Assembly (NCBI GenBank): GCA_045533195.1
Contig: JAZSHI010000024.1
Location: 448-64,447 of the forward strand
Origin: Acutalibacteraceae bacterium
Lineage (GTDB): Bacteria > Bacillota > Clostridia > Oscillospirales > Acutalibacteraceae
Direction of reading: 5' to 3'
DNA length: 64,000 bases
Part shown: piece after piece, positions 1-64,000 of the stretch
Numbering within the stretch: position 1 is the first letter of the stretch
How the letters are laid out: the number at the start of each line of letters is the position of its first letter
Notes under the pieces: generated by a model
What the model was told of the DNA's origin: nothing
What the model saw: the letters and a program-made list of their open reading frames with translations, nothing else
Databases searched by the model: none
Program-made: the position numbers and the translations under genes

Positions 1-214
1 CGTCTTCATTTTCCACATAATCCTCTACCGAATGGGTAGTTATACCGCTTAAATGGTTAAGAAGGTTTTCAAACCTAACCGACAGCACCTTTACCGCATC
101 AGCCTGAGCAACACTTATAGGATCAGTTGTCTTTGCGTCGGCATTTTTTACATAATAAAGGGAGGCAAACATCAAAAGATGAAGGGACAAAAACACTATT
201 AAAGCTTTTTTCAT
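1..214 (-). CDS. hypothetical exported protein, N-terminal fragment (gene continues past left window edge)
   Basis: ATG at 214 preceded by GGGAGAGG with a 5-nt spacer. My translation MKKALIVFLSLHLLMFASLYYVKNADA... looks like a signal peptide. Frame stays open to position 1. Confidence 0.45.
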   Translation of the reverse strand, partial: MKKALIVFLSLHLLMFASLYYVKNADAKTTDPISVAQADAVKVLSVRFENLLNHLSGITTHSVEDYVENED

Positions 215-499
215 ATTTACCTCTCCCTTCACCATATATTCTGTATATATTATATTATACACACCATATATGGATATTTCACCACAATTCGATTACATTT
301 TGGTTACAGTTCTGTAACCAACCACTATATGTTGTGGTGGGATTTTTATCGCTTTAACGCGTTTGTGTGCCAATTACACAAAAAACTCATAAAATGTTTA
401 AAAAATATGTTGATTATCACAAAAAACTGTGATATAATCAGCTTATAACATAAATACGTCAATTTGGCGTTCTTTCTTAAGATAAAAGGAGTGCTTACT

Positions 500-2536
500 A
501 TGAAACAATTCACCGCAGAAAATATTAAAAATGTCGTGTTACTCGGCCACGGCGGTTCAGGTAAAACCACCTTGGCAGATGCACTGCTTTATAACGCAGG
601 TCTTACTGATCGCATAGGAAATACAGGCGACGGTTCTTCGGTTATGGATTTTGATGCAGAGGAAAAGAAACGCGGTTCTTCGGTAGGTCTTTCGGTTTAT
701 CCCATTATTGCTGGAGAAAATAAAATAAATCTTTTGGACGCCCCCGGTCAGTTCGACTTTGTTTCGGGCGCATACGAAGGTCTTTCTGCCGCTGAAAATG
801 CAGTTATAGTTATTTCCGGTAAATCAGGTCTTACCGCCGGCGCCAAAAAGTCATACGATATGGCTAAAGAGATGGGCAAAGGCATTGCCTTCTTTATCGG
901 AAAGTTAAATTCCACCCACGCTCACTTCTACCGCGTAATTTCTGCCCTTACCGCTTCCTACGGCGCGGCTGTTTGCCCCGTTGTTGCTCCACTTGTTGAA
1001 GGCGATGCTGTTACGGCTTACGTAAACCTTATTACCAATACCGCTTACCGCGCAGACGGACTTAACCTCACCGAAATCAACTACACTCCCACCGATGAGC
1101 TTATTAAAATGCGCGACCTTCTCTTAGAGGCAGTGGCAAGTACCGATGAAGCCTTAATGGAAAAATATTTTGAAGGCGAAGTGTTCAGCGAAGAAGAGGT
1201 TATCTGCGCTCTTAAAAACGGTATGAAGTCAGGCGAAATCTGTCCCGTATTCTGCGGTGTTCAGGCAAGTGGTGACGCAATTGGGCTATTCGCAGATATT
1301 CTTTATAAAATACTTCCCTCTGCCGATATGACACCCGCTTTAAGTGTTGACGGCGACGAAATTGCCATAGACAAGGATGCTAAAACAAAGCTTTTCGTAT
1401 TCAAAACCGTTGCCGACCCCTTTGTTGGCAGACTTTCCTTCTTTAAGGTTGTTTCGGGAAGTATTGCTAACGATACAAGACTTACTACCATCCGCACAGG
1501 AAAAGAAGAACGTATTTCCAAGGTTATGATAGCAAAAGCAGGAAAACAGGAGGACTCCCCCGCCCTTTATGCAGGTGATATCGGTTGCGCTTCAAAGCTT
1601 GGCGACGTGAAAACAGGCGACACCCTTTCGGTTGACGGCGGTCCTGCCGTTAATCCCGCCGCCTTCCCCATTCCTTGTATTTCTTCCGCTGTTTATCCTA
1701 AGAACAAAGGCGAAGAAGAAAAGATTTCCTCTGGTATGGCAAGACTTTGCGAAGAAGATCCCACAATTTCTTATGCTTTTAATACCGAAACGGGCGAATA
1801 CGTGCTTTCGGCTATGGGCGAAGTTCACATTGACGTTATCGCTTCTCGCTTAAAGGCTAAGTTCGGCGCAGAGGTTGTTCTTCAAAAGCCCAAGGTTGCC
1901 TACCGCGAAACCATTCGCAAGTCCGCTAAGGTTCAGGGCAAATATAAGAAGCAGTCGGGCGGTCACGGACAGTTCGGCGACGTATGGATTGAATTTTCTC
2001 CCTGTGACTCTGAAGAGCTTATTTTTGAAGAGTCGGTTGTGGGCGGTGCTGTTCCAAAGAATTTCTTCCCTGCAGTTGAAAAGGGACTTCGCGATTCCGT
2101 TACAAAGGGTGTTCTTGCAGGATACCCAATGGTTGGCATAAAGGCTAATCTTTATGACGGCTCCTACCATCCCGTTGACTCCTCGGAAATGTCCTTTAAA
2201 ACTGCCGCTTCCCTTGCCTTTAAAGACGGTATCCCGCAGTGCGCTCCCGTTCTTTTGGAACCCTTTGGCACACTAAAGGTTGTTCTTCCCGAAGATAATC
2301 TGGGCGACGTTATCGGTGACATAAACAAACGCCGCGGCAGAATAATCGGTATGAATCCCCTTGAGAACAAACAGCAAGAGGTTGTAGGCGAGGTTCCCAT
2401 TGCCGAAATGAGCGACTTTGCAACAGCAATGCGTTCCATTACCGGCGGTATCGCTTCCTTTACTCTTAACTTCGAAAGATATGAAGAGGTTCCCTCCCAC
2501 ATAGCTCAGAAGGTTATTGAAGAAGCTAATAAATAA
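500..2536 (+). CDS. EF-G-like translational GTPase paralogue (divergent G3/G4 motifs)
   Basis: ORF 464..2536. ATG at 500 follows AAAGGAG. G1 is GHGGSGKTT, G3 is DAPGQ, and the C-terminal part resembles EF-G domains II-V (GGHGQFGDV, YHPVDSSE). Confidence 0.85.
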   Translation: MKQFTAENIKNVVLLGHGGSGKTTLADALLYNAGLTDRIGNTGDGSSVMDFDAEEKKRGSSVGLSVYPIIAGENKINLLDAPGQFDFVSGAYEGLSAAENAVIVISGKSGLTAGAKKSYDMAKEMGKGIAFFIGKLNSTHAHFYRVISALTASYGAAVCPVVAPLVEGDAVTAYVNLITNTAYRADGLNLTEINYTPTDELIKMRDLLLEAVASTDEALMEKYFEGEVFSEEEVICALKNGMKSGEICPVFCGVQASGDAIGLFADILYKILPSADMTPALSVDGDEIAIDKDAKTKLFVFKTVADPFVGRLSFFKVVSGSIANDTRLTTIRTGKEERISKVMIAKAGKQEDSPALYAGDIGCASKLGDVKTGDTLSVDGGPAVNPAAFPIPCISSAVYPKNKGEEEKISSGMARLCEEDPTISYAFNTETGEYVLSAMGEVHIDVIASRLKAKFGAEVVLQKPKVAYRETIRKSAKVQGKYKKQSGGHGQFGDVWIEFSPCDSEELIFEESVVGGAVPKNFFPAVEKGLRDSVTKGVLAGYPMVGIKANLYDGSYHPVDSSEMSFKTAASLAFKDGIPQCAPVLLEPFGTLKVVLPEDNLGDVIGDINKRRGRIIGMNPLENKQQEVVGEVPIAEMSDFATAMRSITGGIASFTLNFERYEEVPSHIAQKVIEEANK

Positions 2537-2544
2537 AAAAATAT

Positions 2545-2575
2545 CCTGACTTCGTTTGAAGTCAGGAATTTTTTT
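2545..2575. terminator. bidirectional rho-independent terminator
   Basis: Hairpin CCTGACTTC-GTTT-GAAGTCAGG flanked by an A-run and a T-run, between convergent genes. Confidence 0.75.
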
Positions 2576-2591
2576 ATTAGGGAGTAGGGAC
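2574..2591. repeat. repeat family B, short inverted copy 4
   Basis: TTATTAGGGAGTAGGGAC is the reverse complement of GTCCCTACTCCCTAATAA. Lies next to the terminator at 2545. Confidence 0.45.
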
Positions 2592-4298
2592 TTATATATA
2601 TTTCTTTATTTCCTTATTAAGCACTTCTCTGAACTTAATAAGTGTTAAATCATCATCGGGACAATAGGTAAACTTCATTTCGCCGAAGAAGTCTTCAATA
2701 AGCTTAATTGCCTTTTCTCTGCCTGCAAGCTCACTTAACTTCATAAGTGCTTCATAGTCTAATATTCCCTCGTAAAACACCTTCATTCTGGTACTGGTAA
2801 GAGCAGTTCCGTCATTATTTGGATAAGCCATAAATGAAGTGCCGGGATAGTTGCCGTAGTTACAGGGGAACACCTTAACGTCGCAAAGACCGTGGCTCAA
2901 TTTATCATAGTAATAGTTAAAGCCCCAATGCAAAAATCCTGTCATACCGAAATAGAACATCTGCACACCAACAATTCTGCAACGGGGTGCGGTGGTAGAA
3001 ATAAGACGGTTGGTAAAGCCTTCAACAAGGCTTTCACCGGTATAGTAAAGCCAACGGTTTTCTGCATTTTCAATAAATTTACCCATATCCTCGCTGTTTA
3101 CCGAAATAATGGGGGTATGGATTTTTGCCTCTTTATATACGTCGAAGCGGGAAATAGCATCGCCGTTTACATAGCCTTCAATTTCAGGAAGCACCGTATC
3201 AAGACATTTCTTATAGTTTTCAAGATGCTTGTCGCTGGGCTCGTCGGAAATATGGAAAAGAATGTTTTTGTTAACACCGGTTTTCTCGAGAATCGGCTTT
3301 AATGCTCTTAAATAGCTCTTTATAAAGAGGGTGTATTCTTCGCTCTGTGAATCGGTATTCCAACCGAAAAGCTGTTTATACTCGCCGTTTTCATAGCCCA
3401 TAATCTTGGGAGCAGCCTTTGCGCCCCACTGAGAATAAAGATGGCTGTGCTCAAAATGAGTCTGACCGGCTCTATGACAAACCTCTATAAAGCGTTCCAT
3501 AAGACTAAAATCAAATTCATAGCCGTCCTCGGTCTTTGTTACCTTTACAAGCTGGGCAGTCTTTCTCTCACAGCCTACAGAGGTATCAAGAGGAGGAGTG
3601 AATGCGGGAAGCAAAATCATATTCATTCCCGTATCGGCGGCAGCCTTTGCAAAGGACTCAATAATCTCAAAATGCTTATCAGAAAACATTTCAACGTTAT
3701 AAAGGTCTGCAAGACAGTCGCAATGGAACCAGTTAGTGTAAAGCAGTCTTTGTTCGCCGAGCTTTGCATCAATTACCTCAACCGTAAAGGTGCAGGTTGC
3801 CTTTATAACCTCAGCGCACGCGTCATAAAATCTTATGGTAAAGGTATGTTCACCGGGGGTAAGAGGATTGTTCTTTCCGCCGAGAGTAACCCATAGAGAC
3901 TGCCAAGAATAAGCGGCATTTAAAAGGTGATTTTCGCCCTTTTCAAAGAATATATTCTGCCACTGGAAGCCTTCGTTATTTATAATGCTATTGTTATTTC
4001 TCTTGTAAAGAATATCGGGATAAAGGCCGGGCTCGGTTCTGTCATAGTATTTATCGGGATTCATAGGTATAGCATTTATCAGGGGAACATATGCTACCTT
4101 GTATGTTTCATAATCGTTAATATCGGTTTCAACCTGGGCATACAAAAGCTCACTCGGTCTGTTTTCATCAATTCTATAGGCTATCTGAAAGGATGCCGGT
4201 TCGTCGGCAAAAACGGAAATTCTGTCGATTTCGCTTCCCTGCACTTTGTCAGGAAAAACCTTTGCAAGAGAAGAAACAATTTTTGTTTCAAGTTTCAT
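2592..4298 (-). CDS. DUF4091-like glycoside-hydrolase-like protein
   Basis: 568-aa ORF. N-terminus MKLETKIVSSLAKVFPDK and overall layout recalled as DUF4091 family. No search run. Confidence 0.6.
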   Translation of the reverse strand: MKLETKIVSSLAKVFPDKVQGSEIDRISVFADEPASFQIAYRIDENRPSELLYAQVETDINDYETYKVAYVPLINAIPMNPDKYYDRTEPGLYPDILYKRNNNSIINNEGFQWQNIFFEKGENHLLNAAYSWQSLWVTLGGKNNPLTPGEHTFTIRFYDACAEVIKATCTFTVEVIDAKLGEQRLLYTNWFHCDCLADLYNVEMFSDKHFEIIESFAKAAADTGMNMILLPAFTPPLDTSVGCERKTAQLVKVTKTEDGYEFDFSLMERFIEVCHRAGQTHFEHSHLYSQWGAKAAPKIMGYENGEYKQLFGWNTDSQSEEYTLFIKSYLRALKPILEKTGVNKNILFHISDEPSDKHLENYKKCLDTVLPEIEGYVNGDAISRFDVYKEAKIHTPIISVNSEDMGKFIENAENRWLYYTGESLVEGFTNRLISTTAPRCRIVGVQMFYFGMTGFLHWGFNYYYDKLSHGLCDVKVFPCNYGNYPGTSFMAYPNNDGTALTSTRMKVFYEGILDYEALMKLSELAGREKAIKLIEDFFGEMKFTYCPDDDLTLIKFREVLNKEIKKYI

Positions 4299-4402
4299 AA
4301 AAACACCTCCGTGATGCTTCTATATTAACATAACTCTCAAGCGCTTTGCAATAAAAATTGCAAATTTTTTCACTTTATGTTAAAATAATTTAGGTGATAA
4401 AT

Positions 4403-4717
4403 ATGTTTTCATTTTTTAAGAAAAAGAAAAATCCCGTTTTAAAGGAAATGGACGGCAGAGAGGTAAAATACGTTACCCGCCGTGAACATTTGGGAAACGG
4501 CGAGGTTCGTGAAGAAATTTTAGGCAAAGACGGACGAATCGTTCTTATTGAAGATGAAATAAGGGTGCTTTGCGGTGAAAAGGACGTATTTAAAGGCAAC
4601 ATAGAGACCTGTGAATACTTCAGACTTATGTCGGGCGACGGCATTACCGTTTCGGGCTTCAACAGCGTTATCGAAAAAGAGGATATTATTACAGTTTATT
4701 ATAAATATCATAGATAA
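4403..4717 (+). CDS. hypothetical small protein
   Basis: ORF 4394..4717. ATG at 4403 lies 5 nt after AGGTGA. No recognisable motif. Confidence 0.55.
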   Translation: MFSFFKKKKNPVLKEMDGREVKYVTRREHLGNGEVREEILGKDGRIVLIEDEIRVLCGEKDVFKGNIETCEYFRLMSGDGITVSGFNSVIEKEDIITVYYKYHR

Positions 4718-4732
4718 AGAAAACAACGGCTC

Positions 4733-5278
4733 CTACGAGTCGTTGTTTTCTTCTAAAAAGGAGAAAAGTTCATTTTCATCAAATGAAAATAGTAACGTTT
4801 TTGCTGTACTTTCCGCCATAAAGCCTTCTTTTACCGTATGGTCTATAAGGGCTTTAAGGGGTTCATAATATTTTCTGATATTAAAAAGAACAATAGGCTT
4901 TTTTATTTGCCCCAAGGAATTAAGGGTAAAAACCTCAAAAAATTCATCATAGGTTCCTATTCCGCCGGGTAGCACAATAATTGCATCTGCTTTTCCTTCT
5001 AATAGCGCCTTTCGGCTTCTCATATCCTCGGTGAATATAAAATCGGTACATTTATCGTACAAAACACCGTCGGGTTCAAAGAATTTCGGCGCAATTCCTA
5101 TTATCTCGCCGCCCCCTTCGGTCATACCTCTTGCCACGGCACCCATAAGTCCGTTTTTGCCGCCGCCGAAAATAAGGGTATGGCCTCTTTTAGCCATTTC
5201 TCTGCCAAGTTTTTCGGCAGCTTTTTTATATTCCTCGTTAATTGTCTCGCGCGCCGCGCCGTAAACTGTTATATTCAT
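4733..5278 (-). CDS. LOG family (TIGR00730) Rossmann-fold nucleotide-binding protein
   Basis: Motifs GGGKNGLMGAVARG and PGGIGTYDEFFE, typical of the LOG / lysine-decarboxylase-like family. Confidence 0.8.
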   Translation of the reverse strand: MNITVYGAARETINEEYKKAAEKLGREMAKRGHTLIFGGGKNGLMGAVARGMTEGGGEIIGIAPKFFEPDGVLYDKCTDFIFTEDMRSRKALLEGKADAIIVLPGGIGTYDEFFEVFTLNSLGQIKKPIVLFNIRKYYEPLKALIDHTVKEGFMAESTAKTLLFSFDENELFSFLEENNDS

Positions 5279-6321
5279 AGTTTAAACCCCGTCTCCAATG
5301 CCGCCGTAAGTGTTCTGCCAATTACCGTTGCCATTCTGAAAAATCCTAAATCGTTGGGATGACATCCGTCAACGGTACAGCTTTCACTAAAGTCACCGTC
5401 ATAAAGATGACAGCCATCCACAAAGTAAACATACTTATCGCCTTCCTCCTTGGCGCGCCGGTAGGTTTCCCTTATAATCTTTACTCCCCCTGCTATCCAC
5501 GGCTCTTGAGGATTGGTGGAGGGCGCAGTAACCATAACAACGGGAATAAAAGGATTTTTTAGTCTTACGGTCTTGTAAAAATTATAGTGAGTAGCATTCA
5601 GCATATCTAAATCATATGCGTTATGGTGATAATCAAGAACAAAAGCGCTCATTTTAAGACGTGAAATATACTCTGCTATTTCCTTTTCGCCCTTGGCATT
5701 TCCCGAAAATCCAAGATTTATATGGTCAACGCCCAGCTTTTGCGCAATCATAGCGCAGTAGGTATTTCCGGGACGACTTGCCGCAGCTCCGTGGGTAATG
5801 GACGAGCCGTAAAATACTATAGGTTTACCCATTTTGTTATACTGAGGAGCAGCCTTAAAGGAACTGCCCTTCTTTATGCCGATATAAAGCTCCTTGACCG
5901 CTTTAAAAAGGGGGAAATTAACTGTGTAACAGTTTTCGCCCGAAGTATCTAAAAGTCCTTCGTAACCGCTTTGGGCATTAACGGGTGGACGAAAACAGCC
6001 TACAAACACTTCACTGCCGTCATTTTTTCTTTTATAAAGGTCAAAGCCCCAAAGGGAAGAGGGCGCCATAATGGTTGGAATATATTCACCGCTATAAAAA
6101 GCTCTTATGGCAACAAAGGGCGAATCGGTAGTAAATCTTGCCCTCACCCCCGTTGACTGCTGTTTAAATCCATCTAAAATAGGAAAATCTAACGGCAAAC
6201 GGTGATAGTCCTCTGCCGCGCCGTGAATTGATACAGGAGACTCTGAGGCATTGTACCAGACAATATCGTCTCTGTCGATTTTGCCCGGCACCTCCATATT
6301 TTTATCCCTTATTTCTGCCAT
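5275..6321 (-). CDS. SGNH/GDSL hydrolase family protein
   Basis: Block I FYGSSITHG and block V VDGCHPND. Carries an N-terminal extra domain of about 160 aa. Confidence 0.7.
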   Translation of the reverse strand: MAEIRDKNMEVPGKIDRDDIVWYNASESPVSIHGAAEDYHRLPLDFPILDGFKQQSTGVRARFTTDSPFVAIRAFYSGEYIPTIMAPSSLWGFDLYKRKNDGSEVFVGCFRPPVNAQSGYEGLLDTSGENCYTVNFPLFKAVKELYIGIKKGSSFKAAPQYNKMGKPIVFYGSSITHGAAASRPGNTYCAMIAQKLGVDHINLGFSGNAKGEKEIAEYISRLKMSAFVLDYHHNAYDLDMLNATHYNFYKTVRLKNPFIPVVMVTAPSTNPQEPWIAGGVKIIRETYRRAKEEGDKYVYFVDGCHLYDGDFSESCTVDGCHPNDLGFFRMATVIGRTLTAALETGFKL

Positions 6322-6761
6322 TACTGTTTTCCCGTTGAGCCAAAACCACCTGCACCGCGCTCGGTTTCATCAAGTTCATTTACTTCGTTAAACTCAACCG
6401 ATAAAAAGGGCATTATAACAAGCTGTGCAATTCTGTCGCCGTTTTTAACGGAACGAACCACCTCGCCGTCATTATGAAGAGCAACAATATATTCTCCTCT
6501 GTAATCGGAATCGGCAACACCTACACAGTTGGCGGGACGAAGTCCCTCTTTTGCGGCAAGTCCGCTTCTGGCAAAAATTGCGCCGAAATATCCGTCGGGA
6601 ACAGCAATGCTGAGCCCCGTTCCGATTTTTACTGTGGAGTGTGGTGCAATTTCAACACTTTCACTTTCTAAACAGGCATAAAGGTCATAGCCTGCCGCCG
6701 CCGCACTTCCGCGGCTGGGTAAAACTGCATTGTCTCTTAATTTTTTAATTTTGATTTCCAT
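6321..6761 (-). CDS. dut: dUTP diphosphatase
   Basis: 146 aa with AAGYDLYA, RSGLA and GVADSDYRGE motifs of trimeric dUTPase. Confidence 0.9.
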   Translation of the reverse strand: MEIKIKKLRDNAVLPSRGSAAAAGYDLYACLESESVEIAPHSTVKIGTGLSIAVPDGYFGAIFARSGLAAKEGLRPANCVGVADSDYRGEYIVALHNDGEVVRSVKNGDRIAQLVIMPFLSVEFNEVNELDETERGAGGFGSTGKQ

Positions 6762-6774
6762 AACCTATCCCTCC

Positions 6775-6806
6775 AAAAAACAAAAAGGCGTATAAAACGC
6801 CTTTTT
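6775..6806 (-). terminator. rho-independent terminator after nrdDG
   Basis: Hairpin AAAGGCGT-N5-ACGCCTTT with a T-run on the minus strand. Confidence 0.65.
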
Positions 6807-7326
6807 ACAGGTTTAAAAGAACTACCTCGCCCTTTTCTCTTGTGGCGTTCATATCTATAAGACGCTGATTTTCACTACCTCTGAATTTCAGCATAAGATT
6901 TCTTTTATCTTTTTCAAAACGTCCGTCAACCATAACGTCAATTAAAGAAAGCATTTCCTCAGTACACTCTGTGTTAGCATAACCGCCCTTTGTCATAAGT
7001 TCCTCATAAGTAAATCCTGTGTAGCACCAGATATCCTTATTTGGAAGTTCCTTTTTTATGCGCCTTAAAAGGTTAAGACACTGTGGCTGATTTTTGGGCT
7101 CCATAGGTTCGCCGCCCAGAAGAGAAAGGCCCCGAACATAGTCGGGGCGCAATGCCTCTATAATTTCGTCTTCGGTGCTCTCGGTATAAAGCTTTCCGAA
7201 TTTAAAATCCCAGGTTGCACGGTTAAAACATTCTTCGCAATGATTTGTGCAGCCCGACACAAAAAGTGCAACCCGCACTCCCAAGCCGTTGGCAATATCA
7301 CGCTTTTTAAGTTCACCGTAATACAT
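6805..7326 (-). CDS. nrdG: anaerobic ribonucleoside-triphosphate reductase activating protein
   Basis: Radical-SAM cluster motif CTNHCEEC. Lies immediately downstream of nrdD. Confidence 0.9.
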   Translation of the reverse strand: MYYGELKKRDIANGLGVRVALFVSGCTNHCEECFNRATWDFKFGKLYTESTEDEIIEALRPDYVRGLSLLGGEPMEPKNQPQCLNLLRRIKKELPNKDIWCYTGFTYEELMTKGGYANTECTEEMLSLIDVMVDGRFEKDKRNLMLKFRGSENQRLIDMNATREKGEVVLLNL

Positions 7327-7327
7327 A

Positions 7328-9505
7328 TTATAAATGAAGCACTCTTTCTTTTATTTCCTGAGTACGTCCCTGATTCCAGTACTGTGTACCAATGTAACCG
7401 CAGGTACGTCTTGCAACGTTCATCTTGGTCTGATCTGTGTTATTGCAGTTGGGACATTTCCAGATAAGTTTTCCGTCCTCGTTTTCGGTTACTTCAATTT
7501 CACCGTCAAAGCCGCAACACTGACAGAAGTCGCTCTTGGTATTAAGCTCAGCGTACATAATGTTATCGTAGATAAACTTCATAACCTCAAGAACAGCCTC
7601 GATATTGTTCTGCATATTGGGTACCTCTACATAAGAGATAGCACCGCCGGGAGAAAGCGCCTGGAATTTAGCTTCAAGCTCTAACTTCTCGAATGCATCA
7701 ATAGGCTCGGTAACGTGAACGTGATAAGAGTTGGTGATATAGCTCTTATCGGTAATGTCCTTAATGATACCGAAACGCTTCTGTAAAGCCTTTGCAAATT
7801 TATAGGTGGTGCTTTCAAGGGGAGTGCCGTAGAGACTGTAGTCAATATTCTCTGCTGCCTTCCACTTAGCAGTGTATTCGTTAAGCTTCTTCATAATTGC
7901 AAGACCGAATGCCTCACCCTCAGGTTCGGTAAGCTTCTTGCCGGTCATAGCATATACACATTCCCAAAGACCTGCATAGCCGAGAGAAATGGTAGAATAA
8001 CCGCCGTGGAGATATTTGTCAATGGTCTCGCCTGCTTTAAGACGCAAGAGTGCGCCGTGCTGCCAGAGAATAGGAGCGGCATCGGAAAGAGTGCCTGTAA
8101 GACGCTCATGACGGCACTGTAACGCTCTGTGGCAAAGCTCCATTCGTTTATCAAATATATTCCAGAATTCGTTTAAATCCTTTTGGGCAGAAAGTCCGAT
8201 ATCTACAAGGTTTACGGTTACAACGCCCTGATTGAAACGTCCGTAGTACTTAGGATTACCGTTTTCATCAACAAAGGGGGTAAGGAAGCTGCGGCAACCC
8301 ATACAGGTATAGCAGTTGCCGTTACCGTTTTTGTCAATCTTATTCTGAAGCATAATCTTTTCAGAAATATAATCGGGAACCATACGCTTAGCGGTACATT
8401 TAGCTGCAAGTTCGGTAAGATACCAGTATTTGCTGTCTTCGGTAATATTATCTTCTTCAAGAACATAGATAAGCTTGGGGAATGCAGGGGTAATCCATAC
8501 GCCCTTTTCATTCTTAACACCCTGTACTCTCTGCTGAAGAACCTCTTCAATAATAAGAGCAAGGTCAGCCTTGGTGCGTTCATCCTTTGCTTCGTTAAGG
8601 TACATAAATACAGTAACGAAGGGAGCCTGACCGTTGGTGGTCATAAGGGTAACAACCTGATACTGTATCATCTGTACGCCCTTGCGGATTTCCTCAAGAA
8701 GTCTCTTTTCAGCTATAGCATCAATCTGATTGCCGTCAAGGGTAACACCTGCTTCGGCATATTCCTCTTTTACCATACTTCTTATCTTCTGACGGCTTAT
8801 TTCAACAAAGGGAGCAAGGTGGGTAAGAGAAATACTCTGTCCGCCGTACTGACAGGAAGCAACCTGCGCAATAATCTGAGTAGCAATATTACAAGCGGTG
8901 GAAAAGCTGTGAGGCTTCTCAATAAGAGTACCGCTGATAACTGTGCCGTTCTGGAGCATATCCTCAAGGTTAACAAGGTCACAGTTGTGCATATGCTGTG
9001 CAAAATAGTCTGCATCGTGGAAGTGGATAATACCCTGCTCATGTGCCTCTACAATATCCTTGGGCAGAAGCAAACGCTTTGTAATATCCTTACTAACCTC
9101 ACCTGCCATATAGTCACGCTGTACCGAGTTAACGGTGGGGTTTTTATTACTGTTTTCCTGCTTAACCTCTTCGTTGTTACATTCAATAAGACTTAAAATC
9201 TGCTCATCTGTAGTGTTGGACTTACGGATAAGAGCACGGGTGTAACGATAGGTGATATAACTTCTTGCTACACTGAAAGCGCGCTGATTCATAATCTGGT
9301 CTTCCACCATATCCTGAATTTCTTCCACGCTTAAAGCTCTGTTTACATTCATACAAGCCATTTCAACGTCTTCTGCAATACGTTTAATCTGGATAGGAGT
9401 CATACGTTCGCTGCTTACAACACTTTCGTTTGCCTTGGTAATAGCGGTAATTATCTTTGATGCGTCAAAATCTACTTCTCTACCGCTTCTCTTAATAATT
9501 TTCAT
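7328..9505 (-). CDS. nrdD: anaerobic ribonucleoside-triphosphate reductase
   Basis: ORF 7328..9520. ATG at 9505 lies 8 nt after GGAGG. N-terminal ATP-cone, C-terminal Zn ribbon (CQCCG...CPNC) and glycyl-radical motif RRTCGYIG. Confidence 0.95.
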   Translation of the reverse strand: MKIIKRSGREVDFDASKIITAITKANESVVSSERMTPIQIKRIAEDVEMACMNVNRALSVEEIQDMVEDQIMNQRAFSVARSYITYRYTRALIRKSNTTDEQILSLIECNNEEVKQENSNKNPTVNSVQRDYMAGEVSKDITKRLLLPKDIVEAHEQGIIHFHDADYFAQHMHNCDLVNLEDMLQNGTVISGTLIEKPHSFSTACNIATQIIAQVASCQYGGQSISLTHLAPFVEISRQKIRSMVKEEYAEAGVTLDGNQIDAIAEKRLLEEIRKGVQMIQYQVVTLMTTNGQAPFVTVFMYLNEAKDERTKADLALIIEEVLQQRVQGVKNEKGVWITPAFPKLIYVLEEDNITEDSKYWYLTELAAKCTAKRMVPDYISEKIMLQNKIDKNGNGNCYTCMGCRSFLTPFVDENGNPKYYGRFNQGVVTVNLVDIGLSAQKDLNEFWNIFDKRMELCHRALQCRHERLTGTLSDAAPILWQHGALLRLKAGETIDKYLHGGYSTISLGYAGLWECVYAMTGKKLTEPEGEAFGLAIMKKLNEYTAKWKAAENIDYSLYGTPLESTTYKFAKALQKRFGIIKDITDKSYITNSYHVHVTEPIDAFEKLELEAKFQALSPGGAISYVEVPNMQNNIEAVLEVMKFIYDNIMYAELNTKSDFCQCCGFDGEIEVTENEDGKLIWKCPNCNNTDQTKMNVARRTCGYIGTQYWNQGRTQEIKERVLHL

Positions 9506-9536
9506 AGCTTCTACCTCCATCTTTCTTTTTTACTAA

Positions 9537-9552
9537 CTACTATATATTGTGT
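9537..9552 (-). promoter_or_regulatory. putative NrdR box 1
   Basis: Minus-strand ACACAATATATAGTAG resembles the NrdR palindrome acaCwAtATaTwGtgt. Located upstream of nrdD. Confidence 0.45.
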
Positions 9553-9601
9553 ATCTAAAAACAGGGGCACCTATTCCCCTTCTTTGTTGAGCTCTATCAT
9601 T

Positions 9602-9617
9602 ATACCATATATAGTAT
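9602..9617 (-). promoter_or_regulatory. putative NrdR box 2
   Basis: Minus-strand ATACTATATATGGTAT, an AT-rich palindrome of NrdR type, 65 bp from box 1. Confidence 0.35.
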
Positions 9618-9723
9618 AAAAAGCAATAGGCAAACACAAAATATTTTTATTTTAGCCGTTTTACACAAATAAAACAACAAAAATTGGTCTTTTTCACTAT
9701 TCGACAATATTTTCTGTCTTTCG

Positions 9724-9760
9724 GCAAAAAACAAAAGACGGGAAACCGTCTTTTGTTTTA
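9724..9760 (-). terminator. rho-independent terminator
   Basis: Hairpin ACAAAAGACGG-GAAA-CCGTCTTTTGT with a T-run on the minus strand, downstream of the 9785..11293 gene. Confidence 0.75.
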
Positions 9761-9784
9761 AGTATTTAATGATTTTTAAAAGAA

Positions 9785-11293
9785 TTACTCACTTATATTT
9801 ATTATAAATCTGAAGGAAACTCTGCGGGAAGCCGCCATATCTACCTTTCCGTCTTTATCTTTAATAGGTTTGCTGTTGGAATATCCCACAGCTTCAAGTG
9901 TTGCAGCAAGTTTTTCATCAATGCTTACACAGTATTTTTTAACGTTGTCTGCTCTCTGTTTAGAGAAAGGCATACCTTCATCATAAGAAACACCGGAAAC
10001 GGGGGCAACGTGACCTTCTACCAAAGTCTTGGCTACAAAGCCCTCGTATTTTTCGTTAAATATAACAGAGGAATAAACGCAAGCAAATTTATCCAAAAAT
10101 GCCTTGCCTTTATCGGTAAGCACAGCGGAGTCACCGCCGAAAAGCACCGAGGAATCTAGGGCGAGTTCGCCGGTTTTCGCATCAACCGAAACAGAAATGC
10201 CTTCTTTTTCAAAGGCGCTGACAAGGTCATCCATAAGATTTTCTTTTTTCTTAAATATGGCTTCTATCTGAGCGTCGCTTAAAGCGTCAAGTGTTCCCGT
10301 CTGGTCTTCTACCACATAGTCGGAAAGAGAACCTCTTATTCTGTCGCTGTAGCTATCGTTATAGTAATAGGTGTTTTGGCCGTCGGTAAGGACAATTCCG
10401 CCATCACCGCAGTAAAAATAAAGATACTGATAGGTTTTTGTTCCCTTTTCCCACGGTACTGTAAAGGTAAACAGACCGTCTTCGGTAAGCTCTGCAATAC
10501 CGTCGTAAACCTGTTCGCCGTCAACGCCCTCAAAGTACATTCTTGACATATCGTCATCGGGGGAATATCTAAAGGTGATATTATCAATGCCGTCTAAGGC
10601 TTCGCTGTTTTTAGAAAGATAAGCATTAATATATAAATAGTCTTCTTCGCTGTGTGGGTCAAGTCCGCACATAAGGTCAACACTTGTATTCGAATTGGTG
10701 AGAGTAAGATGTCTTCCGTTAAAGGCAAAGGTATATTCAAGTGTTCCTTCGTTAAAGGCATATTCTATAGTATTATCTTCTTCATCGACTTCGAATTTAT
10801 CAAGAGGCTTTAATATAAGCTTGTTGTCCTCAACTGTATAGGCGCAAAGCATTGTATCAAGATTTATACTGCTTTCGTATTTTCGCATAAAGTAAACGCG
10901 CAACCAGTAATATCCCTTTACGTTATGAACCATATGGTTAAGGGTGTTTTTTCCTGCATCTATTCGCATAGGAACGGCGGAAATCTCTATTTCCTCTCCC
11001 ATATGGGTAAATTTTATGTAATTTGTTTCGTTACCGAATTTTTCTTCGGCTTCATCTCCACCTAAAAGACTATGTGTGCCGAAAAACATTTCTTCACTAT
11101 AGTCAAGCTTTGCGTATATATCCTGAGCATTAAGCTTTACTTCGGGAACACCCATAGGAACGGTGTTAACGGTAGAACTGCTTCCCTTAAAAATAAATCC
11201 GTTTTCGGTTTTATTATTGTTGCCCTTACCACCGCAGGCGCAAAGACTAAAAAGCATAAGTAAACATAAAAGTACGGCTATAATCTTTTTCAT
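9785..11293 (-). CDS. lipoprotein with C-terminal OmpA/MotB-like domain
   Basis: Lipobox LFSLCAC-GG. C-terminus has OmpA-like features (VEGHVAP..., FSKQRADNVKKY, SRRVSFRFI). Confidence 0.7.
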   Translation of the reverse strand: MKKIIAVLLCLLMLFSLCACGGKGNNNKTENGFIFKGSSSTVNTVPMGVPEVKLNAQDIYAKLDYSEEMFFGTHSLLGGDEAEEKFGNETNYIKFTHMGEEIEISAVPMRIDAGKNTLNHMVHNVKGYYWLRVYFMRKYESSINLDTMLCAYTVEDNKLILKPLDKFEVDEEDNTIEYAFNEGTLEYTFAFNGRHLTLTNSNTSVDLMCGLDPHSEEDYLYINAYLSKNSEALDGIDNITFRYSPDDDMSRMYFEGVDGEQVYDGIAELTEDGLFTFTVPWEKGTKTYQYLYFYCGDGGIVLTDGQNTYYYNDSYSDRIRGSLSDYVVEDQTGTLDALSDAQIEAIFKKKENLMDDLVSAFEKEGISVSVDAKTGELALDSSVLFGGDSAVLTDKGKAFLDKFACVYSSVIFNEKYEGFVAKTLVEGHVAPVSGVSYDEGMPFSKQRADNVKKYCVSIDEKLAATLEAVGYSNSKPIKDKDGKVDMAASRRVSFRFIINISE

Positions 11294-11299
11294 TTTTTC

Positions 11300-12139
11300 T
11301 TACTCCTTCTCGCTGTCTGTTTCCTTACAGAAGGTAATTATAAGAAGAATTGAACCAACAATGGGAATAAGTCCCATAAATATGTAATTCCAGTCTTTGC
11401 CCGTGTCACGAATACGTCTTACTGCAACCGAAACTATGGGCAACATGGAGGCCATGCAGGACAAAAAGCCTAAAACAGGATTTATAATCATTGCTCCAAG
11501 ATTAACAAGAAAAAGAAATAAATATCCAAACCACAATTCACTGCGAGATGCCTTACCGCTAAAGTTTACAATATTAGTAAACAAAAGAGCAATGGCTTTA
11601 CCAAAGCCTACACGTCCGTTGTTTTTAACCTCTTCGCTCTGATTATAAACAGGCTCATAAACAGGCTCTGTAGGTGCTGCGTAAGGAGTGTAAACAGGCT
11701 CCTCTAAAGTGGGCTGTGCTACGGGAGTTTCTTCTGCAACAGGCGCTTCCTCATAAGCGGGAACTTCTACAACAGGAGCTTCTTCCACTATAGGAGCAGC
11801 CTCGTAAGCAGGAACAATGGGAGCCTCTGCTACGGGTTCGGCTACAACGGGAGCAGCCTCATAAGCGGGAATCTCCTCTACGGGAGTTTCTTCTATTACG
11901 GGTAACTCTACTACGGGAGCTACTTCGTATGCAGGTTTTTCGGGAGCTTCGTAAACAGGATCATGAGGTACTACGGGAGCCACCTCGTAAGCGGGTTTTT
12001 CGGGCACTTCTGCCACAGGCTGAGCAACATGAGGAGCTACTTCGTAAGCAGGCTTTTCGGGAAGCTGAATCTTTGTACCGCAATTAGCGCAAAAAGCTGC
12101 GCCCTCGATTATTTCTTTTCCGCAATTTGTGCAAAACAT
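11300..12139 (-). CDS. zinc-ribbon / Pro-rich repeat / DUF805-like membrane protein
   Basis: N-terminal CTNCG...CANCG, then PEKPAYEVAP repeats. C-terminal SRSELWFGYLFLFLVN plus TM helices resemble DUF805. Confidence 0.7.
   Translation of the reverse strand: MFCTNCGKEIIEGAAFCANCGTKIQLPEKPAYEVAPHVAQPVAEVPEKPAYEVAPVVPHDPVYEAPEKPAYEVAPVVELPVIEETPVEEIPAYEAAPVVAEPVAEAPIVPAYEAAPIVEEAPVVEVPAYEEAPVAEETPVAQPTLEEPVYTPYAAPTEPVYEPVYNQSEEVKNNGRVGFGKAIALLFTNIVNFSGKASRSELWFGYLFLFLVNLGAMIINPVLGFLSCMASMLPIVSVAVRRIRDTGKDWNYIFMGLIPIVGSILLIITFCKETDSEKE
11885..12061 (-). repeat. in-frame tandem repeat (about 57-60 nt, three copies) encoding PEKPAYEVAP-x9-10
   Basis: Three copies of PEKPAYEVAP in the translated ORF. 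The DNA shows the repeated GAAAARCCxGCxTACGARGT unit. Confidence 0.8.
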
Positions 12140-12225
12140 AATAACAAACCACCTTTTTAAATTTTATAGTTCAATTATATCGCATTTATAATTTATATTC
12201 AAGTAATAATTTTTTTGATTTTTAC

Positions 12226-12711
12226 TCACTTTGTTGCTTCCGCCCCTAATAAAATAACCTGCTTTTGCTTTTTAACGGCATAGTCAAGAGCGATTTTTGT
12301 GCCGCTTTTTCTGTTAGTTGGAGCGCCCTGTTCATCATAATATACAATGCAAAAGTAACTACTATCTATCATTTCATAGTTACGCTCAACGTAAGAGGCT
12401 CTGCCTGAGTTCATTATCTTTTCGGGATAATAGGTGTCCTCGTAGCTTTCAAGTAAATAGTTTTTATAGCTGTCGCTTATATCGGGGTACTCTGCCCGTA
12501 CATAAATTCGTTTTATGTGCGGGTATTTTTCTTTAATTTCGGTCACTGTTTCAAGGCATAAACTGTTAAATCGGCTCTTGCTCCCGAAAAGAAAGGTGTC
12601 AACCTGCTTCTCTACAATCAGTTTTTCAATAATCGTTCTAAGTTTTATTTTTAGTTCCTCGGTTTCATTAATGGTTCTGTGACCGAAAAAACAGCAGATA
12701 TTTTTTAGCAT
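12226..12711 (-). CDS. SLOG / DUF1273-like protein (paralogue 1)
   Basis: N-terminal CCFFGHR motif and Rossmann-like layout, recalled from Clostridial DUF1273/SLOG proteins. Confidence 0.6.
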   Translation of the reverse strand: MLKNICCFFGHRTINETEELKIKLRTIIEKLIVEKQVDTFLFGSKSRFNSLCLETVTEIKEKYPHIKRIYVRAEYPDISDSYKNYLLESYEDTYYPEKIMNSGRASYVERNYEMIDSSYFCIVYYDEQGAPTNRKSGTKIALDYAVKKQKQVILLGAEATK

Positions 12712-12723
12712 ATACGTTCCTCC

Positions 12724-12743
12724 AAGTAAATAATATTTTACTT
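12724..12743. promoter_or_regulatory. inverted repeat AAGTAAA-N6-TTTACTT in the divergent SLOG/HTH promoter region
   Basis: Perfect 7-bp arms. A further AAGTAAAT half-site lies at 12766..12773. Confidence 0.35.
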
Positions 12744-12850
12744 ATTATATATCATTATTCACTTAAAGTAAATATATCTGCAGTTATGTCTTATAATAAT
12801 GCGCCTCATTTTTAGGTAAAATATATGTATAAAATGAGAGGTGCAAAATT

Positions 12851-13081
12851 ATGAAAACAGAGTTTCCTGAAAAATATATTACTCTTGGATTAAAGATTGC
12901 ATATTATAGAAGGAAATCGGGCTTCACCCAAGAATATTTCGCAGAACTCATCGGTAAAAGTTTAAGTTTTGTAGGTCAGGTCGAGGGTACAGGTACAGTT
13001 CGCGGCGTTTCTTTGGAAACTTTATTCAAAATTGCGCAGGTACTAAAAGTATCCCCCTCCAAATTGCTCGAAGAAGATTAA
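12851..13081 (+). CDS. XRE-family helix-turn-helix protein
   Basis: 76 aa with the HTH_3-like segment GFTQEYFAELIGKSLSFVGQVE. Divergent from SLOG paralogue 1. Confidence 0.75.
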   Translation: MKTEFPEKYITLGLKIAYYRRKSGFTQEYFAELIGKSLSFVGQVEGTGTVRGVSLETLFKIAQVLKVSPSKLLEED

Positions 13082-13094
13082 GCTGTATATAACA

Positions 13095-13140
13095 AAAAGC
13101 CATTTACACTCGGTTTCAAGTGTAAATGGCTTAGTGATTT
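13095..13140 (+). terminator. rho-independent terminator
   Basis: 12-bp stem GCCATTTACACT / AGTGTAAATGGC followed by a T-rich tail. Confidence 0.6.
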
Positions 13141-13278
13141 TTGGAACTTTTACTCTTGCCTTGCCCACTTAAAACCGTCATTTTTTGCACAAAAACATGC
13201 ATTGGCTTAAGTTTGGCTTATGGCTTACGATTTTAGCGGTTAAAAACCTCGAAAAACACAGTGTTTATGCGGTTTTTC

Positions 13279-14784
13279 TCAGTCCAAAGGTTTCATTGTG
13301 GGGAAGAGGATTACTTCTCTGATGGAGTCGGAGTTGGTGAGGAGCATTACGGCTCTATCGATGCCGATGCCCATACCGCCTGTGGGTGGCATACCGTATT
13401 CCATTGCGGTAAGGAAGTCTTCATCCAGCATTTCTGCTTCGTCGTCGCCTCGCTCACGAAGTTCAAGCTGTTTTTCGAAACGCTGACGCTGAACGATAGG
13501 ATCGTTAAGCTCGGAGTAAGCGTTTGCAAGTTCGCTGTGGCAAACAAAGAGTTCGAAACGCTCGGTAAGTCTCGGATCCTCGGGGGATGCCTTAGTAAGC
13601 GGAGAAACCTCAACAGGATACATTGTAATAAAGGTAGGCTGAATAAGTTTTCCCTCGACCTTTTGGTCAAAGCAGGCATAAAGAGCGTTACCCCAAGTTT
13701 TATCTGCAGTCTCGGCAAGTTCTACACCGATAGCCTCTGCCGCTTTAACAGCTTCATTATCATCAGTAATAGCGCCAAAATCAATTCCTGCATATTCCTT
13801 AACAGCATCAACCATAGTAAGTCTGCGCCAACCGGGAGTAAGGTCGATTTTTTCGCCAAGCCATTCTACTTCATAGGTGCCGTGAATTTCTTTTGCGGCG
13901 CCGGAAATAATGCCTTCGGCAATATCCATCATATCGTGGAAATCAGCATAAGCCTGATAAAGCTCAACTGTAGTAAATTCGGGGTTGTGCTTGGGGTCCA
14001 TACCTTCGTTACGGAAAATTCTGCCGATTTCATAAACCCTGTCCATACCGCCTACAATAAGACGCTTTAAGGGAAGCTCGGTAGCAATTCTCATATACAT
14101 CGGTATATTAAGAGTATTGTGATGTGTAACGAAAGGACGTGCAGCCGCACCGCCGACAATGGTATTTAAAACTGGGGTTTCAACCTCAATATAACCCATA
14201 TTGTCAAGGTAGCTTCTCATATATTTAATAAACTGAGAACGAACAACAAAGTTACGCTTAACATCCTCGTTCATAATAAGGTCAACGTAACGCTGACGAA
14301 AACGCAAATCGTAATTGGTAAGACCGTGGAATTTTTCGGGAAGGGGCAAAAGAGATTTTGCTAAAAGCTTAATAGCCTTTGTATGCAAAGAAACCTCGCC
14401 TGTTTTAGTAACGAAGGAGAAGCCCTCAACACCCACAATATCACCGATATCCATTTTCTTAAAGGCGGCATATTCTTCTTCACCAACGTCGTCACGTCTT
14501 ATGTAGCACTGAATTGTGCCTTTTTTATCGGCAATGTGGAAGAAACTTGCCTTACCCATAATACGACGGGACATAATTCTGCCTGCAACGTTATAGGTTT
14601 TTTCTTCGCCTTCGGTATATTCCTCTTTTATATCCTTGGAATTTCCTGTAACCTCATACTTGGTTATTTCGAAAGGATCCTTGCCCTGCTCCTTTAAAGC
14701 AGCAAGTTTTTCGCGGCGAACCTTTAAGATTTCATTTAAATCCTGTTCCACTACTGCCTGATTTTGTACATTATTTTCTGACAT
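13279..14784 (-). CDS. lysS: lysine--tRNA ligase (class II)
   Basis: 501 aa. Shows the OB-fold N-domain and class II motifs (FRNEG, GGMGIGIDR). Confidence 0.95.
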   Translation of the reverse strand: MSENNVQNQAVVEQDLNEILKVRREKLAALKEQGKDPFEITKYEVTGNSKDIKEEYTEGEEKTYNVAGRIMSRRIMGKASFFHIADKKGTIQCYIRRDDVGEEEYAAFKKMDIGDIVGVEGFSFVTKTGEVSLHTKAIKLLAKSLLPLPEKFHGLTNYDLRFRQRYVDLIMNEDVKRNFVVRSQFIKYMRSYLDNMGYIEVETPVLNTIVGGAAARPFVTHHNTLNIPMYMRIATELPLKRLIVGGMDRVYEIGRIFRNEGMDPKHNPEFTTVELYQAYADFHDMMDIAEGIISGAAKEIHGTYEVEWLGEKIDLTPGWRRLTMVDAVKEYAGIDFGAITDDNEAVKAAEAIGVELAETADKTWGNALYACFDQKVEGKLIQPTFITMYPVEVSPLTKASPEDPRLTERFELFVCHSELANAYSELNDPIVQRQRFEKQLELRERGDDEAEMLDEDFLTAMEYGMPPTGGMGIGIDRAVMLLTNSDSIREVILFPTMKPLD

Positions 14785-14798
14785 ATTTATCAGTCCTC

Positions 14799-15272
14799 TT
14801 ATTTAGAAATAGCAACAATTTTAAATTCAATCTCACCGTCGGGAGTTTCTGCCTTAGCGGTTTCGCCAACCTTTTTACCAAGAAGAACCTTTCCTACGGG
14901 AGATTCATCGGAAATAAGTCCGTTACCGGGATCAGCTTCAGCGCTGCCTACCACACGGAATTCCATTTCTTCATCAAATTCAATGTCAAGAACCTTTACT
15001 TTACTGCCGACAGTAACGGTTTTACCTGCGCTCTTCTTTTCGGCAATAAGCTCAACGTTTTTGAGCATTCCTTCAAGCTCTACAATTCTTGCTTCGATTT
15101 TTGCCTGTTCATTTTTTGCTTCATCATATTCGCTGTTTTCGGATAAGTCACCATAACCTCTGGCAACCTTGATTTTTTCAGCAATCTCGGTTCTGCCGGC
15201 GGTTTTTAAGTTTTCGAGCTCATCCTGTAATTTTTTGAGACCTTCCTCGGTAAGTTTAATTGCTTTAGCCAT
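14799..15272 (-). CDS. greA: transcription elongation factor GreA
   Basis: ORF 14799..15281. ATG at 15272 lies 6 nt after GAGGTG. Sequence has [13 protein letters not shown] and [13 protein letters not shown]. Confidence 0.92.
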
Positions 15273-15337
15273 CTTGAACACCTCATAAAAAATTATTTAT
15301 ACATACCAATCTATTATATATAATTATGCACAAAAAG

Positions 15338-16078
15338 TCAATATAATTTATATCCCTCTTTGTAATCGCCGTAAATGGCGCGAACCTCCTCTTCACATTC
15401 GGTAAGAGAAAGAGTAGGCATTATCTTTAGTCCTGCCTTTGAACATTTTTTGCCCTCGATAAGCACAAGAAAGGGCGGCAAGGAAAATCGCTGACAGACA
15501 AATCTTATTCTTTTGGGCTCGATTTTCTTTTCGCTCATTTTACTGAGAATTTCAGTAAGCCTTTCGGGGCGGTGACAGATACAAAGACGTCCTGCAGTAT
15601 TAAGCATTTTAAAGGCGGCATCAATTACGTCATCAATGGTGCAATCTGTTTCGTGACGGGCGGTTGCCTCTATGCTGTCAGGATTTTTTATACCCGTACC
15701 GTCGGCAAAATAGGGCGGATTACAGGTAACAAGGGTAAATTTGCCCGTTTTAAGTTCGGTTGGCAAATCCCTTAAATCAGCAAGTATGGGGGTAAATTTG
15801 TCGGTAAGATTTCTTTCTTTAGCGGTTTTTTCGGCAAGGAAAATTGCTTCCTCGCTTATATCCACACCTACCGCCTTTTCCACCTTTTCATCCCGAAGCA
15901 ACGCAAAGGGTATTATTCCGCAACCGGTACCCAAATCGACAAAGCTGTCCTTTTTCTTTGCATTTGCAAAGTTTGCCAGTAGCAGCGCATCGGTACCGAA
16001 GGCGTGATGCTTTGATACATAAAGGAAAGCCCCTTTTCTGTTTAGGGGCTCCTTTTTTAATTTTATGCTCTGGTCCAT
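15338..16078 (-). CDS. SAM-dependent methyltransferase, tRNA1(Val) m6A37 (YfiC)-like
   Basis: SAM motif DLGTGCGIIP and catalytic CNPPYF. Confidence 0.7.
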   Translation of the reverse strand: MDQSIKLKKEPLNRKGAFLYVSKHHAFGTDALLLANFANAKKKDSFVDLGTGCGIIPFALLRDEKVEKAVGVDISEEAIFLAEKTAKERNLTDKFTPILADLRDLPTELKTGKFTLVTCNPPYFADGTGIKNPDSIEATARHETDCTIDDVIDAAFKMLNTAGRLCICHRPERLTEILSKMSEKKIEPKRIRFVCQRFSLPPFLVLIEGKKCSKAGLKIMPTLSLTECEEEVRAIYGDYKEGYKLY

Positions 16079-17442
16079 TTTACACCCTGTGGAGTATCCT
16101 CTAATATGATACCCATTTCTTTAAGTTTATCACGGATAGCATCTGCTTCTTTGAAATTCTTTTCTTTTCTTGCCTGAGTACGCTTTGCAATAAGCTCTTC
16201 AACCTCGGCATCAAGACTATCGTTTTTACGGTTATAAAGGAAACCTAAAACGCCTGTAAGTTCATCAAAGACCTCTGCCATAGCATTAAGAGATTCTTTT
16301 TTTGCCCCTGCATCAATAGCCATATTAATATCCTTTGCAAGTGTAAATACGGCAGCAAGTGCATCTGCAGTATTAAGGTCATCCTCCATAGCCTCGATAA
16401 ACTCATTTTTATGAAGCTCAACAAATTCGGGTTTCTCGCCGCCGTCCTCTGCGTGAGAAAGGGCAAAATCAATTCTGTCTCTGCAGTTATAAAGACGCTC
16501 AAGAGCGCTCTTTCCCTGTTCGATAATATCAATGGAATAGTTTATGGGGCTTCTGTAATGAGAGGAAATCATAAGATAACGAATAGGCTCATAACCGAAT
16601 TTTTCAGCAACGTCACGAACTGTAAAGAAGTTGCCCAGAGATTTACTCATTTTGCGGTTGTCAACGTTAATAAAGCCGTTGTGCATCCAGAAACGCGCAA
16701 ATTCCTGACCGTTAGCGGCTTCGCTCTGCGCAATTTCGTTTTCGTGATGGGGGAAGATAAGGTCCTGACCGCCGCAATGAATATCTATGGTCTTGCCGAG
16801 ATATCTGCAGGACATAGCGGAACATTCAATGTGCCAACCCGGTCTGCCTTCTCCCCAAGGAGAGTTCCATTTGGGTTCGCCCGGCTTTGCGCCTTTCCAA
16901 AGACAGAAATCCATAGGGTCTTCCTTAATTTCGCCTACGGCAATTCTTGCGCCCGATTCAAGATCCTCAAGAGGCTGATGGGAGAGTTTTCCATACTCCT
17001 TAAACTTTTTGGCTCTGTAATATACGTCACCGCCCGATTCGTAAGCAAAGCCCTTTTCAATAAGGCTTTGGATAATCGAAATTATTTCATCGATATTTTC
17101 GGTGGCTCTGGGATGAACAGTGGCAGGTTTTACATTGAGTCCGTCAGAGTCGGTGCGAAACTCTTTTATGTAGCGTTCTGCTACCTCGGGCACAGTAATG
17201 CCCTCTTCATTTGCCTTTTTAATGAGTTTATCGTCAATATCGGTAAAATTCTGAACGTATTTTACCTTTATTCCGCGCCACTCAAGATAGCGGCGCAAAA
17301 CGTCGAAAACGCAAAGCGGACGGGCATTACCGATATGAATAAAGTTATATACGGTAGGACCGCAAGCGTAAATTTTTACTTCGTTTTCATCAATGGGAAC
17401 AAATTCCTGTTTCTCTCGTGTTAAGGTATTAAATATTTTCAT
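16063..17442 (-). CDS. cysS: cysteine--tRNA ligase
   Basis: HIGN motif (FIHIGNARP) and KMSKS motif present. 459 aa. Confidence 0.95.
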   Translation of the reverse strand: MKIFNTLTREKQEFVPIDENEVKIYACGPTVYNFIHIGNARPLCVFDVLRRYLEWRGIKVKYVQNFTDIDDKLIKKANEEGITVPEVAERYIKEFRTDSDGLNVKPATVHPRATENIDEIISIIQSLIEKGFAYESGGDVYYRAKKFKEYGKLSHQPLEDLESGARIAVGEIKEDPMDFCLWKGAKPGEPKWNSPWGEGRPGWHIECSAMSCRYLGKTIDIHCGGQDLIFPHHENEIAQSEAANGQEFARFWMHNGFINVDNRKMSKSLGNFFTVRDVAEKFGYEPIRYLMISSHYRSPINYSIDIIEQGKSALERLYNCRDRIDFALSHAEDGGEKPEFVELHKNEFIEAMEDDLNTADALAAVFTLAKDINMAIDAGAKKESLNAMAEVFDELTGVLGFLYNRKNDSLDAEVEELIAKRTQARKEKNFKEADAIRDKLKEMGIILEDTPQGVKWTRA

Positions 17443-17444
17443 AA

Positions 17445-18068
17445 CTATCGAATTCCTTTCTCTTCAAGTTCTTTAATACGTTGTTCAAGTCTGCAAATTT
17501 CCTGAGCAACAGGATCGGGAATGTGAATCTGGTCAAGGGGCTGAACCTTTTCGCCGTTACGTCTTACCACCCTTGCAGGAACACCCACAACGGTACAGTC
17601 GGGGGGAACCTCCTCAAGCACAACGGCACCTGCGGCAATTCGTGAATTATCCCCTACTTTAAAGGGGCCAAGCACCTTAGCGCCGGCGCTTATCATAACA
17701 TTGTTTCCAATGGTGGGGTGACGTTTGCCCGTATCCTTACCGGTACCGCCCAAAGTTACGCCCTGATAAATCAGTACGTCGTCGCCTATTTCGGTGGTCT
17801 CACCGATTACTATTCCAACACCGTGGTCAATAACAAGACGTCTGCCTATGGTAGCGCCGGGATGAATTTCTATTCCCGTTTTTCTTACACAGTCCTGAGA
17901 AATCCATCTTGCTATAAACTTAAAACCGTGTTTATAGAAAAAATGTGACCATCGGTGCATACGTATTGCCTTTACACCGGGATAAAGGAAAAATATCTCA
18001 AACCAGCTTCTTGCCGCAGGATCTCTTTCCTTTACCGCGCGAATATCTTCAAATGTTTTTATTAACAA
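17445..18068 (-). CDS. cysE: serine O-acetyltransferase
   Basis: ORF 17445..18182. Likely TTG start at 18068, 8 nt after AAGGAGA. The 38 aa upstream translate the T-box leader. Hexapeptide repeats are present. Confidence 0.85.
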   Translation of the reverse strand: MLIKTFEDIRAVKERDPAARSWFEIFFLYPGVKAIRMHRWSHFFYKHGFKFIARWISQDCVRKTGIEIHPGATIGRRLVIDHGVGIVIGETTEIGDDVLIYQGVTLGGTGKDTGKRHPTIGNNVMISAGAKVLGPFKVGDNSRIAAGAVVLEEVPPDCTVVGVPARVVRRNGEKVQPLDQIHIPDPVAQEICRLEQRIKELEEKGIR

Positions 18069-18100
18069 TACTCTTCTCTCCTTAAGTATAATAAATCTTT

Positions 18101-18127
18101 CGGGACGATGTGGGCATCGTCCCCTAC
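18101..18127. repeat. repeat family C hairpin (copy 1): GTAGGGGACGATGCCCACATCGTCCCG
   Basis: Identical 27-mer in opposite orientation at 35638..35664. 9-bp stem GGGACGATG / CATCGTCCC. Confidence 0.85.
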
Positions 18128-18362
18128 AAAAAAGCCTCTGATATTGCACAGCAATATCAGAGGCGAATAATCGCGGTTCCACTCCGTTTTATAACTTAAA
18201 ACTTTAACGCAGTTTTACGTCTTTGGATACTAAAATTTCCCCAAAGAAGCTAACGGGCGCAATTCATTTAATCTGCTTTCCCGTATGCCCTTTCAGTCGG
18301 TGAGGCATACTCCCTGTCGGCGCAAGAAAAAACTACTGTTTCCCGAATCATCGCTTTTCTTT
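18128..18362 (-). promoter_or_regulatory. T-box leader (tRNA-sensing riboswitch) of the cysE-cysS operon
   Basis: Minus strand has GCGATGA...AGTA stem I elements and the T-box sequence GGAGTGGAACCGCG (18172..18185). A terminator GCCTCTGATATTGC...GCAATATCAGAGGC plus T6 follows at 18128..18164. Confidence 0.8.
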
Positions 18363-18368
18363 TTTTAT

Positions 18369-18397
18369 ATTATATGCATTAAACCTGTTTTTGTCAA
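18369..18397 (-). promoter_or_regulatory. sigma-A type promoter (TTGACA-N17-TATAAT)
   Basis: Perfect consensus hexamers on the minus strand, with -35 at 18392..18397 and -10 at 18369..18374. Confidence 0.8.
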
Positions 18398-18410
18398 GTG
18401 CACGTAAGTA

Positions 18411-18908
18411 TTATTCCATTTTCTCTTTTATATATTCTATTACTTCGTTAGGATTTATTTTAAGTCCAAAAGCAAATTCATTATATAAGATATTTTCTGC
18501 ATTGGAAAAGGTTATCGCATCCACAGAATGAAGACGGTGTTTTGTTTTACTAAGCTCTTCGCCCTGAAGATAAATACAGCTTACCAGCCTGATAAGTGAA
18601 TATAAATCGCCGGAGCGTATTATTTCCTTAAAAACTTCGTTTCGCTTATTATCGTCCTCTATCCAGCAAAGCGGCTCTTCTTTAGCCTTTAAAATTATTT
18701 CATCGATTTCTTTTTTATCGACGGCGTATCTGATTTTTCCAACCAGTTCTTCATTGTCGGATGGCACGTAAACAGCAGAGCCTTTTTGATAAACAGGTTT
18801 TAAAACAAAATACTCTCTTTCCTTACCCGCCGTATTCATTTTAATTACATCGGTGATTTCACATACACCTGTAGTGCTATAGCTGACGAAATCTCCCTTT
18901 TTGAACAT
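18411..18908 (-). CDS. CarD/CdnL-family transcriptional regulator
   Basis: ORF 18411..18917. ATG at 18908 follows GAGGTGA. N-terminal KKGDFVSYSTTGVCEI resembles the CarD_CdnL_TRCF domain. Confidence 0.65.
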   Translation of the reverse strand: MFKKGDFVSYSTTGVCEITDVIKMNTAGKEREYFVLKPVYQKGSAVYVPSDNEELVGKIRYAVDKKEIDEIILKAKEEPLCWIEDDNKRNEVFKEIIRSGDLYSLIRLVSCIYLQGEELSKTKHRLHSVDAITFSNAENILYNEFAFGLKINPNEVIEYIKEKME

Positions 18909-18965
18909 AAAAATCACCTCTGAATCTATTGTAGCATAAATTCAGAGGCCGATGTAAGTAAAATT

Positions 18966-19553
18966 TTATTTTGTTGTATTAACAAATTCTTTGTTCTGAT
19001 AGAGATAAATGGCTCCCGAAATCACGCAAAGAACGGTACTTGCCCAAAGCACAACGTTAAAGCCTATATCAAGTCCCTTTTCAATAAGTCCGCCGTCGAC
19101 AAAGAACCATTCCTTTAGCTGTGCAAATGCAATGCCTAAAACTATAGCGGCAATTTGGGTTACGGTTTTAAGTTTTCCCCAAATATTTGCGGCAATAACC
19201 TTCTTGGTTTCACTGCTTACAACAATGAGTCTGAGGGAAGAAATAAGGAATTCTCTGAATAGAACGATAAATACTACCCATGTAATCTGCCAACCGATAT
19301 TATGCGCAATAAAGCCTAAAAATGCAGAAGTAGTAAGCATTTTATCGGCAAGTGGATCAAGGAATTTGCCGAAAGAGGTAACAAGGTTTCTTGCTCTTGC
19401 AATTTTGCCGTCAAGCATATCGGTAAATGCGGCAACGCCGAAAACTATGAGAGATAGTAAATAGTGATTGGGAAATTCAATAAGCATAAGAGCCATAAAT
19501 ACGGGGGTTAAAATTATACGAAGTACAGTAAGTTTATTGGGCAGATTCATCAC
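18966..19553 (-). CDS. pgsA: CDP-diacylglycerol--glycerol-3-phosphate 3-phosphatidyltransferase
   Basis: CDP-alcohol phosphatidyltransferase motif DMLDGKIAR...G...DPLADK, with multiple TM helices. Confidence 0.88.
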   Translation of the reverse strand: MMNLPNKLTVLRIILTPVFMALMLIEFPNHYLLSLIVFGVAAFTDMLDGKIARARNLVTSFGKFLDPLADKMLTTSAFLGFIAHNIGWQITWVVFIVLFREFLISSLRLIVVSSETKKVIAANIWGKLKTVTQIAAIVLGIAFAQLKEWFFVDGGLIEKGLDIGFNVVLWASTVLCVISGAIYLYQNKEFVNTTK

Positions 19554-20871
19554 ACATTTCTCCTAACAAATCATATTCTATTGAGTCGTTGACCGTCACG
19601 TCAACGAATTCTCCGAAATTAAGGGGGCGGGTTGCAAAGAAGAATATTTTTCCGTCAACCTCGGGCGCATCAAAGGGAGTTCTTCCGAAATAGCACTTAA
19701 GATAATCGTCATAGCCTTCAACTAAAACGGTTACCCTCTCACCGATTTTTTCTTCATTTTTCTCGGCTGAAATTACCATCTGGTCATCCATAATTAAGGA
19801 AAGTCGGTCTTCCTTAGTCTGCGCATCTATTTGACCGTCAAAGGTGGCGGCAACGGTATCCTCTTCAGGCGAATAGGCAAAGCAACCGAGTCTTTCAAAA
19901 CGGGTATCCTTTATAAACTGATGAAGCTCAGCGAACTGTTCCTCAGTCTCACCGGGGAAGCCCGTAATAAAGGTGGTGCGAAGGGTGATTCCCTCAACCT
20001 TGCTTCTTATTTTTTCAATAAGAGCGGTAATGCTTTTTCTGTCGCCTTTCCTATTCATTCTCTTTAAAATATCACCGTTAATATGCTGAAGGGGAATATC
20101 AAGATACTTAACGATTTTTTCATTTTCGTTTATTACGTTAAGTAGCTTATCGGTTATTCTTTCGGGATAGGTGTATAAAACCCTTATCCACTTTAGTTTT
20201 TCGATTTTACTAAGTTCTTCAAGCAGTTCAGGAAGTTTACTTTCACCGTATAAATCCTCGCCGTAAGCGGTAGTATCCTGCGCTACCACAACTATTTCTC
20301 TTACTCCGCCCTCAACAAGCTTTTCCGCTTCCTTTACACAGCTTTCAATGGTACGGCTTCGCATTTTTCCGCGAATCAGCGGAATTGCACAGTAAGTACA
20401 GCAGTTATTACAGCCGTCTGCTATCTTTAAATAGGCGGTAAAGGGGTAACTGCCTAAAATTCTTTCTCCGTCTAAACTTAAATCGGATTTTTTGCCAAAG
20501 TGATTTTTCTTTTTGCCGTCTAAGGCTTCACTAACGATTTTTGCAATATCCTTATTTGAGCCTATGCCCACAACCACGTCAACCTCGGGAATTTCCTCGG
20601 TTATATCGTCCTTATAGCGTTCGGCAAGACAGCCTGTTACTATTAATGCCTTTAAATTGCCTTCCTTTTTATAGGCAGCGGCTTCAAGGATGTTTTCAAT
20701 AGCCTCTTCCTTAGCACTTTCTATAAATCCGCAGGTGTTTATGATTATTGCATCAGCCTCGGCTTCTTCTACGCCGATTATAAACCCTGCATCAGCAAGG
20801 CTTTTAAGCATTACCTCGGCATCAACCTGATTTTTGGGACAACCAAGGGATACCATTGCTATTTTTTTCAT
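19534..20871 (-). CDS. rimO: ribosomal protein S12 methylthiotransferase
   Basis: MTTase N-domain (SLGCPKNQVD), radical-SAM motif CNNCCTYC and a TRAM-like C-terminus. Confidence 0.88.
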   Translation of the reverse strand: MKKIAMVSLGCPKNQVDAEVMLKSLADAGFIIGVEEAEADAIIINTCGFIESAKEEAIENILEAAAYKKEGNLKALIVTGCLAERYKDDITEEIPEVDVVVGIGSNKDIAKIVSEALDGKKKNHFGKKSDLSLDGERILGSYPFTAYLKIADGCNNCCTYCAIPLIRGKMRSRTIESCVKEAEKLVEGGVREIVVVAQDTTAYGEDLYGESKLPELLEELSKIEKLKWIRVLYTYPERITDKLLNVINENEKIVKYLDIPLQHINGDILKRMNRKGDRKSITALIEKIRSKVEGITLRTTFITGFPGETEEQFAELHQFIKDTRFERLGCFAYSPEEDTVAATFDGQIDAQTKEDRLSLIMDDQMVISAEKNEEKIGERVTVLVEGYDDYLKCYFGRTPFDAPEVDGKIFFFATRPLNFGEFVDVTVNDSIEYDLLGEMCDESAQ

Positions 20872-20875
20872 TTTT

Positions 20876-21490
20876 TTACTCCTCTGAATTAAATACGTCC
20901 AGTTTCATAACGCTGTTTATATCGGAAAACAAAAATCCGCTTCTTATCAGCGAATTGGTTACCTTCCTTACGCCTTCGGTTTCATACAGCTTATTTTTAT
21001 ATTTAGAATTTAATAAATTTCTTATTTTTTCCTGTTCGAAAAGGCTGTCGTAAATACAGATTTCCTTTGCCCTTTCGCTGCTTATACCTGATGTAATCAG
21101 CTTTTCCTTTGTGGCGCGGTTGGAAAGATTGTTTTCATCGCATTTTTCCTTAAGGCGCAAAGCATAGCTTTCGTCGTTTATGTAACCCAGCTCCTTACAG
21201 CGTTTAACCGTTTCCTCAACGCACCACGGGGCAAAGCCCGTTTTTAAAAGCTTTGCCCTCAGGTTTTTTTCACTTATACTGCTATTTGATAAATAGTAAA
21301 ATGCTCTGTTTTTGCATCTTAAAAAATCGGAACGGTCTTCAAGGTCATTAGCCGCGTCTTCGCTTATTTCATCCCCCGCTTTAAGAGAGAGGGTTTCAAA
21401 AAAGCTTTTATCAAGGTTAATGTAGGTGCCGTCATCAAAACGAACCTCTAAAATATGTCCCCGTCGGCGCAGTATTTCGGTTACCTTCAT
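20876..21490 (-). CDS. recX: recombination regulator RecX
   Basis: 204-aa helical-repeat protein immediately downstream of recA, overlapping it by 1 nt. Confidence 0.75.
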   Translation of the reverse strand: MKVTEILRRRGHILEVRFDDGTYINLDKSFFETLSLKAGDEISEDAANDLEDRSDFLRCKNRAFYYLSNSSISEKNLRAKLLKTGFAPWCVEETVKRCKELGYINDESYALRLKEKCDENNLSNRATKEKLITSGISSERAKEICIYDSLFEQEKIRNLLNSKYKNKLYETEGVRKVTNSLIRSGFLFSDINSVMKLDVFNSEE

Positions 21491-22596
21491 TATTCGTCAA
21501 CCGCTATGTCGATATTTACCTTTTTGCGTTTGCGGGGTTCCTCATTGGTCACCTGGGCAGGAGCGCTTACGGGAGTATTGGCAGGTGCCTTTGTCTCCGG
21601 CTTTGCAGTCTTTTCTGCCATAGCTACAGTTATTTTTTCCTCTAACTCCTTCATAAGCTCAGGGTTATCGAGAAGCAACTGCTTTACGTTATCTCTACCC
21701 TGACCTATACGGGTTTCGCCGTAATAGAACCAAGCGCCGCTACGGGAAAGAATACCAAGCTTTAATCCGGTATCAACAATTTCTCCCTCTTTGGAGATGC
21801 CTTTACCGTACATAATATCAAATTCTGCTTCCTTAAAGGGAGGCGCAATTTTATTCTTAACGATTTTTGCTCTTGTGCGGTTACCGACAACTTCACCGCC
21901 AACCTTAATGGACTCAACCCTTCTTACGTCAATTCTTACCGAAGCATAGAACTTTAAGGCTCTGCCGCCTGTGGTGGTTTCGCTGCTTCCGTACATAACG
22001 CCGATTTTATCTCTTAACTGGTTAATGAAAATTGCGGTACAGTTAGATTTGGAAAGAGCGCCCGTAAGCTTTCTGAGGGATTGTGACATAAGTCTTGCGT
22101 GAAGACCTACGTGGCTGTCTCCCATATCGCCTTCGATTTCAGCCTTAGGCACAAGGGCGGCAACAGAGTCGATAATAATTACGTCAACTGCAGCGCTTCT
22201 GACCAGCGCTTCAGCAATTTCCAAAGCCTGTTCACCTGTGTCGGGCTGAGAAACTAAAAGGGAATCAATGTCAACACCCAGCGCCTGAGAATAGGTAGGA
22301 TCAAGGGCGTGTTCAACGTCGATAAATGCGGCAGTACCGCCCATTTTCTGAGCCTCTGCCACTACGTGAAGGGCAAGGGTGGTTTTACCTGAGGATTCGG
22401 GCCCGTAAATTTCAATAATTCTGCCCTTGGGCACACCGCCTATGCCGAGAGCAAGGTCAAGACCAAGGGAACCTGTGGGAATATGGTCAACCTTCATATT
22501 TACATTCTCGCCAAGACGCATAATTGCGCCTTTACCAAACTGCTTTTCAATATTAGCAAGTGCCGTTTCAAGTGCTTTGCTTCTGTCTTCTGCCAT
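21490..22596 (-). CDS. recA: recombinase RecA
   Basis: Walker [10 protein letters not shown] and canonical RecA sequence throughout. Has a basic/acidic C-terminal tail. Confidence 0.97.
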
Positions 22597-22628
22597 ATCT
22601 ATATATCTCCTTTTGGTTTATTGTGTAA

Positions 22629-23477
22629 TCAGTATACCCTAGCCACAGTACCATAAACGACTCTGTGTATGCCGTTTATATCCTTAGCAGTGCCAATATC
22701 CTTAAGTCCCGCCTGTTCCATAAGAGAAATAACCGCTTCCCTTTGGTCATAACCTACTTCAAGAGCTATCATACCGCCGTCTCTGACAAATTCGGGATAT
22801 CTGCGAAGAATAACTCTATAGAAATCAAGTCCGTCCTCACCGCCGTAAAGGGCGCTGTCAGGCTCCTTTAAAACCTCTTCGCTTAAATTTTCCATATCCC
22901 GAGCATTTATATAGGGAGGGTTGCTAACAATAAGGTCGTACTGTCCGTCGGGAATATAATCAAAAACGTCTGCCTTCTCCAAAAACAGAGTCTCACTGCT
23001 GTTTTTATGAATATTCTTTTCGCAGTAAGAATAAGGAACGTCATATTTTTCAACCAAGGTGACACTGCTTTCCTTAAATCTGTTTGCAATGGTAATTCCT
23101 ACACAGCCGCTTCCTGCGCAAAGGTCAAGCACCCTTGCCTTTTCGTTTTTCTTCATAAACTCAAAGGCGGTATCAACCAAGGTCTCGGTATCGGCTCTCG
23201 GAATAAGACATCCTTCTCCCACAAAGAAATTAAGCCCGTAAAAGCTCCATTCACCTAAAATATACTGTAAGGGATAATGGTCAAGTCTTTGACCTACTAT
23301 CGACCTCCACATAGTCTCCTGCATCATATCAAGGCTGTCGGCATAGTGGGTTATTATTTCATTATTGGAAAGCTTGGTAATATATCTTATAATCTGTCTT
23401 GCTTCAAAGGAGCTGTCTTCTATTCCTGCATCCTTTAGAAGCTTTTTAGACTGTTGATAACACTCAAATATTGTCAT
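22629..23477 (-). CDS. prmC: release-factor glutamine N5-methyltransferase
   Basis: NPPY motif and SAM-binding DLCAGSGC. Confidence 0.85.
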   Translation of the reverse strand: MTIFECYQQSKKLLKDAGIEDSSFEARQIIRYITKLSNNEIITHYADSLDMMQETMWRSIVGQRLDHYPLQYILGEWSFYGLNFFVGEGCLIPRADTETLVDTAFEFMKKNEKARVLDLCAGSGCVGITIANRFKESSVTLVEKYDVPYSYCEKNIHKNSSETLFLEKADVFDYIPDGQYDLIVSNPPYINARDMENLSEEVLKEPDSALYGGEDGLDFYRVILRRYPEFVRDGGMIALEVGYDQREAVISLMEQAGLKDIGTAKDINGIHRVVYGTVARVY

Positions 23478-24495
23478 TTTCTTGCTCTGCTTCCTCTGCT
23501 TCTTCTACTGTTTCTTCCTCTAATTTAGGCAAAAACTTCTCTTTATCCTCATCACTCAGTACCTCACCCAGAGCGGCGATTGCAATTTCCAGCATAGAGT
23601 CATCAGGCTCCTTAGTGGTAATGCGCTGTACCCATACACCAGGGGCTGAAATAATTTTAGTTATAATGTTATCATACTTTCCGCAAAGTTTTAAAACTTC
23701 ATATCCTACACCGCAGATAAGAGGTACCATAGCAATTTTTATAAGCGACCAGACAATTCTGTTTGAATAAACGTCTTTAAAAGCTACTTGAACAAGGGTG
23801 GAAAAAATAACGCTTATGATTATCATAAGAATTAAAAAGGAGGTTCCGCAACGGGGATGAAAACGCTTTTGCTTTCTTGCGTTTTCTACCGTAAGAGGAA
23901 GTCCTGCTTCATAGCAGAAAATGGTTTTATGTTCAGCACCGTGATACTGAAAAACCCTTTTAATATCCTTCATAAAGGACACGCCTATAACGTAGGCTAA
24001 AAATATTATAAGCTTTATGCTCTGCTCGATAATCGAACGAACAATGGGGCTGAACTCCTCTACGTTAAAAAGAAGCTTAAGACCGTCAACTGCAAGTCGG
24101 GGCAGATACATAAAAAGGGCAAAGCAAAGGGCAAGGGCAAGTACCATAGCGATTGCCGAAATAACCGCCCAGGTGCCGTTGCTCATTTTTTTGGTTTCGC
24201 CCGTTTTTTCATCAACCTCATCGGCATAGCCCGATTTATCGGCGGAAATCATCATAGCCTTATAGCCAGAAATCATTGATTCCGCAAAGCCTACCACACC
24301 GCGTATAATGGGGATAGCAAAAAATTTGCACCTGTCCTTAACGGACTTGTCCTTCATATGCGTTATATCAATACTTCCGTCGGGAAGTCTTACGGCAAGG
24401 GCGCTTGGCTTATTTGGAGACTTCATCATAATTCCTTCAATAAGCGCCTGACCGCCAATTGAAGTAAATTTACACTTTTTGCATTTTTTACTCAT
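23464..24495 (-). CDS. DUF1385 (YqhQ-like) membrane protein
   Basis: N-terminal GGQALIEGIMMKSPN plus TM helices. Typical neighbour of prmC in Firmicutes. Confidence 0.7.
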   Translation of the reverse strand: MSKKCKKCKFTSIGGQALIEGIMMKSPNKPSALAVRLPDGSIDITHMKDKSVKDRCKFFAIPIIRGVVGFAESMISGYKAMMISADKSGYADEVDEKTGETKKMSNGTWAVISAIAMVLALALCFALFMYLPRLAVDGLKLLFNVEEFSPIVRSIIEQSIKLIIFLAYVIGVSFMKDIKRVFQYHGAEHKTIFCYEAGLPLTVENARKQKRFHPRCGTSFLILMIIISVIFSTLVQVAFKDVYSNRIVWSLIKIAMVPLICGVGYEVLKLCGKYDNIITKIISAPGVWVQRITTKEPDDSMLEIAIAALGEVLSDEDKEKFLPKLEEETVEEAEEAEQENDNI

Positions 24496-25951
24496 TTGTA
24501 TCGCCTTCGTTTTCAGGGGGAATTATTTTTTCGATTTCCTCTTCGGGAACAATGTAAATGGGAAGCACTACCGTAACGGTGGTTCCCACTCCCTCGGTAC
24601 TTTCAAGGAATAAAAGTCCTTGATGCTGTTTTATAATTTCATCGGCAACAGCAAGACCTATTCCGCTTCCTCTTACCGAATTGTTTGATTTGTAGAATTT
24701 TTCTTTTACTCTGTCAATATCCTGCGCGGGAATGCCCACACCGGTATCCTTGACGGTTATCTTTACACAGCCGTCCTCTAATACCTCCTGAATGAGCACC
24801 TGTCCCTTTTCATTTGTATATTTAACGGCGTTATCGATTATATTTATGAACACCTGCTTTATTCTGTCAGGGTCTCCGTTAACCGTAATTTCGTTTTTTG
24901 AAGGTGTAAAAAGCACCTCAATATTATGCTTGGCGGCAAGTTCTACGTACATATCCACAGCCCAAGAGAGTATCTCTGCTACGTTAAAAGGACGAATGTT
25001 CAAGGTAAATCTTCCGCTTTGCATACGTGAAAAATCAAGAAGCTCCTCCACAAGACCGGACAGTCTGTCGGCTTCGCTTAACACTACGTCAAGACCTCTT
25101 TCAACAAGAGCGGTATCCTCACCCACACTCATTTTTGCCGTCTCCGCCCAACCGCGAATGGCGGTAAGGGGTGTTCGAAGCTCATGGGAAACAGATGATA
25201 TAAAATCATTTTTAAGATTTTCTGCGGCAGTAAGCTCCGACTGCATATAGTTTATGGAATCGCAAAGCTCACCGATTTCATCAGCGTGTGTAGAGCTTAA
25301 TTGTTCCTTATAATCACCTGCCGCGATTTTTCTTGCGGCGGCAGAAACCGCTCTCACGGGACGTATAATGGATTTTACAAAGAAAAGTCCCGTTGTTGCC
25401 GAAAAGACAAGTACAAAAAGCGCAAGACCGATAACCATAATTACGCTTTCTCTTATCTGTCGGTTGCAAAGCTTTAAGGATACGGCATAACGAATGGCGC
25501 CGTTTGAGCCTTTTCCGTAATCTTCCAATATATAAGTACCTGCAAGAATTTTTTCTCCTGCGCTGCTTTTACCCATCCATACCGCGCTTTTAGTCTCACT
25601 TTGCAAGGCGCGTTTATAGTCGGGCATTGGTAAATCTTTTCTTTCAAAGCCGCTGGTACTGACCAGAATTTCACCATTTTTGTCAAGCACCATAATTTCA
25701 ATTTTGTCCTTCGCCTCAAATTCCTCGCAATATTCCTTTGCGGCGCGCGGGAAAAAATCACTGTCCATTGTAGAAAGCTGAGAAAAACTTCTTGCATACT
25801 CTTCTGCAGAATCTTCCACATTGTTAAGATAAGTATTTCTTACTACTACACAGGTCACAGTGGCAAGTATTAAAACTATTGTAAATACAGGCAGATAAAC
25901 ATTTTTTATCCATCTGCTTAAAATACTCTTAAAACGAACTTCAAAATTCAA
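24488..25951 (-). CDS. sensor histidine kinase (two TM, HAMP, HisKA, HATPase_c)
   Basis: H-box SHELRTPL, plus N and G boxes (DNAVKYT, GSGIGLAV). Confidence 0.9.
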   Translation of the reverse strand: MNFEVRFKSILSRWIKNVYLPVFTIVLILATVTCVVVRNTYLNNVEDSAEEYARSFSQLSTMDSDFFPRAAKEYCEEFEAKDKIEIMVLDKNGEILVSTSGFERKDLPMPDYKRALQSETKSAVWMGKSSAGEKILAGTYILEDYGKGSNGAIRYAVSLKLCNRQIRESVIMVIGLALFVLVFSATTGLFFVKSIIRPVRAVSAAARKIAAGDYKEQLSSTHADEIGELCDSINYMQSELTAAENLKNDFISSVSHELRTPLTAIRGWAETAKMSVGEDTALVERGLDVVLSEADRLSGLVEELLDFSRMQSGRFTLNIRPFNVAEILSWAVDMYVELAAKHNIEVLFTPSKNEITVNGDPDRIKQVFINIIDNAVKYTNEKGQVLIQEVLEDGCVKITVKDTGVGIPAQDIDRVKEKFYKSNNSVRGSGIGLAVADEIIKQHQGLLFLESTEGVGTTVTVVLPIYIVPEEEIEKIIPPENEGDTNE

Positions 25952-25972
25952 CTCAATTTATCCTTTTTTACT

Positions 25973-26677
25973 TTAAGAATTTGTGCTCCATTTATAACCC
26001 ATACCCCATACCGTTACAAGACGCGTAGGCTTTGAAGGGTCATCCTCTATCTTCATACGAAGTCTTCTTATATTTACGTCAACTATTTTTTCTTCTCCGA
26101 AATATCTTGCTCCCCAAACACGTGTCAATATATCGTTTCTGTCAAGGGCAGTATCGGGATTCTGGAAGAAATATTCAACTATCTGGAACTCTACCTGAGT
26201 AAGCTCAATGGGATTTCCGTTCTTAGAAAGGGTTCTTCTGCGAAGATTAAGAACAAACTCATCCAGCTTTATTTCATCTCCTGCCGAAACGGCTGTATTG
26301 CGGTTCATTTCCACACGTCTATATAGAGAGTCAACTCGGGCAAGAAGCTCACTTGGGCTGAAGGGCTTTGTAATATAATCGTCTGCGCCCAGCATAAGAC
26401 CACTTACCTTGTCCATTTCCTGAGTACGTGCGGTAAGCATAATAATACCAAGAGATTTACTTCTGCTTCTAAGCTCCTTACACAGCGTGAAGCCGTCCAT
26501 TCCGGGCATCGAAATATCAAGAAGGGCAATATCGAAGCTGTCGGGCGCCAAATCATATATTTCAAGAGCCTCTTCACCGCTTCCCGCCTGAACTGCGGTA
26601 TATCCTGCGCGCTGAAGATTAATGGCTTCAAATTCTCTTATTGCTACTTCGTCCTCTACCAAAAGAAGCTTTCTCAT
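25973..26677 (-). CDS. OmpR/PhoB-family response regulator
   Basis: Receiver domain (DISMPGMDG) and winged-helix C-terminus (VWGMGY). Confidence 0.92.
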   Translation of the reverse strand: MRKLLLVEDEVAIREFEAINLQRAGYTAVQAGSGEEALEIYDLAPDSFDIALLDISMPGMDGFTLCKELRSRSKSLGIIMLTARTQEMDKVSGLMLGADDYITKPFSPSELLARVDSLYRRVEMNRNTAVSAGDEIKLDEFVLNLRRRTLSKNGNPIELTQVEFQIVEYFFQNPDTALDRNDILTRVWGARYFGEEKIVDVNIRRLRMKIEDDPSKPTRLVTVWGMGYKWSTNS

Positions 26678-26680
26678 ATG

Positions 26681-28000
26681 TTATCCTCCTATAAGTGCAA
26701 ACGTTTCTTTTATGGTTTTTTCGTCAATCTCGAACTTATGTGCATCCTCCGATAGCTTTGCAAGCCATACCTGAGTATCGCTGATATCGAGAACAATATA
26801 GCCCTCGTTGTATATTGCGCTATCGTATGAGATTTTTGAAACAACCCTTATTCTGAAAATTTCATTACCGAACTTTTTATTCTTATAATCATAGTCATAA
26901 ACTATTCTTTCTCTCATTTCCAGATTTCGCACCGTTGCTGAATTAAATGCCAAATCCTTAGTAAGAGTCAGGCTGTAGCCGTCAGAATAATTCATAAGGG
27001 TATAAAATTTATCCACAAGCTCTTTCCCGTCAAAAGCCTTCCACACCGTAAGATATGCCGCCGATACCGACTGATTTATATCTACTGGCTGTTCTATCAT
27101 AACGGGAATTTCGGGAACAGAGTCATTATCAAAATCTCTGCAAGGAACTATCTGCGGACGGAAGGTATCCACCGTCTCCTTTGTTTCGGCATTGTAAAAC
27201 GGGGAAATGAGCGCTCCGTTATCAACATATAAAATCTCGGTAACAAGTCCCGCACCCTTTACACAGTCGATATATAAACAGTATCTTTCGTCACTCATTT
27301 TTACAAGTATTGGATCATAGTACGCTGTAACGTTAGGATCTAAAGTACATACACCCAGCTGAGCAACACCTCTTACGGTGATATCAAAATATTTTGCATA
27401 AGCGCTGACAGCCGCCTGATCAAGATAAACCGTCAAAATGTCGGTGGAAAAACCGTTATCCAAATCGCAAAGAACAAAGGTGGTGTAAGGCTCTTCTATA
27501 AGAGTCATTAAGGTCTTTCCTGTATAATCGTAAACCGAAACGGTCTTATCAACCGCACCGTAAACATTCCAGCCTACAACAATTTCTTTTGTGCCGTCGC
27601 CGTCAGTATCAACGAAATGCACCCTTTCGACACCGCCCGCTACGATTTCCTCGGTGGCAAAACAGCTCCAAACGCCGTCAACACTGCCCAACACCGATAC
27701 GTGCATTGTTACGGTATTATCTACGCTGGTGCTGTAAAAGGCAACCGCCTCGTTAACTCTGTCACCGTCCAAATCAACCAATGTTATGGCTGATTTCGTT
27801 TCGCCGGAAGCGGGGAATTTAAAGGAATATTTTCCGCTAATAGACTTTTCCAAAGCCTCTTGCACAGGCTGAAGCTCACCCGTCAGCTTTGGCGCGACAA
27901 GAAGGGATTCTGCATCTCTTGTAAAGGGGGAGCAACCGCAAAGAGACATACTCAGCAGTATAACTGCAAGACATATAATTAAAGCTGATTTCTTCTTCAC
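26681..28000 (-). CDS. lipoprotein, function unknown (FG-GAP/VCBS-like DxDGD motifs)
   Basis: Lipobox MSLCGC. Motifs DLDGDRVNE and DTDGDGTKE. Confidence 0.6.
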   Translation of the reverse strand: MKKKSALIICLAVILLSMSLCGCSPFTRDAESLLVAPKLTGELQPVQEALEKSISGKYSFKFPASGETKSAITLVDLDGDRVNEAVAFYSTSVDNTVTMHVSVLGSVDGVWSCFATEEIVAGGVERVHFVDTDGDGTKEIVVGWNVYGAVDKTVSVYDYTGKTLMTLIEEPYTTFVLCDLDNGFSTDILTVYLDQAAVSAYAKYFDITVRGVAQLGVCTLDPNVTAYYDPILVKMSDERYCLYIDCVKGAGLVTEILYVDNGALISPFYNAETKETVDTFRPQIVPCRDFDNDSVPEIPVMIEQPVDINQSVSAAYLTVWKAFDGKELVDKFYTLMNYSDGYSLTLTKDLAFNSATVRNLEMRERIVYDYDYKNKKFGNEIFRIRVVSKISYDSAIYNEGYIVLDISDTQVWLAKLSEDAHKFEIDEKTIKETFALIGG

Positions 28001-28100
28001 TGGGCTACCTCCTTTTGCACATACTTATACATAAAACATTGTACCACAAAAGTTACAAAATGGGAACAATTATTTTTAATTTTTACAAAAAATTAAAAAT

Positions 28101-28165
28101 AAGGGAGTAGGGGAATAGAAATTTCTTCTTACCCCTTTTCCCTATTCCATATTCCCTAAAATAAA
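28101..28165. repeat. repeat family B (C/G-tract element), copy 1
   Basis: AAGGGAGTAGGGGAATAG ... CCCTATTCCATATTCCCTAAAATAAAA. Related to the copies at 2574, 36235 and 54921. Confidence 0.7.
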
Positions 28166-28197
28166 ACAAATGCCTCACGTAAGCGAGGCATTTGTTT
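28163..28197 (-). terminator. rho-independent terminator of the ABC/GldG/DUF4340 operon
   Basis: 14-bp stem AAAACAAATGCCTC / GAGGCATTTGTTTT. Confidence 0.65.
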
Positions 28198-29744
28198 TAT
28201 TTTATCAGTTTCTCTATTTCTCTAACCAGTTTATCGTAAGCGGTGGAGGAAATCTGTCCCATAGGCGTTCCGCCCACGCTGTATTGATAACGGGAATCGC
28301 TTATTTTAAAGAAGGAAAGTACTGTCGGAGCAGAACCGTCGTGATGCTTTAAGGTAATACTAAGGTCAGCCTTCTTTGATACCTTCTGGGTATTATAATC
28401 AATAGCGGTAGTACCTATAAAGAGGGCATAGAAGGTCTGGAAAGGCTCACTTTCTATAGTTTTTCCGTTGCACTTAATGTCATAGCCTTCTTCATCTTCT
28501 TTTTTGTTAAGTGTGAAGGCGGCATTAATATCTCCCGTCACGTTAAACTCGCTAACGTCTGCGATAGACTCCAGCGCCATAAAGCCTAAATAGAAATCCT
28601 TTTCCTCATTGGAAAGATATTCCATACTGCTTATGGTAACGGTTCTTATCATTCTGTCGGTAGAAGCAAGAATGTAATACTGAGTCATACTTTCATCGGT
28701 TGCTTTAAGTTTATAGGAATAGTTCTTTCCTGCAACCTTTAAAGTGATTACAATATCAGGCTTATCAAGACCGAATTTCTTGATACTCTCTTTCGACTGG
28801 TCGAAGGACACAGCGCTTGAAGCAGAAACACCGTTTGCAAAGGAATTTCTTATATCCTCAACAACACCGTCTGCAATTCTGAGCTTCGGCGAAGTGCAGA
28901 TATAGGTGGCGTAGGAGCTAAATCTGTTATCCCTATTGGGAATAAACACAAGGGGCTTTTCAAATCTGCTGCCCGAAATTGTAAGGGTATCAAAGTCGCT
29001 AAGCACACCCTCACTGTCAAAATAACCTGCATTGTCGCTGTTTTTTTCAATTGCGGGAATTGCGGTGCTTATAGCAAGGTCTAAAGGCTCTACAATAAAG
29101 CCCGTAAGGGTGCTTCTGCTGACAAGATAAATTTTATTGGGATAGTAAGAAATATGCAAATATGCATACTGTCCGTCTGCAGTAGAATTACCCTGAGTCA
29201 GCACAAAGTTCTGTTTTTGGTCATTTGCCTCAACCTTTACGGTAACAACCGGCTTATCAAGACCGAACTGCGCTTTTTGGGTGTTTTGGTCATAATCATA
29301 TTCGCCGAATACCGTAACAGCAGATGCATATGACGCTATCTGATTAAGAGAGGTTTTATCAATAAGGGTTTCATCATAGCCCTCAAGGGTCCAAACCTGC
29401 TTTTGCTGTCCGCTTTCTTCTTTCATACTGCTGTTTAAAACCAAGGTGGCTGCATCGTGAATAACGGTAAGCTTTTTAAAGGAAGACGCACTTAACGTCA
29501 CCATCTGTTTAGGTTCAAAGGTACTGCCCTCGCCTGACGACTTTTCTGCAATATATTTTGCTACCCACCATACGCTGCCGCCAATTATGGCAACAACGAG
29601 GAAGATTGCCAGAAGTCTTAAGCCGAGACGGTGTTTACCCGCTTTTTTCTTATCTTTATGCTCACTTGGTGCGGCAAAAACCGTGGAGGAAGAAAAATCG
29701 TCCTCCTGTTCCTCGGGAATGAAATCCTTTTGGTTTTCAGACAT
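28197..29744 (-). CDS. DUF4340-like membrane-anchored protein
   Basis: 515 aa with one N-terminal TM helix. Sits downstream of a GldG-like gene, the typical DUF4340 position. Confidence 0.6.
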   Translation of the reverse strand: MSENQKDFIPEEQEDDFSSSTVFAAPSEHKDKKKAGKHRLGLRLLAIFLVVAIIGGSVWWVAKYIAEKSSGEGSTFEPKQMVTLSASSFKKLTVIHDAATLVLNSSMKEESGQQKQVWTLEGYDETLIDKTSLNQIASYASAVTVFGEYDYDQNTQKAQFGLDKPVVTVKVEANDQKQNFVLTQGNSTADGQYAYLHISYYPNKIYLVSRSTLTGFIVEPLDLAISTAIPAIEKNSDNAGYFDSEGVLSDFDTLTISGSRFEKPLVFIPNRDNRFSSYATYICTSPKLRIADGVVEDIRNSFANGVSASSAVSFDQSKESIKKFGLDKPDIVITLKVAGKNYSYKLKATDESMTQYYILASTDRMIRTVTISSMEYLSNEEKDFYLGFMALESIADVSEFNVTGDINAAFTLNKKEDEEGYDIKCNGKTIESEPFQTFYALFIGTTAIDYNTQKVSKKADLSITLKHHDGSAPTVLSFFKISDSRYQYSVGGTPMGQISSTAYDKLVREIEKLIK

Positions 29745-31309
29745 TATTTATTTCTCCTTATAAAGAATATAGCAAATGCTGCGGCAAGAACAAGTAAGGG
29801 AAGAACTCCCACAAATATAATTCTGACAGCCTTTACCGATGCGCTGGAGGTAACGTAAAGCTCACTTGTAGCATCTATAGTCTTGTTTTCGAATGTAATT
29901 GTCTTTTCGCTCATTCCCGTACCGTAACGAAGGGCATTAAGAGCGGTAAGCTTATAATCAACGGTACTTGCATATCTTTCAATATATTCCTGAGAAATAA
30001 AGTCAATACTTGAGAATGCAATTACACGGCTGAAGATACTCTTATCGGTGTCGTTATCAAAATCCTCTTCGGTAGAAATAATTGCATTGGAAAGCTTACG
30101 CTTTTCAAGGTCCTTTGAAGGAGCAACCGAAGGATCGGCGGAAACAGGAACAATTACAGATGTACCGTTTGTGCCGATAATGGTTTGGGTAGTTCTTCCG
30201 CCGTAGTTTTCGCCGTTTTCGTACATAGGTACGTTATAACCGCTTAAAAATGCATTGGCAATGGTAAATGGAGCGTTACTCTGTCCAAAAGACATATAGG
30301 TTGCGTGGTTTTTATCCATATAGTAACCGTCATTGGTTTCGAAAACTATACCGTTTTCAACCGCGATTCCCCATTCGCCAAGGAAGTTATAAAGGTTAGG
30401 CAATCTCTGATAGCCTGTATCACCGTAGAACAAAAGGGTTTTTGAAAGTTTTCCGTTGCCCTCTAAGAATACACTTAATGCGCTAAGCTCTTCTTTGGTG
30501 AAGTCCTTAACGGGAGCAACAATAACAGCCGCATCGTATTCCTGAGGAATTTCCTTTAAAATATCTCCTGTAATTTCGTCAACCTTAAAGTTATTGAGTT
30601 CAAGCACTCCTTTAAAGTAATCAAATGTACCTGCTTTGCTGTGGGAAGCAAGGAAAGCAACCTTTTTGGTTTCTTCGCTGATTACAGAAGCAACGGCGCT
30701 TGTAAGGGAGGTTTCAAGGCGGGAACCGTTAATGTAGTAGTAATCATATCCCATAGAAGCCATACCCGAGGTATCCTCAGCAGTATATATATCGGTAAGG
30801 GTAAGATTTCTGTAGTTGTCAAGGGTTGCGCCGCTTGAAGTTGTAAAGGAACAGGTTACAAGAATATCACCGTACATAAAGGACTCAGGGTATTTGGTAG
30901 AAATTTCAGCCATCTGAGTACCGTAGGGGTCCATATAGGTAACCTTGATATTTTTGTTTAAATCGGCATACTTTTCAAGGAACTTGGTGGTCTGCTCATA
31001 GTAGTCACCGGTAGAATCGGTATAACCCATCTGATTAGCATAGTAGTTCATATAACCGCCGTAATATTCACTTGCCGAAGCAGCCATTACGTAAATGTTA
31101 ATTTCTTTATCAACACTTTTAATATACTCTGCGTTTTCTTCGCTGATAGAGTGCTTTTTGTCGCTGGTAAGGTCATATTCCAAATCGACGCGCTTTGCAA
31201 GAAAGCTCATAAGAACATTCACTAAAATCGCGCCCGTAAGAACGATAGCAATAGCAAGTACAGCGTAACCGCCGCGTTTAAATAAAAATCTGTTTTTAAT
31301 CTTAGCCAT
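29744..31309 (-). CDS. GldG-family ABC-transporter auxiliary protein
   Basis: 521 aa with N- and C-terminal TM anchors. Position and size match GldG-like proteins. Confidence 0.6.
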   Translation of the reverse strand: MAKIKNRFLFKRGGYAVLAIAIVLTGAILVNVLMSFLAKRVDLEYDLTSDKKHSISEENAEYIKSVDKEINIYVMAASASEYYGGYMNYYANQMGYTDSTGDYYEQTTKFLEKYADLNKNIKVTYMDPYGTQMAEISTKYPESFMYGDILVTCSFTTSSGATLDNYRNLTLTDIYTAEDTSGMASMGYDYYYINGSRLETSLTSAVASVISEETKKVAFLASHSKAGTFDYFKGVLELNNFKVDEITGDILKEIPQEYDAAVIVAPVKDFTKEELSALSVFLEGNGKLSKTLLFYGDTGYQRLPNLYNFLGEWGIAVENGIVFETNDGYYMDKNHATYMSFGQSNAPFTIANAFLSGYNVPMYENGENYGGRTTQTIIGTNGTSVIVPVSADPSVAPSKDLEKRKLSNAIISTEEDFDNDTDKSIFSRVIAFSSIDFISQEYIERYASTVDYKLTALNALRYGTGMSEKTITFENKTIDATSELYVTSSASVKAVRIIFVGVLPLLVLAAAFAIFFIRRNK

Positions 31310-31324
31310 TTTACCGTCCCCCTT

Positions 31325-32029
31325 TTAAGACCATCTGCGTTTCTCGACAGAACGAACAGAAAGGAACACGAATACTATAATTACGGTAATGTAGTAAACA
31401 ACGTCCTCTACCTTTAATATACTGTCGGAGAAGCTTGTGAATCTGTCCAGCAAAGCAATGGCAGATGTGATTTTTGTAAGCCATTCAATTCCGATAATCT
31501 GGAATATCTGTGAAATGAACATTATTACAATGTTTGCAACTACCGAAAGAACTGCCGCAAGAGCTGTGCTTTCTGTAATGGAGGAAATAAAAATTCCTAT
31601 TGCAATAAGTGTAGAGCCTAAAAGCAAAGTTCCAAGCAAGGAATATAAAAACTGCAACCAGTTTGCTGCTGCATGGTAAGAAACTATAGTCTGGAAAATG
31701 ATTAGAGGCGCATTTGCTATAGCGTAAATTGATACACAAGCCCAGAATTTGCCCATAATTACAGAGGTTACCGAAACAGGAGCGGTAAGAAGCACCTGAT
31801 CCACCTTCTGACGCTTATCTTCACTTATGGTTCTCATTGTAAGAAGAGGAATAAGGAAGATGGTAAGATAAAGGGGGAACATAAAGGGAATTCTGTAAAC
31901 CTCGGTACTGCCCGCTTGATAAAGGGCTGCAAACATAAGACCTTCAATAGCAAAGAAGGCTGCAAAAAATACATAGGAAATAATGGAGGTAAAATACGCT
32001 CTCATTTCACGTCTAAATATAGCACTCAT
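31325..32029 (-). CDS. ABC-2 type transporter permease
   Basis: 234 aa with about 6 TM helices, adjacent to the ATPase gene. Confidence 0.8.
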   Translation of the reverse strand: MSAIFRREMRAYFTSIISYVFFAAFFAIEGLMFAALYQAGSTEVYRIPFMFPLYLTIFLIPLLTMRTISEDKRQKVDQVLLTAPVSVTSVIMGKFWACVSIYAIANAPLIIFQTIVSYHAAANWLQFLYSLLGTLLLGSTLIAIGIFISSITESTALAAVLSVVANIVIMFISQIFQIIGIEWLTKITSAIALLDRFTSFSDSILKVEDVVYYITVIIVFVFLSVRSVEKRRWS

Positions 32030-33124
32030 TTAGTTTTCCTCCTTTGCGTTTTCTTCCGCCTCGGCTTCATTTATTGCTTCAGCTATCGCTGCCTTCGTTT
32101 CAAGCTGTTCCTCGTCTATATCTTCAGCAACTTCAGCCTTTGCTTCGTTCTGCTGTAGGTCGTTATCAGACGGCTCAAAGTAAGACTGCATATCGTCATC
32201 TCCGGTAAGACGAAGGAATATCTGCTCAAGGGTAAGCTCGTTGCTTTTAAGAGACAAAAGAACCTTCTGTCTTTCTGCAAGACGCTTTGTTACCTCTGCT
32301 CTTATATCAGCATCAGCCTCGGGGAATATATGATAATCTCTGCTTCCGCTTTCAAGCTCACCAAGACATTCTACTGCCTTTACGTCCTTAACGCTTTTAA
32401 GTACGCCCATAACGTCATCCTCTCTGCCCATAACTCTGGCAATAAGAGAATGGTCTTTTGAGAGATTCTTAGAAAGGTTTTCGGGAGTATCATCGGCAAT
32501 TATGTGACCGCGGTTAATTATAATAACACGCTTACATACCGCCTGAACCTCGGAAAGAATGTGGGAGGAAAGAATAATGGTGTGATTTTTTCCAAGCTTT
32601 GTAATAAGATCGCGGATTTCAATAATCTGCTTAGGGTCAAGACCAACGGTAGGCTCGTCCAAAATAAGTACGTCGGGGTTTCCCACAAGTGCGCCTGCAA
32701 TACCAACACGCTGACGGAAACCTTTTGAAAGGTTTTTAATAAGTCTTCCTTCAACCTCGTCAATACGTACAAGACGGATAATTTCATCAATATGTGCTTT
32801 TTTCGGAAATCTTACCTTCTTTAAATTATATATGAAATATAGATACTCTCTTACAGTCATATCAAGATAAAGGGGAGGAATTTCGGGCAGATAGCCGATT
32901 CTCTTTTTAGCAAGTTCGGGATCGGTCATAATATTAAAGCCGTCAATTTTAACCTCACCCTGAGTAAGAGAGAGATAACCGGTTAAAATATTCATTATAG
33001 TGGATTTACCCGCGCCGTTAGGGCCGAGAAAGCCTACAACTTCGCCCTTGCTTATCCTAAAATTAGCATTTTCAACAGCCAGATGTGTGCCGTATCTTTT
33101 GCTTAGTCCGGAAACATTAATCAT
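32030..33124 (-). CDS. ABC transporter ATP-binding protein with acidic C-terminal tail
   Basis: Walker A GPNGAGKST, signature LSKGFRQR and Walker B LILDEP. The last ~60 aa are rich in E, A and D. Confidence 0.92.
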   Translation of the reverse strand: MINVSGLSKRYGTHLAVENANFRISKGEVVGFLGPNGAGKSTIMNILTGYLSLTQGEVKIDGFNIMTDPELAKKRIGYLPEIPPLYLDMTVREYLYFIYNLKKVRFPKKAHIDEIIRLVRIDEVEGRLIKNLSKGFRQRVGIAGALVGNPDVLILDEPTVGLDPKQIIEIRDLITKLGKNHTIILSSHILSEVQAVCKRVIIINRGHIIADDTPENLSKNLSKDHSLIARVMGREDDVMGVLKSVKDVKAVECLGELESGSRDYHIFPEADADIRAEVTKRLAERQKVLLSLKSNELTLEQIFLRLTGDDDMQSYFEPSDNDLQQNEAKAEVAEDIDEEQLETKAAIAEAINEAEAEENAKEEN

Positions 33125-33287
33125 TTAGGGACACTCCTTTTAAGAAATTAAAAACATTTATTACAGTTTACAACATTCCCTTTTATAAATTGTAAATAAA
33201 CTATAAATTGTTCATACAGAAATATTATACAATGTAATGCAAATTATATCAAGTATTTTTAGTTTTAATATTTTTCAAAAAAAATAC

Positions 33288-33316
33288 TTGACAATCTCGT
33301 TACAAGTTGTTATAAT
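33288..33316 (+). promoter_or_regulatory. sigma-A type promoter (TTGACA-N17-TATAAT) for the tRNA pair
   Basis: Perfect hexamers about 32 nt upstream of tRNA-Met. Confidence 0.8.
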
Positions 33317-33347
33317 GTCAAAGTCGCGATATGTGACTGATATAAAT

Positions 33348-33424
33348 GGCGATATAGCTCAGTTGGCTAGAGCATGCGGTTCATACCCGCAGTGTCGTAG
33401 GTTCAAGTCCCACTATCGCCACCA
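33348..33424 (+). tRNA. tRNA-Met (CAT), elongator-like
   Basis: Cloverleaf folded by hand. Acceptor GGCGATA/TATCGCC and anticodon loop TTCATAC. One A-C mismatch in the T stem. CCA is encoded. Confidence 0.85.
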
Positions 33425-33428
33425 ATAC

Positions 33429-33504
33429 GGCCCGGTGGTCAAGAGGCCTAAGACACCGCCCTTTCACGGCGGTAACACGAGTTCGAATCTCGTCCGGGTC
33501 ACCA
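33429..33504 (+). tRNA. tRNA-Glu (TTC)
   Basis: Near-identical to the B. subtilis tRNA-Glu as I recall it. Anticodon loop CTTTCAC. CCA is encoded. Confidence 0.9.
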
Positions 33505-33511
33505 ACAAAAA

Positions 33512-33547
33512 AGCCTGATTTGTCTAATAGACAAGTCAGGCTTTTTT
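33512..33547 (+). terminator. rho-independent terminator
   Basis: 13-bp stem AGCCTGATTTGTC / GACAAGTCAGGCT followed by T6. Confidence 0.85.
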
Positions 33548-33548
33548 G

Positions 33549-33718
33549 AATGATGTTTGCCTTTGGCAAATGATGTCACTTACGCTAACGATGACGGCTT
33601 CGCCTTGTGATGTCGCTTCGCTAATGTTTTCGAGCAAACATCGCATCATTGCGAGTTATACGAGCAACATCATTATGCAACGCATAACATCATATCACCG
33701 TCAGGTGATGCATCATTG
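33549..33718. repeat. degenerate ~20-nt ATGATGT / ACATCAT repeats
   Basis: AATGATGTTTGCC, AATGATGTCACTT, ACGATGACGGCTTCGCC and GTGATGTCGCTTCGC, then reversed units CAAACATCGCATCAT, CAACATCAT and ATAACATCAT. Confidence 0.6.
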
Positions 33719-33764
33719 AAACATTCTGGATTTTATGATATAATTTAAAAAAGGAGGCGATTTT

Positions 33765-34127
33765 GTGAAAGAAAACAAGCTTGCAGAGCTTTCGATGAAT
33801 TTTTCCGTAGATATTATAAATCTTGTAAAGCGTTTGAAAGCAAATCATGAATCTATTATTTCTAATCAAATTGGCAGAAGCGGAACAAGCATTGGTGCTA
33901 ATATCAACGAAGCACAATACGCACAAGGTAAAAAAGATTTTATTTCCAAACTAGAAATTGCCCTAAAAGAAGCAAGTGAAACAGGTTATTGGCTTGAATT
34001 ATTACGCAGAACAAATTATATCGACGAACAGCTGTATATGGCACTGTCTTCTAAATGCACTTCTTTAAGAGTGATGTTGATCGCATCCTGCCGCACCGCA
34101 AAGGAGAATTCCAGTGAAAAAAAGTGA
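33765..34127 (+). CDS. four-helix-bundle protein (23S rRNA-intervening-sequence protein family)
   Basis: GTG start 8 nt after AGGAGG. Motifs QIGRSGTSIGANINEA and ALKEASETGYWLELL. Confidence 0.8.
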   Translation: MKENKLAELSMNFSVDIINLVKRLKANHESIISNQIGRSGTSIGANINEAQYAQGKKDFISKLEIALKEASETGYWLELLRRTNYIDEQLYMALSSKCTSLRVMLIASCRTAKENSSEKK

Positions 34128-34223
34128 GTTTTATTTGCATGGTTAAGCCATTTTGCACAGAAAATTATTTGTGGCACGTATTTTCTGCAGCTTGATGTGA
34201 TACAACGCTTCGCTTTGATTATA

Positions 34224-34248
34224 CACACGCCTTCGGGCGTGTTTTTTT
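34224..34248 (+). terminator. rho-independent terminator
   Basis: CACACGCC-TTCG-GGCGTGT followed by T7. Confidence 0.75.
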
Positions 34249-35455
34249 ACTTCCCTATATAAACCTCGTCTTCGCCGATTAGAGTGCCTTCAAGGTCGTA
34301 AAGTTTAACATAGGCGTAGCCTGTTTCGGCATAGGCGGGGGTTTTAAACCATACCCACGTACAGCCTTCGCTGCCCGACTTCCAATTTTTTCCGAAATCC
34401 CCCTTTTGAACACTGCCGCCTGGGAAAACTATTTCATATTTTACAGTAGTGGTAGCATTTGGTGCGCCGCCCGAAAGAGTAACGTGAAAATAAACGGTAT
34501 CAAAACGGGATATAACGGCGCTATCGGTGGTTTTATCCTCTTTACTGTTATTTATAATACATTTGGCAGACCAAGAGTAAAGGCTTTTGTGAATTGCCTT
34601 TGATTCCTCATAATTTACGCTTACTAATTCCTTTAAGTATTCAAAGGTGGTCAAGTCCTCCGCATTTTGATGCCCTTTTACATAGGCAAACATTGACTGT
34701 TGTTTTAAATTAAGGCTATCCTCATAATCTGAAATTTCTTCAAAAATTTTAACCGCTTCGGTATATTTTCCTGCCTTGTGATAAGACTTTGCTTTGTTAT
34801 AATTTGACAGAACAAGCTGCTCGTTGCTGTCCTTATAATCGGCAAGTGAAGAAAAAATATTTACCGCCGCTTCCCACTTTTCGCCCTTTATCGCAATAAG
34901 TCCTAATTGATAATTACATTCCTTTATATTTTTTCCTGCTTCTTTATAATTACCAAGGGCATTGAAATTCTCCTTTGCCCTTTCCCACTCTGCTTTTTCC
35001 ATAAGTTTAAGGGCATCTTTATATAAACATTCTTTTTTAAGTCCTAAAGAATCGTGATATTCCCCCAGCTCATCAAAGAAAATATATGCTTCCCCGTATT
35101 TTTCATCACTAAAAAGCCTTAGCGCAACGTCGTATTTGGTTCTAAAAATTCTGTCACTACTGTCCTTATAGTCACCAAGGTCTTCAAATATCTCAATTGC
35201 CTTTTCATAATCTCCGTTTTTTATGTGACCAAGAGCTTTATTATATCTTAACTGCGGAAGAAGAATAACAACAAAAAGAATCGATAAGGCAACAAGCAAA
35301 ACAGCGGTTATGCATAATGCTATAACCGTTTTTCTTTTTTTCTTTTTTGCATTTTTAATTGCCAGTTCCTTAACCTCTTTAAGCTCTTCCTCAGCATTAT
35401 CATATGCATCCTGCCAGAACCTATCGGTATCGTTAATCTGAAATGAAGGCTTCAC
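34247..35455 (-). CDS. membrane-anchored protein with five 37-aa TPR-like 'LGDYKDS' repeats
   Basis: One TM helix, five repeats ending in GDYKDS, GEYHDS, GNYKEA, ADYKDS and SDYEDS, and a C-terminal beta-rich domain. Confidence 0.7.
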   Translation of the reverse strand: MKPSFQINDTDRFWQDAYDNAEEELKEVKELAIKNAKKKKRKTVIALCITAVLLVALSILFVVILLPQLRYNKALGHIKNGDYEKAIEIFEDLGDYKDSSDRIFRTKYDVALRLFSDEKYGEAYIFFDELGEYHDSLGLKKECLYKDALKLMEKAEWERAKENFNALGNYKEAGKNIKECNYQLGLIAIKGEKWEAAVNIFSSLADYKDSNEQLVLSNYNKAKSYHKAGKYTEAVKIFEEISDYEDSLNLKQQSMFAYVKGHQNAEDLTTFEYLKELVSVNYEESKAIHKSLYSWSAKCIINNSKEDKTTDSAVISRFDTVYFHVTLSGGAPNATTTVKYEIVFPGGSVQKGDFGKNWKSGSEGCTWVWFKTPAYAETGYAYVKLYDLEGTLIGEDEVYIGK

Positions 35456-35511
35456 TATAACCCCTCTTTTTTGTTTTATATACTGATTTTATCACCTTTT
35501 CCGACTTTTTT

Positions 35512-35548
35512 CAACAAAAAAAGAAGTCCTATTTCTAAGACTTCTTTT
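35512..35548 (-). terminator. rho-independent terminator
   Basis: Stem AAGAAGTC / GACTTCTT with a T-run on the minus strand. Confidence 0.55.
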
Positions 35549-35637
35549 ATCCTTTTATTAATGCTGTAAAAAACTTCACCAATATCTATTTTGGGGGCTT
35601 TATCTCTTTCGTTACAACATATATTAATTGGTATTTT

Positions 35638-35664
35638 GTAGGGGACGATGCCCACATCGTCCCG
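35638..35664. repeat. repeat family C hairpin (copy 2)
   Basis: GTAGGGGACGATGCCCACATCGTCCCG, identical to the reverse complement of 18101..18127. Confidence 0.85.
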
Positions 35665-35681
35665 TTTAAACTGTGCGAAGT

Positions 35682-35963
35682 TTAATAAAGTCGTCCGTAA
35701 TTCTTTTTTAATTCTTCTATTTTTTCTTTATTCTGTTTTATGAATTCCTCTGCATTTTCCTCACTATAAAAAGAGTATTTATAACCGCAAACACCGCAGA
35801 CGTATTCATAACTTTTAATTTGATAGGCATCGCAGATAGGACAAATTATGGTGTTGTCAAATCTTGAAAGAGGGTTTTTATATTGCACAAGATTTATATA
35901 TCTGTCGCCAATACTGTAAACACCATTTTTATCGGGGTGGCAAATAAAAACCAGAGATTCCAT
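35682..35963 (-). CDS. small zinc-ribbon-like hypothetical protein
   Basis: 93 aa with CPICD...CGVCG. AAAGGAG RBS lies 5 nt upstream of the ATG. Confidence 0.6.
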   Translation of the reverse strand: MESLVFICHPDKNGVYSIGDRYINLVQYKNPLSRFDNTIICPICDAYQIKSYEYVCGVCGYKYSFYSEENAEEFIKQNKEKIEELKKNYGRLY

Positions 35964-35980
35964 AATAACTCCTTTATAAT

Positions 35981-36222
35981 AAAAAAGTGCGGCAACCGAA
36001 GTTACCGCACCGAAAAACGCAAACTCCGATTGTCGCCAAACAAATTACAAGTAATGAGGATTTACACACACAATAGCTTGTAGGAATTTGCGGTTTTGCA
36101 AAATTTACAAAAATATTGTATGTGTATAAAAGGGTATAATACCCCCATAAAAACTGTAATCCTCCTAAAATATGCAATTTGTTTGGCGTATTTAGTATAT
36201 CACAGAAAAAAACAAAATACAA
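35981..36222 (-). ncRNA. candidate structured leader/sRNA: promoter, ~155-nt imperfect hairpin, terminator
   Basis: Minus-strand TTGTAT-N17-TATACT (36194..36222). Perfect 13-bp arms at 36176..36188 and 36034..36046. Terminator GTGCGGYAAC stem plus T6 at 35981..36010. Confidence 0.4.
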
Positions 36223-36234
36223 GAAATTAATTTC

Positions 36235-36278
36235 ATACCCTTTTTCCTACACCCTACACCCTATTCCCTAATAAAAAA
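36235..36278. repeat. repeat family B, copy 2
   Basis: CCTACACCCTACACCCTATTCCCTAATAAAAAA. Confidence 0.7.
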
Positions 36279-36313
36279 GAAATGAGCACATTCGGAGCGC
36301 TCATTTCTTTTTT
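36273..36313. terminator. bidirectional rho-independent terminator
   Basis: Stem GAAATGAGC / GCTCATTTC flanked by an A-run and a T-run. Confidence 0.7.
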
Positions 36314-36314
36314 A

Positions 36315-37163
36315 TTAAAGATTTTTAAACAATTCTTTCATTTCTTCGGTAAGGGGGGCGCCGTAGGGACAGTGTGCAAAGGCTTCTGCTGTTTTGATTT
36401 TTTTGCCCTTTTCTTCGCCGTAGATTTCAATAAGCTCTTTTCTGAAACGTGCGGCTGTTTTGGCATTACGTACTGCATATCCTCTGCGAGCAGCCATAAC
36501 CTCTTCGTCGGTGGTGTCTTCGGTTAAATTAATGCCCTTAAGCCACTCGAAGCGTTCTTCTTTGCCCTCAGGAACTTCATCGTGAGTAGTATAGGGAAGC
36601 CACTCATAAACCTGAGATACGTTAATGTCGGCTATCTTAAGTTTAATATCGTGTACGTCATCGGTAGGAACAATAAGAGCAAGTTCAAAATCGGGATTCG
36701 TAAAGCGATCCTCATAATAAAGAATAAGAGGAGTGTCGGTCATAGCAGGGGTGTCGGGACATTCGTGAGGAACGATAAGCATATAAGAAGCGTCCTGCAC
36801 CAAAATACCTGCGGCGCGGTGGTCGGCGTGATAGTCGTTAGCGCGGTGAGTGATAATAACGTCGGGATTATAGTTTCTTATATAGCGGATAAGTCTTCTT
36901 CTGTTTTCAAGGGTAGGCTCTAACGAACAGTCATTCATATCGGTCCATACGTCGTACTGAATACCAAGAAGCTCTGCTACCTGTGCAGATTCTCCTGCTC
37001 GTCTTGCAACCGTTTCCTCGGGAGTCATAATGTGGTGACCGCCGCTGCCGTTACAAAGGCTTAAAAATCTTACGTCGTGACCTTGTGCCTTGAGCTTCGG
37101 AGTAATACCTCCGCAACGAAATTCGTTGTCATCCTGATGTGCGCCAATCATTAAAAATTTCAT
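36315..37163 (-). CDS. PIG-L/LmbE-family deacetylase
   Basis: Motifs IGAHQDDNE and HRANDYHADH. Confidence 0.8.
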   Translation of the reverse strand: MKFLMIGAHQDDNEFRCGGITPKLKAQGHDVRFLSLCNGSGGHHIMTPEETVARRAGESAQVAELLGIQYDVWTDMNDCSLEPTLENRRRLIRYIRNYNPDVIITHRANDYHADHRAAGILVQDASYMLIVPHECPDTPAMTDTPLILYYEDRFTNPDFELALIVPTDDVHDIKLKIADINVSQVYEWLPYTTHDEVPEGKEERFEWLKGINLTEDTTDEEVMAARRGYAVRNAKTAARFRKELIEIYGEEKGKKIKTAEAFAHCPYGAPLTEEMKELFKNL

Positions 37164-37167
37164 AGTT

Positions 37168-38427
37168 TTACATCCTTTCGAGTTGTTCTTTGTGTTTATA
37201 AGAAAGCTTCATTGCTATAAGGAAAATAAAGCTTATAATAACCAAAATAATGAGTAAAGAAACAAGTGATAATGTGTAGTTACCAAAAATATCATAAAAA
37301 ATATTCATAGCAGGAGCGCCGATGGACATACCCAAATATGAAATAGAAACAAAAATTCCCAACACGTCATTATAGGATTTAAGTCCGAAAAATTCACCTG
37401 CATAAATCGGTAACATAACCGTTTCTAAGGGAAGAGAAAGAGCAAATAATAAAGCGCTTATAACGGCAATAATCTTACCGAGTAGGGTGTCTCCGATTGT
37501 AAGCAGAGCAGAAATATTTAAAATACCGCAAACAAGGGAAACAATAACAGCGGTTTTAAGTCCGAATTTATCGTAAAGTGTTCCGCTTAAAATTTTTGAA
37601 AAGGCAAGAGTAAAGGTATAAATACTGATAATTGTAGTAACCATTCCCTTTGAAAGACCGGTATCCTCCAAAACAGCAGCATAGGAAGCAGCAAGACCTT
37701 GAAGAATAAGGCAGGAAAGAAAAATAAAGCAGCAAATCATATAAAAATAAGGCTTTTTTAAAGCGTCTTTAATTCCGATACCTTCAAAATCTGCGGTTTT
37801 TTTGGTGGTTTTGTTGTCCTTGTGCAGAGCCGATTTGTTATTATCGGCATACAAGAAGAGAAAAAGAAGAAAAACCGCACCCACAAGACAGGCTATTAAA
37901 ATATAAGCCTTTTTATAACCGAAAACGCTGCTGCTTATAATAGGGGTTAAAATATTGGTTGCGATTGTTCCGCCGAAACCGTTAGCGGCAAGAACAATGC
38001 CCATAACCGTACCCACGTTTTTTGCCGCTCTGCGTCTGATTATTGAACCCACCATAGAGGTGGAAGTCCAGGAAAAGCCGATACCAAGGAACGTGCCCGC
38101 AAGATAAAAGCCGGAAAGTGTGGTTGAAAAGGCGAATAACAGCATAGAAGCTATGAGGAAAAGCAGTCCCGCAAGAATAAGCTTTTTAGTGCCGAATTTC
38201 GTAACAAGCGCTCCGAAAAAAGCATTGACAACAGCAGACGAAATAAAACGGAAGGTGTCGGCAACCGAAAAGGCGCTTCGGCTCATATTTAAGGCGTTTG
38301 TTACGGGAGATAGAAAAATGGTTTTACTGGTGGAGCAAAAGCCCAGACAAAGTAAAATCATCAAAAAGCAAAGCACATACACCAAAATGTTGTACCGCGG
38401 GCTGTCAAAAAATTTAAATTTCTTCAT
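37168..38427 (-). CDS. MFS transporter
   Basis: 419 aa with about 12 TM helices and an internal loop. Confidence 0.85.
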   Translation of the reverse strand: MKKFKFFDSPRYNILVYVLCFLMILLCLGFCSTSKTIFLSPVTNALNMSRSAFSVADTFRFISSAVVNAFFGALVTKFGTKKLILAGLLFLIASMLLFAFSTTLSGFYLAGTFLGIGFSWTSTSMVGSIIRRRAAKNVGTVMGIVLAANGFGGTIATNILTPIISSSVFGYKKAYILIACLVGAVFLLFLFLYADNNKSALHKDNKTTKKTADFEGIGIKDALKKPYFYMICCFIFLSCLILQGLAASYAAVLEDTGLSKGMVTTIISIYTFTLAFSKILSGTLYDKFGLKTAVIVSLVCGILNISALLTIGDTLLGKIIAVISALLFALSLPLETVMLPIYAGEFFGLKSYNDVLGIFVSISYLGMSIGAPAMNIFYDIFGNYTLSLVSLLIILVIISFIFLIAMKLSYKHKEQLERM

Positions 38428-38552
38428 ATAAAGCCTCCAACCAATTTAACAAAAATTTTCATTGACTTTAATATATATTGATTATACAATAAAAATAACC
38501 CAAAGTAGTTAGCAAAAGGTACATTTAATTTAACATTTCTTCCGAGGTAGTT

Positions 38553-39422
38553 ATGGAAAAGAGAAATACGGTAAAAAAAGAAATTGAAATAACAGGCTTT
38601 ATAAGTATATATTATTTTGAACACGGCAAGGAATTTCACCACGCCCCCGAACAGCACGATTTTTGGGAAATAGTTTACGTTGATAAGGGTGAAATAGTTG
38701 CCGTTACCGATGGTTTAGGTCAAACCTTGACGGCAGGTCAGGCAATATTCCATTGTCCAAATGACGTACACAGCCATATTTCAAATAAAAAAGTGCCTAA
38801 CAATATGTTTGTGGTAACCTTTTTAACAGACAGTCCCGCTATGTCCTTTTTCCATAAAAAAACCTTTGATTTAGACGATAACTCTAAAAAGCTTTTATCG
38901 CTTTTTCTTAAAGAGGCGAAGAACGCTTTAGGCGAAGTGCAGGGGGATTTTAAAAACCGTCACGCAATAGATTTTGAAGGAGAGGCTTTCGGTTCCACAC
39001 AGCTTATGGCAGCTTATCTTGAGGAATTTCTTATAAAGCTTATAAGAAGCGGTACGGGCGGTAACGCAATTTTGGAAAATGAAGAAGCAAAACGAATAGG
39101 CGACAATTCCACCGCCGTTCTTATTAAGAAATATTTAAACAGTATGGTTTACGAAAACCTAAGGCTAGAGGATATTTGCAATCACTTTTTTATGGGGAAA
39201 TCAAAGCTTTCCTATATATTTAAGGAAAACACGGGAAAAAGTCCTATGCAGTATCTGTCCTTCCTTAAAATAGAGGAAGCAAAAAGACTTTTAAGAGAAG
39301 GGAATATGAGTGTGGGCGAAATAGCAGACGCATTAAAATATTCGGGTATCCACAGCTTTACCCGCGCTTTTAAAAACGTCACGGGCTTTTCTCCAACCTC
39401 ATATATAAAGAGTATTTATTGA
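38553..39422 (+). CDS. AraC-family transcriptional regulator
   Basis: Cupin-like N-domain and a C-terminal double HTH (GFSPTSY tail). Confidence 0.88.
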   Translation: MEKRNTVKKEIEITGFISIYYFEHGKEFHHAPEQHDFWEIVYVDKGEIVAVTDGLGQTLTAGQAIFHCPNDVHSHISNKKVPNNMFVVTFLTDSPAMSFFHKKTFDLDDNSKKLLSLFLKEAKNALGEVQGDFKNRHAIDFEGEAFGSTQLMAAYLEEFLIKLIRSGTGGNAILENEEAKRIGDNSTAVLIKKYLNSMVYENLRLEDICNHFFMGKSKLSYIFKENTGKSPMQYLSFLKIEEAKRLLREGNMSVGEIADALKYSGIHSFTRAFKNVTGFSPTSYIKSIY

Positions 39423-39529
39423 GTGTGCAAAAAAAATAAGCAAAAAAATCAAAACATAGGCATTGCAAATTTTTAAAAAGTATGTTAAAATAATAACACA
39501 ATAATAATTTTTATAAAGGAGAGATTCCC

Positions 39530-40642
39530 ATGGCAGAATTTAACATTCCCGAAAAAGCAAGAGTTGCCGTATTAACAGGCGAAAAGAAGATTGATATTCT
39601 CACTCTTCCCGTACCCGAAATCGGTGACGACGAAGTACTCGTAAAGGTTGAGCAGACCGGTATCTGCGGTACCGACGTACACGAATACAAGGGCGACCCC
39701 TTTGGTTACATCCCTGTTGAGCTCGGTCACGAGGGTACAGGTACCGTTGTAAAGCTCGGTAAAAACGTTACTACCGACTATTACGGCAAACCCCTTAAGG
39801 TTGGCGACAAAATCGTTACAGGTCTTAAACCCTGTGGTGTTTGCGACACCTGTAAGAACGATCCCGAGCATATTCATCTTTGCCCCGGCGGCGAAATCTT
39901 CGGACTTATGCCCGGTGAAGAAGCATACAAGAACTTCAACGGTTGGTTCGGCGAGTATATCAAGGTTAATGCAGGCGGCGTTATCTTCAACGTAAGCGAT
40001 ATGGACGTTGACCTCCGTACCCTTATTGAACCCACAGCAGTTATCGTTCACGCTGTTGAACAGGCTAAGCAGATCTTTAACTTCAAGCAGGGCTCTTACG
40101 TTCTCGTTCAGGGCTGCGGACCTATCGGTCTTTTACTTCTCGCTATGGTTCGTACCATGGGTGTTAGAAATATTATCGCTGTTGACGGCGACAAGCAGAG
40201 ACTTGAAATGGCTAAAAAGCTGGGCGCTGCTTACACCGTAAACTTTATGGAAGAAGATGCTATTGCTAAGGTTATGGAAATTACCGGTACAGGCGCTGAA
40301 ATGGCATTCCAGTGCACAGGTTCTCCCAAGGCTGCCAGCACCATCTGGAAATATGTACGCCGCGGCGGAAGTATGTGCGAACTCGGCTTCTTCGTTGATA
40401 ACGGTGATACCACCTATAATCCTCACCTTGACATCTGTAACAAGGAAATCAAGGTTATCGGTTCTTGGACCTATCAGGCAAAGGACTGGATTCAGGCTTG
40501 TGAAGTGCTTAAGGAAGCACAGAAGGACGGCCTTCCCGTTGAAGAACTCTTAAGCCACAAATATGCACTTGCCGACATTAACGAGGCAATGGAAATGAAT
40601 ATCAGCATGAAGGGCTTAAAGATCGTTGTAATGGGCGAATAA
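39530..40642 (+). CDS. zinc-dependent medium-chain alcohol/polyol dehydrogenase
   Basis: GICGTDVHEY, GHEGTGTV, structural-zinc cysteines CGVCDTC...C, and NAD motif GCGPIGL. Confidence 0.9.
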   Translation: MAEFNIPEKARVAVLTGEKKIDILTLPVPEIGDDEVLVKVEQTGICGTDVHEYKGDPFGYIPVELGHEGTGTVVKLGKNVTTDYYGKPLKVGDKIVTGLKPCGVCDTCKNDPEHIHLCPGGEIFGLMPGEEAYKNFNGWFGEYIKVNAGGVIFNVSDMDVDLRTLIEPTAVIVHAVEQAKQIFNFKQGSYVLVQGCGPIGLLLLAMVRTMGVRNIIAVDGDKQRLEMAKKLGAAYTVNFMEEDAIAKVMEITGTGAEMAFQCTGSPKAASTIWKYVRRGGSMCELGFFVDNGDTTYNPHLDICNKEIKVIGSWTYQAKDWIQACEVLKEAQKDGLPVEELLSHKYALADINEAMEMNISMKGLKIVVMGE

Positions 40643-40675
40643 TTAAGCAAAACAAATCCCGAAAATAAATAAAAT

Positions 40676-40711
40676 GCGGTAGAAGAAAAACGAAACTTCT
40701 ACCGCATTTTT
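40676..40711 (+). terminator. rho-independent terminator
   Basis: Stem GCGGTAGAAG / CTTCTACCGC followed by a T-run. Confidence 0.75.
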
Positions 40712-40727
40712 ATAGTTTTTATACTTT

Positions 40728-40863
40728 GGCTCCCTCTGACGAGGGAGCTGTTGAGCGTTTAGCGAAACTGAGGGAGAGAAACTTAAGTAAAAGACGTTAT
40801 TATAGCTCTTCTCTCCCTCCGTCTTTTGCTTCGCAAAATCCACCTCCCTCGTCAGATGGAGGC
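40728..40863 (-). repeat. repeat family A (structured ~135-nt interspersed element), copy 1
   Basis: Reverse complement contains GGAGGTGGATTTTGCGAAGCAAAAGACGGAGGGAGAG, matching 53806..53842. Has terminal hairpins and an internal long-range stem. Confidence 0.8.
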
Positions 40864-40922
40864 TAGAAATTTTATTGTCAATTCAGCTGATAAACTACGC
40901 TTTGTATTTTTACAGCCATTTT

Positions 40923-42173
40923 TTAAAACATTCCTTTTCCGTAAACAAGTACGGCGGTATATCCGTTTGCCAGTTTAAGCGTTGACCAATAAACTGTAGT
41001 AAGGGTAGAATTAGCGCTGCTTTGTATTTGCTTTTTAAGTGCGTCATCGGAGCAGTTCTTTACAAGAATAAACGCCCAATCGGGTTGCCTTGAGTTATAG
41101 CAAGAGATAACCGTGCTTACAAAGGAATTATCGTTTAAGTCCTGAACTACGCTATCGGGATTCATATAATAGCTTTCCTTACATTCGGGGATAACCTCAT
41201 CGTAATCTTCAGAATAAGTGCGAAGGGAATCGCTGAATGCAAAGTAAAGTCCGCTGCCCATACTGCAGTTCTTTTTTGGAATAAGCTCATCGGTGGAAGC
41301 ATCGGCATTATACCATTTTCCGTCAATTTTAAAGGCAGTCCAGGTGTGGCCTATTTCTTCTTCGCTGCTGTACATTTTTTCAGCCGCTTCGATTCCTGCC
41401 ATTCTAAAGAGCAGGGAAAGAGCGTTTGCAAAACCGTCGCATTGGGTTTTTCCTGTAATTAAAGCGTCGTAGAGATAAGGGAATACGTCGGTTTTTCCGT
41501 CATCATCCTCGTATTTTTCATACTCAACGTTTTGCGCTAAAATTTTATATAGATGCTCTGCTTTTTGGTAGTCTGAAAGATTTTGGGGAAGGCTTTTTAT
41601 AACATCTTTAACGGCTTCAACCGCTAATAGTTTTTTGTTGAAGTGCTCGGCGGAAAAATTGAATATTGTTATGTAATATCCGTCAAAGGCAGCCTCTCCT
41701 GTATAAAAATCTGTAATTTCCACAGGGATAGAGGAAGTAAAGGTGCCGCCTTCAAAACGCAGATTTTGTTCAAGCAGAGGAGAATCAAGGGAAAGGAATT
41801 CGGCTATTTTTATAATATCATCCACGCTCTCCACAAGAAGCGAATCAACTAAAATATTGGAGTAGCTGTTTTCAAGGGCATATTCAAGAGCTAAATAAAC
41901 CTGCTGTTCGTTGGCGGTAAGAGCGTTATAGTAAATATCACTTCTAAGATATTTGTACCCAGAGGTGTAATCATCGAAAAAGGCGGCGCTTAAGTACTGC
42001 TCTTTGTCTTCCTTTAAAATTGTGCCGTTAGAAAATCCGAAATAGGCAGAATTTTCAACCTTCTCAATAATTTTTCGGCTGTTTATGATGTTGGAAAAAT
42101 CCGAGGCAAAGGAACAGCCCGAAAGTAAAAAACAAATAGCCAAAAAAACAGCAATTATTTTAATTTTCCTCAT
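40923..42173 (-). CDS. lipoprotein with transglutaminase-like cysteine-protease core
   Basis: Lipobox LLSGC. Motifs TQCDGFANA and IGHTWTAFKIDGKWYNAD (C-H-D triad pattern). Confidence 0.75.
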   Translation of the reverse strand: MRKIKIIAVFLAICFLLSGCSFASDFSNIINSRKIIEKVENSAYFGFSNGTILKEDKEQYLSAAFFDDYTSGYKYLRSDIYYNALTANEQQVYLALEYALENSYSNILVDSLLVESVDDIIKIAEFLSLDSPLLEQNLRFEGGTFTSSIPVEITDFYTGEAAFDGYYITIFNFSAEHFNKKLLAVEAVKDVIKSLPQNLSDYQKAEHLYKILAQNVEYEKYEDDDGKTDVFPYLYDALITGKTQCDGFANALSLLFRMAGIEAAEKMYSSEEEIGHTWTAFKIDGKWYNADASTDELIPKKNCSMGSGLYFAFSDSLRTYSEDYDEVIPECKESYYMNPDSVVQDLNDNSFVSTVISCYNSRQPDWAFILVKNCSDDALKKQIQSSANSTLTTVYWSTLKLANGYTAVLVYGKGMF

Positions 42174-42240
42174 ATCGCACCTACTTTCAACATAACTATA
42201 TCATAAATTAGCAAAAAATTCAATGCTGGGGTATATAAAG

Positions 42241-42268
42241 AAAAAAGACAAGCCAAAAGGCTTGTCTT
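42241..42268 (-). terminator. rho-independent terminator after tRNA-Arg
   Basis: Stem AAGACAAGCC / GGCTTGTCTT with a T-run on the minus strand. Confidence 0.8.
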
Positions 42269-42345
42269 TGGCGCGCTGTAAGAGATTCGAACTCCTGGCC
42301 TTTTGGTCCGTAGCCAAACGCTCTATCCAGCTGAGCTAACAGCGC
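42269..42345 (-). tRNA. tRNA-Arg (ACG)
   Basis: Reverse complement reads GCGCTGTTAGCTCAGCTGGATAGAGCGTTTGGCTACGGACCAAAAGG...ACAGCGCGCCA. Anticodon loop is CTACGGA. Confidence 0.9.
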
Positions 42346-42440
42346 ATTAAATAATGTTGCCAAAGTATAATACCACAAAGAAAAGAAAAAATCAAGTATT
42401 TTTTTATAAATCTCAAAAAAAGAGAAAAAACCGTAAGGAT

Positions 42441-42698
42441 TTACGGTTTTTTGTACATTAAATATTTTTCTCTTGTGGCAATACCTCCGCGTATATGCCG
42501 TTCATCTTTGTTTTTCTTTAAAACCTTAGCCACCTGTTTATAAAGGTCGGGTTTAATGGCTTTAAGGCGGTCGGTTACATCTTTATGTACGGTGGATTTG
42601 CTTACGTTAAAAACGGTGGCGGTCTGCCTTACGGTTGCCCCCGTTTCAACTATATACCGTCCAAGCTCCGCCGCCCTTTCATACGAAAAATTTTTCAT
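42441..42698 (-). CDS. spoIIID: sporulation transcriptional regulator SpoIIID
   Basis: ORF 42441..42713. ATG at 42698 follows GGGAG. Motifs GATVRQTATVFNVSKSTVHKD and ERHIRGG. Confidence 0.9.
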   Translation of the reverse strand: MKNFSYERAAELGRYIVETGATVRQTATVFNVSKSTVHKDVTDRLKAIKPDLYKQVAKVLKKNKDERHIRGGIATREKYLMYKKP

Positions 42699-42815
42699 AC
42701 AATCAACTCCCAAAAGGACTTAGTTAATTGTATGAGACCAAGCCAAAGAATATACCTCTCGTTAGTACTGCTGCTTGCTAAGTATAAATCTTCAAGCGCT
42801 TTATAGTATTTTTTA

Positions 42816-42983
42816 TTATTTATTCTTTTTATACCAATTCATAAATTCGGCTGTGTTTTCTTTACAGACATAATTTTGATCGCTGTTTAAAAGCTCAATC
42901 ATACGCTTTTCATCATCAGTAGGCTCCTTTTTAGAGTTCAGCGCCTTTATAATGGTTATAATTATTCGAAACAGCAAATTCAT
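42816..42983 (-). CDS. possible 55-aa ORF (not in ORF track)
   Basis: My translation is MNLLFRIIITIIKALNSKKEPTDDEKRMIELLNSDQNYVCKENTAEFMNWYKKNK. RBS is weak. Confidence 0.25.
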   Translation of the reverse strand: MNLLFRIIITIIKALNSKKEPTDDEKRMIELLNSDQNYVCKENTAEFMNWYKKNK

Positions 42984-43218
42984 TTACTGTTTCGACACCA
43001 AATCTTTGATTTGGTCACAAATTTTCAAAGAAAATTTGACTTCCCTGCTTTCAATAAAAAACTACAGCATTCGGTCAAGTCCGAATTTACTGTTATTAGC
43101 ATATCATAATATCCAAAAGTTTTCAATTTAATTATAAAGGCATTTTTATTAATCTTGAATTGCAAATAAAAATATCGTATAATCAAAATTACAGTATTAA
43201 AATTCTTGGAGTGAAATT

Positions 43219-44583
43219 ATGAAGGATAGCAAAGAAATGCTGGGTACTGCGCCGATTGGAAAATTGTTGTTTAAATTAGCGGTGCCGACTGTAATAGCTC
43301 AGCTTATTAATATGCTGTATAACATAGTTGACCGCATTTATATCGGTCATATATCGGGAGAGGGAAGCCTCGCACTTACGGGGGTTGGCGTTTGTATGCC
43401 GATTATTATGATTATTTCGGCATTTGCGGCTCTTATTGCTTCGGGCGGTGCGCCGAAGGCATCCATCCTTATGGGCGAGGGTGACAATAGCTCTGCCGAA
43501 AAAATTATGGGCGGTTGCTTTTCCTTGCAGATTATTATTTCTGCCCTTCTGACCGCCGTTTTGCTTATTTGGAATAAAGATCTGCTTTTAATGTTCGGCG
43601 CCAGCGAAAATACTATAGATTACGCCACCGCTTATATGAACATCTATGCTATAGGCACCGTTTTTGTGCAATTAACTCTCGGTATGGGTGCATTTATTAC
43701 GGCGCAGGGCTATACCAAAATAAGTATGATGACGGTGCTTATAGGTGCTGTCAGCAATATTATTCTTGACCCCATATTTATTTTCGGCTTAAATATGGGC
43801 GTAAAAGGAGCGGCTTTTGCCACTACTCTGTCACAGGCAATTTCTTGCCTTTGGGTGCTTATATTTCTTTTCGGTAAGAGAACCTATCTTAAACTTAAAA
43901 GACATAATTTCCGCATAGACGGAAAACTAATTTTCCCTTGTATTGCCCTCGGAACAGCAACTTTTATTATGCAAAGCAGTGAAAGTGTCATTTCGGTCTG
44001 CTTTAATTCTTCGCTCCTTAAATACGGCGGAGATATTGCCGTAGGCGCTATGACCATACTTACGAGCGTGATGCAGTTTGCTATGCTTCCGATGCAGGGC
44101 ATTGCACAGGGTGCGCAACCGATTTTAAGCTATAACTTTGGAGCTAAAAATACCCAGCGTGTAAAGAAAACCTATAAGCTTTTGCTTATAACCTGTCTTA
44201 TTTATTCCTTTATAATCTGGGGAAGTGTTATGTTGTTCCCGAAAATGTTTGCGGGTATTTTTTCTCCCGACGCTTCGCTCATTGAATTTACCGCAAAGGC
44301 ACTTCGTATTTATTGCGCCGTACTGTGTATATTTGGTATTCAAATTGCCTGTCAGATGACCTTTGTTTCCATTGGCAACGCGCCTTGTTCCATTATTGTT
44401 GCCGTTGTACGTAAATTTATTTTACTTTTACCGCTTATTTACTTAATGCCACAGCTGATACCGAATAAAACGATGGGTGTTTATACAGCAGAGCCCGTTG
44501 CCGATTTTATAGCAGTAACCTTTACCGCCATTCTTTTTGCTTTCCAATTCAAAAAGGCACTAAAGTCCTTATCCGCCAAATAG
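43219..44583 (+). CDS. MATE-family efflux transporter
   Basis: 454 aa with 12 TM helices and N-terminal PIGKLLFKLAVPTVIAQLINMLYNIVDRIYIG. Confidence 0.9.
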   Translation: MKDSKEMLGTAPIGKLLFKLAVPTVIAQLINMLYNIVDRIYIGHISGEGSLALTGVGVCMPIIMIISAFAALIASGGAPKASILMGEGDNSSAEKIMGGCFSLQIIISALLTAVLLIWNKDLLLMFGASENTIDYATAYMNIYAIGTVFVQLTLGMGAFITAQGYTKISMMTVLIGAVSNIILDPIFIFGLNMGVKGAAFATTLSQAISCLWVLIFLFGKRTYLKLKRHNFRIDGKLIFPCIALGTATFIMQSSESVISVCFNSSLLKYGGDIAVGAMTILTSVMQFAMLPMQGIAQGAQPILSYNFGAKNTQRVKKTYKLLLITCLIYSFIIWGSVMLFPKMFAGIFSPDASLIEFTAKALRIYCAVLCIFGIQIACQMTFVSIGNAPCSIIVAVVRKFILLLPLIYLMPQLIPNKTMGVYTAEPVADFIAVTFTAILFAFQFKKALKSLSAK

Positions 44584-44614
44584 ACACTACCCATGTTTAG
44601 CATAGTATATTGTT

Positions 44615-44652
44615 AAAGGCATCACTTCTCTTTTTGATGTGATGCCTTTTTT
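44615..44652 (+). terminator. rho-independent terminator
   Basis: 11-bp stem AAAGGCATCAC / GTGATGCCTTT followed by a T-run. Confidence 0.75.
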
Positions 44653-44730
44653 AATATACTTTTATTTTTCGGTTGCTGTCTATCGGTAACACAAAATCAG
44701 GGTGCTGATTACCGTGCTGAAAAGATTTGT

Positions 44731-44952
44731 TTATGCTTTCATTATACTCATGAAAATCCCAAAAACAATGGTTACAACAATAATAATCAGACACAGCTTT
44801 GCAATTTTTAGCAAAAAAGCAATACCCATTATCCAGGATAAAAGCAACGCTCCTATGGCAAGTATTGCACAGCCAAGAACGATTTTTCCCGTTGCGCACT
44901 TTGCCCAAAGGATTATCAGACCTGCTATAACCAATAAAATCACCCAAAACAT
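44731..44952 (-). CDS. small hydrophobic membrane protein
   Basis: 73 aa with three predicted TM segments. AAGGGGA RBS upstream. Confidence 0.5.
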   Translation of the reverse strand: MFWVILLVIAGLIILWAKCATGKIVLGCAILAIGALLLSWIMGIAFLLKIAKLCLIIIVVTIVFGIFMSIMKA

Positions 44953-44993
44953 ACTCTTTTCCCCTTGCTTACATAAGTTTTATACAATAAGGC

Positions 44994-45041
44994 AAAAAAA
45001 TCCTCCTACAAGTGTATATGTTGATTTTACACTTATAGGAG
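44994..45041 (-). terminator. strong rho-independent terminator ending the WYL-led operon
   Basis: 16-bp stem TCCTCCTATAAGTGTA / TACACTTGTAGGAGGA with one mismatch, then T7 on the minus strand. Confidence 0.85.
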
Positions 45042-45096
45042 GACAAAGGTATGTCTGCCTTAATTATTTAGTTGTCGGCATATTTAATGATTAAAA

Positions 45097-45255
45097 TTAT
45101 TTATTTTCAATTTTCCCCAAGCCGTCGCATTTTGGGCAGTCGATTACCCCATCACCGTGACAATAGTCACATTCTTCTCCGTCTTCATATCCGAAGCCGT
45201 CACAATGAGGACAATCTAATTCACCGCTGCCGCCGCATTTTGAACAATCAACCAT
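45097..45255 (-). CDS. 52-aa DnaJ-type zinc-finger mini-protein, (CxxCxGxG)x4 (not in ORF track)
   Basis: My translation is MVDCSKCGGSGELDCPHCDGFGYEDGEECDYCHGDGVIDCPKCDGLGKIENK. AAGGAG RBS lies 7 nt upstream of the ATG. Confidence 0.8.
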   Translation of the reverse strand: MVDCSKCGGSGELDCPHCDGFGYEDGEECDYCHGDGVIDCPKCDGLGKIENK

Positions 45256-45275
45256 TTTGTGACTCCTTTATAAAA

Positions 45276-45449
45276 TTAATATTTTCTGTTTATAACCCAA
45301 GAATGCGGTTGAGGTCTGCCCAATTTGTTTTTAGGTCTGCGAGAACAACTGCCGGGTTGAGGTCTTCCGAAGTTACTGAGCTGTGTGCTTCTGGCTCCAC
45401 ACCATCTGCACATATACTCAACCTTCATAATCTTTTTTCCTGTAGGCAT
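45276..45449 (-). CDS. 57-aa basic CxxC mini-protein with duplicated GRPQP motif
   Basis: ORF 45276..45458. GAAAGGA abuts the first ATG and is better spaced (9 nt) for the ATG at 45449. Contains CRWCG, FGRPQPGSC and LGRPQPHSW. Confidence 0.6.
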   Translation of the reverse strand: MPTGKKIMKVEYMCRWCGARSTQLSNFGRPQPGSCSRRPKNKLGRPQPHSWVINRKY

Positions 45450-45492
45450 TAAAACCATTCCTTTCTGTTAATATTTTATTGCTTTTTAATTT

Positions 45493-48174
45493 TTAAATAA
45501 GTAAATCTGCAATTATTTTTTCTGCTGATAAGTCGGTTAGTTGTACTTTGTCAACAAATTCTGCAATACCCGAAATTTCACCTACGCAATATTTATATTG
45601 ATGACTTACTGTAAATTCGTTTTCCAAATTAAGCTTAATCTTTATGTTTGATTCAACCGATACCTTTTCGGGAGTTTCCAGCAGCGAACTCACAAGGGCT
45701 TTATCCATCTGTGTTTCAATAGTTTTCTGTCCTAAATTTAAGCTGATTTTCCCTTTTGTCTCGTCATACTCTCCGTAGCTTATTGCGTTTACGGGGATTT
45801 CGAACAGATTAATTAAAGATTCCTTGTTAATTTGTTTTAAGGCTTCGATTTTTTTCTCTATTTCCTTGGCGAGTAAGAAACTTTCCTCAACCTGTTTTTC
45901 TTTTTCTTTCTTCATAGTATCTGCTGTTTCATTTGCAAATTCGCATACATCAGAAACAGCTTTTTTAAACTCCGAAACACCATTTTTTGCCTTTTTCTCG
46001 AAATGCTCGGGAACATCACGAAGGAACTCGTTCATAGTTTCCGACGCTGAAAGAATACATTCGCACCTTTTTGCACACTCTGCATCAATTTTCTGCAGTA
46101 TGTCGGGAAGTCTTTCTTCCAATTCCTTTGCAAAAACAAGTTGCTTTTCTTTTTTATCATTTAATAGAGCAGTAACATTATCAAATAAGTTTTGGTCTAA
46201 TAACGTGGCAAAAAGCAGAGCGCATCTCTCATACAGATTTTTTACTGCAATTTCTTTTGCAATATCCTCATAAACATTCTGAGTCTCACATATTTTCTTG
46301 CTTTCTTTTTCTACATCATATACAATTTCCAATTTTTCGTTAATGATAAGACTGTTTTGGGTGTTATTATAAAACTTAAATATAAATTCTTTGAAGGCAT
46401 CGTAATCCAACTGCATTGCTGCAAGAAAAACCGCGCCAAAACCGTCGGAAGTTAAAGAATTAAAACAGTCATTTTTGTTTTTTAAGGTTTCTAAAACAGG
46501 GATACTTGTAAATCTTGCGGCGATTAACGGAAGATTTAAGCCGTCTGCATCTATGAATTCTGCGTATTGGTTACTCTGGGTAACCTCTTTAGTATCACCG
46601 TTGATTGCGTAGGTCTTAAGCAATGAGGAAATGGCATTAATCATCCGGTTGTACTCTTCTTCAAGGTGTTCTATGCTACTGCTTACCTCATCAGAATTTT
46701 TATACTTTTCCTCGTCTTTTTTAAGAGAATCCAGCAAAGAACGGCTTTCTATATACTTGAATTCCAAAAGAGCAAGATTGATTTCTGCACAGCGAACATC
46801 AAAGGAGTCCTTGACTTTTTTAGCATCTTCAATTAATTTATGCGCTGTATCGAATTTACCTACTTGCATATAATATACAGCTTTACTGTAGAGATGTAAG
46901 CAATATTCGTCAAGATGCTCATTTTTGTGTTTTTCCACCGTATCCTTCAAGCAATAGCCTAAGGCTTCATCACTTGCAATTTTTGTGTAAAATTGGCTAA
47001 GCTCATAAATTTGACTGTATTCGTATTGCTTAAGCAAAAGCTCAACGAGAATTTTAAACGCCTCTGTTTTTTCTTTTACGAGCTCATCAGGAGCGCCGGA
47101 AATGGCGGCATTTACTGTGTCAGACGCACTTTCTAAAGAGTCATGCTTCTCAAACATTTTCGCCATATTTATGCTTTTTTCAATCCATTCTCTTTGTTCC
47201 TTCAAATAACGCTGATATAGAGTTTCTCTTAGTTTTTCAACAGTTTTCAACCGATTTTCTTTTTCAGAAGAACTAATTAGGTTATGCTCATATAATTCGT
47301 CTATGGTTGCTTTGGCTAAATCAGGCTTCTCGGCTTTCAGCTCAATCTCAAGCTTTAAATTGTAATATTCTTCTTTTACGTCATCTGAAAAATCATCTCT
47401 TATTTCCTGATTTTGCAGTAAACCAAGAGCACCCTTTAAATTGCTTTCTTTTTCAGCCTTTCTCGCCTTTTCAACGGCTGCTTTTAAATCAGCAAGGTCT
47501 TTTGCATAGGTTTCACGGAAATTTGATATAGCTTCTTTTGCAGTCTCGATAAATTCCTTTGCATTGTCGAAGGAAGCGTAAGAAGCTTCATACATATTTA
47601 AAAGCTCCTCTGCTTTATCCATATTTTCAAGATATATGTAGGCTTGAATATAAAGAGCGCGGTAAACCATTAAATCTTCAAAAGAGGTATTCCTTTCGTA
47701 TCGCTTTTGTTTATCCAGTAATTCAAGGTAATTCTCAATATCGCTTTCGTTTGAAAGTGCTTCTCGGAGTTTATTTATGTCGATAGGATCACCAAGTTTA
47801 TGCAAATTATATATTAATTTACCCACACCTATTGCGTAGTTCGGAGATTTTCCGTTGACTGTAACGTTATCACCCTTTAAAGACACGTTGCTTTTTAAAA
47901 GTTGGTCATAGGTTATACTCTCAATCACTCCAAATGACCGCCCGTATATTTTCTTGTCTGTAAAACAGGTGCCATCTTTTGCAGAGCCAAAAAGGGTAGA
48001 GTCATACAAAGCATACACCGTTTCTGTATTGGGAATATTCATATAATATTTGGCGTTTTGCAGTTTCTTTTCGGGGATTGTATTAAAATAATAGCTTATA
48101 CCGCTATACTCTTTGAGCACTTGTTTAACATCATCAATCATAGTGCCTGTTGATTGTTTATTTGTTTCAGACAT
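45493..48174 (-). CDS. 893-aa protein: putative N-terminal membrane-proximal module plus long helical/TPR-like region, no enzymatic motif seen
   Basis: AAGGAGGG RBS 5 nt upstream. N-terminal IPEKKLQNAKYYM...VYALYDSTLFGSAKDGTCFTDKKIY. The remainder is rich in K, E and L. Confidence 0.85.
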   Translation of the reverse strand: MSETNKQSTGTMIDDVKQVLKEYSGISYYFNTIPEKKLQNAKYYMNIPNTETVYALYDSTLFGSAKDGTCFTDKKIYGRSFGVIESITYDQLLKSNVSLKGDNVTVNGKSPNYAIGVGKLIYNLHKLGDPIDINKLREALSNESDIENYLELLDKQKRYERNTSFEDLMVYRALYIQAYIYLENMDKAEELLNMYEASYASFDNAKEFIETAKEAISNFRETYAKDLADLKAAVEKARKAEKESNLKGALGLLQNQEIRDDFSDDVKEEYYNLKLEIELKAEKPDLAKATIDELYEHNLISSSEKENRLKTVEKLRETLYQRYLKEQREWIEKSINMAKMFEKHDSLESASDTVNAAISGAPDELVKEKTEAFKILVELLLKQYEYSQIYELSQFYTKIASDEALGYCLKDTVEKHKNEHLDEYCLHLYSKAVYYMQVGKFDTAHKLIEDAKKVKDSFDVRCAEINLALLEFKYIESRSLLDSLKKDEEKYKNSDEVSSSIEHLEEEYNRMINAISSLLKTYAINGDTKEVTQSNQYAEFIDADGLNLPLIAARFTSIPVLETLKNKNDCFNSLTSDGFGAVFLAAMQLDYDAFKEFIFKFYNNTQNSLIINEKLEIVYDVEKESKKICETQNVYEDIAKEIAVKNLYERCALLFATLLDQNLFDNVTALLNDKKEKQLVFAKELEERLPDILQKIDAECAKRCECILSASETMNEFLRDVPEHFEKKAKNGVSEFKKAVSDVCEFANETADTMKKEKEKQVEESFLLAKEIEKKIEALKQINKESLINLFEIPVNAISYGEYDETKGKISLNLGQKTIETQMDKALVSSLLETPEKVSVESNIKIKLNLENEFTVSHQYKYCVGEISGIAEFVDKVQLTDLSAEKIIADLLI

Positions 48175-48185
48175 TTTTACCCTCC

Positions 48186-49184
48186 TTACACAGCCTCTAG
48201 ACGTGCAATATACTCTTGTCCGCGCATAAGACTTTCCATAGATTTTTCTTCCAATTCGCCTTCCTCATTAAGAAGGGATGTATCTATTATGGCTTTTATG
48301 GTAATTGCAAGTTGAACACAAGCGTAAATGGATTTCCTTTCTTCATCACTATATTTGCTGTAATCCTCGCCGGATGTATTGATAATATCACACATATTAT
48401 TAACAGCGCATACAAAGAATTGATTCAGTATTTGTAAAATTCCGTTTAACTGACTTGCTCTTACCATTATTCCGTTAAGCACAATGCAGGTACTAAGCAC
48501 TTGCTCGTTAAGTGTCTGCGCCCGTAAATATTCGGATTCGGCATCATTAAATTTTTTCTTTGCCTGACTAGCAAAAATAGAGCCTGCAAGAGAAATTACC
48601 GAACCAACATTTAATCCTTTAAGCACCGCGGCTCCGCCTGCCATACCCAAACCTCCGGCAGCCTTTGCGCCTCCGCCCAATAAAGCTAATGCGTGTTTAG
48701 ATGCCGCCGCACCGGCTAAGCCGCTATGGGTAACGGTACGCAAAACAACGGCTTGTGTACCTTTTGAAACGAGACTTCCGATAGCAATTGAAGCGGCTCC
48801 GCCCATTGCGAGATCTTTTGCTGCAATGGCGGCTTCTTTTATTTCAAGAATTTCTTGTTTGTGTTCGGTGAAATGTTTTAATTCATTAATTCCTTCGGTT
48901 TCCTTGAAATTGACATTTTTGATTCTTTCAAAATTGGTCACAAAATCACTCATACTTTCTGCAAGTATATGGATTTTGGTGTCGGCAAACTTTTCCAGCC
49001 TGTCCATTGCTCTGTTATTGGCATTTTCCATATTTTGTTTTGCGGTATCAGAAAGCTGTTCTGCCTGATTTTTTAGCTCTTTGGCAGTTGAAAGATCGTT
49101 AGCTCCGTCAACACCCTTCTTGACACCATGGGCAGCAGAAGCAATTGATATTGCGCCGAGTATTAATGGAATAAATATTGGCAT
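48186..49184 (-). CDS. 332-aa helical protein with N-terminal hydrophobic helix and central Gly/Ala-rich amphipathic segments
   Basis: AAGGGGG RBS. N-terminus MPIFIPLILGAISIASAAHG. Central AMGGAASIAIGSLV...GLAGAAASKHALALLGGGAKAAGGLGMAGGAAVLKGLNVGSVISLAGSIFA. Confidence 0.85.
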   Translation of the reverse strand: MPIFIPLILGAISIASAAHGVKKGVDGANDLSTAKELKNQAEQLSDTAKQNMENANNRAMDRLEKFADTKIHILAESMSDFVTNFERIKNVNFKETEGINELKHFTEHKQEILEIKEAAIAAKDLAMGGAASIAIGSLVSKGTQAVVLRTVTHSGLAGAAASKHALALLGGGAKAAGGLGMAGGAAVLKGLNVGSVISLAGSIFASQAKKKFNDAESEYLRAQTLNEQVLSTCIVLNGIMVRASQLNGILQILNQFFVCAVNNMCDIINTSGEDYSKYSDEERKSIYACVQLAITIKAIIDTSLLNEEGELEEKSMESLMRGQEYIARLEAV

Positions 49185-49199
49185 AATATAACCCCCTTA

Positions 49200-50549
49200 T
49201 TAAAATTCTAATACTAAAGAATCGTCCATCATAAATTCGTCGAATTCTTCAAAGTTTTTAAACTGAATGGTTCCTCCAACTTCAGCGGTTATGGTATTTA
49301 ATGCCGAAGTTAATAAATCTATATTATTGGTATCTAAGGCTGTTGCTAAGGAAATAAGACTTTCTTTGAAAACCTTTTGACGTTTTTCCGACTCAATAAA
49401 GGTGCTGTTAAGAAGAAATTCTCTTTCCTCTTTTATAACATTTATAGCCTCTTGAGAGAGAACTCTGATTTCATTCAGACGTTGGGATGAGACCATTTCC
49501 TCCTCAAAAACATTCATAGCATACTTATATAATTCGCTGTAAACTGCTGTTACGATTGTGGAAGATGCCGCTTGCGTTAAAGCCGCCGCTACCCCCTTCA
49601 TACCCATTGAAAGAGAAATAGACGTACCGATGGAAGTACCCCACGCCTGTGACACCTGAAACAAACCGTCCTGTCCGATTTTAAGGAAAAACTGTGTATC
49701 TGTGATTTCACCGTTAATATATTCTTTAAAATGCTCCTTGACGTTTTCTGCCGTTGCTGTCAGCTCATTTAAGTCAAGATATTTTGAAATTTTCAGCTTT
49801 TCGCAGGCTTTGACTATGTAGTCATTAATTGCTTCTTTAGATAATTCACCGACTTTTTGAGTGGCTGCCTCGGTTAAAGACATTTCTCCGTTAATTAAAT
49901 TTTTGGCAGTATCAATAGCCTCGCCTGAAATACCGAATTTTTCGGTTGCTTTTGAAACAACACCGTCAATAGCCTTATGCTTTATTTCGTCCACCGTTTC
50001 AGTAACAGAATTTTCGATTATCTCTTGAGCAGACATACTTCCGTCTAAAAAACCGTGTAGATTTTCAATTCCCTTGTTTAAAAGCGTTTGTGTCGAATCG
50101 GTTGCAAATAAATCCGCCTTTTTAACGGCATCAGTCTTATATTTTTTACTTTCAAGTTTTTTGTGTTTTTGTGCGAAAGAGTCGGAAACATTTTTCTGTA
50201 TTCTGTCGCACAACATTTCCGGTAAAACTTCTTTGGTTTTTGACAGCACTGCGTTTTTTGAAATTTCTAATGCTTCACTTATATTTGCATCTTCATTCTC
50301 AATACCTTCCAGTCCGCTTGAAAGACCTGCATATACAATAGAGTATATACCGCTTTTTATATCTGAGGATTTACTGTTTTCTTGGTTACTGTTAAATGTA
50401 TCATAAAGTTCGTCAACCTTTTGGTGTACTGCGGATGCAGTCGCTTCCTTTAAGGATGATTTTTCTTCAACCATTTGGGCGCCGCCGTTTATTAATACAC
50501 AAATAACCTCGGATAAAGCATCTGTATCTATTTTTGAATTAATTTTCAT
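49200..50549 (-). CDS. 449-aa helical protein with one Gly/Ser/Ala-rich hydrophobic hairpin
   Basis: GAGGTGA RBS. Hairpin region AWGTSIGTSISLSMGMKGVAAALTQAASSTIVTAVY is flanked by long predicted helices. Confidence 0.85.
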   Translation of the reverse strand: MKINSKIDTDALSEVICVLINGGAQMVEEKSSLKEATASAVHQKVDELYDTFNSNQENSKSSDIKSGIYSIVYAGLSSGLEGIENEDANISEALEISKNAVLSKTKEVLPEMLCDRIQKNVSDSFAQKHKKLESKKYKTDAVKKADLFATDSTQTLLNKGIENLHGFLDGSMSAQEIIENSVTETVDEIKHKAIDGVVSKATEKFGISGEAIDTAKNLINGEMSLTEAATQKVGELSKEAINDYIVKACEKLKISKYLDLNELTATAENVKEHFKEYINGEITDTQFFLKIGQDGLFQVSQAWGTSIGTSISLSMGMKGVAAALTQAASSTIVTAVYSELYKYAMNVFEEEMVSSQRLNEIRVLSQEAINVIKEEREFLLNSTFIESEKRQKVFKESLISLATALDTNNIDLLTSALNTITAEVGGTIQFKNFEEFDEFMMDDSLVLEF

Positions 50550-50577
50550 ATAATCACCTCGTGTTTTTGAAAGAATA

Positions 50578-51552
50578 TTACTGATTTGAATAATTATTTA
50601 TAATCTTTTCTGCTTCCTGACGAATGCTTTGAGCAAATTCCTTTGGGCTTATTACCGTTACCCATGCGCCCTGACTTAAAATCCACATTTTAATGCCGTC
50701 GCCATAGGTTTCGGCTTCTATTAAGTATTTGTTTGCTCCTGTTCGTTCAATGACTTTGGCGGTGGGAAGCTTATCGAGAACTGCCTGAACCGACGGGCCG
50801 GAAAATTCAAATCTTATTTTACGAAGTTTGCCGGGCCACATAAAGAGACTTCTTTTGCGAAGTAATCCTTCGTCGAAGTCGCGGAAATCATCATCGCAAA
50901 ATTTCTTTCGGTGTTCGATTATATTCTTTATTCTGTCAAGGCGGAAATAATACGGTTTTTCCGTATTGCCCTCACACACAAAGGCGATTAAGTAAAAATA
51001 ATAATCGGTGAACATAACCGAGGCAGGCCGCAGACGGTGTGTAACCCATTTCCTATCCATTCGGTAGTATTCAATTGATATTTCCTTTTTCTCGGTAATG
51101 CAATTAGTAATCTGCCATAGTCTATCCTGCACACTTGCACAATCGTGCTTAACCTCGGGGTAGTGATACAGCTCTTTTCGGATAAGCTCTGCAAGATTTG
51201 TCTTATTGTCACCCGTAGTAAAGCGCTTGAGCTTATTGATAAGCGTTAAAAGCTCATCCCTTGAAAAAGCGCGCGCCCCTATTATAACCTCCACAAGAGC
51301 AAAAAGCTCTTTATTGCTTAAAAATTCATCCATAAAAAGATGATAACATTTATTTTTATGTGAGTATTCCAACTCTGTGTTACCCACAAGTTCACGATTA
51401 TCAGAGAGAAACGCCTTTAAATCGGCAATGTTTCGGCTAACGCTTTTGGTAGATACGCCGTATTCGTCAGCGAGTTTCGAGACCGATATGTCTTCACCTC
51501 GAAGAGCACGGAAGAAAATCTCCAAAATTCTGTACTGCTTTGTGTTTTCCAT
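50578..51552 (-). CDS. HTH-WYL-WCX transcriptional regulator (BrxR/CapW/PafBC-like architecture)
   Basis: ORF 50578..51585, likely ATG at 51552. N-terminal HTH (YRILEIFF...VSKLADEYGVSTKSVSRNI) and WYL-like core ISIEYYRMDRKWVTHRLRPASVMFTDYYFYLIAF. Confidence 0.8.
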   Translation of the reverse strand: MENTKQYRILEIFFRALRGEDISVSKLADEYGVSTKSVSRNIADLKAFLSDNRELVGNTELEYSHKNKCYHLFMDEFLSNKELFALVEVIIGARAFSRDELLTLINKLKRFTTGDNKTNLAELIRKELYHYPEVKHDCASVQDRLWQITNCITEKKEISIEYYRMDRKWVTHRLRPASVMFTDYYFYLIAFVCEGNTEKPYYFRLDRIKNIIEHRKKFCDDDFRDFDEGLLRKRSLFMWPGKLRKIRFEFSGPSVQAVLDKLPTAKVIERTGANKYLIEAETYGDGIKMWILSQGAWVTVISPKEFAQSIRQEAEKIINNYSNQ

Positions 51553-51600
51553 TTTTTTAATCCGCCTTTGTAACTTTAAAATCATTTTATAAAATTACTC

Positions 51601-51616
51601 GGACATACTGTTGTCC
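51601..51616. promoter_or_regulatory. palindrome GGACA-N6-TGTCC between the leader terminator and the WYL-gene RBS
   Basis: Perfect 5-bp arms. The same GGACA/TGTCC pentamers form the outer ends of the leader hairpin (51695..51803). Confidence 0.4.
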
Positions 51617-51629
51617 CATAAAAAAACTA

Positions 51630-51663
51630 AAATAAAAAATGCGCAGCCGAAGAGGCTACGCAC
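51630..51663 (-). terminator. intrinsic terminator inside the 5' leader of the WYL-led operon
   Basis: Minus-strand GCGTAGCC-TCTTC-GGCTGCGC followed by ATTTTTTATTTT. Confidence 0.7.
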
Positions 51664-51806
51664 GAAAATCATACCCTCTGCTGTTTAAGGTTGCTGGACA
51701 CTTAAATTAAACTTTGTTGCAAAGTCAGCCAGCGGGTATGGTTTTACCATAACCGGTTTTGCAACAAAAGATTAAAATAAACCGATTTTAACTTAAATGT
51801 CCAACA
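51664..51806 (-). ncRNA. candidate structured leader RNA (three-tier ~110-nt hairpin)
   Basis: Arms 51790..51803 and 51695..51708 (GGACATTTAAGTT / AATTTAAGTGTCC). Inner arms TTGTTGCAAA / TTTGCAACAA. Apex GGTTATGG-TAAAA-CCATACC. Confidence 0.45.
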
Positions 51807-51811
51807 TAGTG

Positions 51812-51840
51812 ATTATAACATAAACACTTTTATTTGTAAA
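51812..51840 (-). promoter_or_regulatory. sigma-A type promoter (TTTACA-N17-TATAAT)
   Basis: Minus-strand hexamers at 51835..51840 and 51812..51817. The predicted start site falls at the 5' arm of the leader hairpin. Confidence 0.65.
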
Positions 51841-51947
51841 TCTATTTTATTGCTAATTTTCAAAGGTGCAATTGTACTAAAGAAATATCGGTTTTGTTTT
51901 TTCTTTAGTGAAAAGCGACGATTTTATATTATGTTAAATAAATATCA

Positions 51948-51976
51948 TTGCTTTTTTATTTTTACTGTGATATAAT
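51948..51976 (+). promoter_or_regulatory. pckA promoter (TTGCTT-N17-TATAAT with TG extension)
   Basis: Hexamers read directly from the sequence, about 110 nt upstream of the pckA ATG. Confidence 0.6.
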
Positions 51977-52086
51977 AACCTCATAATTAGGGAGAATATG
52001 GCTTTGCTGTTAAAAATTCCCCATTGCCCAAAATTTTAAAAGGGCAAAATTATGACAATAATATATTTAGGAAAGAGGTAATTTTT

Positions 52087-53691
52087 ATGAAAAACTTAGA
52101 TTTAAGCAAGTATGGCATTACCGGTGTAAAAGAAATAATCCACAACCCTTCTTATGAAGAGCTTTTCGCCGCTGAAACCGATCCTGCTCTCGAAGGCTTT
52201 GAAAAAGGTCAGGTAACCGAGCTTGGCGCGGTTAACGTTATGACCGGTATCTACACAGGTCGTTCCCCCAAAGATAAGTTCATTGTTATGGATAAAAACT
52301 CTAAGGACACTGTATGGTGGACTTCTGATGAATTCAAAAACGACAACCATCCCTGCAGCGAAGAAACCTGGGCAGTATTAAAGGATATTGCAACTAAGCA
52401 GCTTAGTGAAAAGAAGCTTTACGTTGTTGACGTATTCTGCGGTGCAAACGAAGACTCAAGAATGTCTATCCGTTTCATTATGGAGGTTGCTTGGCAGGCT
52501 CACTTTGTAAAGAATATGTTTATTAATCCTACCGCTGAAGAGCTTGAGAAATTCGAACCCGATTTCGTTTGCTACAATGCTTCCAAAGCAAAGATTGAAA
52601 ACTTCAAGGAATTAGGTCTTAACTCTGAGACCGCTTCTGTATTCAACATTACTTCCAGAGAACAGGTTATTCTTAACACCTGGTACGGCGGTGAAATGAA
52701 GAAGGGTATGTTCTCTATGATGAACTACTACTTACCTCTTAACGGTATGGCTTCTATGCACTGCTCCGCTAACACCGATATGAACGGCGAAAACACCGCT
52801 CTCTTTTTCGGTCTTTCCGGTACAGGTAAAACTACCCTTTCTACCGATCCTAAGCGTCTTCTTATCGGTGATGATGAGCACGGCTGGGACGACAAGGGCG
52901 TATTTAACTTCGAAGGCGGCTGCTATGCTAAGGTTATTAACCTTGACAAAGAAAGCGAGCCTGACATCTATGCTGCTATCCGCAGAAACGCTCTTCTTGA
53001 GAACGTAACCGTTGATGAAAACGGCGTTTGCGATTTCGCTGACGATTCCGTTACCGAGAACACCCGTGTTTCTTACCCCATTGACCATATCGAAAAGATC
53101 GTTCGTCCTGTTTCTGCAGCACCCGACGCTAAGAACGTAATCTTCCTTTCTGCCGATGCTTTCGGTGTACTTCCTCCTGTTTCTATTCTTACTCCCGAAC
53201 AGGCACAGTACTACTTCCTCTCCGGCTTTACCTCTAAGCTTGCTGGTACCGAGCGCGGAATCACCGAGCCTACTCCTACCTTCTCTGCCTGTTTCGGTCA
53301 GGCTTTCTTAGAGCTTCACCCCACCAAGTATGCTGAAGAGCTTGTTAAGAAGATGGAAAAGAGTGGCGCTAAGGCTTATCTCGTAAATACCGGTTGGAAC
53401 GGCAGCGGTAAGCGTATCTCCATTAAGGATACCCGCGGTATCATTGATGCTATCCTTGACGGTTCTATCCTTAAGGCTGACACCAAGACCATTCCCTACT
53501 TCAATCTTGAAGTTCCCACCGCACTTCCCGGTGTTGACAGCGGTATCCTTGATCCCAGAGACACCTATGGCGATGCAGCCGAGTGGGATACAAAGGCAAA
53601 AGACCTCGCTTCCCGTTTTGTTAAGAACTTTGATAAGTACACCGGCAATGATGCAGGTAAAGCACTTGTTGAAGCAGGTCCCGAACTTTAA
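52087..53691 (+). CDS. pckA: phosphoenolpyruvate carboxykinase (ATP)
   Basis: ORF 52024..53691. ATG at 52087 follows AGGAAAGAGG. Kinase-1a motif GLSGTGKTT and typical PckA sequence. Confidence 0.93.
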
Positions 53692-53708
53692 TTTTAAACT
53701 TAAAAAAA

Positions 53709-53746
53709 GCAGACGTTGTGCCAAAGGGCATAACGTCTGTTTTTTA
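53709..53746 (+). terminator. rho-independent terminator
   Basis: Stem CAGACGTT...AACGTCTG followed by T6. Confidence 0.8.
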
Positions 53747-53781
53747 TGCTCTAGGATTTAGGAACTAGGAGCTATGAAAAA

Positions 53782-53917
53782 GCCTTCCCCTTTTGTTCGG
53801 AGGGGAAGGTGGGTTTTGCGTAGCAAAAGTCGGATGAGGTGTAGTAAAGAAGGTTAGAGCAAACAAAACTTCCACCTCACCACCGCCTTCGACGGAGCCT
53901 CTCCTCAAGGAGAAGCC
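53782..53917 (+). repeat. repeat family A, copy 2
   Basis: GCCTTCCCC-TTTTGTTCGG-AGGGGAAGGTGGGTTTTGCGTAGCAAAAGTCGGATGAGGTG ... CACCTCAC ... GGAGCCTCTCC-TCAA-GGAGAAGCC. Confidence 0.8.
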
Positions 53918-53922
53918 TTTAT

Positions 53923-54423
53923 TTAGTGATATTTGTAGGGATCAGTGTGAGTATTTTCCCCTACAAAATTTATTATATTTTTGTTATTCTCCATTGCATA
54001 TTTGACCGTTTTATATGCTCCGCCGTGGTTGTGTTCAATATACGAGATAATAAGGTCGGCTCTATCTACCATTTCGCGATTTCGGATTTGTATGGCTGAT
54101 TTGGGGTGCGAATAAGATGCGCTATAGGAAATTTCAACTTCGCTGTAATATTCTTCGAAATATTTTTTATTGTTATTATATTCGGCAGTTAAATAGGGCA
54201 AAACAAGAATTAAAGAGCTGTTATCATCTCTATAGGTTTTTCTGACTTTGCGAATAACAGAGGAAACAATTTTATCAAATTCGCCGTTACGTCCTACCAG
54301 AAAATCCACATATTCCTTTTCATCAATGAGCTTTTTTATTTTTTCTTCCAGTAATTCCTCTATCCTTAAAGGATTTTCTATATATCTGTGACCGAAAAAA
54401 GCAACCGTGAAAATATTTAGCAT
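53923..54423 (-). CDS. SLOG / DUF1273-like protein (paralogue 2)
   Basis: N-terminal VAFFGHRYI motif. Same size and layout as 12226..12711. Confidence 0.6.
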   Translation of the reverse strand: MLNIFTVAFFGHRYIENPLRIEELLEEKIKKLIDEKEYVDFLVGRNGEFDKIVSSVIRKVRKTYRDDNSSLILVLPYLTAEYNNNKKYFEEYYSEVEISYSASYSHPKSAIQIRNREMVDRADLIISYIEHNHGGAYKTVKYAMENNKNIINFVGENTHTDPYKYH

Positions 54424-54472
54424 ATTTCACTCTCCTAATTACTGATTTTAGTTTTATATTATCTCATATTAT

Positions 54473-54540
54473 ACCGCTAATATCGGTAATTAGCAACTAT
54501 AATCGGTAATTTAATCGTGAATATTACCGCTCTAATTATT
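54473..54540. promoter_or_regulatory. cluster of CGGTAAT repeats in the divergent SLOG/HTH promoter region
   Basis: TCGGTAATT at 54483 and 54503 (20-nt phasing). Inverted ATTACCG at 54533. TACCGCTAAT at 54473. Confidence 0.35.
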
Positions 54541-54569
54541 ATACAATAACAAAAAGAGAGGTGTTCACG

Positions 54570-54881
54570 ATGGATTTGCAGTTTATAAGAGACAGAATTT
54601 CAGTTTTAAGAACAAAAAAGAATGTATCTGAATATAGAATGAGTACTGATTTAGGTCATAGCAAAAGTTATATACAAAGTATTTCATCCGGTAGGTCTGT
54701 ACCTTCACTTGGAGAATTTCTTTATATCTGCGAATATCTTGGTGTGACACCTAAAGAATTTTTTGACCAAGATATTAAAGAACCTCTACTTGTCAGCAAA
54801 TTATATGAATTAGCACAAAATATGTCGGAAAAAGATTTAGAAGTGCTTATCAACACAGCTGAACGTCTTAATGACAGATAA
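54570..54881 (+). CDS. XRE-family helix-turn-helix protein
   Basis: ORF 54561..54881. ATG at 54570 follows AGAGAGGTG. HTH segment EYRMSTDLGHSKSYIQSISSG. Confidence 0.75.
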   Translation: MDLQFIRDRISVLRTKKNVSEYRMSTDLGHSKSYIQSISSGRSVPSLGEFLYICEYLGVTPKEFFDQDIKEPLLVSKLYELAQNMSEKDLEVLINTAERLNDR

Positions 54882-54920
54882 AAGTTTTAATGGGCGGATG
54901 TGGGTATATGCACCTACAAA

Positions 54921-55007
54921 AACCCCTTTCCCTACGCCTACACCCTTTCCCCTACACCCTATTCCATCTGTGCGAAGTACAGCCCTATTCCCTAAAAAAA
55001 CAGCCCA
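54921..55007. repeat. repeat family B, copy 3 (longest)
   Basis: CCCCTTTCCCTACGCCTACACCCTTTCCCCTACACCCTATTCCATCTG...CCCTATTCCCTAAAAAAA. Confidence 0.7.
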
Positions 55008-55018
55008 AACGCTCTGCG

Positions 55019-55495
55019 TTAAGGCTGTTTTTTTATACACGGCATTATGCCTTTATCCACTATATCAATAACCGCGTAGGAAAAAAAGGAATCGCGCGGA
55101 AAGGAGAGAGAACCGGGATTAACAATATACAGTCCGTCATCATATGCTGAAAGAGAGCAGTGTGTGTGTCCGAAGAGGGCAAGGGAGCAATTATTTTCTC
55201 TGGCTGTTTCTTTTATCTTCTCAAGGGTATATTTTACGCCGTATTTGTGGCCGTGGGTGAAAAATATTCGCCTGTTGTTAACCATTACAATACCTTCCGA
55301 TTTATAGGGAGAAGCAATATCGCAGTTGCCTGAAACAACGTGAAAATTTTTATCATTAAACTGCTCTTTAACGGCATCAATATCATTTGTATTGTCACCG
55401 AGAAAAAAGACTTCCTTTATATCGCTGTGAAAGGAAAGCACCGAAAGAATTTTTTTAATATTTCCGTGTGTATCCGATAAAACCAGAATTTTCAT
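55019..55495 (-). CDS. YfcE/MJ0936-family metallophosphoesterase
   Basis: Motifs LSDTHGN, GDN, GNCD, HGH and GHTH. Confidence 0.85.
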   Translation of the reverse strand: MKILVLSDTHGNIKKILSVLSFHSDIKEVFFLGDNTNDIDAVKEQFNDKNFHVVSGNCDIASPYKSEGIVMVNNRRIFFTHGHKYGVKYTLEKIKETARENNCSLALFGHTHCSLSAYDDGLYIVNPGSLSFPRDSFFSYAVIDIVDKGIMPCIKKQP

Positions 55496-55554
55496 TTTTA
55501 TCCTCCGTCATATAAAGCTCTGAATTTTCATATTTTTTAGGGGGTGAAATTTTA

Positions 55555-55752
55555 ATGGGCTATGATATAGAAAAAATGATAGAAAACGCCAAAAAAGGCG
55601 AGACAGACAAGATTCTTAACAGTTTAAGCAAAAGCGATGCCGAAAGGTTTAAGCAGATTATTTCCGATAAGGAAGCTACACAAAAACTTCTTGGCAGCGA
55701 ACAGGCTAAAAAATTACTTGAGATGCTGAAAAGAGGCGGTATGGGTGGATGA
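55555..55752 (+). CDS. hypothetical small protein
   Basis: 65 aa with GGGGGTGA RBS-like sequence upstream. Overlaps the next gene by 8 nt. Confidence 0.55.
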   Translation: MGYDIEKMIENAKKGETDKILNSLSKSDAERFKQIISDKEATQKLLGSEQAKKLLEMLKRGGMGG

Positions 55753-56065
55753 TTTAAGCGCGGCGCTGGGCGAACTTTTAAATAACCCCGAGACCGTATC
55801 TAAAATAGGAGAAATGGCTAAAAATCTTTTCCCCGAGCAAGAGGTAAAAAGTGATGAGTCTTCTGCTGATATGCTGAAAATTATGTCGCTGATAAATAAA
55901 TTTAAAAACACGGGTGAGAACGAAAATCAACGGCTTTTACTGGCTCTTAAACCGCATTTAAGCGATGAAAGACAGAAAAAGGTTGACGTGGCAGTAAAAA
56001 TCTTAAAGCTTCTTGACCTGATGCCTATTTTGTCGGAAAGCGGCTTACTTGAAAATTTTTTGTAG
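55745..56065 (+). CDS. hypothetical small protein
   Basis: 106 aa. GTG start overlaps the upstream stop, suggesting translational coupling. Confidence 0.55.
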   Translation: MDDLSAALGELLNNPETVSKIGEMAKNLFPEQEVKSDESSADMLKIMSLINKFKNTGENENQRLLLALKPHLSDERQKKVDVAVKILKLLDLMPILSESGLLENFL

Positions 56066-56080
56066 GAACGGGGAGAAACT

Positions 56081-56341
56081 ATGACAGAATTTGAACGGGC
56101 AAAGCAGGAAGCAATTTCCAGAGTACAAAAAATGAATGAAAGCTACCGCCAAAAAATCACGCAGGAGAAAAGGGAAACTCAAAAAAAGGAACACAACGCA
56201 CTTGATATAATGAAGCTTATCCGTTTTGATTCGGTAAAAAGCGATCCTGACCGTCTTTTACTTTTAGGGGTTCTCCTTTTGCTATCTATGGAAAAGACCG
56301 ATGAAAAACTGCTTTATGCATTGCTTTATATTATGATTTAA
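56081..56341 (+). CDS. hypothetical small protein with C-terminal hydrophobic helix
   Basis: 86 aa. GGGGAGA RBS 6 nt upstream. C-terminus LLLLGVLLLLS...LLYALLYIMI. Confidence 0.6.
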   Translation: MTEFERAKQEAISRVQKMNESYRQKITQEKRETQKKEHNALDIMKLIRFDSVKSDPDRLLLLGVLLLLSMEKTDEKLLYALLYIMI

Positions 56342-56690
56342 AGGCGAAAGGGTTTGTCATGTATAAAAAGAGTTACAAAGTTATTACAGCTTTGAAACAA
56401 ATATGAAGTTATGTAAACCAAGTGGCTAAAAAAGTTATTAAAGTTTTGCACAGAGATATACACAATTTTGCCCGATTTTTTTAAAAAATCCCTTGAAATC
56501 AAGGCTTTACTGTTCAAAATTCGGTGCATAACTTTAATAACACCAACAAAAAACATAATATGGTAATTGTATTATGTAAACCAAAAGCACTAAATAACGA
56601 AAAATTTTACATAGAAAAATCTTAAAAATTTGTTTACTTTTGACAAAAGATGTGATAGAATTGGGATGTCAAAAAAAGGAGTAGATTCTG

Positions 56691-57173
56691 ATGAAGACAA
56701 AAAGAATAGCAGCTCTGCTCTTAGCAGTGGTTTTTCTACTGTGCGGACTTTGCGGCTGCGGCGAAAAGGAAACCTTGACAGTTGATGAAATAAGCGAAAA
56801 GCTTAACGAGCTTTGTTTTGTAAACGTAGATAATTATGAAGTTAGTAAGGCAGATATTGAAAACCGTTTTAACTTTGACGGCAATAAATTCAGCGACTAT
56901 TCGGTAAGGCTGTGTGACAGCGAAGAAAAATTCATTTGTGTAGCCGTAGTTACCTTAAAAAACAGCGAAGACAAACAAGAGCTTACCGATACCTTTAACG
57001 CGGTTGCTAAAAACACGGCTTCATCCTACGGCACACTTAACGCTTCAGAATATGCAAAAATTCAAAAAAGACTTTTTTATGAATATAAAGACATTATTAT
57101 TTTTATAGTCGCAGACGATTACACAGCGCCGGAAAATTATCTTAAAGAAATCGGCGCAAAACCGATAGCATAA
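56691..57173 (+). CDS. lipoprotein, function unknown
   Basis: Lipobox LCGLCGC-GE. AAAGGAG RBS upstream. Confidence 0.75.
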   Translation: MKTKRIAALLLAVVFLLCGLCGCGEKETLTVDEISEKLNELCFVNVDNYEVSKADIENRFNFDGNKFSDYSVRLCDSEEKFICVAVVTLKNSEDKQELTDTFNAVAKNTASSYGTLNASEYAKIQKRLFYEYKDIIIFIVADDYTAPENYLKEIGAKPIA

Positions 57174-57201
57174 AAACCGAGGAATCTTCCTCGGTTTTTT
57201 T
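57172..57201. terminator. bidirectional rho-independent terminator
   Basis: Stem CCGAGGA-ATCT-TCCTCGG flanked by an A-run and a T-run, between convergent genes. Confidence 0.8.
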
Positions 57202-57239
57202 ATACTCATAGATTAAGAGGTTGTATCAAATCCGTCTTC

Positions 57240-58595
57240 TTACTCTTCATCCGACGGCATTTGCTCCGAGGAAGTATTGCCTGATTCATCACCTGACGTA
57301 TCACCTGATTCGTCACTCGGTACATCGGAGGAAAGGTCATTTTCGTTATCACCTAATGCATCAGAGGAAGTGTCAAAACCGTCGTCATCCTGCGTCGGCG
57401 CGGATGGAGTCGCATTATTTTCAGGTCTACTTTGCTGAGAGGCGCTTTCATTCCTGCTAACCGTAGCTCCCGAAGATTTAAACCAACCGGTTTTATCTAC
57501 ACCGTTTTCTTTAAAGTAGTCTTCGGGGGAAATATCGTCATATAAAAACGCTCTTAAAACTTTACCCGCAAACTCATAATTATAGTAAACGGAGGAAGCA
57601 CCTGTACCTCTGAAGTCAGCATTAATTATATATTTGTCATGGGGTATGCGTGATTGAATCATACTGGGACGATTAACCAAAGACTTACCCATAGAAAGTA
57701 TTTCTGAATTAGAAAGAGAAGTTTTTATATAAGGAGCAAGTTTATTTACAATAGAAGGATATTTTAAAGGACTGGTATCTAAAACCTTTTCCAAAAGAAG
57801 TTCGAGAACAAGGCGTTGACGTTCGGTTCTGCCAAAATCGTTGTTACTGCCCATAGCATTTTTTGCATGGCGAATACGGGAATATGCCACCGCCTGAACA
57901 CCGTTTAATTTTTGTTTTCCGGGTTTAGTTATTAAATAAGAGTCAGGTTTGACCTTTAAATAATAGCAAATCTCTTTTATCATAGTGTTTATGCCAAGAT
58001 CTGCAGTAATTTCATCTTTTGTTATTTCTACCTCTATTCCGCCCATAGCATCTATAATATCTGCCATTGCGTAGAAGTTTACGGTAACATAATCTTTGAT
58101 ATCAAGACCGAAAAGTGTGTTAAGGGTTTTTACGGCAAGGGTAGGACCGCCTAAAGAATAGGCAGTATTTATTTTGTTATATACGGTCTTTCCGTTATTA
58201 TTTATAGGCACAAGGCTGTCGCGCATAACAGACACAAGCTTTAAGGTGCTGTTCTTTTTGTTTACGCTTAAAATCATTATAGAGTCACTTCTGCCGGAAA
58301 AATCCCCTACCTGTCTGGCATCTACACCGAAAAGAGCTATATTTATAACGTTTTCATCAATAACCTGAGTAATGCCTAAATTGGAAAGATCCTCATTATT
58401 AAACTCTTTATCTCGGTTGATTTTTGTCATAACTCTGACACCATAACCAACAAAACAGGAGATTATAATAACCAGACTCAAAACTATTGATAATAAAATT
58501 ATACGTTTTTTCTTTTTACTTTTCTTTGTGTTTTTCTTTTTTCCGGTATTTTTATGTGAAGAAAAGGAATTAAGATCTATATTGTTGTTATCCAC
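57240..58595 (-). CDS. LytR-CpsA-Psr (LCP) family protein with acidic low-complexity C-terminal tail
   Basis: N-terminal TM helix. LCP motifs LFGVDAR...GRSDSIMILSVN. Tail is rich in S, D, E and G. Confidence 0.88.
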   Translation of the reverse strand: MDNNNIDLNSFSSHKNTGKKKNTKKSKKKKRIILLSIVLSLVIIISCFVGYGVRVMTKINRDKEFNNEDLSNLGITQVIDENVINIALFGVDARQVGDFSGRSDSIMILSVNKKNSTLKLVSVMRDSLVPINNNGKTVYNKINTAYSLGGPTLAVKTLNTLFGLDIKDYVTVNFYAMADIIDAMGGIEVEITKDEITADLGINTMIKEICYYLKVKPDSYLITKPGKQKLNGVQAVAYSRIRHAKNAMGSNNDFGRTERQRLVLELLLEKVLDTSPLKYPSIVNKLAPYIKTSLSNSEILSMGKSLVNRPSMIQSRIPHDKYIINADFRGTGASSVYYNYEFAGKVLRAFLYDDISPEDYFKENGVDKTGWFKSSGATVSRNESASQQSRPENNATPSAPTQDDDGFDTSSDALGDNENDLSSDVPSDESGDTSGDESGNTSSEQMPSDEE

Positions 58596-58607
58596 GTATT
58601 TTCCTCC

Positions 58608-59426
58608 TTAACAAATTTCGCGATATATATCGCCTTTTTTAAGTTTTGTGATTTCTGCTGCTTTTTTAGCGGCAGAAGAGGTGCTGTCACCTTTTTTTAT
58701 AAAATCTTTTGCAAGGCTTATTGCTTCCTCTAAAGTGTATATATGTTCTGTTTCCTTTGCGCCTGAAACAATTATAACAAATTCTCCCTTAGGCTCTTTT
58801 TCGCTATACATTTCTAAGGCTTTGCTAAGTCTTGTGCGAATAACCTCTTCGTGAATTTTGGTAAGCTCTCGTACAAGGGCAATTTCTCTGTCTCCCAAAT
58901 ATTCCAGCATATCCCTAAGGGTTGCAATAAGTTTATGGGGAGCCTCATAGAATATCATTGTACGTTTTTCTGATTTGAGTTCTGCAAGATGTGAGCGCCT
59001 ACCGGGCTTATTCATAGTAAGAAAGCCTTCAAAGGTAAATCTGCCCGAGGGCATACCCGACATAGCAAGTGCCGTTATAACAGCGCTGGGACCGGGGACC
59101 GATTCAACAGGAATACCGCTTTCGTGAGCCAGTCGAACCATATCTTCGCCCGGATCGGATATGGCAGGCATACCCGCATCGGTTACAAGAGCGCAGCTTT
59201 CCCCGCTAAGCAGTCGGGAGATAATTTCGCCGCCCCGTTCCTTTTTGTTGTGTTCATAGTAAGAAAGCATCGGTTTTTTGATGCCTAAATGATTAAGAAG
59301 CTTGACAGTAACTCGCGTATCCTCGGCAGCTATAAAATCAACCTTTGAAAGTATATCTGCCCCACGGGGACTTAAGTCCCCTAAATTCCCTATGGGAGTA
59401 CCGACAAGATAAAGTTTGCCTTTCAT
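58608..59426 (-). CDS. rsmI: 16S rRNA (cytidine1402-2'-O)-methyltransferase
   Basis: N-terminal GKLYLVGTPIGNLGDLS and TDAGMPAISDPG. Confidence 0.92.
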   Translation of the reverse strand: MKGKLYLVGTPIGNLGDLSPRGADILSKVDFIAAEDTRVTVKLLNHLGIKKPMLSYYEHNKKERGGEIISRLLSGESCALVTDAGMPAISDPGEDMVRLAHESGIPVESVPGPSAVITALAMSGMPSGRFTFEGFLTMNKPGRRSHLAELKSEKRTMIFYEAPHKLIATLRDMLEYLGDREIALVRELTKIHEEVIRTRLSKALEMYSEKEPKGEFVIIVSGAKETEHIYTLEEAISLAKDFIKKGDSTSSAAKKAAEITKLKKGDIYREIC

Positions 59427-59520
59427 AACCCACCTCTAAATAATATTGCTCTGTTATTTTATCATAATTAAACATCTAATTCAATAACAAAAAAGTAATA
59501 AAAAGGCTTCTTTTCGGCAT

Positions 59521-60450
59521 TTATGCTCTTTCTATGAATTTTTTTAGGTTATTCATAAGACCTTCTTTATTGGAAAAATAGCTCATTGAGTGTCCTGCAT
59601 CCTCTACCGAAAAAAACTCTTTTTCATTTTCGTAAAGGTCGAAGCACTCCTTTGTCATACTATAGGGAACAAAAGCATCTGCCTTTGAATGAATAAAGAA
59701 TATAGGTAATTTTGTCTTTTTTAGCTGTGCTTTTACGTCTGTTTCATCCAAATTTACCTTTTCGAAAAGTTTTCCTCCCAGTTTTATGAAAAAATAAATA
59801 ATTTTTTTATTAAGCTTCATTTCGCCTATAACCTTTTGCATAATCTCTTTTGCCGAAGAAAAGGCGCTGTCGCTTATTACTCCCTTTACTCTGTCGGGCA
59901 GCTTTTCTCCTGCCGCCATAAGTACGGTGGAACCACCCATGGAAACTCCGCAAAGCACTATTTTTTCACTTTCCTTTATATTTTCCTCGGCATATTCTAT
60001 CCAACTTAAACAGTCTTTTCTTTCCTTTATTCCCATTGTGAGAAATTTTCCCTCGCTTTTTTCGTGGGCGCGCTGAGAAACGAGTAAAAGACTGTAACCC
60101 ATTTTGTTATAAAAATCAAAAACCCCCGCGCTGTCTCTGTAGGGAGAGCTTCTGTAGCCGTGGAAAAATATTATTAGAGGAGCTTTTTTGTTTTCCGCTT
60201 CATAAAATCTTCCAAAAAGTGTTTTTTTATCATAACTCTTTATTTTAATTTCTTTAAAGGGTTTACTTTTATTATAGCTTATTCTCTTTGTAAGCTCGTC
60301 CTTAAAGGGTAAATATTGTTCGGTTTCAGGAAAATAAAAATCTGATTCTTCCCTATATTCAACCTTGTGAAGTCCTGCATAAAAACAAATATAGGAGGTT
60401 ATAAAAAAGCATATTATAATATTTAAAACTGCAAATACCATCCAAAACAT
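59521..60450 (-). CDS. alpha/beta hydrolase with N-terminal membrane anchor
   Basis: Nucleophile elbow GVSMGGS and a C-terminal D...H pattern. Confidence 0.8.
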   Translation of the reverse strand: MFWMVFAVLNIIICFFITSYICFYAGLHKVEYREESDFYFPETEQYLPFKDELTKRISYNKSKPFKEIKIKSYDKKTLFGRFYEAENKKAPLIIFFHGYRSSPYRDSAGVFDFYNKMGYSLLLVSQRAHEKSEGKFLTMGIKERKDCLSWIEYAEENIKESEKIVLCGVSMGGSTVLMAAGEKLPDRVKGVISDSAFSSAKEIMQKVIGEMKLNKKIIYFFIKLGGKLFEKVNLDETDVKAQLKKTKLPIFFIHSKADAFVPYSMTKECFDLYENEKEFFSVEDAGHSMSYFSNKEGLMNNLKKFIERA

Positions 60451-60609
60451 TTTTTTATTTCCCCTTTCTTTTAATAATGAAAAAATATACCTTTCTTAAC
60501 CGATAGTTGTGAACAAATTGTAAACTTTTTGTGTCCGACGCATTGTGACATAATTCGACAACCTCTATGAGTATAATAAAAGAAAAAAACAAAACGGAGG
60601 AAAAAACAT

Positions 60610-61140
60610 ATGAAAAAAGAAAAATTCTGTTGTTTTATTCAAAACAACTATTCTTTTTTGGAGGAAAATCAGGCAGAAAAAGAAAGAAGCGAGAATATTA
60701 AGAAAAAAATTAAGGAGCAAATAGATTATTTAATCGAAAAAGAGAATATTTCAGAATTCTTTACAGGTATGGAAGAAGGCGCCGATCTGTTTTACGCAGA
60801 TTATATTCTTTCTAAAAAGAAAGAAAAAGACATAAAGCTTCACTGTGTTATTCCATTTGAAGAACAGGCAGTTTTATACAGCGAAAAGGAAAGAGACCTT
60901 TATTTTGACGTTGCCCAGAGGGCAGACAGTGAAATTATGATTTCCCGAAAAAGAATTTCGGGAAGCCGAGAAAAACGAGACAGCTATATGGTTGAAAAAA
61001 GCAGTGTTATTATTTTACTTTGCGATATAAAAAGCTCTCCGGAAATTTTGAATTTTCAAAAAATCGAAAAAAACAAGCAAATAATAGTTATTGACCCTGT
61101 TAATTCCAATTTAAACGCGAGTTTTAAATGCATAGTGTGA
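60610..61140 (+). CDS. SLOG / DUF1273-like protein, divergent (paralogue 3; GHR motif lost)
   Basis: Starts KFCCFIQNNY instead of CCFxGHR. The remaining layout (FFTGMEEGADL..., IKLHCVIPFEEQ) is DUF1273-like. Confidence 0.5.
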   Translation: MKKEKFCCFIQNNYSFLEENQAEKERSENIKKKIKEQIDYLIEKENISEFFTGMEEGADLFYADYILSKKKEKDIKLHCVIPFEEQAVLYSEKERDLYFDVAQRADSEIMISRKRISGSREKRDSYMVEKSSVIILLCDIKSSPEILNFQKIEKNKQIIVIDPVNSNLNASFKCIV

Positions 61141-61163
61141 CAACACATTAATTTTTAAAAAAG

Positions 61164-61192
61164 CCCCTGTAAGTAAAATTACGGGGGTTTTT
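61164..61192 (+). terminator. rho-independent terminator
   Basis: Stem CCCCTGTAA / TTACGGGGG followed by T5. Confidence 0.75.
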
Positions 61193-61302
61193 GATGTTTT
61201 TATTATATAAATATATAATAAACTATTGAAATATTATTTTTTTATGTTATAATATATACGTATATTTATATTTTATATTACATTAATAGAAAGGTGAGGC
61301 AT

Positions 61303-62631
61303 ATGAAAGTAGAATCTGTTCAGGATATATGGGAATTAGTCTGTGCAGAAATGAAAAAGAATTTATCTGAAATTGCCTTTGACGTATGGCTTAAAGACCT
61401 TCACCCCATTGAACTTAAAAATGGTGAATTTATTCTCGGCATATATTCTGCCTATAAGAAGAACATTGTAGAATCAAATTATATTGAATCTATTCATAAG
61501 CATTTAAAGGATATTATGGGCTTTGAGGTAGCCGTAACAATTTTGGTAGAGGATGAAAGCGGACAGGTTGTCGTTCCCTCTAAACCAATTAGTGACGGCT
61601 CCTTTGAATCGGAATATACCTTTGATAATTTTATTGTCGGTTCCACAAACCGTTTTGCTCACGCTGCAAGTATGGCGGTGGCAGATAATCCTAATATTAT
61701 CTATAATCCCCTTATTATTTACGGACGCAGCGGTGTTGGTAAAACACATCTTCTTTTAGCTATAAAAAATCATATCAGAAAAAAATATCCCACAAAACAG
61801 ATAGAATACATAAGATGCGAGGATTTTACAAATCAGCTTATCTCCGCTCTTCATGAAGGCTCGTTAGGACTGGGCACACTTGATAGCTTCAGAAACCGTT
61901 TTCGTACCACCGATATTCTCTTAATCGACGATATTCAGTTTATTGCAGGTAAAAATCAGACACAGGAAGAATTTTTTAATACCTTCAATACCCTTTATCA
62001 GAATAAAAAACAGATAGTTGTTACCTGTGACCGTCCTCCTAAGGATATAAAGCTTCTTGACGACCGACTTCGTTCCCGTTTTGAAAGCGGTCTTATTGCA
62101 GATATTACTCCCCCCGACTTTGAAACCAAGGTTGGTATTATCCAAAACAAAAAACAGCAGCTCGGTATTGAAATTCCCGAAAACATCGTTTATTACATTG
62201 CCGAACACATTCAGGATAATACCCGTCAGCTTGAAGGGGTTGTAAAGAAAATTCAGGCTCTTATTTTAATCGACCAGAAGGTTCCCACCCTTTCAATTGT
62301 TCAGGGCTTTATTAAAGAGGTTGTAAGCGATACCCGTCCCGAGCCTATTAAAATAGAACAGATTATAACCGAGGTTGCAAGAACCTATAACGTAAGCGAA
62401 GGGGATATACTTTCCACCAGAAGAACTGCCGACCTTGTAAAAGCAAGACAGGTTGCTATGTATATCGCAAGAGAAACAACCGAACTTCCCTACTCGGCTA
62501 TAGGCGAATCCTTTGGAAAAAATCATACAACGGTTCTTTATACCGAGAAAAAGGTTAAGGAGCTTATGAAAGAAAATCCTTACGAAAAAACAGTTATTGA
62601 GGATATAATTAAGAATTTAAAATCCGAATAG
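61303..62631 (+). CDS. dnaA: chromosomal replication initiator DnaA
   Basis: ORF 61294..62631. ATG at 61303 follows AGGTGA. Walker A GRSGVGKTHLL and a C-terminal DnaA-box-binding domain. Confidence 0.96.
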   Translation: MKVESVQDIWELVCAEMKKNLSEIAFDVWLKDLHPIELKNGEFILGIYSAYKKNIVESNYIESIHKHLKDIMGFEVAVTILVEDESGQVVVPSKPISDGSFESEYTFDNFIVGSTNRFAHAASMAVADNPNIIYNPLIIYGRSGVGKTHLLLAIKNHIRKKYPTKQIEYIRCEDFTNQLISALHEGSLGLGTLDSFRNRFRTTDILLIDDIQFIAGKNQTQEEFFNTFNTLYQNKKQIVVTCDRPPKDIKLLDDRLRSRFESGLIADITPPDFETKVGIIQNKKQQLGIEIPENIVYYIAEHIQDNTRQLEGVVKKIQALILIDQKVPTLSIVQGFIKEVVSDTRPEPIKIEQIITEVARTYNVSEGDILSTRRTADLVKARQVAMYIARETTELPYSAIGESFGKNHTTVLYTEKKVKELMKENPYEKTVIEDIIKNLKSE

Positions 62632-62870
62632 TTATGAACAAAGTTAACAGTAACTGACATAAAGTATTTAACAGGGCTGTTTAAAACTTAAAAACGGTGC
62701 AAATTATGCACATTTTATTAAATTTTAATTTAACATCGTTTTTTCTTTGTTTTAAAGCCTTTCAGGCACTTACTGACAGAACTGACAGCTATATGAAGAC
62801 TGTTATATAATTTATATTTTCTCTTAGGAAAATTTTCTTTTTTTAAAAATTTTGAAAGAAGGTAAACAAA

Positions 62871-63971
62871 ATGATTTTTTCAGTAGAACGTAACGTTTTT
62901 CTTGATGCGGTAACAAAGCTTTCCCGCGTTGTTTCTTCTAAAACAGCCTATCCTGAGCTTGAAGGTATTTTAATTTCTGCTGAACAGGGCAAAATCACCC
63001 TAATCGCATATAATCTCGAAATGAGTATGCAAAAGGAAATCTACGCAAGAACCGAGGAGGACGGCGATATCGTTCTTTCTGCCAGAATTTTAGGCGATAT
63101 TTTTAAAAGACTTAACGGTCCCACGGTTCAGATTTCAACAGATGATAAAAATATCTGCCATATAACCTGTTCAAGCGCCGTTTTTGACATTCCCGGAATG
63201 GATGCTATGAACTATCCCGAAACTCCTTCCTTTGCTGATGGTAAAGATTTCAGTTTAAAGGGAGAAACTCTCTTTGATATGACAGAGGGAACCTCCTTTG
63301 CAGTTGCCCCCGTAGAAGGAACAAGACCGGTTTTAATGGGTATTAATGTTTCTCTTAATGAGGGAAATTTAAAATTTGTTGCCATTGACGGCTATAGACT
63401 TGCCATTCGTCAGACAAAAATTGATAATAACGGTGAATTTAATTTCATAATTTCGGGCACTATGCTTAATGAAGTAGTACGTCTTATTTCTGACAAAGAG
63501 CAGGATGTTCCCATTAGTGTGGGAGGAAAAATGATTTCCTTTAACATTGACGGCTATAAGGTTATCTGCCGATTAATAGAAGGAGAATTTGTTAATTATC
63601 AAAGAACAATTCCTGCTTCACATAATCAAAAGATAGTTGTTATGGTAAGAGATATACTTTCAGTTTTTGACAGAATTTCTCTTTTAATAAGTGATTCCTT
63701 TTCAACTCCCGTAAGATGTATTTTAAATGAAGAACATATAAATTTCTCCTGCTCAACTGCAGTAGGTAAGGTTAATGAAACCTATGAGGTTGACCTTGAA
63801 GGAGAACCTTTTGAAATAGGACTTTCTTCCCGTTATCTTACAGAAGCTCTAAAGGCAATAGAAGATGATATGGTTCAGATTAAATTTGATTCTTCTAAAC
63901 AGGGTGTTGTTATTGAACCTCTTCAGGGTGATGATTATATGTATATGATAATGCCTATGAGGTTAAAGTAA
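62871..63971 (+). CDS. dnaN: DNA polymerase III beta sliding clamp
   Basis: 366 aa. Typical three-domain clamp sequence ending in PMRL. Confidence 0.95.
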   Translation: MIFSVERNVFLDAVTKLSRVVSSKTAYPELEGILISAEQGKITLIAYNLEMSMQKEIYARTEEDGDIVLSARILGDIFKRLNGPTVQISTDDKNICHITCSSAVFDIPGMDAMNYPETPSFADGKDFSLKGETLFDMTEGTSFAVAPVEGTRPVLMGINVSLNEGNLKFVAIDGYRLAIRQTKIDNNGEFNFIISGTMLNEVVRLISDKEQDVPISVGGKMISFNIDGYKVICRLIEGEFVNYQRTIPASHNQKIVVMVRDILSVFDRISLLISDSFSTPVRCILNEEHINFSCSTAVGKVNETYEVDLEGEPFEIGLSSRYLTEALKAIEDDMVQIKFDSSKQGVVIEPLQGDDYMYMIMPMRLK

Positions 63972-64000
63972 TGCAGGAAAAAATAATAAATATAAAAGAA

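Follow-up and report, generated by a model that had tools for sequence, protein, structure and literature searches.

What does a regulated operon do when nothing in its cargo resembles an enzyme? The window analysed here, a 64-kb stretch of DNA, contains six minus-strand genes headed by a WYL-type regulator, together with a promoter, a structured leader and a terminator. WYL control, as exerted by BrxR and CapW, is typical of toxic defence cargo. The initial annotation saw in this operon an undescribed conflict or defence system built on membrane-active helical proteins without enzymatic domains. While the defence assignment gained support, since one of its proteins proved homologous to the pore-former DinC of the validated Dionysus system, the locus is not undescribed: its core, the proteins p449 and p332, corresponds to the PADLOC candidate system PDC-M09 and to DinA and DinC of Dionysus. 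On balance, we favour placing the locus within this wider Dionysus (DinABC)/PDC-M09 anti-phage family, as a divergent member that lacks TerB, and we extend the same guarded preference to the mechanism proposed below.

Dionysus is a validated anti-phage system of P. aeruginosa that requires all three of its genes, dinA, dinB and dinC (bioRxiv 10.1101/2025.09.30.679545). DinC is an alpha-helical pore-former, described by the authors as ClyA/Hbl-like and predicted by AlphaFold 3 co-folding to bind the DinA C-terminus, while a conserved His in the N-terminal "MAEBL-like" domain of DinA matters for defence (bioRxiv 10.1101/2025.09.30.679545). PDC-M09 (A and B) is an unpublished PADLOC candidate system with a two-gene definition.

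Operon architecture and a seventh conserved gene

All six previously annotated open reading frames were found, and all features described here lie on the minus strand. From the regulator gene to the last mini-protein gene the intergenic gaps measure 28, 15, 11, 43 and 20 nt, in line with the earlier estimate of about 11-43 nt. Two of the six frames could be extended to an upstream ATG, yet we kept the original starts because they are favoured by Shine-Dalgarno spacing and by the N-termini of homologues. The 16-bp-stem terminator claimed downstream was confirmed by direct reading (44994..45043; one G-U among the 16 bp, 11-nt loop, T7); our terminator scanner had missed it, as the loop exceeds its 8-nt limit. 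Beyond this terminator lies a further gene that the initial annotation lacked (44731..44952). Its product p73 is a small, very hydrophobic membrane protein of 73 aa (hydropathy peak of 3.0 across the whole protein) that matches no family in Pfam, NCBIfam, PADLOC or PHROGs and shares 71% identity with an ORF at the same position in the related locus L083. Being conserved downstream of the operon, p73 is probably its seventh component.

A structured leader precedes the regulator gene

The anticipated promoter (51812..51840; TTTACA-N17-TATAAT, its -10 extended by a TG) is the sole 11/12 match across the 7.5 kb scanned, and its -35, -10 and spacing are kept in four related loci (L083, L086, L087, L089). 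It is followed by a long RNA hairpin of ~115 nt with an 18-bp outer and an 11-bp inner stem (51692..51806). The leader was rightly called structured: the whole 184 nt (51808-51625, terminator hairpin included) folds at -65.6 kcal/mol (z = -7.3 vs shuffles). No Rfam family matches this RNA, whose nucleotide identity to relatives is 81-89%, while the encoded proteins are only 37-83% identical; the stem survives through one compensatory pair along with several swaps between G-U and G-C. Besides, the leader contains a previously unannotated intrinsic terminator upstream of the WYL gene (51629..51663), consisting of a hairpin with a 10-bp GC-rich stem (51663-51639) and a T-run. Its stem is retained with altered bases in relatives, which makes it a candidate attenuator or small-RNA 3' end.

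Between this terminator and the ribosome-binding site of the WYL gene, we read a palindrome, GGACA-N6-TGTCC (51601..51616), with half-sites (GGACA...TGTCY) conserved in all relatives; it is a candidate operator to which the WYL protein may bind. The regulator itself (324 aa, 50578..51552; 73-83% identity in relatives) matches Pfam HTH_11, WYL and WCX, each above cut-off, and PADLOC WYL models at 1e-22. It resembles BrxR/CapW-type regulators in that its domains run HTH_11-WYL-WCX, it leads a defence operon and a palindrome lies nearby. Here, in contrast, a conserved structured leader of ~180 nt with its own terminator separates promoter and regulator gene, an arrangement that, to our knowledge, has not been described for BrxR or CapW.

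The core pair is related to DinC and DinA

Although a PADLOC search had been expected to come back empty, p332 (332 aa, 48186..49184) matches PDC-M09A at 2.7e-15. It also aligns with P. aeruginosa DioC over residues 1-311 of its 332 (BLASTP 2e-20, 30% identity), and its family profile retrieves DioC in hhalign (probability 100, E 1e-64). Judged by these comparisons, p332 is a full-length DinC homologue and a DinC-type helical protein. A hydrophobic helix lies at its N-terminus and a glycine-zipper region at its centre, and its AlphaFold model predicts a helical bundle with long hairpins around a low-confidence Gly-rich centre. The glycine-zipper core (residues 126-208, 48561..48809; pLDDT < 50, moderate hydropathy of 1.2-1.5) holds most of the family-invariant columns, including G170-G172, G177, G178, G180 and G184, and is presumably the membrane-inserting element.

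The p332 model resembles no solved pore-forming toxin significantly (Foldseek best E 0.07), an observation that counts against our preferred explanation. ClyA and AhlC do appear among the matches of highest probability (0.66-0.75), in keeping with the published ClyA/Hbl-like description of DinC. These matches, and the hydrophobic head that each of the two helical proteins has, would also suit a toxin exported to attack other cells, namely a two-component alpha-pore-former of the ClyA, Hbl or XaxAB type. We consider this very improbable: the E-values of those matches are 0.16 or worse, the operon sequences as read reveal no signal peptide or secretion gene, control lies with a cytoplasmic WYL regulator, homologues are located in defence and mobile islands, and the homologue DinC works inside the cell.

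The adjacent gene encodes p449 (449 aa, 49200..50549), which comprises a lineage-specific helical N-terminus (~1-207) and a conserved DinA/PDC-M09B module (~208-449). It is similar to its homologue in locus L005 (BLASTP 8e-29) and to residues 408-573 of the DinA orthologue of L060 (7e-12); L060 is itself a genuine Dionysus locus, with a DinA of 60% identity and a DinB match at 3e-49. In hhalign comparisons, the p449 subfamily aligns with the DinA family over residues 208-449 (probability 99.8, E 6e-29) and the DinA family profile in turn with DioA (probability 100, E 4e-55). By these alignments p449 carries the DinA C-terminal module, sharing only the last ~240 residues of DinA; hhalign found its N-terminus unrelated to that of DinA or to TerB. 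No family in Pfam, NCBIfam, PADLOC or PHROGs matches p449. PADLOC PDC-M09B is matched by 20/36 family members, whereas p449 is too divergent for this model; that it is missed by both the PDC-M09B and the BnzB models weighs against our explanation, as does its lack of the "MAEBL-like" domain. Within the module, a Gly/Ala/Ser-rich, weakly hydrophobic hairpin (residues 296-345, 49515..49664) aligns with the family hairpin "PIPVVGxxIGxxxGY". Its Kyte-Doolittle peak of only 1.2 would suit an amphitropic segment better than one that is constitutively in the membrane.

A scaffold and two mini-proteins without enzymatic signatures

Downstream of the core pair, p893 (893 aa, 45493..48174) has an AlphaFold model with a mean pLDDT of 83.7, which divides into a PH-like domain (residues 12-130), TPR-like helical repeats (133-525), an ankyrin-like region (540-632, so labelled from a sequence motif by eye only), a long coiled coil (636-791) and a beta-sandwich (798-878). 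Foldseek matched the model to TPR scaffolds only among PDB entries, and p893 is a candidate scaffold or sensor without an enzyme-like fold. Full-length members are few, with 10 proteins found among 5.8 billion and 11 cluster representatives at E <= 1e-30. Its N-terminal domain, on the other hand, is widespread, with profile matches to 1526 representatives at E <= 0.001; among the matches listed below the full-length family, almost all cover this domain alone, and a multi-copy carrier of it matches the PH-like Pfam families Vps36 GLUE and PH_TFIIH.

The zinc-ribbon-like mini-protein p57 (45276..45449; CxxC...C...H) contains an internal GRPQP duplication, the repeat being family D5. It matches no family in Pfam, NCBIfam, PADLOC or PHROGs; homologues of 86-89 aa with a "YQCRYCxYKS...CPRHP...PHSW" motif occupy the same position in L083, L085 and L086. 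The four CxxCxGxG motifs of p52 (45097..45255) resemble the DnaJ cysteine-rich domain or anti-TRAP, with matches to Pfam DnaJ_CXXCXGXG (2.3e-5) and NCBIfam RtpA (4e-8) that both fall under the curated cut-offs; in relatives, a different protein, an 83-aa tandem zinc-ribbon, takes its place.

The early impression that the cargo lacks enzyme motifs was borne out: none of the five proteins matched an enzymatic family in Pfam, NCBIfam, PADLOC or PHROGs, PDB sequence searches with p449, p332 and p893 gave nothing significant, and Foldseek matched the models of p332 and p893 to no enzyme fold.

Conservation, mobility and related systems

A conserved gene set and homologues in defence islands, which the initial annotation proposed to look for, were both found. 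The DinA-like/DinC-like pair recurs in 74/81 fetched loci from many phyla. Its usual companions are a TerB protein (DinB), a CxxCxxCC protein or both, and a WYL regulator is sometimes present; the two genes lie side by side here and in almost all relatives. The order WYL-p449-p332-p893-zinc ribbons is maintained in L083-L090. Leader, WYL regulator and p332 are most conserved, p449 is intermediate and p893 diverges fastest (37-48% identity), a gradient that fits fast-evolving sensors.

Close relatives carry the same operon between different flanks, one of them within a mobile element that also has AIPR, TIR and restriction-modification genes; L089 neighbours Mob_Pre, AIPR, DpnII, TIR and methyltransferases, and L001 an integrase and a type I-E CRISPR-Cas system. 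In the present genome the neighbours are, as first annotated, the housekeeping genes MatE and PEPCK and no defence island, which speaks against our explanation. The foreign origin suspected from GC content found little support: the shift is small (37.2% in the operon vs 39.7% in the window; 2-kb windows, sd 2.8%), and although cargo GC3 is 0.32-0.33 vs ~0.40 for most genes, genes at 57-64 kb have values just as low. The differing flanks in relatives are better evidence of mobility.

With Dionysus, the locus shares the adjacent DinC- and DinA-related genes and a small zinc-binding ORF further downstream, here after p893. Unlike Dionysus, it is headed by a WYL regulator and leader RNA, adds the PH-TPR-ankyrin scaffold, two zinc-finger mini-proteins and p73, and occurs in a low-GC anaerobe of Gram-positive type, not in a Gamma- or Betaproteobacterium. 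The window encodes neither a TerB nor a CxxCxxCC protein nor the DinA N-terminal domain; the missing TerB counts against our reading, as DinB is essential in Dionysus. The extra genes are likewise outside the PDC-M09 definition. The Bunzi system, reportedly described by Millman and colleagues in 2022, consists of the TerB protein BnzA and BnzB. Within the present family, a DinC/PDC-M09A gene is in some loci partnered by one for a BnzB-like protein (up to 6e-45), others encode BnzA-like TerB proteins (4.9e-10), and both systems are thought to be membrane-associated, but no protein of the window matches BnzA or BnzB.

Eleos (LeoA/LeoBC, dynamin-like), two-protein and membrane-directed as well, raises another reading, namely that the pair represents GTPase-less relatives of a bacterial dynamin-like stalk and paddle, which would stabilise or reseal membranes when envelope or DNA damage causes stress and would not be specific to phages. 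Consistent with this, p332 weakly matches the middle and membrane-binding region of LeoBC (PADLOC model positions 367-524, 2.4e-5), its L005 homologue scores 1.2e-4, a few DinA-family members match LeoB, LeoBC or LeoA, relatives include TerB partners with a link to membrane stress, and the flanks here are housekeeping genes. We nevertheless deem it improbable, given that a GTPase domain is absent, that the family profile retrieves no dynamin among PDB sequences and Foldseek of the p332 model neither BDLP1 nor LeoA, that Gly/Ala-rich composition may underlie the weak HMM matches, and that the homologous Dionysus is a proven defence system.

Proposed mechanism

Under our favoured reading as a Dionysus-related system, two gates would control expression. 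Transcripts from the promoter would enter the conserved leader; since this ends in a terminator, read-through would be needed for operon expression. The HTH-WYL-WCX protein would then probably occupy the palindrome just ahead of the WYL gene and come off when released by a ligand. Once made, p449 and p332 may form a latent, soluble or peripheral complex. Sensing or licensing might fall to lineage-specific parts, i.e. the p449 N-terminus, the p893 scaffold and the zinc-finger mini-proteins, which would stand in for what is supplied elsewhere by TerB (DinB), the CxxCxxCC protein and the N-terminal domain of DinA. When infection is sensed, the DinC-like p332 would insert into a membrane and perforate it.

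Which membrane this would be is where abortive infection enters, in which the two Gly-rich helical proteins, once derepressed, make the cytoplasmic membrane of the host permeable and kill or arrest the infected cell. Many alpha-helical pore effectors of CBASS, Pycsar and retron systems work in this way (summarised in bioRxiv 10.1101/2025.09.30.679545), and the enzyme-free, membrane-active proteins and the WYL control of this operon would suit such a role. For the sole characterised relative, however, infected cells survive and take up no propidium iodide, which indicates that DinC spares the host membrane, and the proposed target is the early-infection vesicle of jumbo phages (bioRxiv 10.1101/2025.09.30.679545). 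Both p332 and p449 also have only weak hydrophobic segments. Such permeabilisation, suggested by the initial annotation, thus appears rather unlikely, albeit the most serious competitor. In its favour, no phage vesicle that could serve as target is known for this host. Dionysus is known to act only on jumbo phages that form a nucleus, and such phages are not known for Clostridia of this kind, which weighs against our own explanation. For the Dionysus-like mechanism, the target could be a phage-made compartment, by analogy with Dionysus, or, in a Gram-positive host, may be the cell membrane. Either way, what sets this locus apart within the family is that its Dionysus-related core pair is combined with other likely sensors and regulators.

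Results

ORF calling on the window confirmed the positions that the initial annotation had assigned to the six minus-strand genes (within 44994-51840). They are separated by gaps of 28, 15, 11, 43 and 20 nt and encode a 324-aa WYL regulator followed by p449, p332, p893, p57 and p52 (window proteins are named by their length in aa). We compared the window proteins and family profiles with the sequences of the Pseudomonas aeruginosa anti-phage system Dionysus (DioA, DioB and DioC, the P. aeruginosa versions of DinA, DinB and DinC; Table S1 of bioRxiv 10.1101/2025.09.30.679545). Dionysus is described as consisting of DinA, with a "MAEBL-like" domain and a transmembrane domain, the TerB protein DinB, and the alpha-pore-former DinC, which has four transmembrane segments and resembles pore-formers of the ClyA/Hbl/Nhe type; AlphaFold 3 predicts binding of DinC to the DinA C-terminus, and the reported range of the system is Gamma- and Betaproteobacteria (bioRxiv 10.1101/2025.09.30.679545).

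On sequence grounds, p332 is a DinC homologue. It aligned with DioC over residues 1-311 of 332 (BLASTP 2e-20, 30% identity), the p332-family profile matched DioC at an hhalign probability of 100 (E 1e-64), and p332 agrees with the description of DinC as an alpha-pore-former-like protein of ~340 aa with an "MPxPLI" helix at the N-terminus and a Gly-rich membrane region at its centre. Across the family, the glycine-rich core "ATNATLAWxGGGSLAAGGxGMAGG" is invariant, and p332 itself matched two PADLOC models for component A of the candidate system PDC-M09 (PDLC04407 at 2.7e-15, PDLC04406 at 8e-14). PDC-x entries are unpublished PADLOC candidates (PMC11811056), and a literature search for "PDC-M09" found nothing. 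Searches by tblastn revealed no phage homologue of p332 and, among the replicons of a plasmid collection, merely two weak partial matches; by exact look-up, neither the p332 of the window nor its C. grantii homologue was on record. The idea that p332 and p449 are paralogues was rejected, as hhalign finds no relationship between them.

A structural model of p332 (mean pLDDT 65.7) gave only long-helix matches in Foldseek, including ClyA (2wcd; E 0.16, probability 0.66), 6mrt (probability 0.75) and AhlC (probability 0.63-0.69), none of which was significant. Alpha-pore-forming toxins of the ClyA/Hbl/Nhe type are elongated bundles of helices that bear a hydrophobic head. Single-sequence searches of PDB sequences with p332, p449 and p893 found no relative, and PDB profile searches with the alignments of the p332 family (A1) and the DinA-like p449 family (A3) yielded nothing meaningful. 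These data bear on the possibility of a dynamin-like membrane repair function, whose sole basis are weak Leo HMM matches (PADLOC LeoBC on p332 residues 35-219, 2.4e-5). Structure and profile searches did not confirm these matches: no dynamin appeared among the PDB profile-search results or the top Foldseek matches of p332. Besides a stalk and a hydrophobic paddle, Eleos and bacterial dynamin-like proteins have a dynamin-type GTPase domain, which is absent here, with no GTPase or P-loop family found in any operon protein by Pfam, NCBIfam or PADLOC. We therefore consider such a repair function improbable.

The gene for p449 lies 15 nt upstream of that for p332. hhalign placed the p449 subfamily with the DinA family at a probability of 99.8 (E 6e-29) over p449 residues 208-449, and the p449-family profile matched DioA at a probability of 100 (E 4e-55). 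By BLASTP, p449 aligned with residues 408-573 of the DinA from a Billgrantia locus, L060 (7e-12), and it matched its homologue in locus L005 at 8e-29. The homology is confined to the C-terminal part of p449 (about residues 208-449), the transmembrane and predicted DinC-binding module that in Dionysus, too, is encoded beside DinC. Residues 1-207, in contrast, did not resemble the N-terminus of the DinA family (hhalign probability 2.2) and had no TerB match, and the motifs "QQAGFSAE" and "RTDD" are absent; p449 thus lacks the "MAEBL-like" domain with its functionally important histidine. The protein did not match the PDC-M09B HMM at E <= 1, but is nonetheless homologous to proteins that do, and neither p449 nor p893 matched Pfam, NCBIfam, PADLOC or PHROGs.

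Word-indexed search retrieved 149 p332-family proteins, in which Pfam recognized no domain save for one partial match (P0088). A genome scan with one genome per species gave at least 218 encoding loci, of which 80 were kept; the surveyed loci stem from Bacillota, Pseudomonadota, Bacteroidota, Actinomycetota, Campylobacterota, Spirochaetota, Planctomycetota and other phyla. After ORF calling in the loci and clustering of neighbours, 74 of 81 loci were found to have a p449 homologue beside that of p332, at least 48 of 82 encoded a TerB-domain protein, WYL regulators occurred in 17 surveyed loci, and none of those kept showed p893, p57 or p52. Besides, 31 of 82 loci encode a YkgJ-type CxxCxxCC protein (PF03692), usually just downstream of the DinC homologue (e.g. 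L005 11022-11285, L060 11083-11379). Since the P. aeruginosa Dionysus cluster table also lists a 70-aa zinc-ribbon ORF directly after DioC (bioRxiv 10.1101/2025.09.30.679545), a small partner that binds zinc or iron seems to recur beyond the three genes by which Dionysus is described.

Members of the p449 family share a C-terminal module (a Gly-rich hairpin, a coiled coil and a terminal "QFxNFxEFDxxM" motif) and differ in their N-termini, which mostly carry a "QQAGFSAE" domain and in some cases an M48 peptidase (L026 6872-9205, L041 6722-9121), an LRAT/NlpC domain (LRAT in one A3 member) or a BnzB-like region (L045 207-1730). PADLOC assigned 20 of 36 members to PDC-M09B, labelled some as BnzB of the Bunzi defence system (6e-45) and labelled some of the TerB partners as BnzA. 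The DinA/DinC pair is the same entity as PDC-M09 and is tied to Bunzi by shared BnzB-like and TerB modules; the swappable N-terminal or middle domains on the conserved C-terminal module of the DinA/PDC-M09B family make Dionysus, PDC-M09 and Bunzi members of a single modular family. The Billgrantia locus, whose DinA is 60% identical to DioA and whose DinB matches DioB at 3e-49, proved to be a genuine Dionysus locus in conjunction with the profile comparisons, and by such similarities the cassette found so widely belongs to Dionysus or to a wider Dionysus family.

The window departs from this pattern. DinB/TerB, essential in P. aeruginosa, is absent: the six-frame translation contained nothing that matched the TerB HMM or DinB at E <= 10 and no CxxCxxCC ORF either, and Pfam TerB was in no operon protein. 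No window protein matched the Bunzi components BnzA (TerB) and BnzB, whereas other loci of the family do. Because TerB/DinB and the DinA N-domain were both tested for and are both absent, the locus should not be filed as canonical Dionysus. The Juk system, considered for its TerB and WYL associations, was dropped, its paper showing just loose neighbourhood links.

In place of these proteins, the operon encodes p893 and two mini-proteins. The good structural model of p893 (mean pLDDT 83.7) predicts a PH-like beta-sandwich (residues 12-130), TPR-like repeats (133-525), two very long helices (636-791) and a C-terminal beta domain; an ankyrin-like motif in a poorly modelled stretch comes from sequence reading only. 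Foldseek matched the model to generic TPR scaffolds only, and to no enzyme. Full-length members of the family are few (word search found 10 proteins, and an exhaustive search 11 cluster representatives at E <= 1e-30). By contrast, the N-terminal domain of p893 (~100 residues) is widespread: the profile matched 1526 representative proteins at E <= 0.001, nearly all of the matches listed beneath the full-length family covering this domain alone, and one protein carrying multiple copies matches the PH-like Pfam families Vps36 GLUE and PH_TFIIH. In L007, L012 and L056, which among the Bacillales loci are closest to the window, the C-terminal domain of the CxxCxxCC protein has a motif resembling the p893 N-terminus, a marginal similarity (hhalign E 0.12, HMM E 0.01) suggestive of a relationship between the two. 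Of the mini-proteins, p52 has four CxxCxGxG motifs and resembles the DnaJ cysteine-rich domain or anti-TRAP, with scores under the curated cut-offs, and p57 is zinc-ribbon-like (CxxC...C...H) and matched no family. Within the p57 gene, a 20-nt direct repeat (85% identical, 48 nt apart; 45307-45374) encodes a duplicated "GRPQP" peptide.

The operon ends at a terminator with a 16-bp stem followed by T7 (45043-44994, minus strand). Just past it, on the same strand, lies a wholly hydrophobic 73-aa ORF (p73; 44731-44952). L083, the only relative examined downstream of the operon, has a 71% identical ORF in this position; p73 is probably a seventh component that the initial annotation missed. Between p73 and the converging MatE gene, an inverted repeat (44604-44660; 25-nt arms, 84% complementary, 7-nt spacer) is likely a bidirectional terminator.

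Upstream, the promoter TTTACA-N17-TATAAT with an upstream TG (51840-51812, minus strand) was the sole site to match at 11/12 within the 7.5 kb that was scanned; promoter-like sites altogether were no more numerous in this region than in shuffled sequence, so the argument for the promoter is carried by position and conservation. It precedes a leader RNA (51625-51808, minus strand; z = -7.3 for its fold) that comprises a ~115-nt hairpin and an intrinsic terminator (51663-51639 plus a T-run, minus strand), the latter unmentioned in the initial annotation. Counterparts in close relatives (L083 1599-1784, L086 173-356, L087 3150-3333, L089 4077-4260) are 81-89% identical to the window in nucleotide sequence, compared with merely 37-83% for the proteins of the same loci. 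In an alignment of five sequences, four of them distinct, covariation support was modest: one compensatory pair (G-C to A-U, columns 10/117) and several G-U/G-C swaps preserve pairing in the hairpin, and the terminator stem is preserved despite altered bases. No Rfam family matched the leader, a pattern scan of metagenomes gave 120 chance matches of which none fitted the leader profile, and no comparable conserved structure was found upstream of WYL genes in more distant loci; among the searches made, the leader thus occurs in the clade of the window only. By eye, its loop "CAUACCC" is complementary to "GGGUAUG" between hairpin and terminator, which suggests a pseudoknot or alternative pairing.

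The leader terminator is followed by a 16-bp palindrome (GGACAACAGTATGTCC; 51616-51601, minus strand), which precedes the WYL ribosome-binding site. Its half-sites, GGACA-N6-TGTCY, are conserved in all relatives and form a candidate operator for the WYL regulator, which has the N-terminal HTH, central WYL and C-terminal WCX domains of its class (HTH_11 25.9 bits, cut-off 25; WYL 34 bits, 21.8; WCX 26.6 bits, 23.9). The words GGACA and TGTCC recur at the base of the long leader hairpin. Downstream of the leader terminator, neither a scan nor inspection by eye found another sigma-70 promoter ahead of the WYL gene, and expression of the operon therefore probably requires read-through of this terminator.

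Gene order (WYL, p449, p332, p893, zinc ribbons) is conserved across the close relatives L083-L090. Identity to the window is 73-83% for the WYL regulator, 66-83% for p332, 47-59% for p449, 42-48% for the zinc-ribbon protein p57 and 37-48% for p893; this gradient, headed by the leader, may reflect recognition parts that evolve fast alongside a switch and an effector that stay stable. In the window, the operon is flanked by genes for a MatE transporter and PEP carboxykinase within wider housekeeping flanks and is only slightly GC-poor; att-like direct repeats were not found around it. A 166-aa ORF beside the PEP carboxykinase gene (53923-54423, minus strand) had no Pfam match at 1e-5. In L089, the operon is on a mobilisable element with Mob_Pre, IstB(-like) and Phage_rep_org_N genes upstream, and immediately downstream (12969-17633) are genes for AIPR, an N6/N4 methyltransferase, a DpnII endonuclease, a TIR-domain protein and a D12 methyltransferase; these genes on both sides make up a compact mobile defence island. 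The L083 operon follows a transposase and precedes an AAA_15 ATPase, that of L087 adjoins ABC transporters, and the proteobacterial cassette L001 lies between an integrase and a type I-E CRISPR-Cas system. The differing positions of the relatives, including the defence genes of L089, support mobility and an association with defence genes.

Discussion

The initial annotation had proposed an undescribed, membrane-targeting defence operon. Its reading as a membrane-directed defence system stands, but "undescribed" does not, as p332 is a DinC homologue and the C-terminal module of p449 is that of DinA. We favour, with moderate confidence, a Dionysus-family system in which the DinA-C/DinC-like pair p449 and p332 would perforate a membrane. 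As substitutes for the DinA N-domain, TerB and CxxCxxCC proteins, p893, the zinc-finger proteins, the N-terminal part of p449 and possibly p73 would do the sensing or licensing, and the WYL regulator and leader would control expression.

The main rival of this model is the abortive infection of the initial annotation, in which the host membrane would be permeabilised. In P. aeruginosa, protection against phiKZ-like jumbo phages needs all three Dionysus genes, and infected cells survive and exclude propidium iodide, while early-infection vesicles do not appear (bioRxiv 10.1101/2025.09.30.679545). By analogy, the Dionysus data favour a phage-made compartment as the target and argue against host killing. 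Phage-made compartments of that sort are not known in this kind of host. On balance, host-membrane abortive infection seems rather unlikely to us, and that the operon specifies an exported toxin highly implausible.

Within the Dionysus-family model, DinC-type pore-formers could be a portable effector that is re-wired to differing sensors. Here, the TerB/DinA-N layer would have been replaced by the PH-TPR-ankyrin-coiled-coil scaffold p893, zinc-finger mini-proteins and a small membrane protein, and an undescribed, highly conserved leader RNA or attenuator would act with a WYL repressor as a two-tier switch. We put this forward tentatively; if true, a Gram-positive, TerB-independent Dionysus-like system must act on a target other than the jumbo-phage early-infection vesicle.

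The survey extends the range of the DinA/DinC pair far past the reported Gamma- and Betaproteobacteria, e.g. to Bacillota, Bacteroidota and Actinomycetota. The conserved leader RNA ahead of the WYL regulator represents an undescribed and separately testable regulatory element. Furthermore, the operon would be a case in nature where the layer that senses infection has been exchanged while the DinC effector was kept, with TerB and the DinA N-domain, essential in P. aeruginosa, replaced by other proteins. Comparing such variants could reveal what licenses the DinC pore-former, and which membrane it attacks in hosts without nucleus-forming phages.

Follow-up and report, generated by a model that had tools for sequence, protein, structure and literature searches.

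The described system with which the locus analysed here can best be compared is Bunzi (PADLOC PDLC03833), for which the accessible part of the report by Millman et al. (bioRxiv 10.1101/2022.05.11.491447) gives protection against phages, a TerB domain in the component BnzA and the authors' suggestion of 'membrane surveillance'. PDC-M09, another PADLOC entry, is a candidate system only. As regards the separate parts of the protein described below, the closest known counterparts include the bacterial PH domains (3dcx, 3hsa, 3b77; Pfam bPH_1 and bPH_3/YokE-like) and the eukaryotic GRAM/GLUE PH-like domains, together with TPR-sensor scaffolds from immune and signalling proteins of bacteria (such as the STAND-TPR protein 6mfv or Rap-family 4i1a). 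WYL-regulated defence cassettes are also comparable, since an HTH-WYL-WCX regulator heads the present cassette too, whose regulation by it is predicted.

The window, that is, the whole stretch of 64,000 nucleotides from an Acutalibacteraceae bacterium, contains a seven-gene cassette composed of a WYL regulator, the proteins p449 and p332, the 893-aa protein p893, which is the subject of this work, two zinc mini-proteins (m60 and m52) and one membrane mini-protein (m73) (Table 1).

Table 1. Location in the window of the cassette genes, the regions predicted in p893 and a promoter-like site
Feature	Position	Strand	Remarks
m73, fully hydrophobic membrane mini-protein (73 aa)	44731..44952	-	hydropathy up to 3.01
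m52, mini-protein (52 aa), two DnaJ-type CXXCXGXG zinc fingers	45097..45255	-	matches below cut-off
m60, zinc-knuckle mini-protein (60 aa; C..CG...C...PH.W)	45276..45458	-	motif match
p893 (893 aa), subject protein	45493..48174	-	ATG; ORF list
p893 residues 792-893, small beta-rich C-terminal domain	45496..45801	-	model strands 798-878; most variable in the family
p893 residues 621-791, long antiparallel coiled-coil hairpin	45802..46314	-	predicted helices 661-719 and 723-781
p893 residues 536-620, two-repeat 'ankyrin-like' stretch	46315..46569	-	kept across the family; putative fold
p893 residues 128-535, TPR-like alpha-solenoid	46570..47793	-	residues 331-480 the most conserved part of p893
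p893 residues 12-126, BnzA-type N-terminal module	47797..48141	-	alpha/beta, PH-like fold favoured; core IP.KK..N...D.T.FGSAK.G invariant, D58, T60, G63 and K66 included
p332, membrane protein, PADLOC candidate family PDC-M09A	48186..49184	-	N-terminal TM helix and Gly/Ala-rich hairpin
p449, family-less partner of p332	49200..50549	-	invariant acidic/hydrophobic C-terminal tail; 15 relatives
WYL-type transcription regulator (HTH_11 + WYL + WCX)	50578..51585	-	cassette head; Pfam WYL 3e-8, WCX 7.8e-6, HTH_11 9.2e-6
Best sigma-70-like promoter match, TTTACA-17-TATAAT, extended TG	51812..51840	-	5' of the WYL gene; 11/12 consensus matches

The p893 Gene and Its Relatives

The p893 reading frame lies on the minus strand, exactly where the first-pass annotation had placed it, and the five peptides quoted there are all found in its product (IPEKKL at residue 33, ETVYALYDSTLFGSAK at 51, YRALYIQ at 171, YSKAVYYMQ at 429 and DADGLNLPL at 542). 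A GGAGG ribosome-binding site is located 6 nt 5' of the ATG at 48174. Nine full-length relatives, all from metagenomes (884-926 aa, 37-48% identity, E 7.5e-248 to 1.2e-165), indicate by their similarity that the frame is a real gene and not a chance one. The first residue of these nine proteins corresponds to M12 of p893, so that the true start would be either M1 or M12.

A profile search with the full-length family gave no relative in genome contigs or metagenome contigs, while in viral contigs it recovered the module only, at two near-identical loci. No p893 homologue was present in 50,697 phage records, and the plasmid search produced two weak matches in Priestia, with 29.8% identity over p893 residues 28-175. 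The sequencing runs listed for the sequence comprise no RNA run and two DNA runs, with a small share of 0.15-0.19.

The composition of the protein is as had been described: K and E make up 24.3% of residues 141-893, and p893 is the largest gene of the island and, at a GC of 0.352, the lowest of its seven genes (0.352-0.447). Elsewhere in the window, at 60-62 kb, the DNA is richer in AT (GC 0.32). The claim that no catalytic motif is present also held, since catalytic families are absent from p893 in searches of Pfam, NCBIfam, PADLOC and PHROGs; in fact, no family of these four collections reaches its cut-off, and none of the PADLOC families matches at E<=1. The chain lacks any hydrophobic or TM segment, the maximum of its 19-residue Kyte-Doolittle window being 1.14.

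The N-Terminal Module

A phmmer search with p893 residues 1-140 returned at least 630 representative proteins at E<=1e-3, in which the module occurs in 1 to 6 copies per protein and in N-terminal, internal or C-terminal position. This bears out the initial suggestion of a recurring module, which is also mobile. The fusion partners initially named for it were correct only in part: TPR or Sel1 repeats and zinc ribbons were found, but no J domain (0 of the 47 representative matches scanned). This set of 47 includes fusions to TIR and protein kinase domains, one protein (P0047) joins the module to an HSP70/MreB-like ATPase, and the large module proteins found elsewhere (973-1615 aa) are, like p893, devoid of an enzymatic domain.

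None of the Pfam or NCBIfam models covers the module in the copies scanned, which makes it a candidate for the definition of a new domain family. A description of it was not found in the literature consulted on bacterial PH/GRAM domains, on WYL, TPR or membrane defence, on conflict systems or on Bunzi, and nothing of relevance turned up in term look-ups of PMC7159879 or PMC11237479.

A PH/GRAM-like fold, as initially assigned, is favoured for the module but not established. Two of the 47 module proteins, both multi-copy, pass the Pfam cut-offs for Vps36 GLUE (Vps36_ESCRT-II) and PH_TFIIH by summed score; among single copies, one of 46 touches a PH family (bPH_3, E 0.021), and the PDB profile search with the module leads to BBS5 at E 0.5. 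As for the 'membrane-proximal' label that the module of p893 had been given, we infer this property and do not observe it.

The module was found in 10 of the 401 genomes of the class. The genome-contig profile scan for it used a 16-row subset of the alignment as query. In 28 of 85 module-seeded loci, a module protein of ~550 aa is followed at +1 by a partner of ~500 aa. The defence genes that adjoin module loci are DruA fragments, a type I restriction enzyme, AbiJ and AbiEii, and other loci without a defence flavour contain, for instance, PAS-GGDEF and YibE/F (L027, L028), an Na/sulfate symporter (L072) or Band-7/zinc-ribbon proteins (L020, L022, L023). Seventy-seven module loci were chosen through the motif T[VLI]FGSAK[DE]G, and their make-up is therefore biased toward close module relatives.

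Helical Scaffold and C-Terminal Region

The remainder of the protein had been read as helical with TPR-like segments, and the AF2 model (mean pLDDT 83.4 for p893) and its fold matches support a predicted TPR-like solenoid. Pfam TPR families stay under their gathering scores in p893, with TPR_14 at 16.5 bits vs 23.5 and TPR_19 at 10.6 vs 25. In the following ankyrin-like stretch, D542, G545, L546, A552, F555, F579, G580, L584, A585 and A586 are invariant. No Ank family matches p893 at E<=1 in the Pfam scan, residues 557-573 have a pLDDT <50 in the model, and an hhalign comparison of the p893 family with P0034, an Ank_2-bearing protein, aligned the module alone. The mean pairwise identity in the family is 0.35 for the C-terminal domain vs 0.62 for the TPR core. 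The predicted C-terminal beta domain has no sequence match in the PDB at E<=10, and the structure search with the whole model barely sampled it.

Cassette and Genomic Context

The cassette is an accessory insertion. The island is missing between spoIIID/tRNA-Arg and pckA in three congeners (G001, G005, G011), and p893 is found in none of the other 18 same-genus genomes. In the window, no recognised defence genes flank the cassette, its neighbours being a MATE transporter and pckA. The first four genes reappear in the same order in another Oscillospiraceae MAG (L016), where the WYL regulator, p449 and p332 have identities of 82%, 48% and 69%, respectively, and after them a p893 homologue begins; the neighbours of this second locus are phage-like.

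The membrane protein p332 shows a hydropathy of 1.95 at residues 1-21 and of 1.1-1.5 across 117-206, has 149 relatives and matches two models, PDC-M09A in PADLOC (E 2.7e-15 over residues 33-301) and LeoBC (E 2.4e-5, model positions 367-524). Its partner p449 has no family assignment in Pfam, PADLOC or NCBIfam, and its comparison with p332 gave nothing. The two proteins are a conserved pair co-encoded with p893: homologues of p449 flank those of p332 in seven further loci (L016, L125, L128, L133, L134, L127 and L130), and in 6 of 11 phylum-level loci the p449-family partner occurs where there is no module protein. A module protein comes directly after the p332 homologue in the window and in L016, L026 and L125. 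In five of the nine p893 relatives, the longest contig has the same size as that of a p449 or p332 relative (8124, 15619, 8253, 7514, 7042), an indirect sign of synteny. p893 is the most diverged of the three on shared contigs, with identities for p893, p449 and p332 of 37/43/66% on contig 7514 and 43/57/79% on contig 8124.

Close homologues of the WYL regulator head related or different cassettes (L016, L094, L018, L125, L131, L101), as well as cassettes with other cargo, for instance in genome G008. With respect to the mini-proteins, the m60 motif is located directly 3' of large module proteins in L001/L002, L091 and L094, and m73 is 47% identical over 70 aa (E 1e-15) to the product of L002:9439-9660. 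The matches of m52, all below cut-off, are to Pfam DnaJ_CXXCXGXG (E 2.3e-5) and to Anti-TRAP RtpA (E 4e-8). Promoter-like sites are in total no more numerous in the region than in shuffles, and the one in Table 1 is a consensus match only. Rfam gave no match at E<=0.1 over 44300-52100.

Comparison with Bunzi and with PADLOC Candidate Systems

Profile comparison identifies the N-terminal domain of p893 as homologous to that of BnzA. The p893 family and 27 BnzA sequences are aligned by hhalign at prob 98.2 and E 3.7e-14 (p893 16-96 to BnzA 7-89), and tblastn with the p893 N-terminus recovered BnzA loci at 39-54% identity. Two module-seeded pairs score as BnzA (E 5e-205 and 1e-181) plus BnzB (E 9e-209 and 3e-187). 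The likeness concerns an N-terminal domain of ~90-125 residues, and it extends to the surroundings: next to each of the two proteins are encoded a Gly/Ala-rich membrane hairpin and a protein of ~450-500 aa without a family, and a WYL regulator is present in some relatives too (L018, L052).

p893 is not a member of Bunzi: its chain has no TM hairpin, and BnzB is absent. BnzA is a protein of ~550 aa with the TM hairpin in the same chain, behind the module (~310-375, hydropathy 1.95-2.26 vs the p893 maximum given above), whereas in p893 ~770 aa are taken up by the solenoid, the coiled coil and the beta domain. Only the N-terminal region of p893 aligns with the full-length BnzA profile of ~544 positions. 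No BnzB was found beside p893, the hhalign prob against 27 BnzB sequences being 0.2 (p449 family), 1.5 (p332 family) and 0.1 (p893 family); p449 resembles BnzB by no comparison and was discarded as its homologue. p332 was likewise rejected as a BnzA homologue (BLASTP empty; hhalign prob 8.9 over 15 columns). Outside the module, no Bunzi homology was detected in p893, p332 or p449. No model of the TerB clan matches p893 at E<=1, and the scan likewise misses TerB in six bona fide BnzA proteins (best DUF533, E 0.25).

The PADLOC candidates offer a second point of comparison. p332 matches PDC-M09A, while p893 itself falls outside that model, and neither p893 nor p449 matches any PDC model. The PDC-M09A loci examined are mostly without a module protein, with a weak one in 1 of 11 phylum-level loci. 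The gene order p449, p332, p893 has its parallel in L026, an Epulonipiscium MAG, with genes for a PDC-M40B-like protein, a PDC-M09A protein and a 752-aa module protein in turn. The PDC-M40B-like protein was considered as a homologue of p449 and rejected, as the C-terminal tail alone aligns, at a non-significant hhalign E of 0.008 (prob 5).

Proposed Role and Alternatives

The BnzA front-end domain, the helical scaffold and the mobile, regulator-headed cassette with membrane proteins lead us to regard p893 as probably a sensor/adaptor of a candidate phage-defence system. The 'sensor or scaffold' role suggested initially is plausible, and is now anchored by the identity of the module with the BnzA N-terminal domain. 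The complete proposal, in which p893 would serve as sensor/adaptor subunit, soluble and without enzymatic activity, of a candidate anti-phage cassette that is mobile, under WYL regulation, active at the membrane and related to Bunzi by domain, stands in our judgement at an even chance. The WYL regulator would repress the cassette until a stress signal comes. Through its PH-like module, p893 would reach either the membrane or p332, the Gly-rich hairpin protein; module and hairpin are fused in a single chain in BnzA and in a 362-aa protein of L018, which contains module, hairpin and coiled coil and is flanked by a WYL gene on one side and a BnzB-like gene (E 2.4e-26) on the other. The conserved TPR core would bind invariant partners, the fast-evolving C-terminal part would sense an infection cue, and the p332/p449 pair would then disturb the membrane, with an abortive-infection-type outcome.

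A wider proposal would make the module a very widespread PH-like 'membrane-state reader', which bacteria, and the mobile elements they carry, would connect to many outputs of different kinds (TIR, kinase, HSP70-like, giants with Sel1/TPR repeats, pore-formers of the hairpin type). On this view, p893 would stand for a new class of immune adaptor, giant and enzyme-free, whose module would join it to a conserved membrane effector of two proteins (p449 and PDC-M09A) and whose hypervariable C-terminal domain would recognise the invader. The dedicated mini-proteins m60 (zinc) and m73 (membrane) would be cofactors that the large module proteins cannot do without, even in systems that are otherwise unrelated. 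Taken jointly, these suppositions are doubtful.

It could also be that the cassette serves envelope stress or membrane maintenance and not immunity, with p893 acting as a tether that holds p332 and p449, a pair that would repair or organise membrane, at places where the membrane is damaged or curved, as in housekeeping systems of the PspA, flotillin or dynamin-like type. Band_7/SPFH and double-zinc-ribbon proteins share operons with module proteins in three of eight class-level loci (L020, L022, L023), in the dynamin-like LeoBC model the stalk/paddle part is matched by p332 (E 2.4e-5) and by BnzA (~1e-5), and the cassette contains no nuclease, protease or NADase according to Pfam, PADLOC and NCBIfam. 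Nevertheless, we regard such a function as rather unlikely, taking into account that the cassette is accessory and inserted, with p893 in 0/18 same-genus genomes and the module in 10/401 of the class, that close homologues of its WYL regulator head variable cargo, and that the sole characterised module-bearing system is, in the part of its source available, an anti-phage system.

An improbable alternative is that p893 is a TPR co-chaperone-like hub which, together with m52 and m60, would fold or insert the hairpin proteins and sense nothing. TPR solenoids commonly dock C-terminal peptides; the tail of p449 is invariant, and the L026 PDC-M40B-like protein has a similar one, although that similarity is not significant. 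The two DnaJ-type CXXCXGXG fingers of m52 also point in this direction, but their Pfam match is under the cut-off, and the module plus HSP70/MreB-like ATPase of P0047 has to be set against the lack of J domains among the representative matches and of an Hsp70 gene in the cassette. Moreover, p893 diverges more than its partners, which is unusual for a chaperone adaptor. This divergence also bears on the idea of p893 as the effector, in which its coiled coil and solenoid, once activated, would build a membrane-coating or sequestering lattice for which p332 and p449 would be mere anchors. The predicted long antiparallel coiled-coil hairpin and large solenoid, the size of p893, the biggest protein of the cassette, and the enzyme-free nature of other large module proteins would fit such a lattice, but p893 is the least conserved component, whereas effectors are usually the conserved parts, and the p449/p332 pair is widespread without a p893-like gene (6/11 phylum-level loci). 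We consider this the most improbable of the explanations discussed.

Significance

The locus shows the front-end domain of BnzA to be an independent portable unit, separable from the membrane hairpin and mountable on a large protein-binding scaffold, and it recurs with very different partners in the at least 630 representative protein clusters mentioned above. For sensing of the Bunzi type, this provides a handle for its dissection, with the module as a soluble domain. The split layout, in which a module protein lies beside a hairpin protein, predicts a specific interaction between them. The p893 locus also brings PDC-M09 and PDC-M40, both orphan candidates of PADLOC, into connection with this theme, together with two mini-proteins that recur as a pair.

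The 893-residue protein and its family

The gene of the 893-aa protein (p893) is preceded by a GGAGG ribosome-binding site, 6 nt 5' of its ATG, and the five peptide strings quoted from it in the first-pass annotation were all located, at residues 33, 51, 171, 429 and 542. Nine full-length relatives of 884-926 aa have been found, all of them in metagenome assemblies (37-48% identity, E 7.5e-248 to 1.2e-165), which rules out a chance ORF. All nine begin at position M12 of p893, and a tenth relative, P0028 (999 aa), carries an internal insertion of approximately 100 residues. The family is rare and unannotated: its best match in Pfam, NCBIfam, PADLOC and PHROGs is TPR_14, at 16.5 bits where the cut-off is 23.5. 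In none of these four collections was there an above-cut-off match, in agreement with the earlier reading that p893 holds no catalytic motif. Its description as K/E-rich beyond the N-terminus was also borne out, Lys and Glu making up 24.3% of residues 141-893. As for its supposed AT-richness, the GC content of 0.352 is the lowest among the seven island genes, although not the lowest in the window.

An AlphaFold2 model of p893, built from a 10-row family alignment (mean pLDDT 83.4, pTM 0.45), gives the segments listed in the table below. The maximum Kyte-Doolittle value over 19-residue windows is 1.14, and thus the protein is predicted to be soluble.

Positions of the cassette genes, nearby elements of the window and segments of p893
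Feature	Position	Strand	Description
WYL regulator	50578-51585	minus	HTH_11 + WYL + WCX
p449	49200-50549	minus	No family
p332	48186-49184	minus	PADLOC PDC-M09A, E 2.7e-15; LeoBC stalk/paddle region, E 2.4e-5
p893	45493-48174	minus	ATG start, 893 aa
m60	45276-45458	minus	Zinc knuckle
m52	45097-45255	minus	Two DnaJ-type CXXCXGXG fingers, below cut-off
m73	44731-44952	minus	Entirely hydrophobic
Terminator-like hairpin	51639-51663	minus	Strong; 10 pairs, 6 GC, then T-run
Multi-copy repeat	42944-43041		~95 bp, between spoIIID and the MATE gene
p893, alpha/beta domain	residues 11-126		AlphaFold2 model
p893, module core	residues 31-90		Mean pairwise identity 0.66-0.67 within family
p893, all-helical solenoid	residues ~128 to 535		AlphaFold2 model
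p893, conserved stretch	residues 331-480		Mean pairwise identity 0.58-0.75 within family
p893, partly low-confidence stretch	residues 536-620		AlphaFold2 model; includes the "ankyrin-like" motif
p893, two very long antiparallel helices	residues 661-719 and 723-781		AlphaFold2 model
p893, small C-terminal beta-rich domain	residues 798-878		AlphaFold2 model; mean pairwise identity 0.32-0.35 within family

The N-terminal module

The N-terminal module of p893 is far more widespread than the rest of the protein. Residues 1-140, used as a phmmer query against 1.84 billion representative proteins, retrieved 630 proteins at E<=1e-3, 64 of them at E<=1e-10, and a local HMM search of 158 proteins placed one to six copies per protein in N-terminal, internal or C-terminal position. 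In a Pfam scan, 28 of 47 module proteins lacked any family, the other 19 having partners: TPR with Ank_2 (P0034), TPR with a double zinc ribbon (P0038), MORN with a zinc ribbon (P0041), Sel1 (P0021), a protein kinase (P0039), an HSP70/MreB-like ATPase (P0047), TIR (P0052), DUF1232 (P0031), a weak, sub-threshold DUF1848 (P0025), GYF_2 and/or HHH_3 in eight proteins, and Vps36 GLUE and PH_TFIIH (P0011 and P0014). The first-pass annotation was thus correct in describing a module that recurs in fusion with TPR and zinc-ribbon proteins, whereas the J domain named with them was absent from the 47 proteins scanned.

The fold of the module is probably PH-like, as the first-pass annotation had supposed, with several lines of evidence that converge yet are weak. 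Its own model (residues 1-140, 46-row module alignment; pLDDT 81.5, pTM 0.76) comprises six strands, with two helices at the N-terminus and one at the C-terminus. Bacterial PH domains top the Foldseek list (E 0.3-1.3), the PH-like BBS5 is the sole match in a PDB profile search (E 0.5), and in the ESM Atlas the closest clusters that carry a name are bPH_3 and bPH_1 (0.80-0.86), a lead only. For the multi-copy proteins P0011 and P0014, summed scores exceed the Pfam cut-offs of Vps36 GLUE and PH_TFIIH, and when copies were scanned singly just one module of 46 touched a PH family (bPH_3, E 0.021). Among the copies scanned, the module falls outside every Pfam and NCBIfam model. No description of it came up in the literature searched; the supplements of the Bunzi paper may name the domain.

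Relation to Bunzi

With a 16-row subset of the module alignment as query, 77 loci from many phyla were obtained in GTDB genomes, and ORFs were called in these and in loci fetched earlier (85 in total) for neighbour clustering. In 28 of the 85, a module protein of ~550 aa is directly followed by a protein of ~500 aa, and two of these pairs score in PADLOC as BnzA (E 5e-205, 1e-181) and BnzB (E 9e-209, 3e-187), the components of the anti-phage system Bunzi. Other module proteins match the PADLOC BnzA model solely at positions ~7-140. When the profile of the p893 family was compared with that of 27 BnzA sequences (probability 98.2%, E 3.7e-14), p893 residues 16-96 aligned with BnzA 7-89, and nothing beyond. 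A weak TerB-clan signal appears in one BnzA, at residues 163-205, C-terminal to the module.

Membrane surveillance has been proposed for Bunzi by its authors in a passage of their preprint (bioRxiv 10.1101/2022.05.11.491447), and a passage of a 2025 preprint again calls the mechanism unclear (10.1101/2025.09.30.679545). We infer that the module is the lipid-interacting domain named by the Bunzi authors.

Membership of p893 in Bunzi itself was considered and rejected: it has no TM hairpin and no full-length BnzA match, and its locus has no BnzB. p893 shares the BnzA-type front end with Bunzi but bears it on a giant scaffold, beside a PDC-M09 candidate core. Comparison of p332 and p449 with BnzA and BnzB found no homology, the sole match of p332 to BnzA being the hairpin (15 columns, probability 8.9).

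The cassette and its insertion

All seven cassette genes are on the minus strand, separated by short gaps, and the best promoter-like site is upstream of the WYL gene. Between this promoter match and the start codon of the WYL gene, the leader holds the terminator-like hairpin, which has no Rfam family match and could be an attenuator. p332 has an N-terminal TM helix and a Gly/Ala-rich hairpin. The C-terminal 15 residues of p449 form a near-invariant tail (F..FDEFM.DDS..LEF) resembling the C-terminus of a PDC-M40B-like protein (L026:47-1738; hhalign E 0.008, prob 5), whose gene holds the equivalent operon position; this tail may serve both proteins as a docking peptide.

Three congeneric genomes (G001, G005 and G011) have the spoIIID/tRNA-Arg flank and the pckA flank only 48-140 bp apart, and therefore the ~9.2 kb between them here (window ~42,740-51,940), comprising a MATE transporter gene and the cassette, is an insertion. 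Searches for p893 in 18 other genomes of the genus and 18 other genomes of the family found no copy, and the module turned up in 10 of 401 genomes sampled across the class. The multi-copy repeat matches four other contigs of genome G000 and, in most genomes of the genus, numerous contigs as well (76-95% identity); it resembles a MITE/REP-like element bordering the inserted segment. In another genome of the genus (L101, G008:C32, 10965-11987), a close WYL homologue (78% nt identity, protein E 1.7e-183) heads a wholly different cargo of 158, 75 (SHOCT-like), 127, 197 and 364 aa; thus, the WYL regulator behaves as the portable head of variable cassettes.

Conserved neighbourhoods

The order of the window is kept on a contig from an Oscillospiraceae MAG (L016; L024 is the same record), with WYL (82% identity), p449 (48%) and p332 (69%) followed by a p893 homologue that the contig end cuts after its first 117 residues; the genes around these include one for a dUTPase and an excisionase-like HTH gene. 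Adjoining these two, upstream of the cassette, L016:2296-3201 encodes 301 aa without a PADLOC match, by eye with an N-terminal zinc ribbon, a bacterial-PH-like middle and a SHOCT-like C-terminus. For five of the nine p893 relatives, the longest contig is exactly as long as that of a p449 or p332 relative (8124, 15619, 8253, 7514 and 7042), which is indirect evidence that they lie on common contigs.

The Epulonipiscium MAG locus L026 has, in the same order as the window, the PDC-M40B-like gene, a PDC-M09A gene homologous to p332 (E 3e-17) and a protein of 752 aa that carries the module at its N-terminus, its similarity to p893 being limited to that module. In two of four Epulonipiscium loci (L027:5417-6373, L028:5659-6612), a PAS-GGDEF diguanylate cyclase replaces PDC-M09A directly upstream of the ~750-aa module protein. 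Locus L125 has, in this order, WYL, p449 and p332 homologues (the last 44% identical) and a 233-aa protein with a weak module match (E 3e-4). In L018, WYL is followed by a 362-aa protein joining module, hydrophobic Gly-rich hairpin and coiled coil in one chain, and then by a BnzB-like gene (E 2.4e-26). Thus, module and membrane hairpin are fused in BnzA and L018 and encoded by adjacent genes in the window, L016, L026 and L125, which is the chief reason for supposing that p893 works with p332. At the phylum level, 11 p332 loci include a p449-family partner in six, the PDC-M40B-like alternative in one and a module protein in only one; the wider conserved core is the p449-family and p332-family pair.

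ORFs of the m60 type (C..CG...C...PH.W) occur in four of 87 sources, just downstream of large module proteins that differ in architecture: 893 aa in the window, 1438 in L001 (near-identical to L002), 973 in L091 and 1615 in L094. An m73 homologue comes next in L001/L002 (47% identity), and L094 has a weak one. In the window, m73 overlaps, in a different frame, a 98-aa Cys/His-rich ORF (44651-44947, minus); of the two, the 73-aa hydrophobic frame alone has a homologue elsewhere (L002). L002 (249-4208) and L094 (580-3691) represent a third cassette type: WYL, an IetA-like AAA ATPase (E 2.6e-36 and 9.5e-33, respectively), two small family-less genes, a Sel1 protein, the module protein of 1438 or 1615 aa, and mini-proteins. 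Band_7/SPFH proteins ending in double zinc ribbons share operons with module proteins of 226-314 aa (L020, L022 and L023), a second recurrent module context, distinct from Bunzi.

Possible role of p893

The reading that we prefer, at about even odds, makes p893 the sensor or adaptor of a candidate defence cassette that is mobile, headed by a WYL regulator, membrane-acting and linked to Bunzi through a shared domain. Against it count the weak fold assignment, the lack of detected homology between p332/p449 and BnzA/BnzB, and the adjacency of the module to PAS-GGDEF, transporter and Band-7 genes. Of the rival readings, a non-immune scaffold for membrane maintenance is unlikely, and a chaperone-type adaptor is more doubtful still.

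That p893 is itself the effector appears the least probable. On the contigs apparently shared, p893 is the most diverged component, with identities for p893, p449 and p332 of 37, 43 and 66% (contig 7514) and 43, 57 and 79% (8124), and of 42% for p893 and 84% for p332 (7042). A subunit that determines specificity would account for this divergence, and for the variable C-terminal domain, better than a conserved effector would.

Follow-up and report, generated by a model that had tools for sequence, protein, structure and literature searches.

The adjacent 449-aa and 332-aa ORFs found in a 64,000-nt stretch of Acutalibacteraceae DNA (the whole stretch that was analysed, hereafter the window) are probably the two core genes of an anti-phage defence module of the Dionysus type, as judged from sequence homology and synteny. 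The 332-aa protein (A), a member of the DinC family, has a long predicted helical bundle; it starts with a hydrophobic helix and carries a conserved Gly/Ala-rich insert of ~80 residues. The 449-aa protein (B), a member of the DinA family, combines a variable helical N-terminus with a hydrophobic Gly/Ala segment whose position is fixed and a C-terminal module that is conserved. Dionysus is the DinA/DinB/DinC anti-phage system of Pseudomonas aeruginosa, where it protects more than 10^6-fold against phiKZ-like phages (bioRxiv 10.1101/2025.09.30.679545). A preliminary description of the window had reported two adjacent ORFs with Gly/Ala-rich hydrophobic segments, and both the coordinates and the quoted segments were confirmed. 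Its statement that there was no direct sequence match has to be withdrawn, as Dionysus DinC and PADLOC PDC-M09A are clear matches.

Gene order and family membership

The features of the locus are as follows.

51812..51840 (-): promoter-like site, TTTACA-17 nt-TATAAT with TG extension (consensus match)
51622..51811 (-): conserved structured leader upstream of the WYL gene (RNAfold, nhmmer, covariance model, CM)
51630-51663 (-): terminator-like stem and T-run inside the leader (intrinsic-terminator-like)
50578..51585 (-): WYL-type transcription regulator (HTH_11 + WYL + WCX), 335 aa (Pfam, PADLOC)
49200..50549 (-): B protein (449 aa), DinA-family partner of the candidate effector (homology and synteny)
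49536..49667 (-): Gly/Ala/Ser-rich hydrophobic segment of B, residues ~295-338 (hydropathy)
49203..49532 (-): conserved C-terminal module of B, residues ~340-449 (B alignment)
48186..49184 (-): A protein (332 aa), DinC-family (PADLOC PDC-M09A) candidate membrane-acting effector (homology)
49125..49184 (-): N-terminal hydrophobic helix of A, residues 1-20, MPIFIPLILGAISIASAAHG (hydropathy)
48570..48812 (-): central Gly/Ala-rich hydrophobic region of A, residues ~125-205 (family alignment)
45493..48174 (-): X893, clade-specific helical protein, 893 aa (orthologues in the window's clade)
45276..45458 (-): small Cys-containing (zinc-ribbon-like) ORF, 60 aa (homology to genes following X893 orthologues)
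44731..44952 (-): small multi-TM ORF, 73 aa (identity to ORFs in loci L007 and L008)

The operon is closely packed, with 28 nt between the stop codon of the WYL gene and the start codon of B, 15 nt between B and A, and 11 nt between A and the start of X893. The flanks in the window are housekeeping and sporulation genes (PEPCK, MatE, SpoIIID), with no defence island around the operon. With SpoIIID present, the source is probably a spore-forming member of the Clostridia, and the closest named relatives of the window proteins are from Ruminococcaceae/Oscillospiraceae MAGs.

DinC matches the 332-aa protein by BLASTP with E 7.8e-26 (30% identity over 324 aa) and matches the A-family profile over its full length with E 4.8e-103. 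Likewise, PADLOC PDC-M09A matches residues 33-304 of the 332-aa protein (E 2.7e-15 and 8.1e-14); it also matches DinC, and covers nearly the full length of every A-family member tested. The family comprises 6,569 clusters at 50% identity and is spread patchily over at least 302 species of many phyla, diderm and monoderm, with the same architecture throughout. Searches of Pfam, NCBIfam and PHROGs returned no above-threshold match to the 332-aa, 449-aa and 893-aa proteins, PDB sequence and profile searches gave coiled-coil noise only, and tblastn of the 332-aa protein against sequenced plasmid and phage collections returned no homologue.

B was assigned through its relatives. The protein matches ~500-aa neighbours of A genes in other loci (L003, E 8.5e-24; L006, 4e-12; L004, 1.7e-8; L001, 1.5e-6), and a profile of the 449-aa protein with its relatives matches DinA residues 1-400 with E 1.5e-24. 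The L003 protein serves as a bridge, being 35% identical to DinA and matching the 449-aa protein at 8.5e-24. Direct comparison of DinA with the 449-aa protein is limited because the published table ends DinA at residue 400, short of the region best conserved in the 449-aa protein. At position 326, where H326 is a published loss-of-function residue of DinA, the Table S1 representative has K.

In ~81 of 85 loci, drawn from many phyla, a B-family gene adjoins an A-family gene and is co-oriented with it; given this synteny and the many homologues, A and B are not chance ORFs. In 20 of the 85, the module has a WYL gene upstream that is homologous to the window's. Genes surrounding the homologues include type I-E Cas with an integrase, RnlA, DpnII restriction-modification with AIPR and Mob/Rep genes, a KAP NTPase with Mrr, and transposases. 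These surroundings bear on a role outside defence, in which the two genes would be a mobile envelope pair for membrane-stress response or repair, or related to sporulation. Such a role would suit the housekeeping and sporulation genes flanking the operon and the fact that TerB was first linked to stress resistance, and the phage evidence comes from a proteobacterial system, not from a Bacillota member. It is nevertheless highly improbable: A and B are homologous to an experimentally validated defence system, their homologues recur near restriction-modification, Cas, RnlA, Mrr and mobile-element genes, the spread across phyla is patchy, and WYL regulators of the BrxR/CapW type are typical of defence operons.

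Hydrophobic segments and predicted mode of action

The N-terminus of the 332-aa protein carries the hydrophobic MPIFIPLILGAISIASAA, and the central segment AMGG...GSIFA spans residues 126-205. Kyte-Doolittle maxima (19-residue window) are 1.95 at the N-terminus, which bears out the hydrophobic starting helix noted earlier, and 1.49 at the centre. Across the family, Gly and Ala make up 40-70% of residues 1-20 and ~125-200, and the charged fraction there is 0.00-0.01. The N-terminal helix is uncharged throughout, with P6 and G20 invariant; invariant positions of the central region (L156, G158, A161, A167, G170-172, G177, G178, G180, G184 and G201) form a glycine-zipper-like core.

In the 449-aa protein the corresponding segment, AWGTSIGTSISLSMGMKGVAAALTQAASSTIVTAVY, occupies residues 302-337, with charge-free runs at 295-317 and 319-338 and a Kyte-Doolittle maximum of 1.2. 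The hydrophobic peak of the B family is fixed ~125 residues from the C-terminus (IQR 121-129) and reaches at least 1.6 in 43 of 55 members. From locus to locus, the hydrophobicity of A does not correlate with that of B (Spearman 0.13, p 0.34). Both of the window's proteins rank near the bottom of their families in hydrophobicity, and A has five Lys/Arg within its central segment, a region free of them in 55 of the 76 other members; it is therefore doubtful that the window copies insert into membranes constitutively.

By hydropathy the 449-aa protein has no hydrophobic stretch at its N-terminus, in agreement with the earlier remark that it lacks a signal peptide. The N-terminal helix of A, read from the sequence, has no basic n-region and so is not a classical Sec signal peptide. 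Additionally, no secretion-system genes lie within the operon, the same architecture is kept in diderm and monoderm phyla, and DinA and DinC are intracellular, forming foci at the jumbo-phage early-infection vesicle (bioRxiv 10.1101/2025.09.30.679545). An exported, enterotoxin-like binary toxin aimed at other cells, which the ClyA/Hbl/Nhe-like topology of A could bring to mind, is on these grounds scarcely conceivable.

The AF2 model of A (pLDDT 66, pTM 0.63) has long helices with a central hydrophobic insert; residues 13-85, 100-127, 202-271, 280-300 and 313-331 are confident helices, and the central region is of low confidence (pLDDT < 50). In Foldseek the ClyA family gave the top weak matches of A (probability 0.72-0.75, TM ~0.3, E > 0.1). 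Over AhlC, the ClyA pore and AhlB, the values were non-significant (probability 0.33-0.75, E 0.14-0.54, TM 0.21-0.33; central region poorly modelled), and the best PDB match overall, with E 0.12 and TM ~0.3, was likewise not statistically significant. The AF2 model of B, built from 21 close relatives, is all-helical and of low confidence (pLDDT 55, pTM 0.30), too unreliable to serve for a fold search; the 449-aa sequence shows no internal repeats.

The B family is modular, joining a variable N-terminal region to a conserved C-terminal module. The module, which ends G..QF..F.EFD.FM.D...F, is the best-conserved part of the B alignment and the only part common to ~800-aa variants of B that adjoin A-family genes in other loci and match BnzB of the Bunzi system (E 1e-43 to 3e-53). 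It corresponds to the DinA C-terminus, which AlphaFold3 docks onto DinC in a 1:1 complex (bioRxiv 10.1101/2025.09.30.679545). Since the module is joined to interchangeable N-termini, an adaptor or sensor fits B better than a second pore subunit.

The pair had previously been compared to binary alpha-pore-formers acting on the producer's own membrane. Part of the comparison stands: DinC is a homologue, the AF2 layout of A is compatible, and from AlphaFold3 models the authors of the preprint call DinC alpha-pore-forming-toxin-like (ClyA/Hbl/Nhe), acting inside the producer (bioRxiv 10.1101/2025.09.30.679545). The analogy was a good one, the authors having arrived at the same reading. The binary arrangement is not supported. 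As two subunits of a XaxAB/YaxAB-type pore, A and B would cause abortive infection at the host cytoplasmic membrane. Depolarisation of the host membrane is a means by which many defence effectors kill, and conserved hydrophobic Gly/Ala segments in both proteins, adjacency of the genes in nearly all loci and the presence of AhlC and ClyA among the weak best PDB matches of A would all agree with such a pore. However, the two families are unrelated by profile comparison (hhalign probability 1.2%), and the exchange of N-termini in B is adaptor-like. In Pseudomonas, Dionysus left the host membrane intact and the cells took up no propidium iodide and survived, the site of action being the infection vesicle instead (bioRxiv 10.1101/2025.09.30.679545). 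A binary pore in the host membrane is accordingly unlikely.

Membrane bending, tubulation or sealing by A, in the manner of the stalk and paddle of bacterial dynamin-like proteins and with no pore, is less plausible still. The long antiparallel helices and hydrophobic tip of the A model would suit a paddle, and the A family weakly matches the C-terminal (non-GTPase) parts of PADLOC LeoBC and LeoA (E 2.4e-5 to 3.6e-8; for the 332-aa protein, a partial match to the helical part of LeoBC at 2.4e-5). These matches are short and in coiled-coil low-complexity regions, the operon is without a GTPase domain, and neither the PDB profile search nor the top 50 Foldseek matches include a dynamin-like protein or LeoA.

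Under the favoured reading, a Dionysus-type module, the WYL protein would repress the operon until an infection-linked signal is received. B would hold or position A through its conserved C-terminal module, and its variable N-terminal part would supply target recognition. Once activated, A may put its glycine-zipper-like helices into a lipid bilayer and oligomerise, comparable to the ClyA-type switch from soluble to membrane form, thereby disrupting a membrane that the phage needs. Candidate targets are the host cytoplasmic membrane (abortive infection) and a phage-induced compartment, the latter as in Pseudomonas Dionysus. Pore formation by the A family is a prediction from structural models. 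Functional data for the family come only from the preprint, on a distant (30% identical) proteobacterial system.

Accessory genes, regulator and leader RNA

All three Dionysus genes are needed in Pseudomonas, where deletion of DinB, the TerB protein, abolished defence (bioRxiv 10.1101/2025.09.30.679545). No TerB-like ORF was found in the 64-kb window by hmmsearch, jackhmmer or tblastn, nor a Pfam TerB domain in the operon proteins. Among 91 related loci, a seed-based search found TerB in 56 and not in ~35. DinB matches an accessory-gene profile, 'C', with E 2e-8, the profile being an impure mixture of TerB, CxxCxxCC and GIY-YIG-like small proteins. Genes of 145-149 aa in the window's clade encode GIY-YIG-like proteins and no TerB.

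Orthologues of X893, 887-1025 aa in length, are confined to the window's clade (L007, L008, L089 and L091-L094). The protein has weak TPR matches only in Pfam and no match in the PDB sequence search; HMM searches and hhalign ruled it out as a hidden TerB, and hhalign shows no relation to A or B either. The 60-aa Cys ORF has no Pfam match and is homologous to 86-88-aa genes following the X893 orthologue in L007 and L008 (E 4e-11 and 3e-10); the same Cys-rich core occurs in an 86-aa protein after the orthologue in L093 and in an 88-aa protein in L092. The 73-aa multi-TM ORF is 62% identical to an 81-aa ORF downstream of the orthologue in L007 and 29% identical to a 76-aa ORF adjoining the WYL gene in L008.

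The cytoplasmic, WYL-regulated setting described earlier is real. The regulator has WYL (3e-8), WCX (7.8e-6) and HTH_11 (9.2e-6) domains, all above Pfam cutoffs, and a PADLOC WYL match of 1.2e-22; its true start may be Met12. Upstream, a promoter-like site agrees with 11 of 12 consensus positions, a consensus match only; corresponding -35/-10 boxes stand ahead of the leader in both L007 and L008, and such sites are not enriched in the region as a whole.

The leader folds into a ~150-nt nested hairpin, after which come a stem and T-run resembling an intrinsic terminator (RNAfold MFE -65.6 kcal/mol, z = -5.97). Within the window's clade, four loci carry it (nhmmer E 1e-53 to 1e-61; CM 202-227 bits). 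Its nucleotide identity is 76-91%; the neighbouring coding sequence reaches 68-77%, and the upstream 150 nt reach 46-61%. Among the 53 predicted pairs, 2 show compensatory changes and ~12 show one-sided changes that keep pairing (G.U on the sense strand). No Rfam family matches the leader, its covariance model matches only its four training loci, and three pattern scans (two of metagenome contigs, one of viral contigs) gave no further copies.

The 893-aa protein may stand in for the missing TerB, either by itself or together with the small zinc-ribbon and TM proteins. Tentatively, the Clostridia clade could represent a TerB-independent re-wiring of the Dionysus effector pair, in which these proteins replace TerB as the sensing or membrane-surveillance part and the ~190-nt undescribed leader with its terminator gates expression ahead of the WYL gene, acting as an attenuator or in a riboswitch-like manner. 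In that case, the DinA/DinC core would be a portable, general-purpose membrane-attack cassette reaching well beyond jumbo-phage defence, and one with an RNA-level layer of control.

Comparison with known systems

BrxR/CapW-type WYL regulators share with the window an HTH + WYL + WCX protein encoded directly upstream of the regulated operon. The window's WYL gene differs in having a conserved, terminator-bearing structured leader ahead of it, an arrangement of which we know no description for these regulators.

In its predicted layout, A recalls the ClyA family (ClyA, Hbl, Nhe, AhlB/AhlC) by a long helical bundle, a mid-sequence hydrophobic insert and an N-terminal helix. No sequence or profile homology to ClyA/Hbl/Nhe is found in Pfam, NCBIfam or PDB sequence and profile searches, and the insert of A is Gly/Ala-rich and ~80 residues long, whereas the toxins have a short beta-tongue or hairpin. 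Unlike the toxins, A is not exported: there is no Sec-type signal, and the N-terminus of B is not hydrophobic. XaxAB and YaxAB resemble the window in having two adjacent genes for helical proteins with hydrophobic tips. Their subunits are structurally related to each other and exported; A and B are unrelated and intracellular. The dynamin-like LeoABC/Dynamins systems have a GTPase domain, which no operon protein contains.

Bunzi (BnzA, TerB with TM, and BnzB; Millman et al. 2022) has TerB-associated, membrane-linked components, and the BnzB-like variants of B in other loci share the C-terminal module of the window's B. The window's proteins themselves match neither BnzA nor BnzB (E <= 10), nothing else matches BnzA either, and TerB is lacking. 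The unpublished PADLOC candidate PDC-M09, for which no published description was found, is represented by the nearly full-length match of PDC-M09A to the 332-aa protein and DinC. It differs in that no second PDC-M09 component model matches the window's B; a Moraxella-type B protein matches PDC-M40B.

The DinA/DinC core is PADLOC's uncharacterised PDC-M09A, and the shared C-terminal module ties it to BnzB of Bunzi and to PDC-M40B. As a very large family of many phyla and thousands of sequence clusters, it is more widespread than reported. TerB is not universal, being missing in roughly a third of loci though essential in Pseudomonas. The family gives the impression of a modular membrane-attack cassette whose sensors can be exchanged, and its TerB-less variants would be natural test cases for the role of TerB and for the effector's target membrane.

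To our knowledge, vesicle-forming phages of the phiKZ type are not known in spore-forming Bacillota, to which the window's host belongs. Reports of Dionysus have so far come from Gamma- and Betaproteobacteria and tie it to phiKZ-like jumbo phages (bioRxiv 10.1101/2025.09.30.679545). The window further differs from it in having no DinB/TerB gene, an A protein only ~30% identical to DinC, hydrophobic segments that are softened, with Lys/Arg in the A core, and an added WYL regulator, 893-aa protein, small TM protein and structured leader. What the two have in common is a full-length DinC homologue encoded next to and co-oriented with a DinA-family protein, a small Cys-rich gene downstream, and a conserved N-terminal hydrophobic helix with a Gly/Ala core.

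Operon layout and relationship to Dionysus

The 449-aa protein (B) and the 332-aa protein (A) are encoded by adjacent minus-strand ORFs within a tightly packed operon headed by a WYL gene, in agreement with the WYL-regulated context of the preliminary description.

Features of the operon region, in order of transcription
51840-51812 (-), strong promoter-like site upstream of the operon
51811-51622 (-), structured leader of ~190 nt, downstream of the promoter-like site and ahead of the WYL gene
50578-51585 (-), WYL regulator, HTH_11 + WYL + WCX
49200-50549 (-), B gene, 449 aa, 28-nt gap after the WYL gene
48186-49184 (-), A gene, 332 aa, 15-nt gap after the B gene
45493-48174 (-), X893 gene, 893 aa, 11-nt gap after the A gene
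45276-45458 (-), small Cys-rich protein, downstream of X893
44731-44952 (-), small multi-TM protein, kept in some sister loci

The Gly/Ala/Ser-rich stretches claimed for both proteins and the N-terminal hydrophobic helix of A are present; Kyte-Doolittle maxima (19-residue) are 1.95 at the A N-terminus, 1.49 at the A centre and 1.2 at B residues 319-337. No hydrophobic N-terminus is apparent in B by the same measure, consistent with its described lack of a signal peptide. With export signals absent and the Dionysus relatives DinA and DinC intracellular, it is barely conceivable that the pair is an exported toxin.

The window flanks are housekeeping genes (PEPCK, MatE, SpoIIID). Just past pckA, a gene for a 166-aa protein (53923-54423, -; no Pfam match at E <= 1e-5) adjoins an XRE-type HTH gene (54561-54881, +). 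Three tRNA genes are located at 33348-33501 (+) and 42272-42345 (-), the latter between a transglutaminase-like gene and spoIIID, with the defence islet ending ~2.4 kb away.

Sequence searches of Pfam, NCBIfam, PHROGs and PDB returned no match for A or B. The earlier view that direct sequence matches are lacking is nonetheless superseded, as A has matches in the unpublished PADLOC candidate model PDC-M09A (almost end to end, at E 2.7e-15 and 8.1e-14) and in DinC of the Dionysus system. Dionysus is a three-gene system of Pseudomonas aeruginosa described in a September 2025 preprint, comprising DinA (557 aa, annotated 'MAEBL + TM'), DinB (211 aa, TerB-like) and DinC (340 aa); dinA, dinB and dinC are all needed for protection against phiKZ-like jumbo phages, which exceeds 10^6-fold (10.1101/2025.09.30.679545). 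Full-length DinA is CDS_4653 of GCF_019710495.1. When the sequences of Table S1 of that preprint were compared, DinC matched the A profile over its full length (E 4.8e-103), the window A protein (E 7.8e-26, 30% identity over 324 aa) and PDC-M09A (8.4e-25). DinA(1-400) matched the B profile at E 1.5e-24, and the B proteins of two other loci carrying A-family genes (L003 and L006) are 34-35% identical to DinA. DinB matched an impure, mixed accessory-gene profile ('C') at E 2e-8. The DinC, DinA and PDC-M09A matches thus identify the window pair, on sequence grounds, as a DinA/DinC pair, and homology to Dionysus is a near-certainty.

Family-wide features of A and B

Homologues of A are numerous, ~330-345 aa in length, and occur in Bacillota, Pseudomonadota, Planctomycetota and other phyla. 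Against 1.84 billion representatives, the A profile recovered 6,569 clusters with a cutoff of E <= 1e-3, of which 1,949 remain at E <= 1e-30; with each species represented by a single genome, the family was found in at least 302 species. About one quarter of the top representatives (P0188-P0316; P0190) bear C-terminal extensions of 100-400 aa, which are not TerB fusions; among these extended proteins one has Sel1 repeats and most have no Pfam domain.

Two regions of the A family, residues 1-20 and ~125-200, have a charged fraction of 0.00-0.01 and a Gly+Ala content of 40-70%. The most conserved columns fall within the charge-free Gly+Ala region (L156, G158, A161, A167, G170-172, G177, G178, G180, G184), which reaches a Kyte-Doolittle value of >= 1.6 in 81/86 members. 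The AF2 model of A, built from an 86-sequence alignment (pLDDT 66, pTM 0.63), contains confident helices at 13-85, 100-127, 202-271, 280-300 and 313-331, with low confidence at 1-20 and 128-208.

Likeness to ClyA-type toxins, put forward in the preliminary description, is partly borne out: the preprint authors present DinC as a four-TM alpha-pore-forming toxin whose structure resembles those of Hbl, Nhe and ClyA (10.1101/2025.09.30.679545), but Foldseek comparison of the A model with PDB gave nothing significant (best E 0.12). These non-significant matches are mainly to generic long-helix proteins; AhlC (probability 0.75), AhlB and the ClyA pore (0.72) are among them, with TM-scores of ~0.3. 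A 336-aa viral model, BFVD A0A5C2IFQ2, also matched the A model (probability 1.00, TM 0.47) and is probably a virus-encoded DinC-family member, judging from predicted structure. The helical C-terminal part of LeoBC (PADLOC) matches A weakly. Weak LeoBC/LeoA matches are the sole basis for supposing membrane remodelling of a dynamin-stalk-like kind, which is very unlikely given that no GTPase is present.

For B, a single-sequence search found only 16 close relatives. The unannotated ~500-aa neighbours of distant A genes are nevertheless B homologues, chiefly over the C-terminal half (E 8.5e-24 for L003, 4e-12 for L006, 1.7e-8 for L004 and 1.5e-6 for L001). The hydrophobic peak of the B family keeps a fixed distance to the C-terminus, ~125 residues (IQR 121-129); in 43/55 members it attains Kyte-Doolittle >= 1.6. 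The conserved core is the C-terminal ~110 residues, ending in the tail G..QF..F.EFD.FM.D. B is therefore modular, with a variable N-terminus, a hydrophobic segment and a conserved C-terminal module. The AF2 model of B is unreliable (pLDDT 55, pTM 0.30). The module common to the family is the part predicted by AlphaFold3 to bind DinC, in a 1:1 complex of DinC with the DinA C-terminus (10.1101/2025.09.30.679545).

A partner of ~800 aa, encoded at L023:4818-7229, L034:4873-7194 and L045:4802-7189, accompanies the DinC-like gene in these loci, and similarly in ~12 others. These B-variants match the Bunzi defence component BnzB (E 1e-43 to 3e-53), and the C-terminal module (last ~100 residues) is the only part that they have in common with DinA-type proteins, which suggests a portable module common to Bunzi and Dionysus. 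Moraxella/Psychrobacter-type partners are ~545 aa, and some sources give them the label DUF1994 or 'DNA repair protein'; one, L005:8130-9764 (Moraxella caprae), matches a second unpublished PADLOC candidate, PDC-M40B, at 1.2e-30.

Gene neighbourhoods and the window clade

The B gene adjoins A on the same strand in 81 of 85 A-carrying loci, exceptions being mostly at contig ends, and a homologous WYL regulator is located upstream in 20/85.

Accessory genes in 91 loci (counted with Pfam-verified TerB seeds)
TerB-like, 56/91 loci
CxxCxxCC-type (PF03692), 31/91 loci
GIY-YIG-like, 11/91 loci
None of these three, 11/91 loci

Some A/B homologues neighbour type I-E Cas genes and an integrase; others neighbour RnlA, DpnII R-M, AIPR and Mob/Rep genes, KAP NTPase and Mrr, or transposases. 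A non-defence envelope function is highly improbable in view of the defence-gene neighbourhoods and the defence-system homology.

CxxCxxCC genes lie downstream of the pair at, for example, L014:9037-9738, L019:9038-9739, L070:9042-9743, L028:5161-5778, L004:9995-10282 and L005:9757-10014, and in four loci the protein is fused to a GIY-YIG-like domain. In P. aeruginosa Dionysus, an unrelated 70-aa zinc-ribbon gene follows dinC. Taken with the PF03692 counts, this makes small Cys-rich proteins look like a recurrent, non-homologous fourth component.

TerB is absent from the whole window clade (window, L007, L008, L089-L094). Its layout is WYL, an optional GIY-YIG-like gene of 145-149 aa, B, A, then a clade-specific protein of 887-1025 aa, which in the window is X893, followed by the small Cys-rich protein and the small multi-TM protein. 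X893 has no PDB match or above-threshold Pfam match, and it is related to none of TerB, A and B. In hydrophobicity, the A and B proteins of the clade rank lowest within their families: the A Gly/Ala core (48570-48812, residues 126-205) contains 2-6 Lys/Arg in the clade, with 5 in the window, and none in 55/76 other members. An IS110-family transposase between B and A splits an otherwise intact module at L089:6408-7625 and L090:2525-3742; upstream of its WYL gene, L089 also carries HTH genes and one gene of the YpsA family (PF06908).

The predicted fold of the leader has a long nested hairpin and, after it, an intrinsic-terminator-like stem with a T-run (MFE -65.6 kcal/mol, z = -5.97), with alternative pairing of 51745-51730 with 51680-51665. 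It also precedes the WYL gene at L007:3148-3339, L008:4075-4268 and L093:1597-1790, at 76-91% nucleotide identity; the neighbouring coding sequence reaches 68-77% and the 150 nt upstream 46-61%. Across the four sequences, the 53 predicted pairs show 2 compensatory and ~12 one-sided pairing-preserving changes, including G.U pairs that would be mismatches if read on the other strand. With four sequences only, the case for a structured element is suggestive, not proven. No Rfam family matches the leader, which may be an attenuator-type or riboswitch-like element or a small RNA. Its covariance model gave a weak match at 35969-36194 (-) (24.6 bits, E 0.014, rough calibration), probably by chance.

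Proposed mechanism and comparison with known systems

Repression by BrxR/CapW-type WYL regulators is relieved on infection. In the window operon, infection would likewise relieve the WYL repressor; the C-terminal module of B would dock A, with the variable region of B giving recognition. Glycine-zipper-like helices could then take A into a membrane-inserted oligomeric state, damaging a membrane needed by the phage, either host or phage-induced. X893 may stand in for TerB.

Infected Dionysus cells are viable and propidium-iodide negative, early-infection vesicles and phage nuclei are absent, and foci of DinA and DinC are seen where infection takes place; it was concluded in the preprint that the phage vesicle, not the host membrane, is the DinC target (10.1101/2025.09.30.679545). 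Reviews from 2026 citing Dionysus bring no further mechanism. The two-subunit pore of the preliminary description, formed by A and B in the host membrane, is unlikely, since A and B show no kinship (hhalign probability 1.2%) and the Pseudomonas cells exclude propidium iodide. Literal pore formation of any kind is somewhat doubtful. A defence role for the window pair is quite likely, and the overall Dionysus-type picture, homology and inferred mechanism together, is reasonably likely.

The DinA/DinC kind of system is already known from the 2025 preprint. The window locus adds a WYL-regulated Clostridia form that lacks TerB and carries X893 together with small accessory genes. Within the searchable literature, four points seem to be additions to published knowledge: the size and phyletic breadth of the family, the equivalence of the A family with PDC-M09A, the lack of TerB in ~1/3 of loci, and the common C-terminal module tying the B family to BnzB and PDC-M40B.
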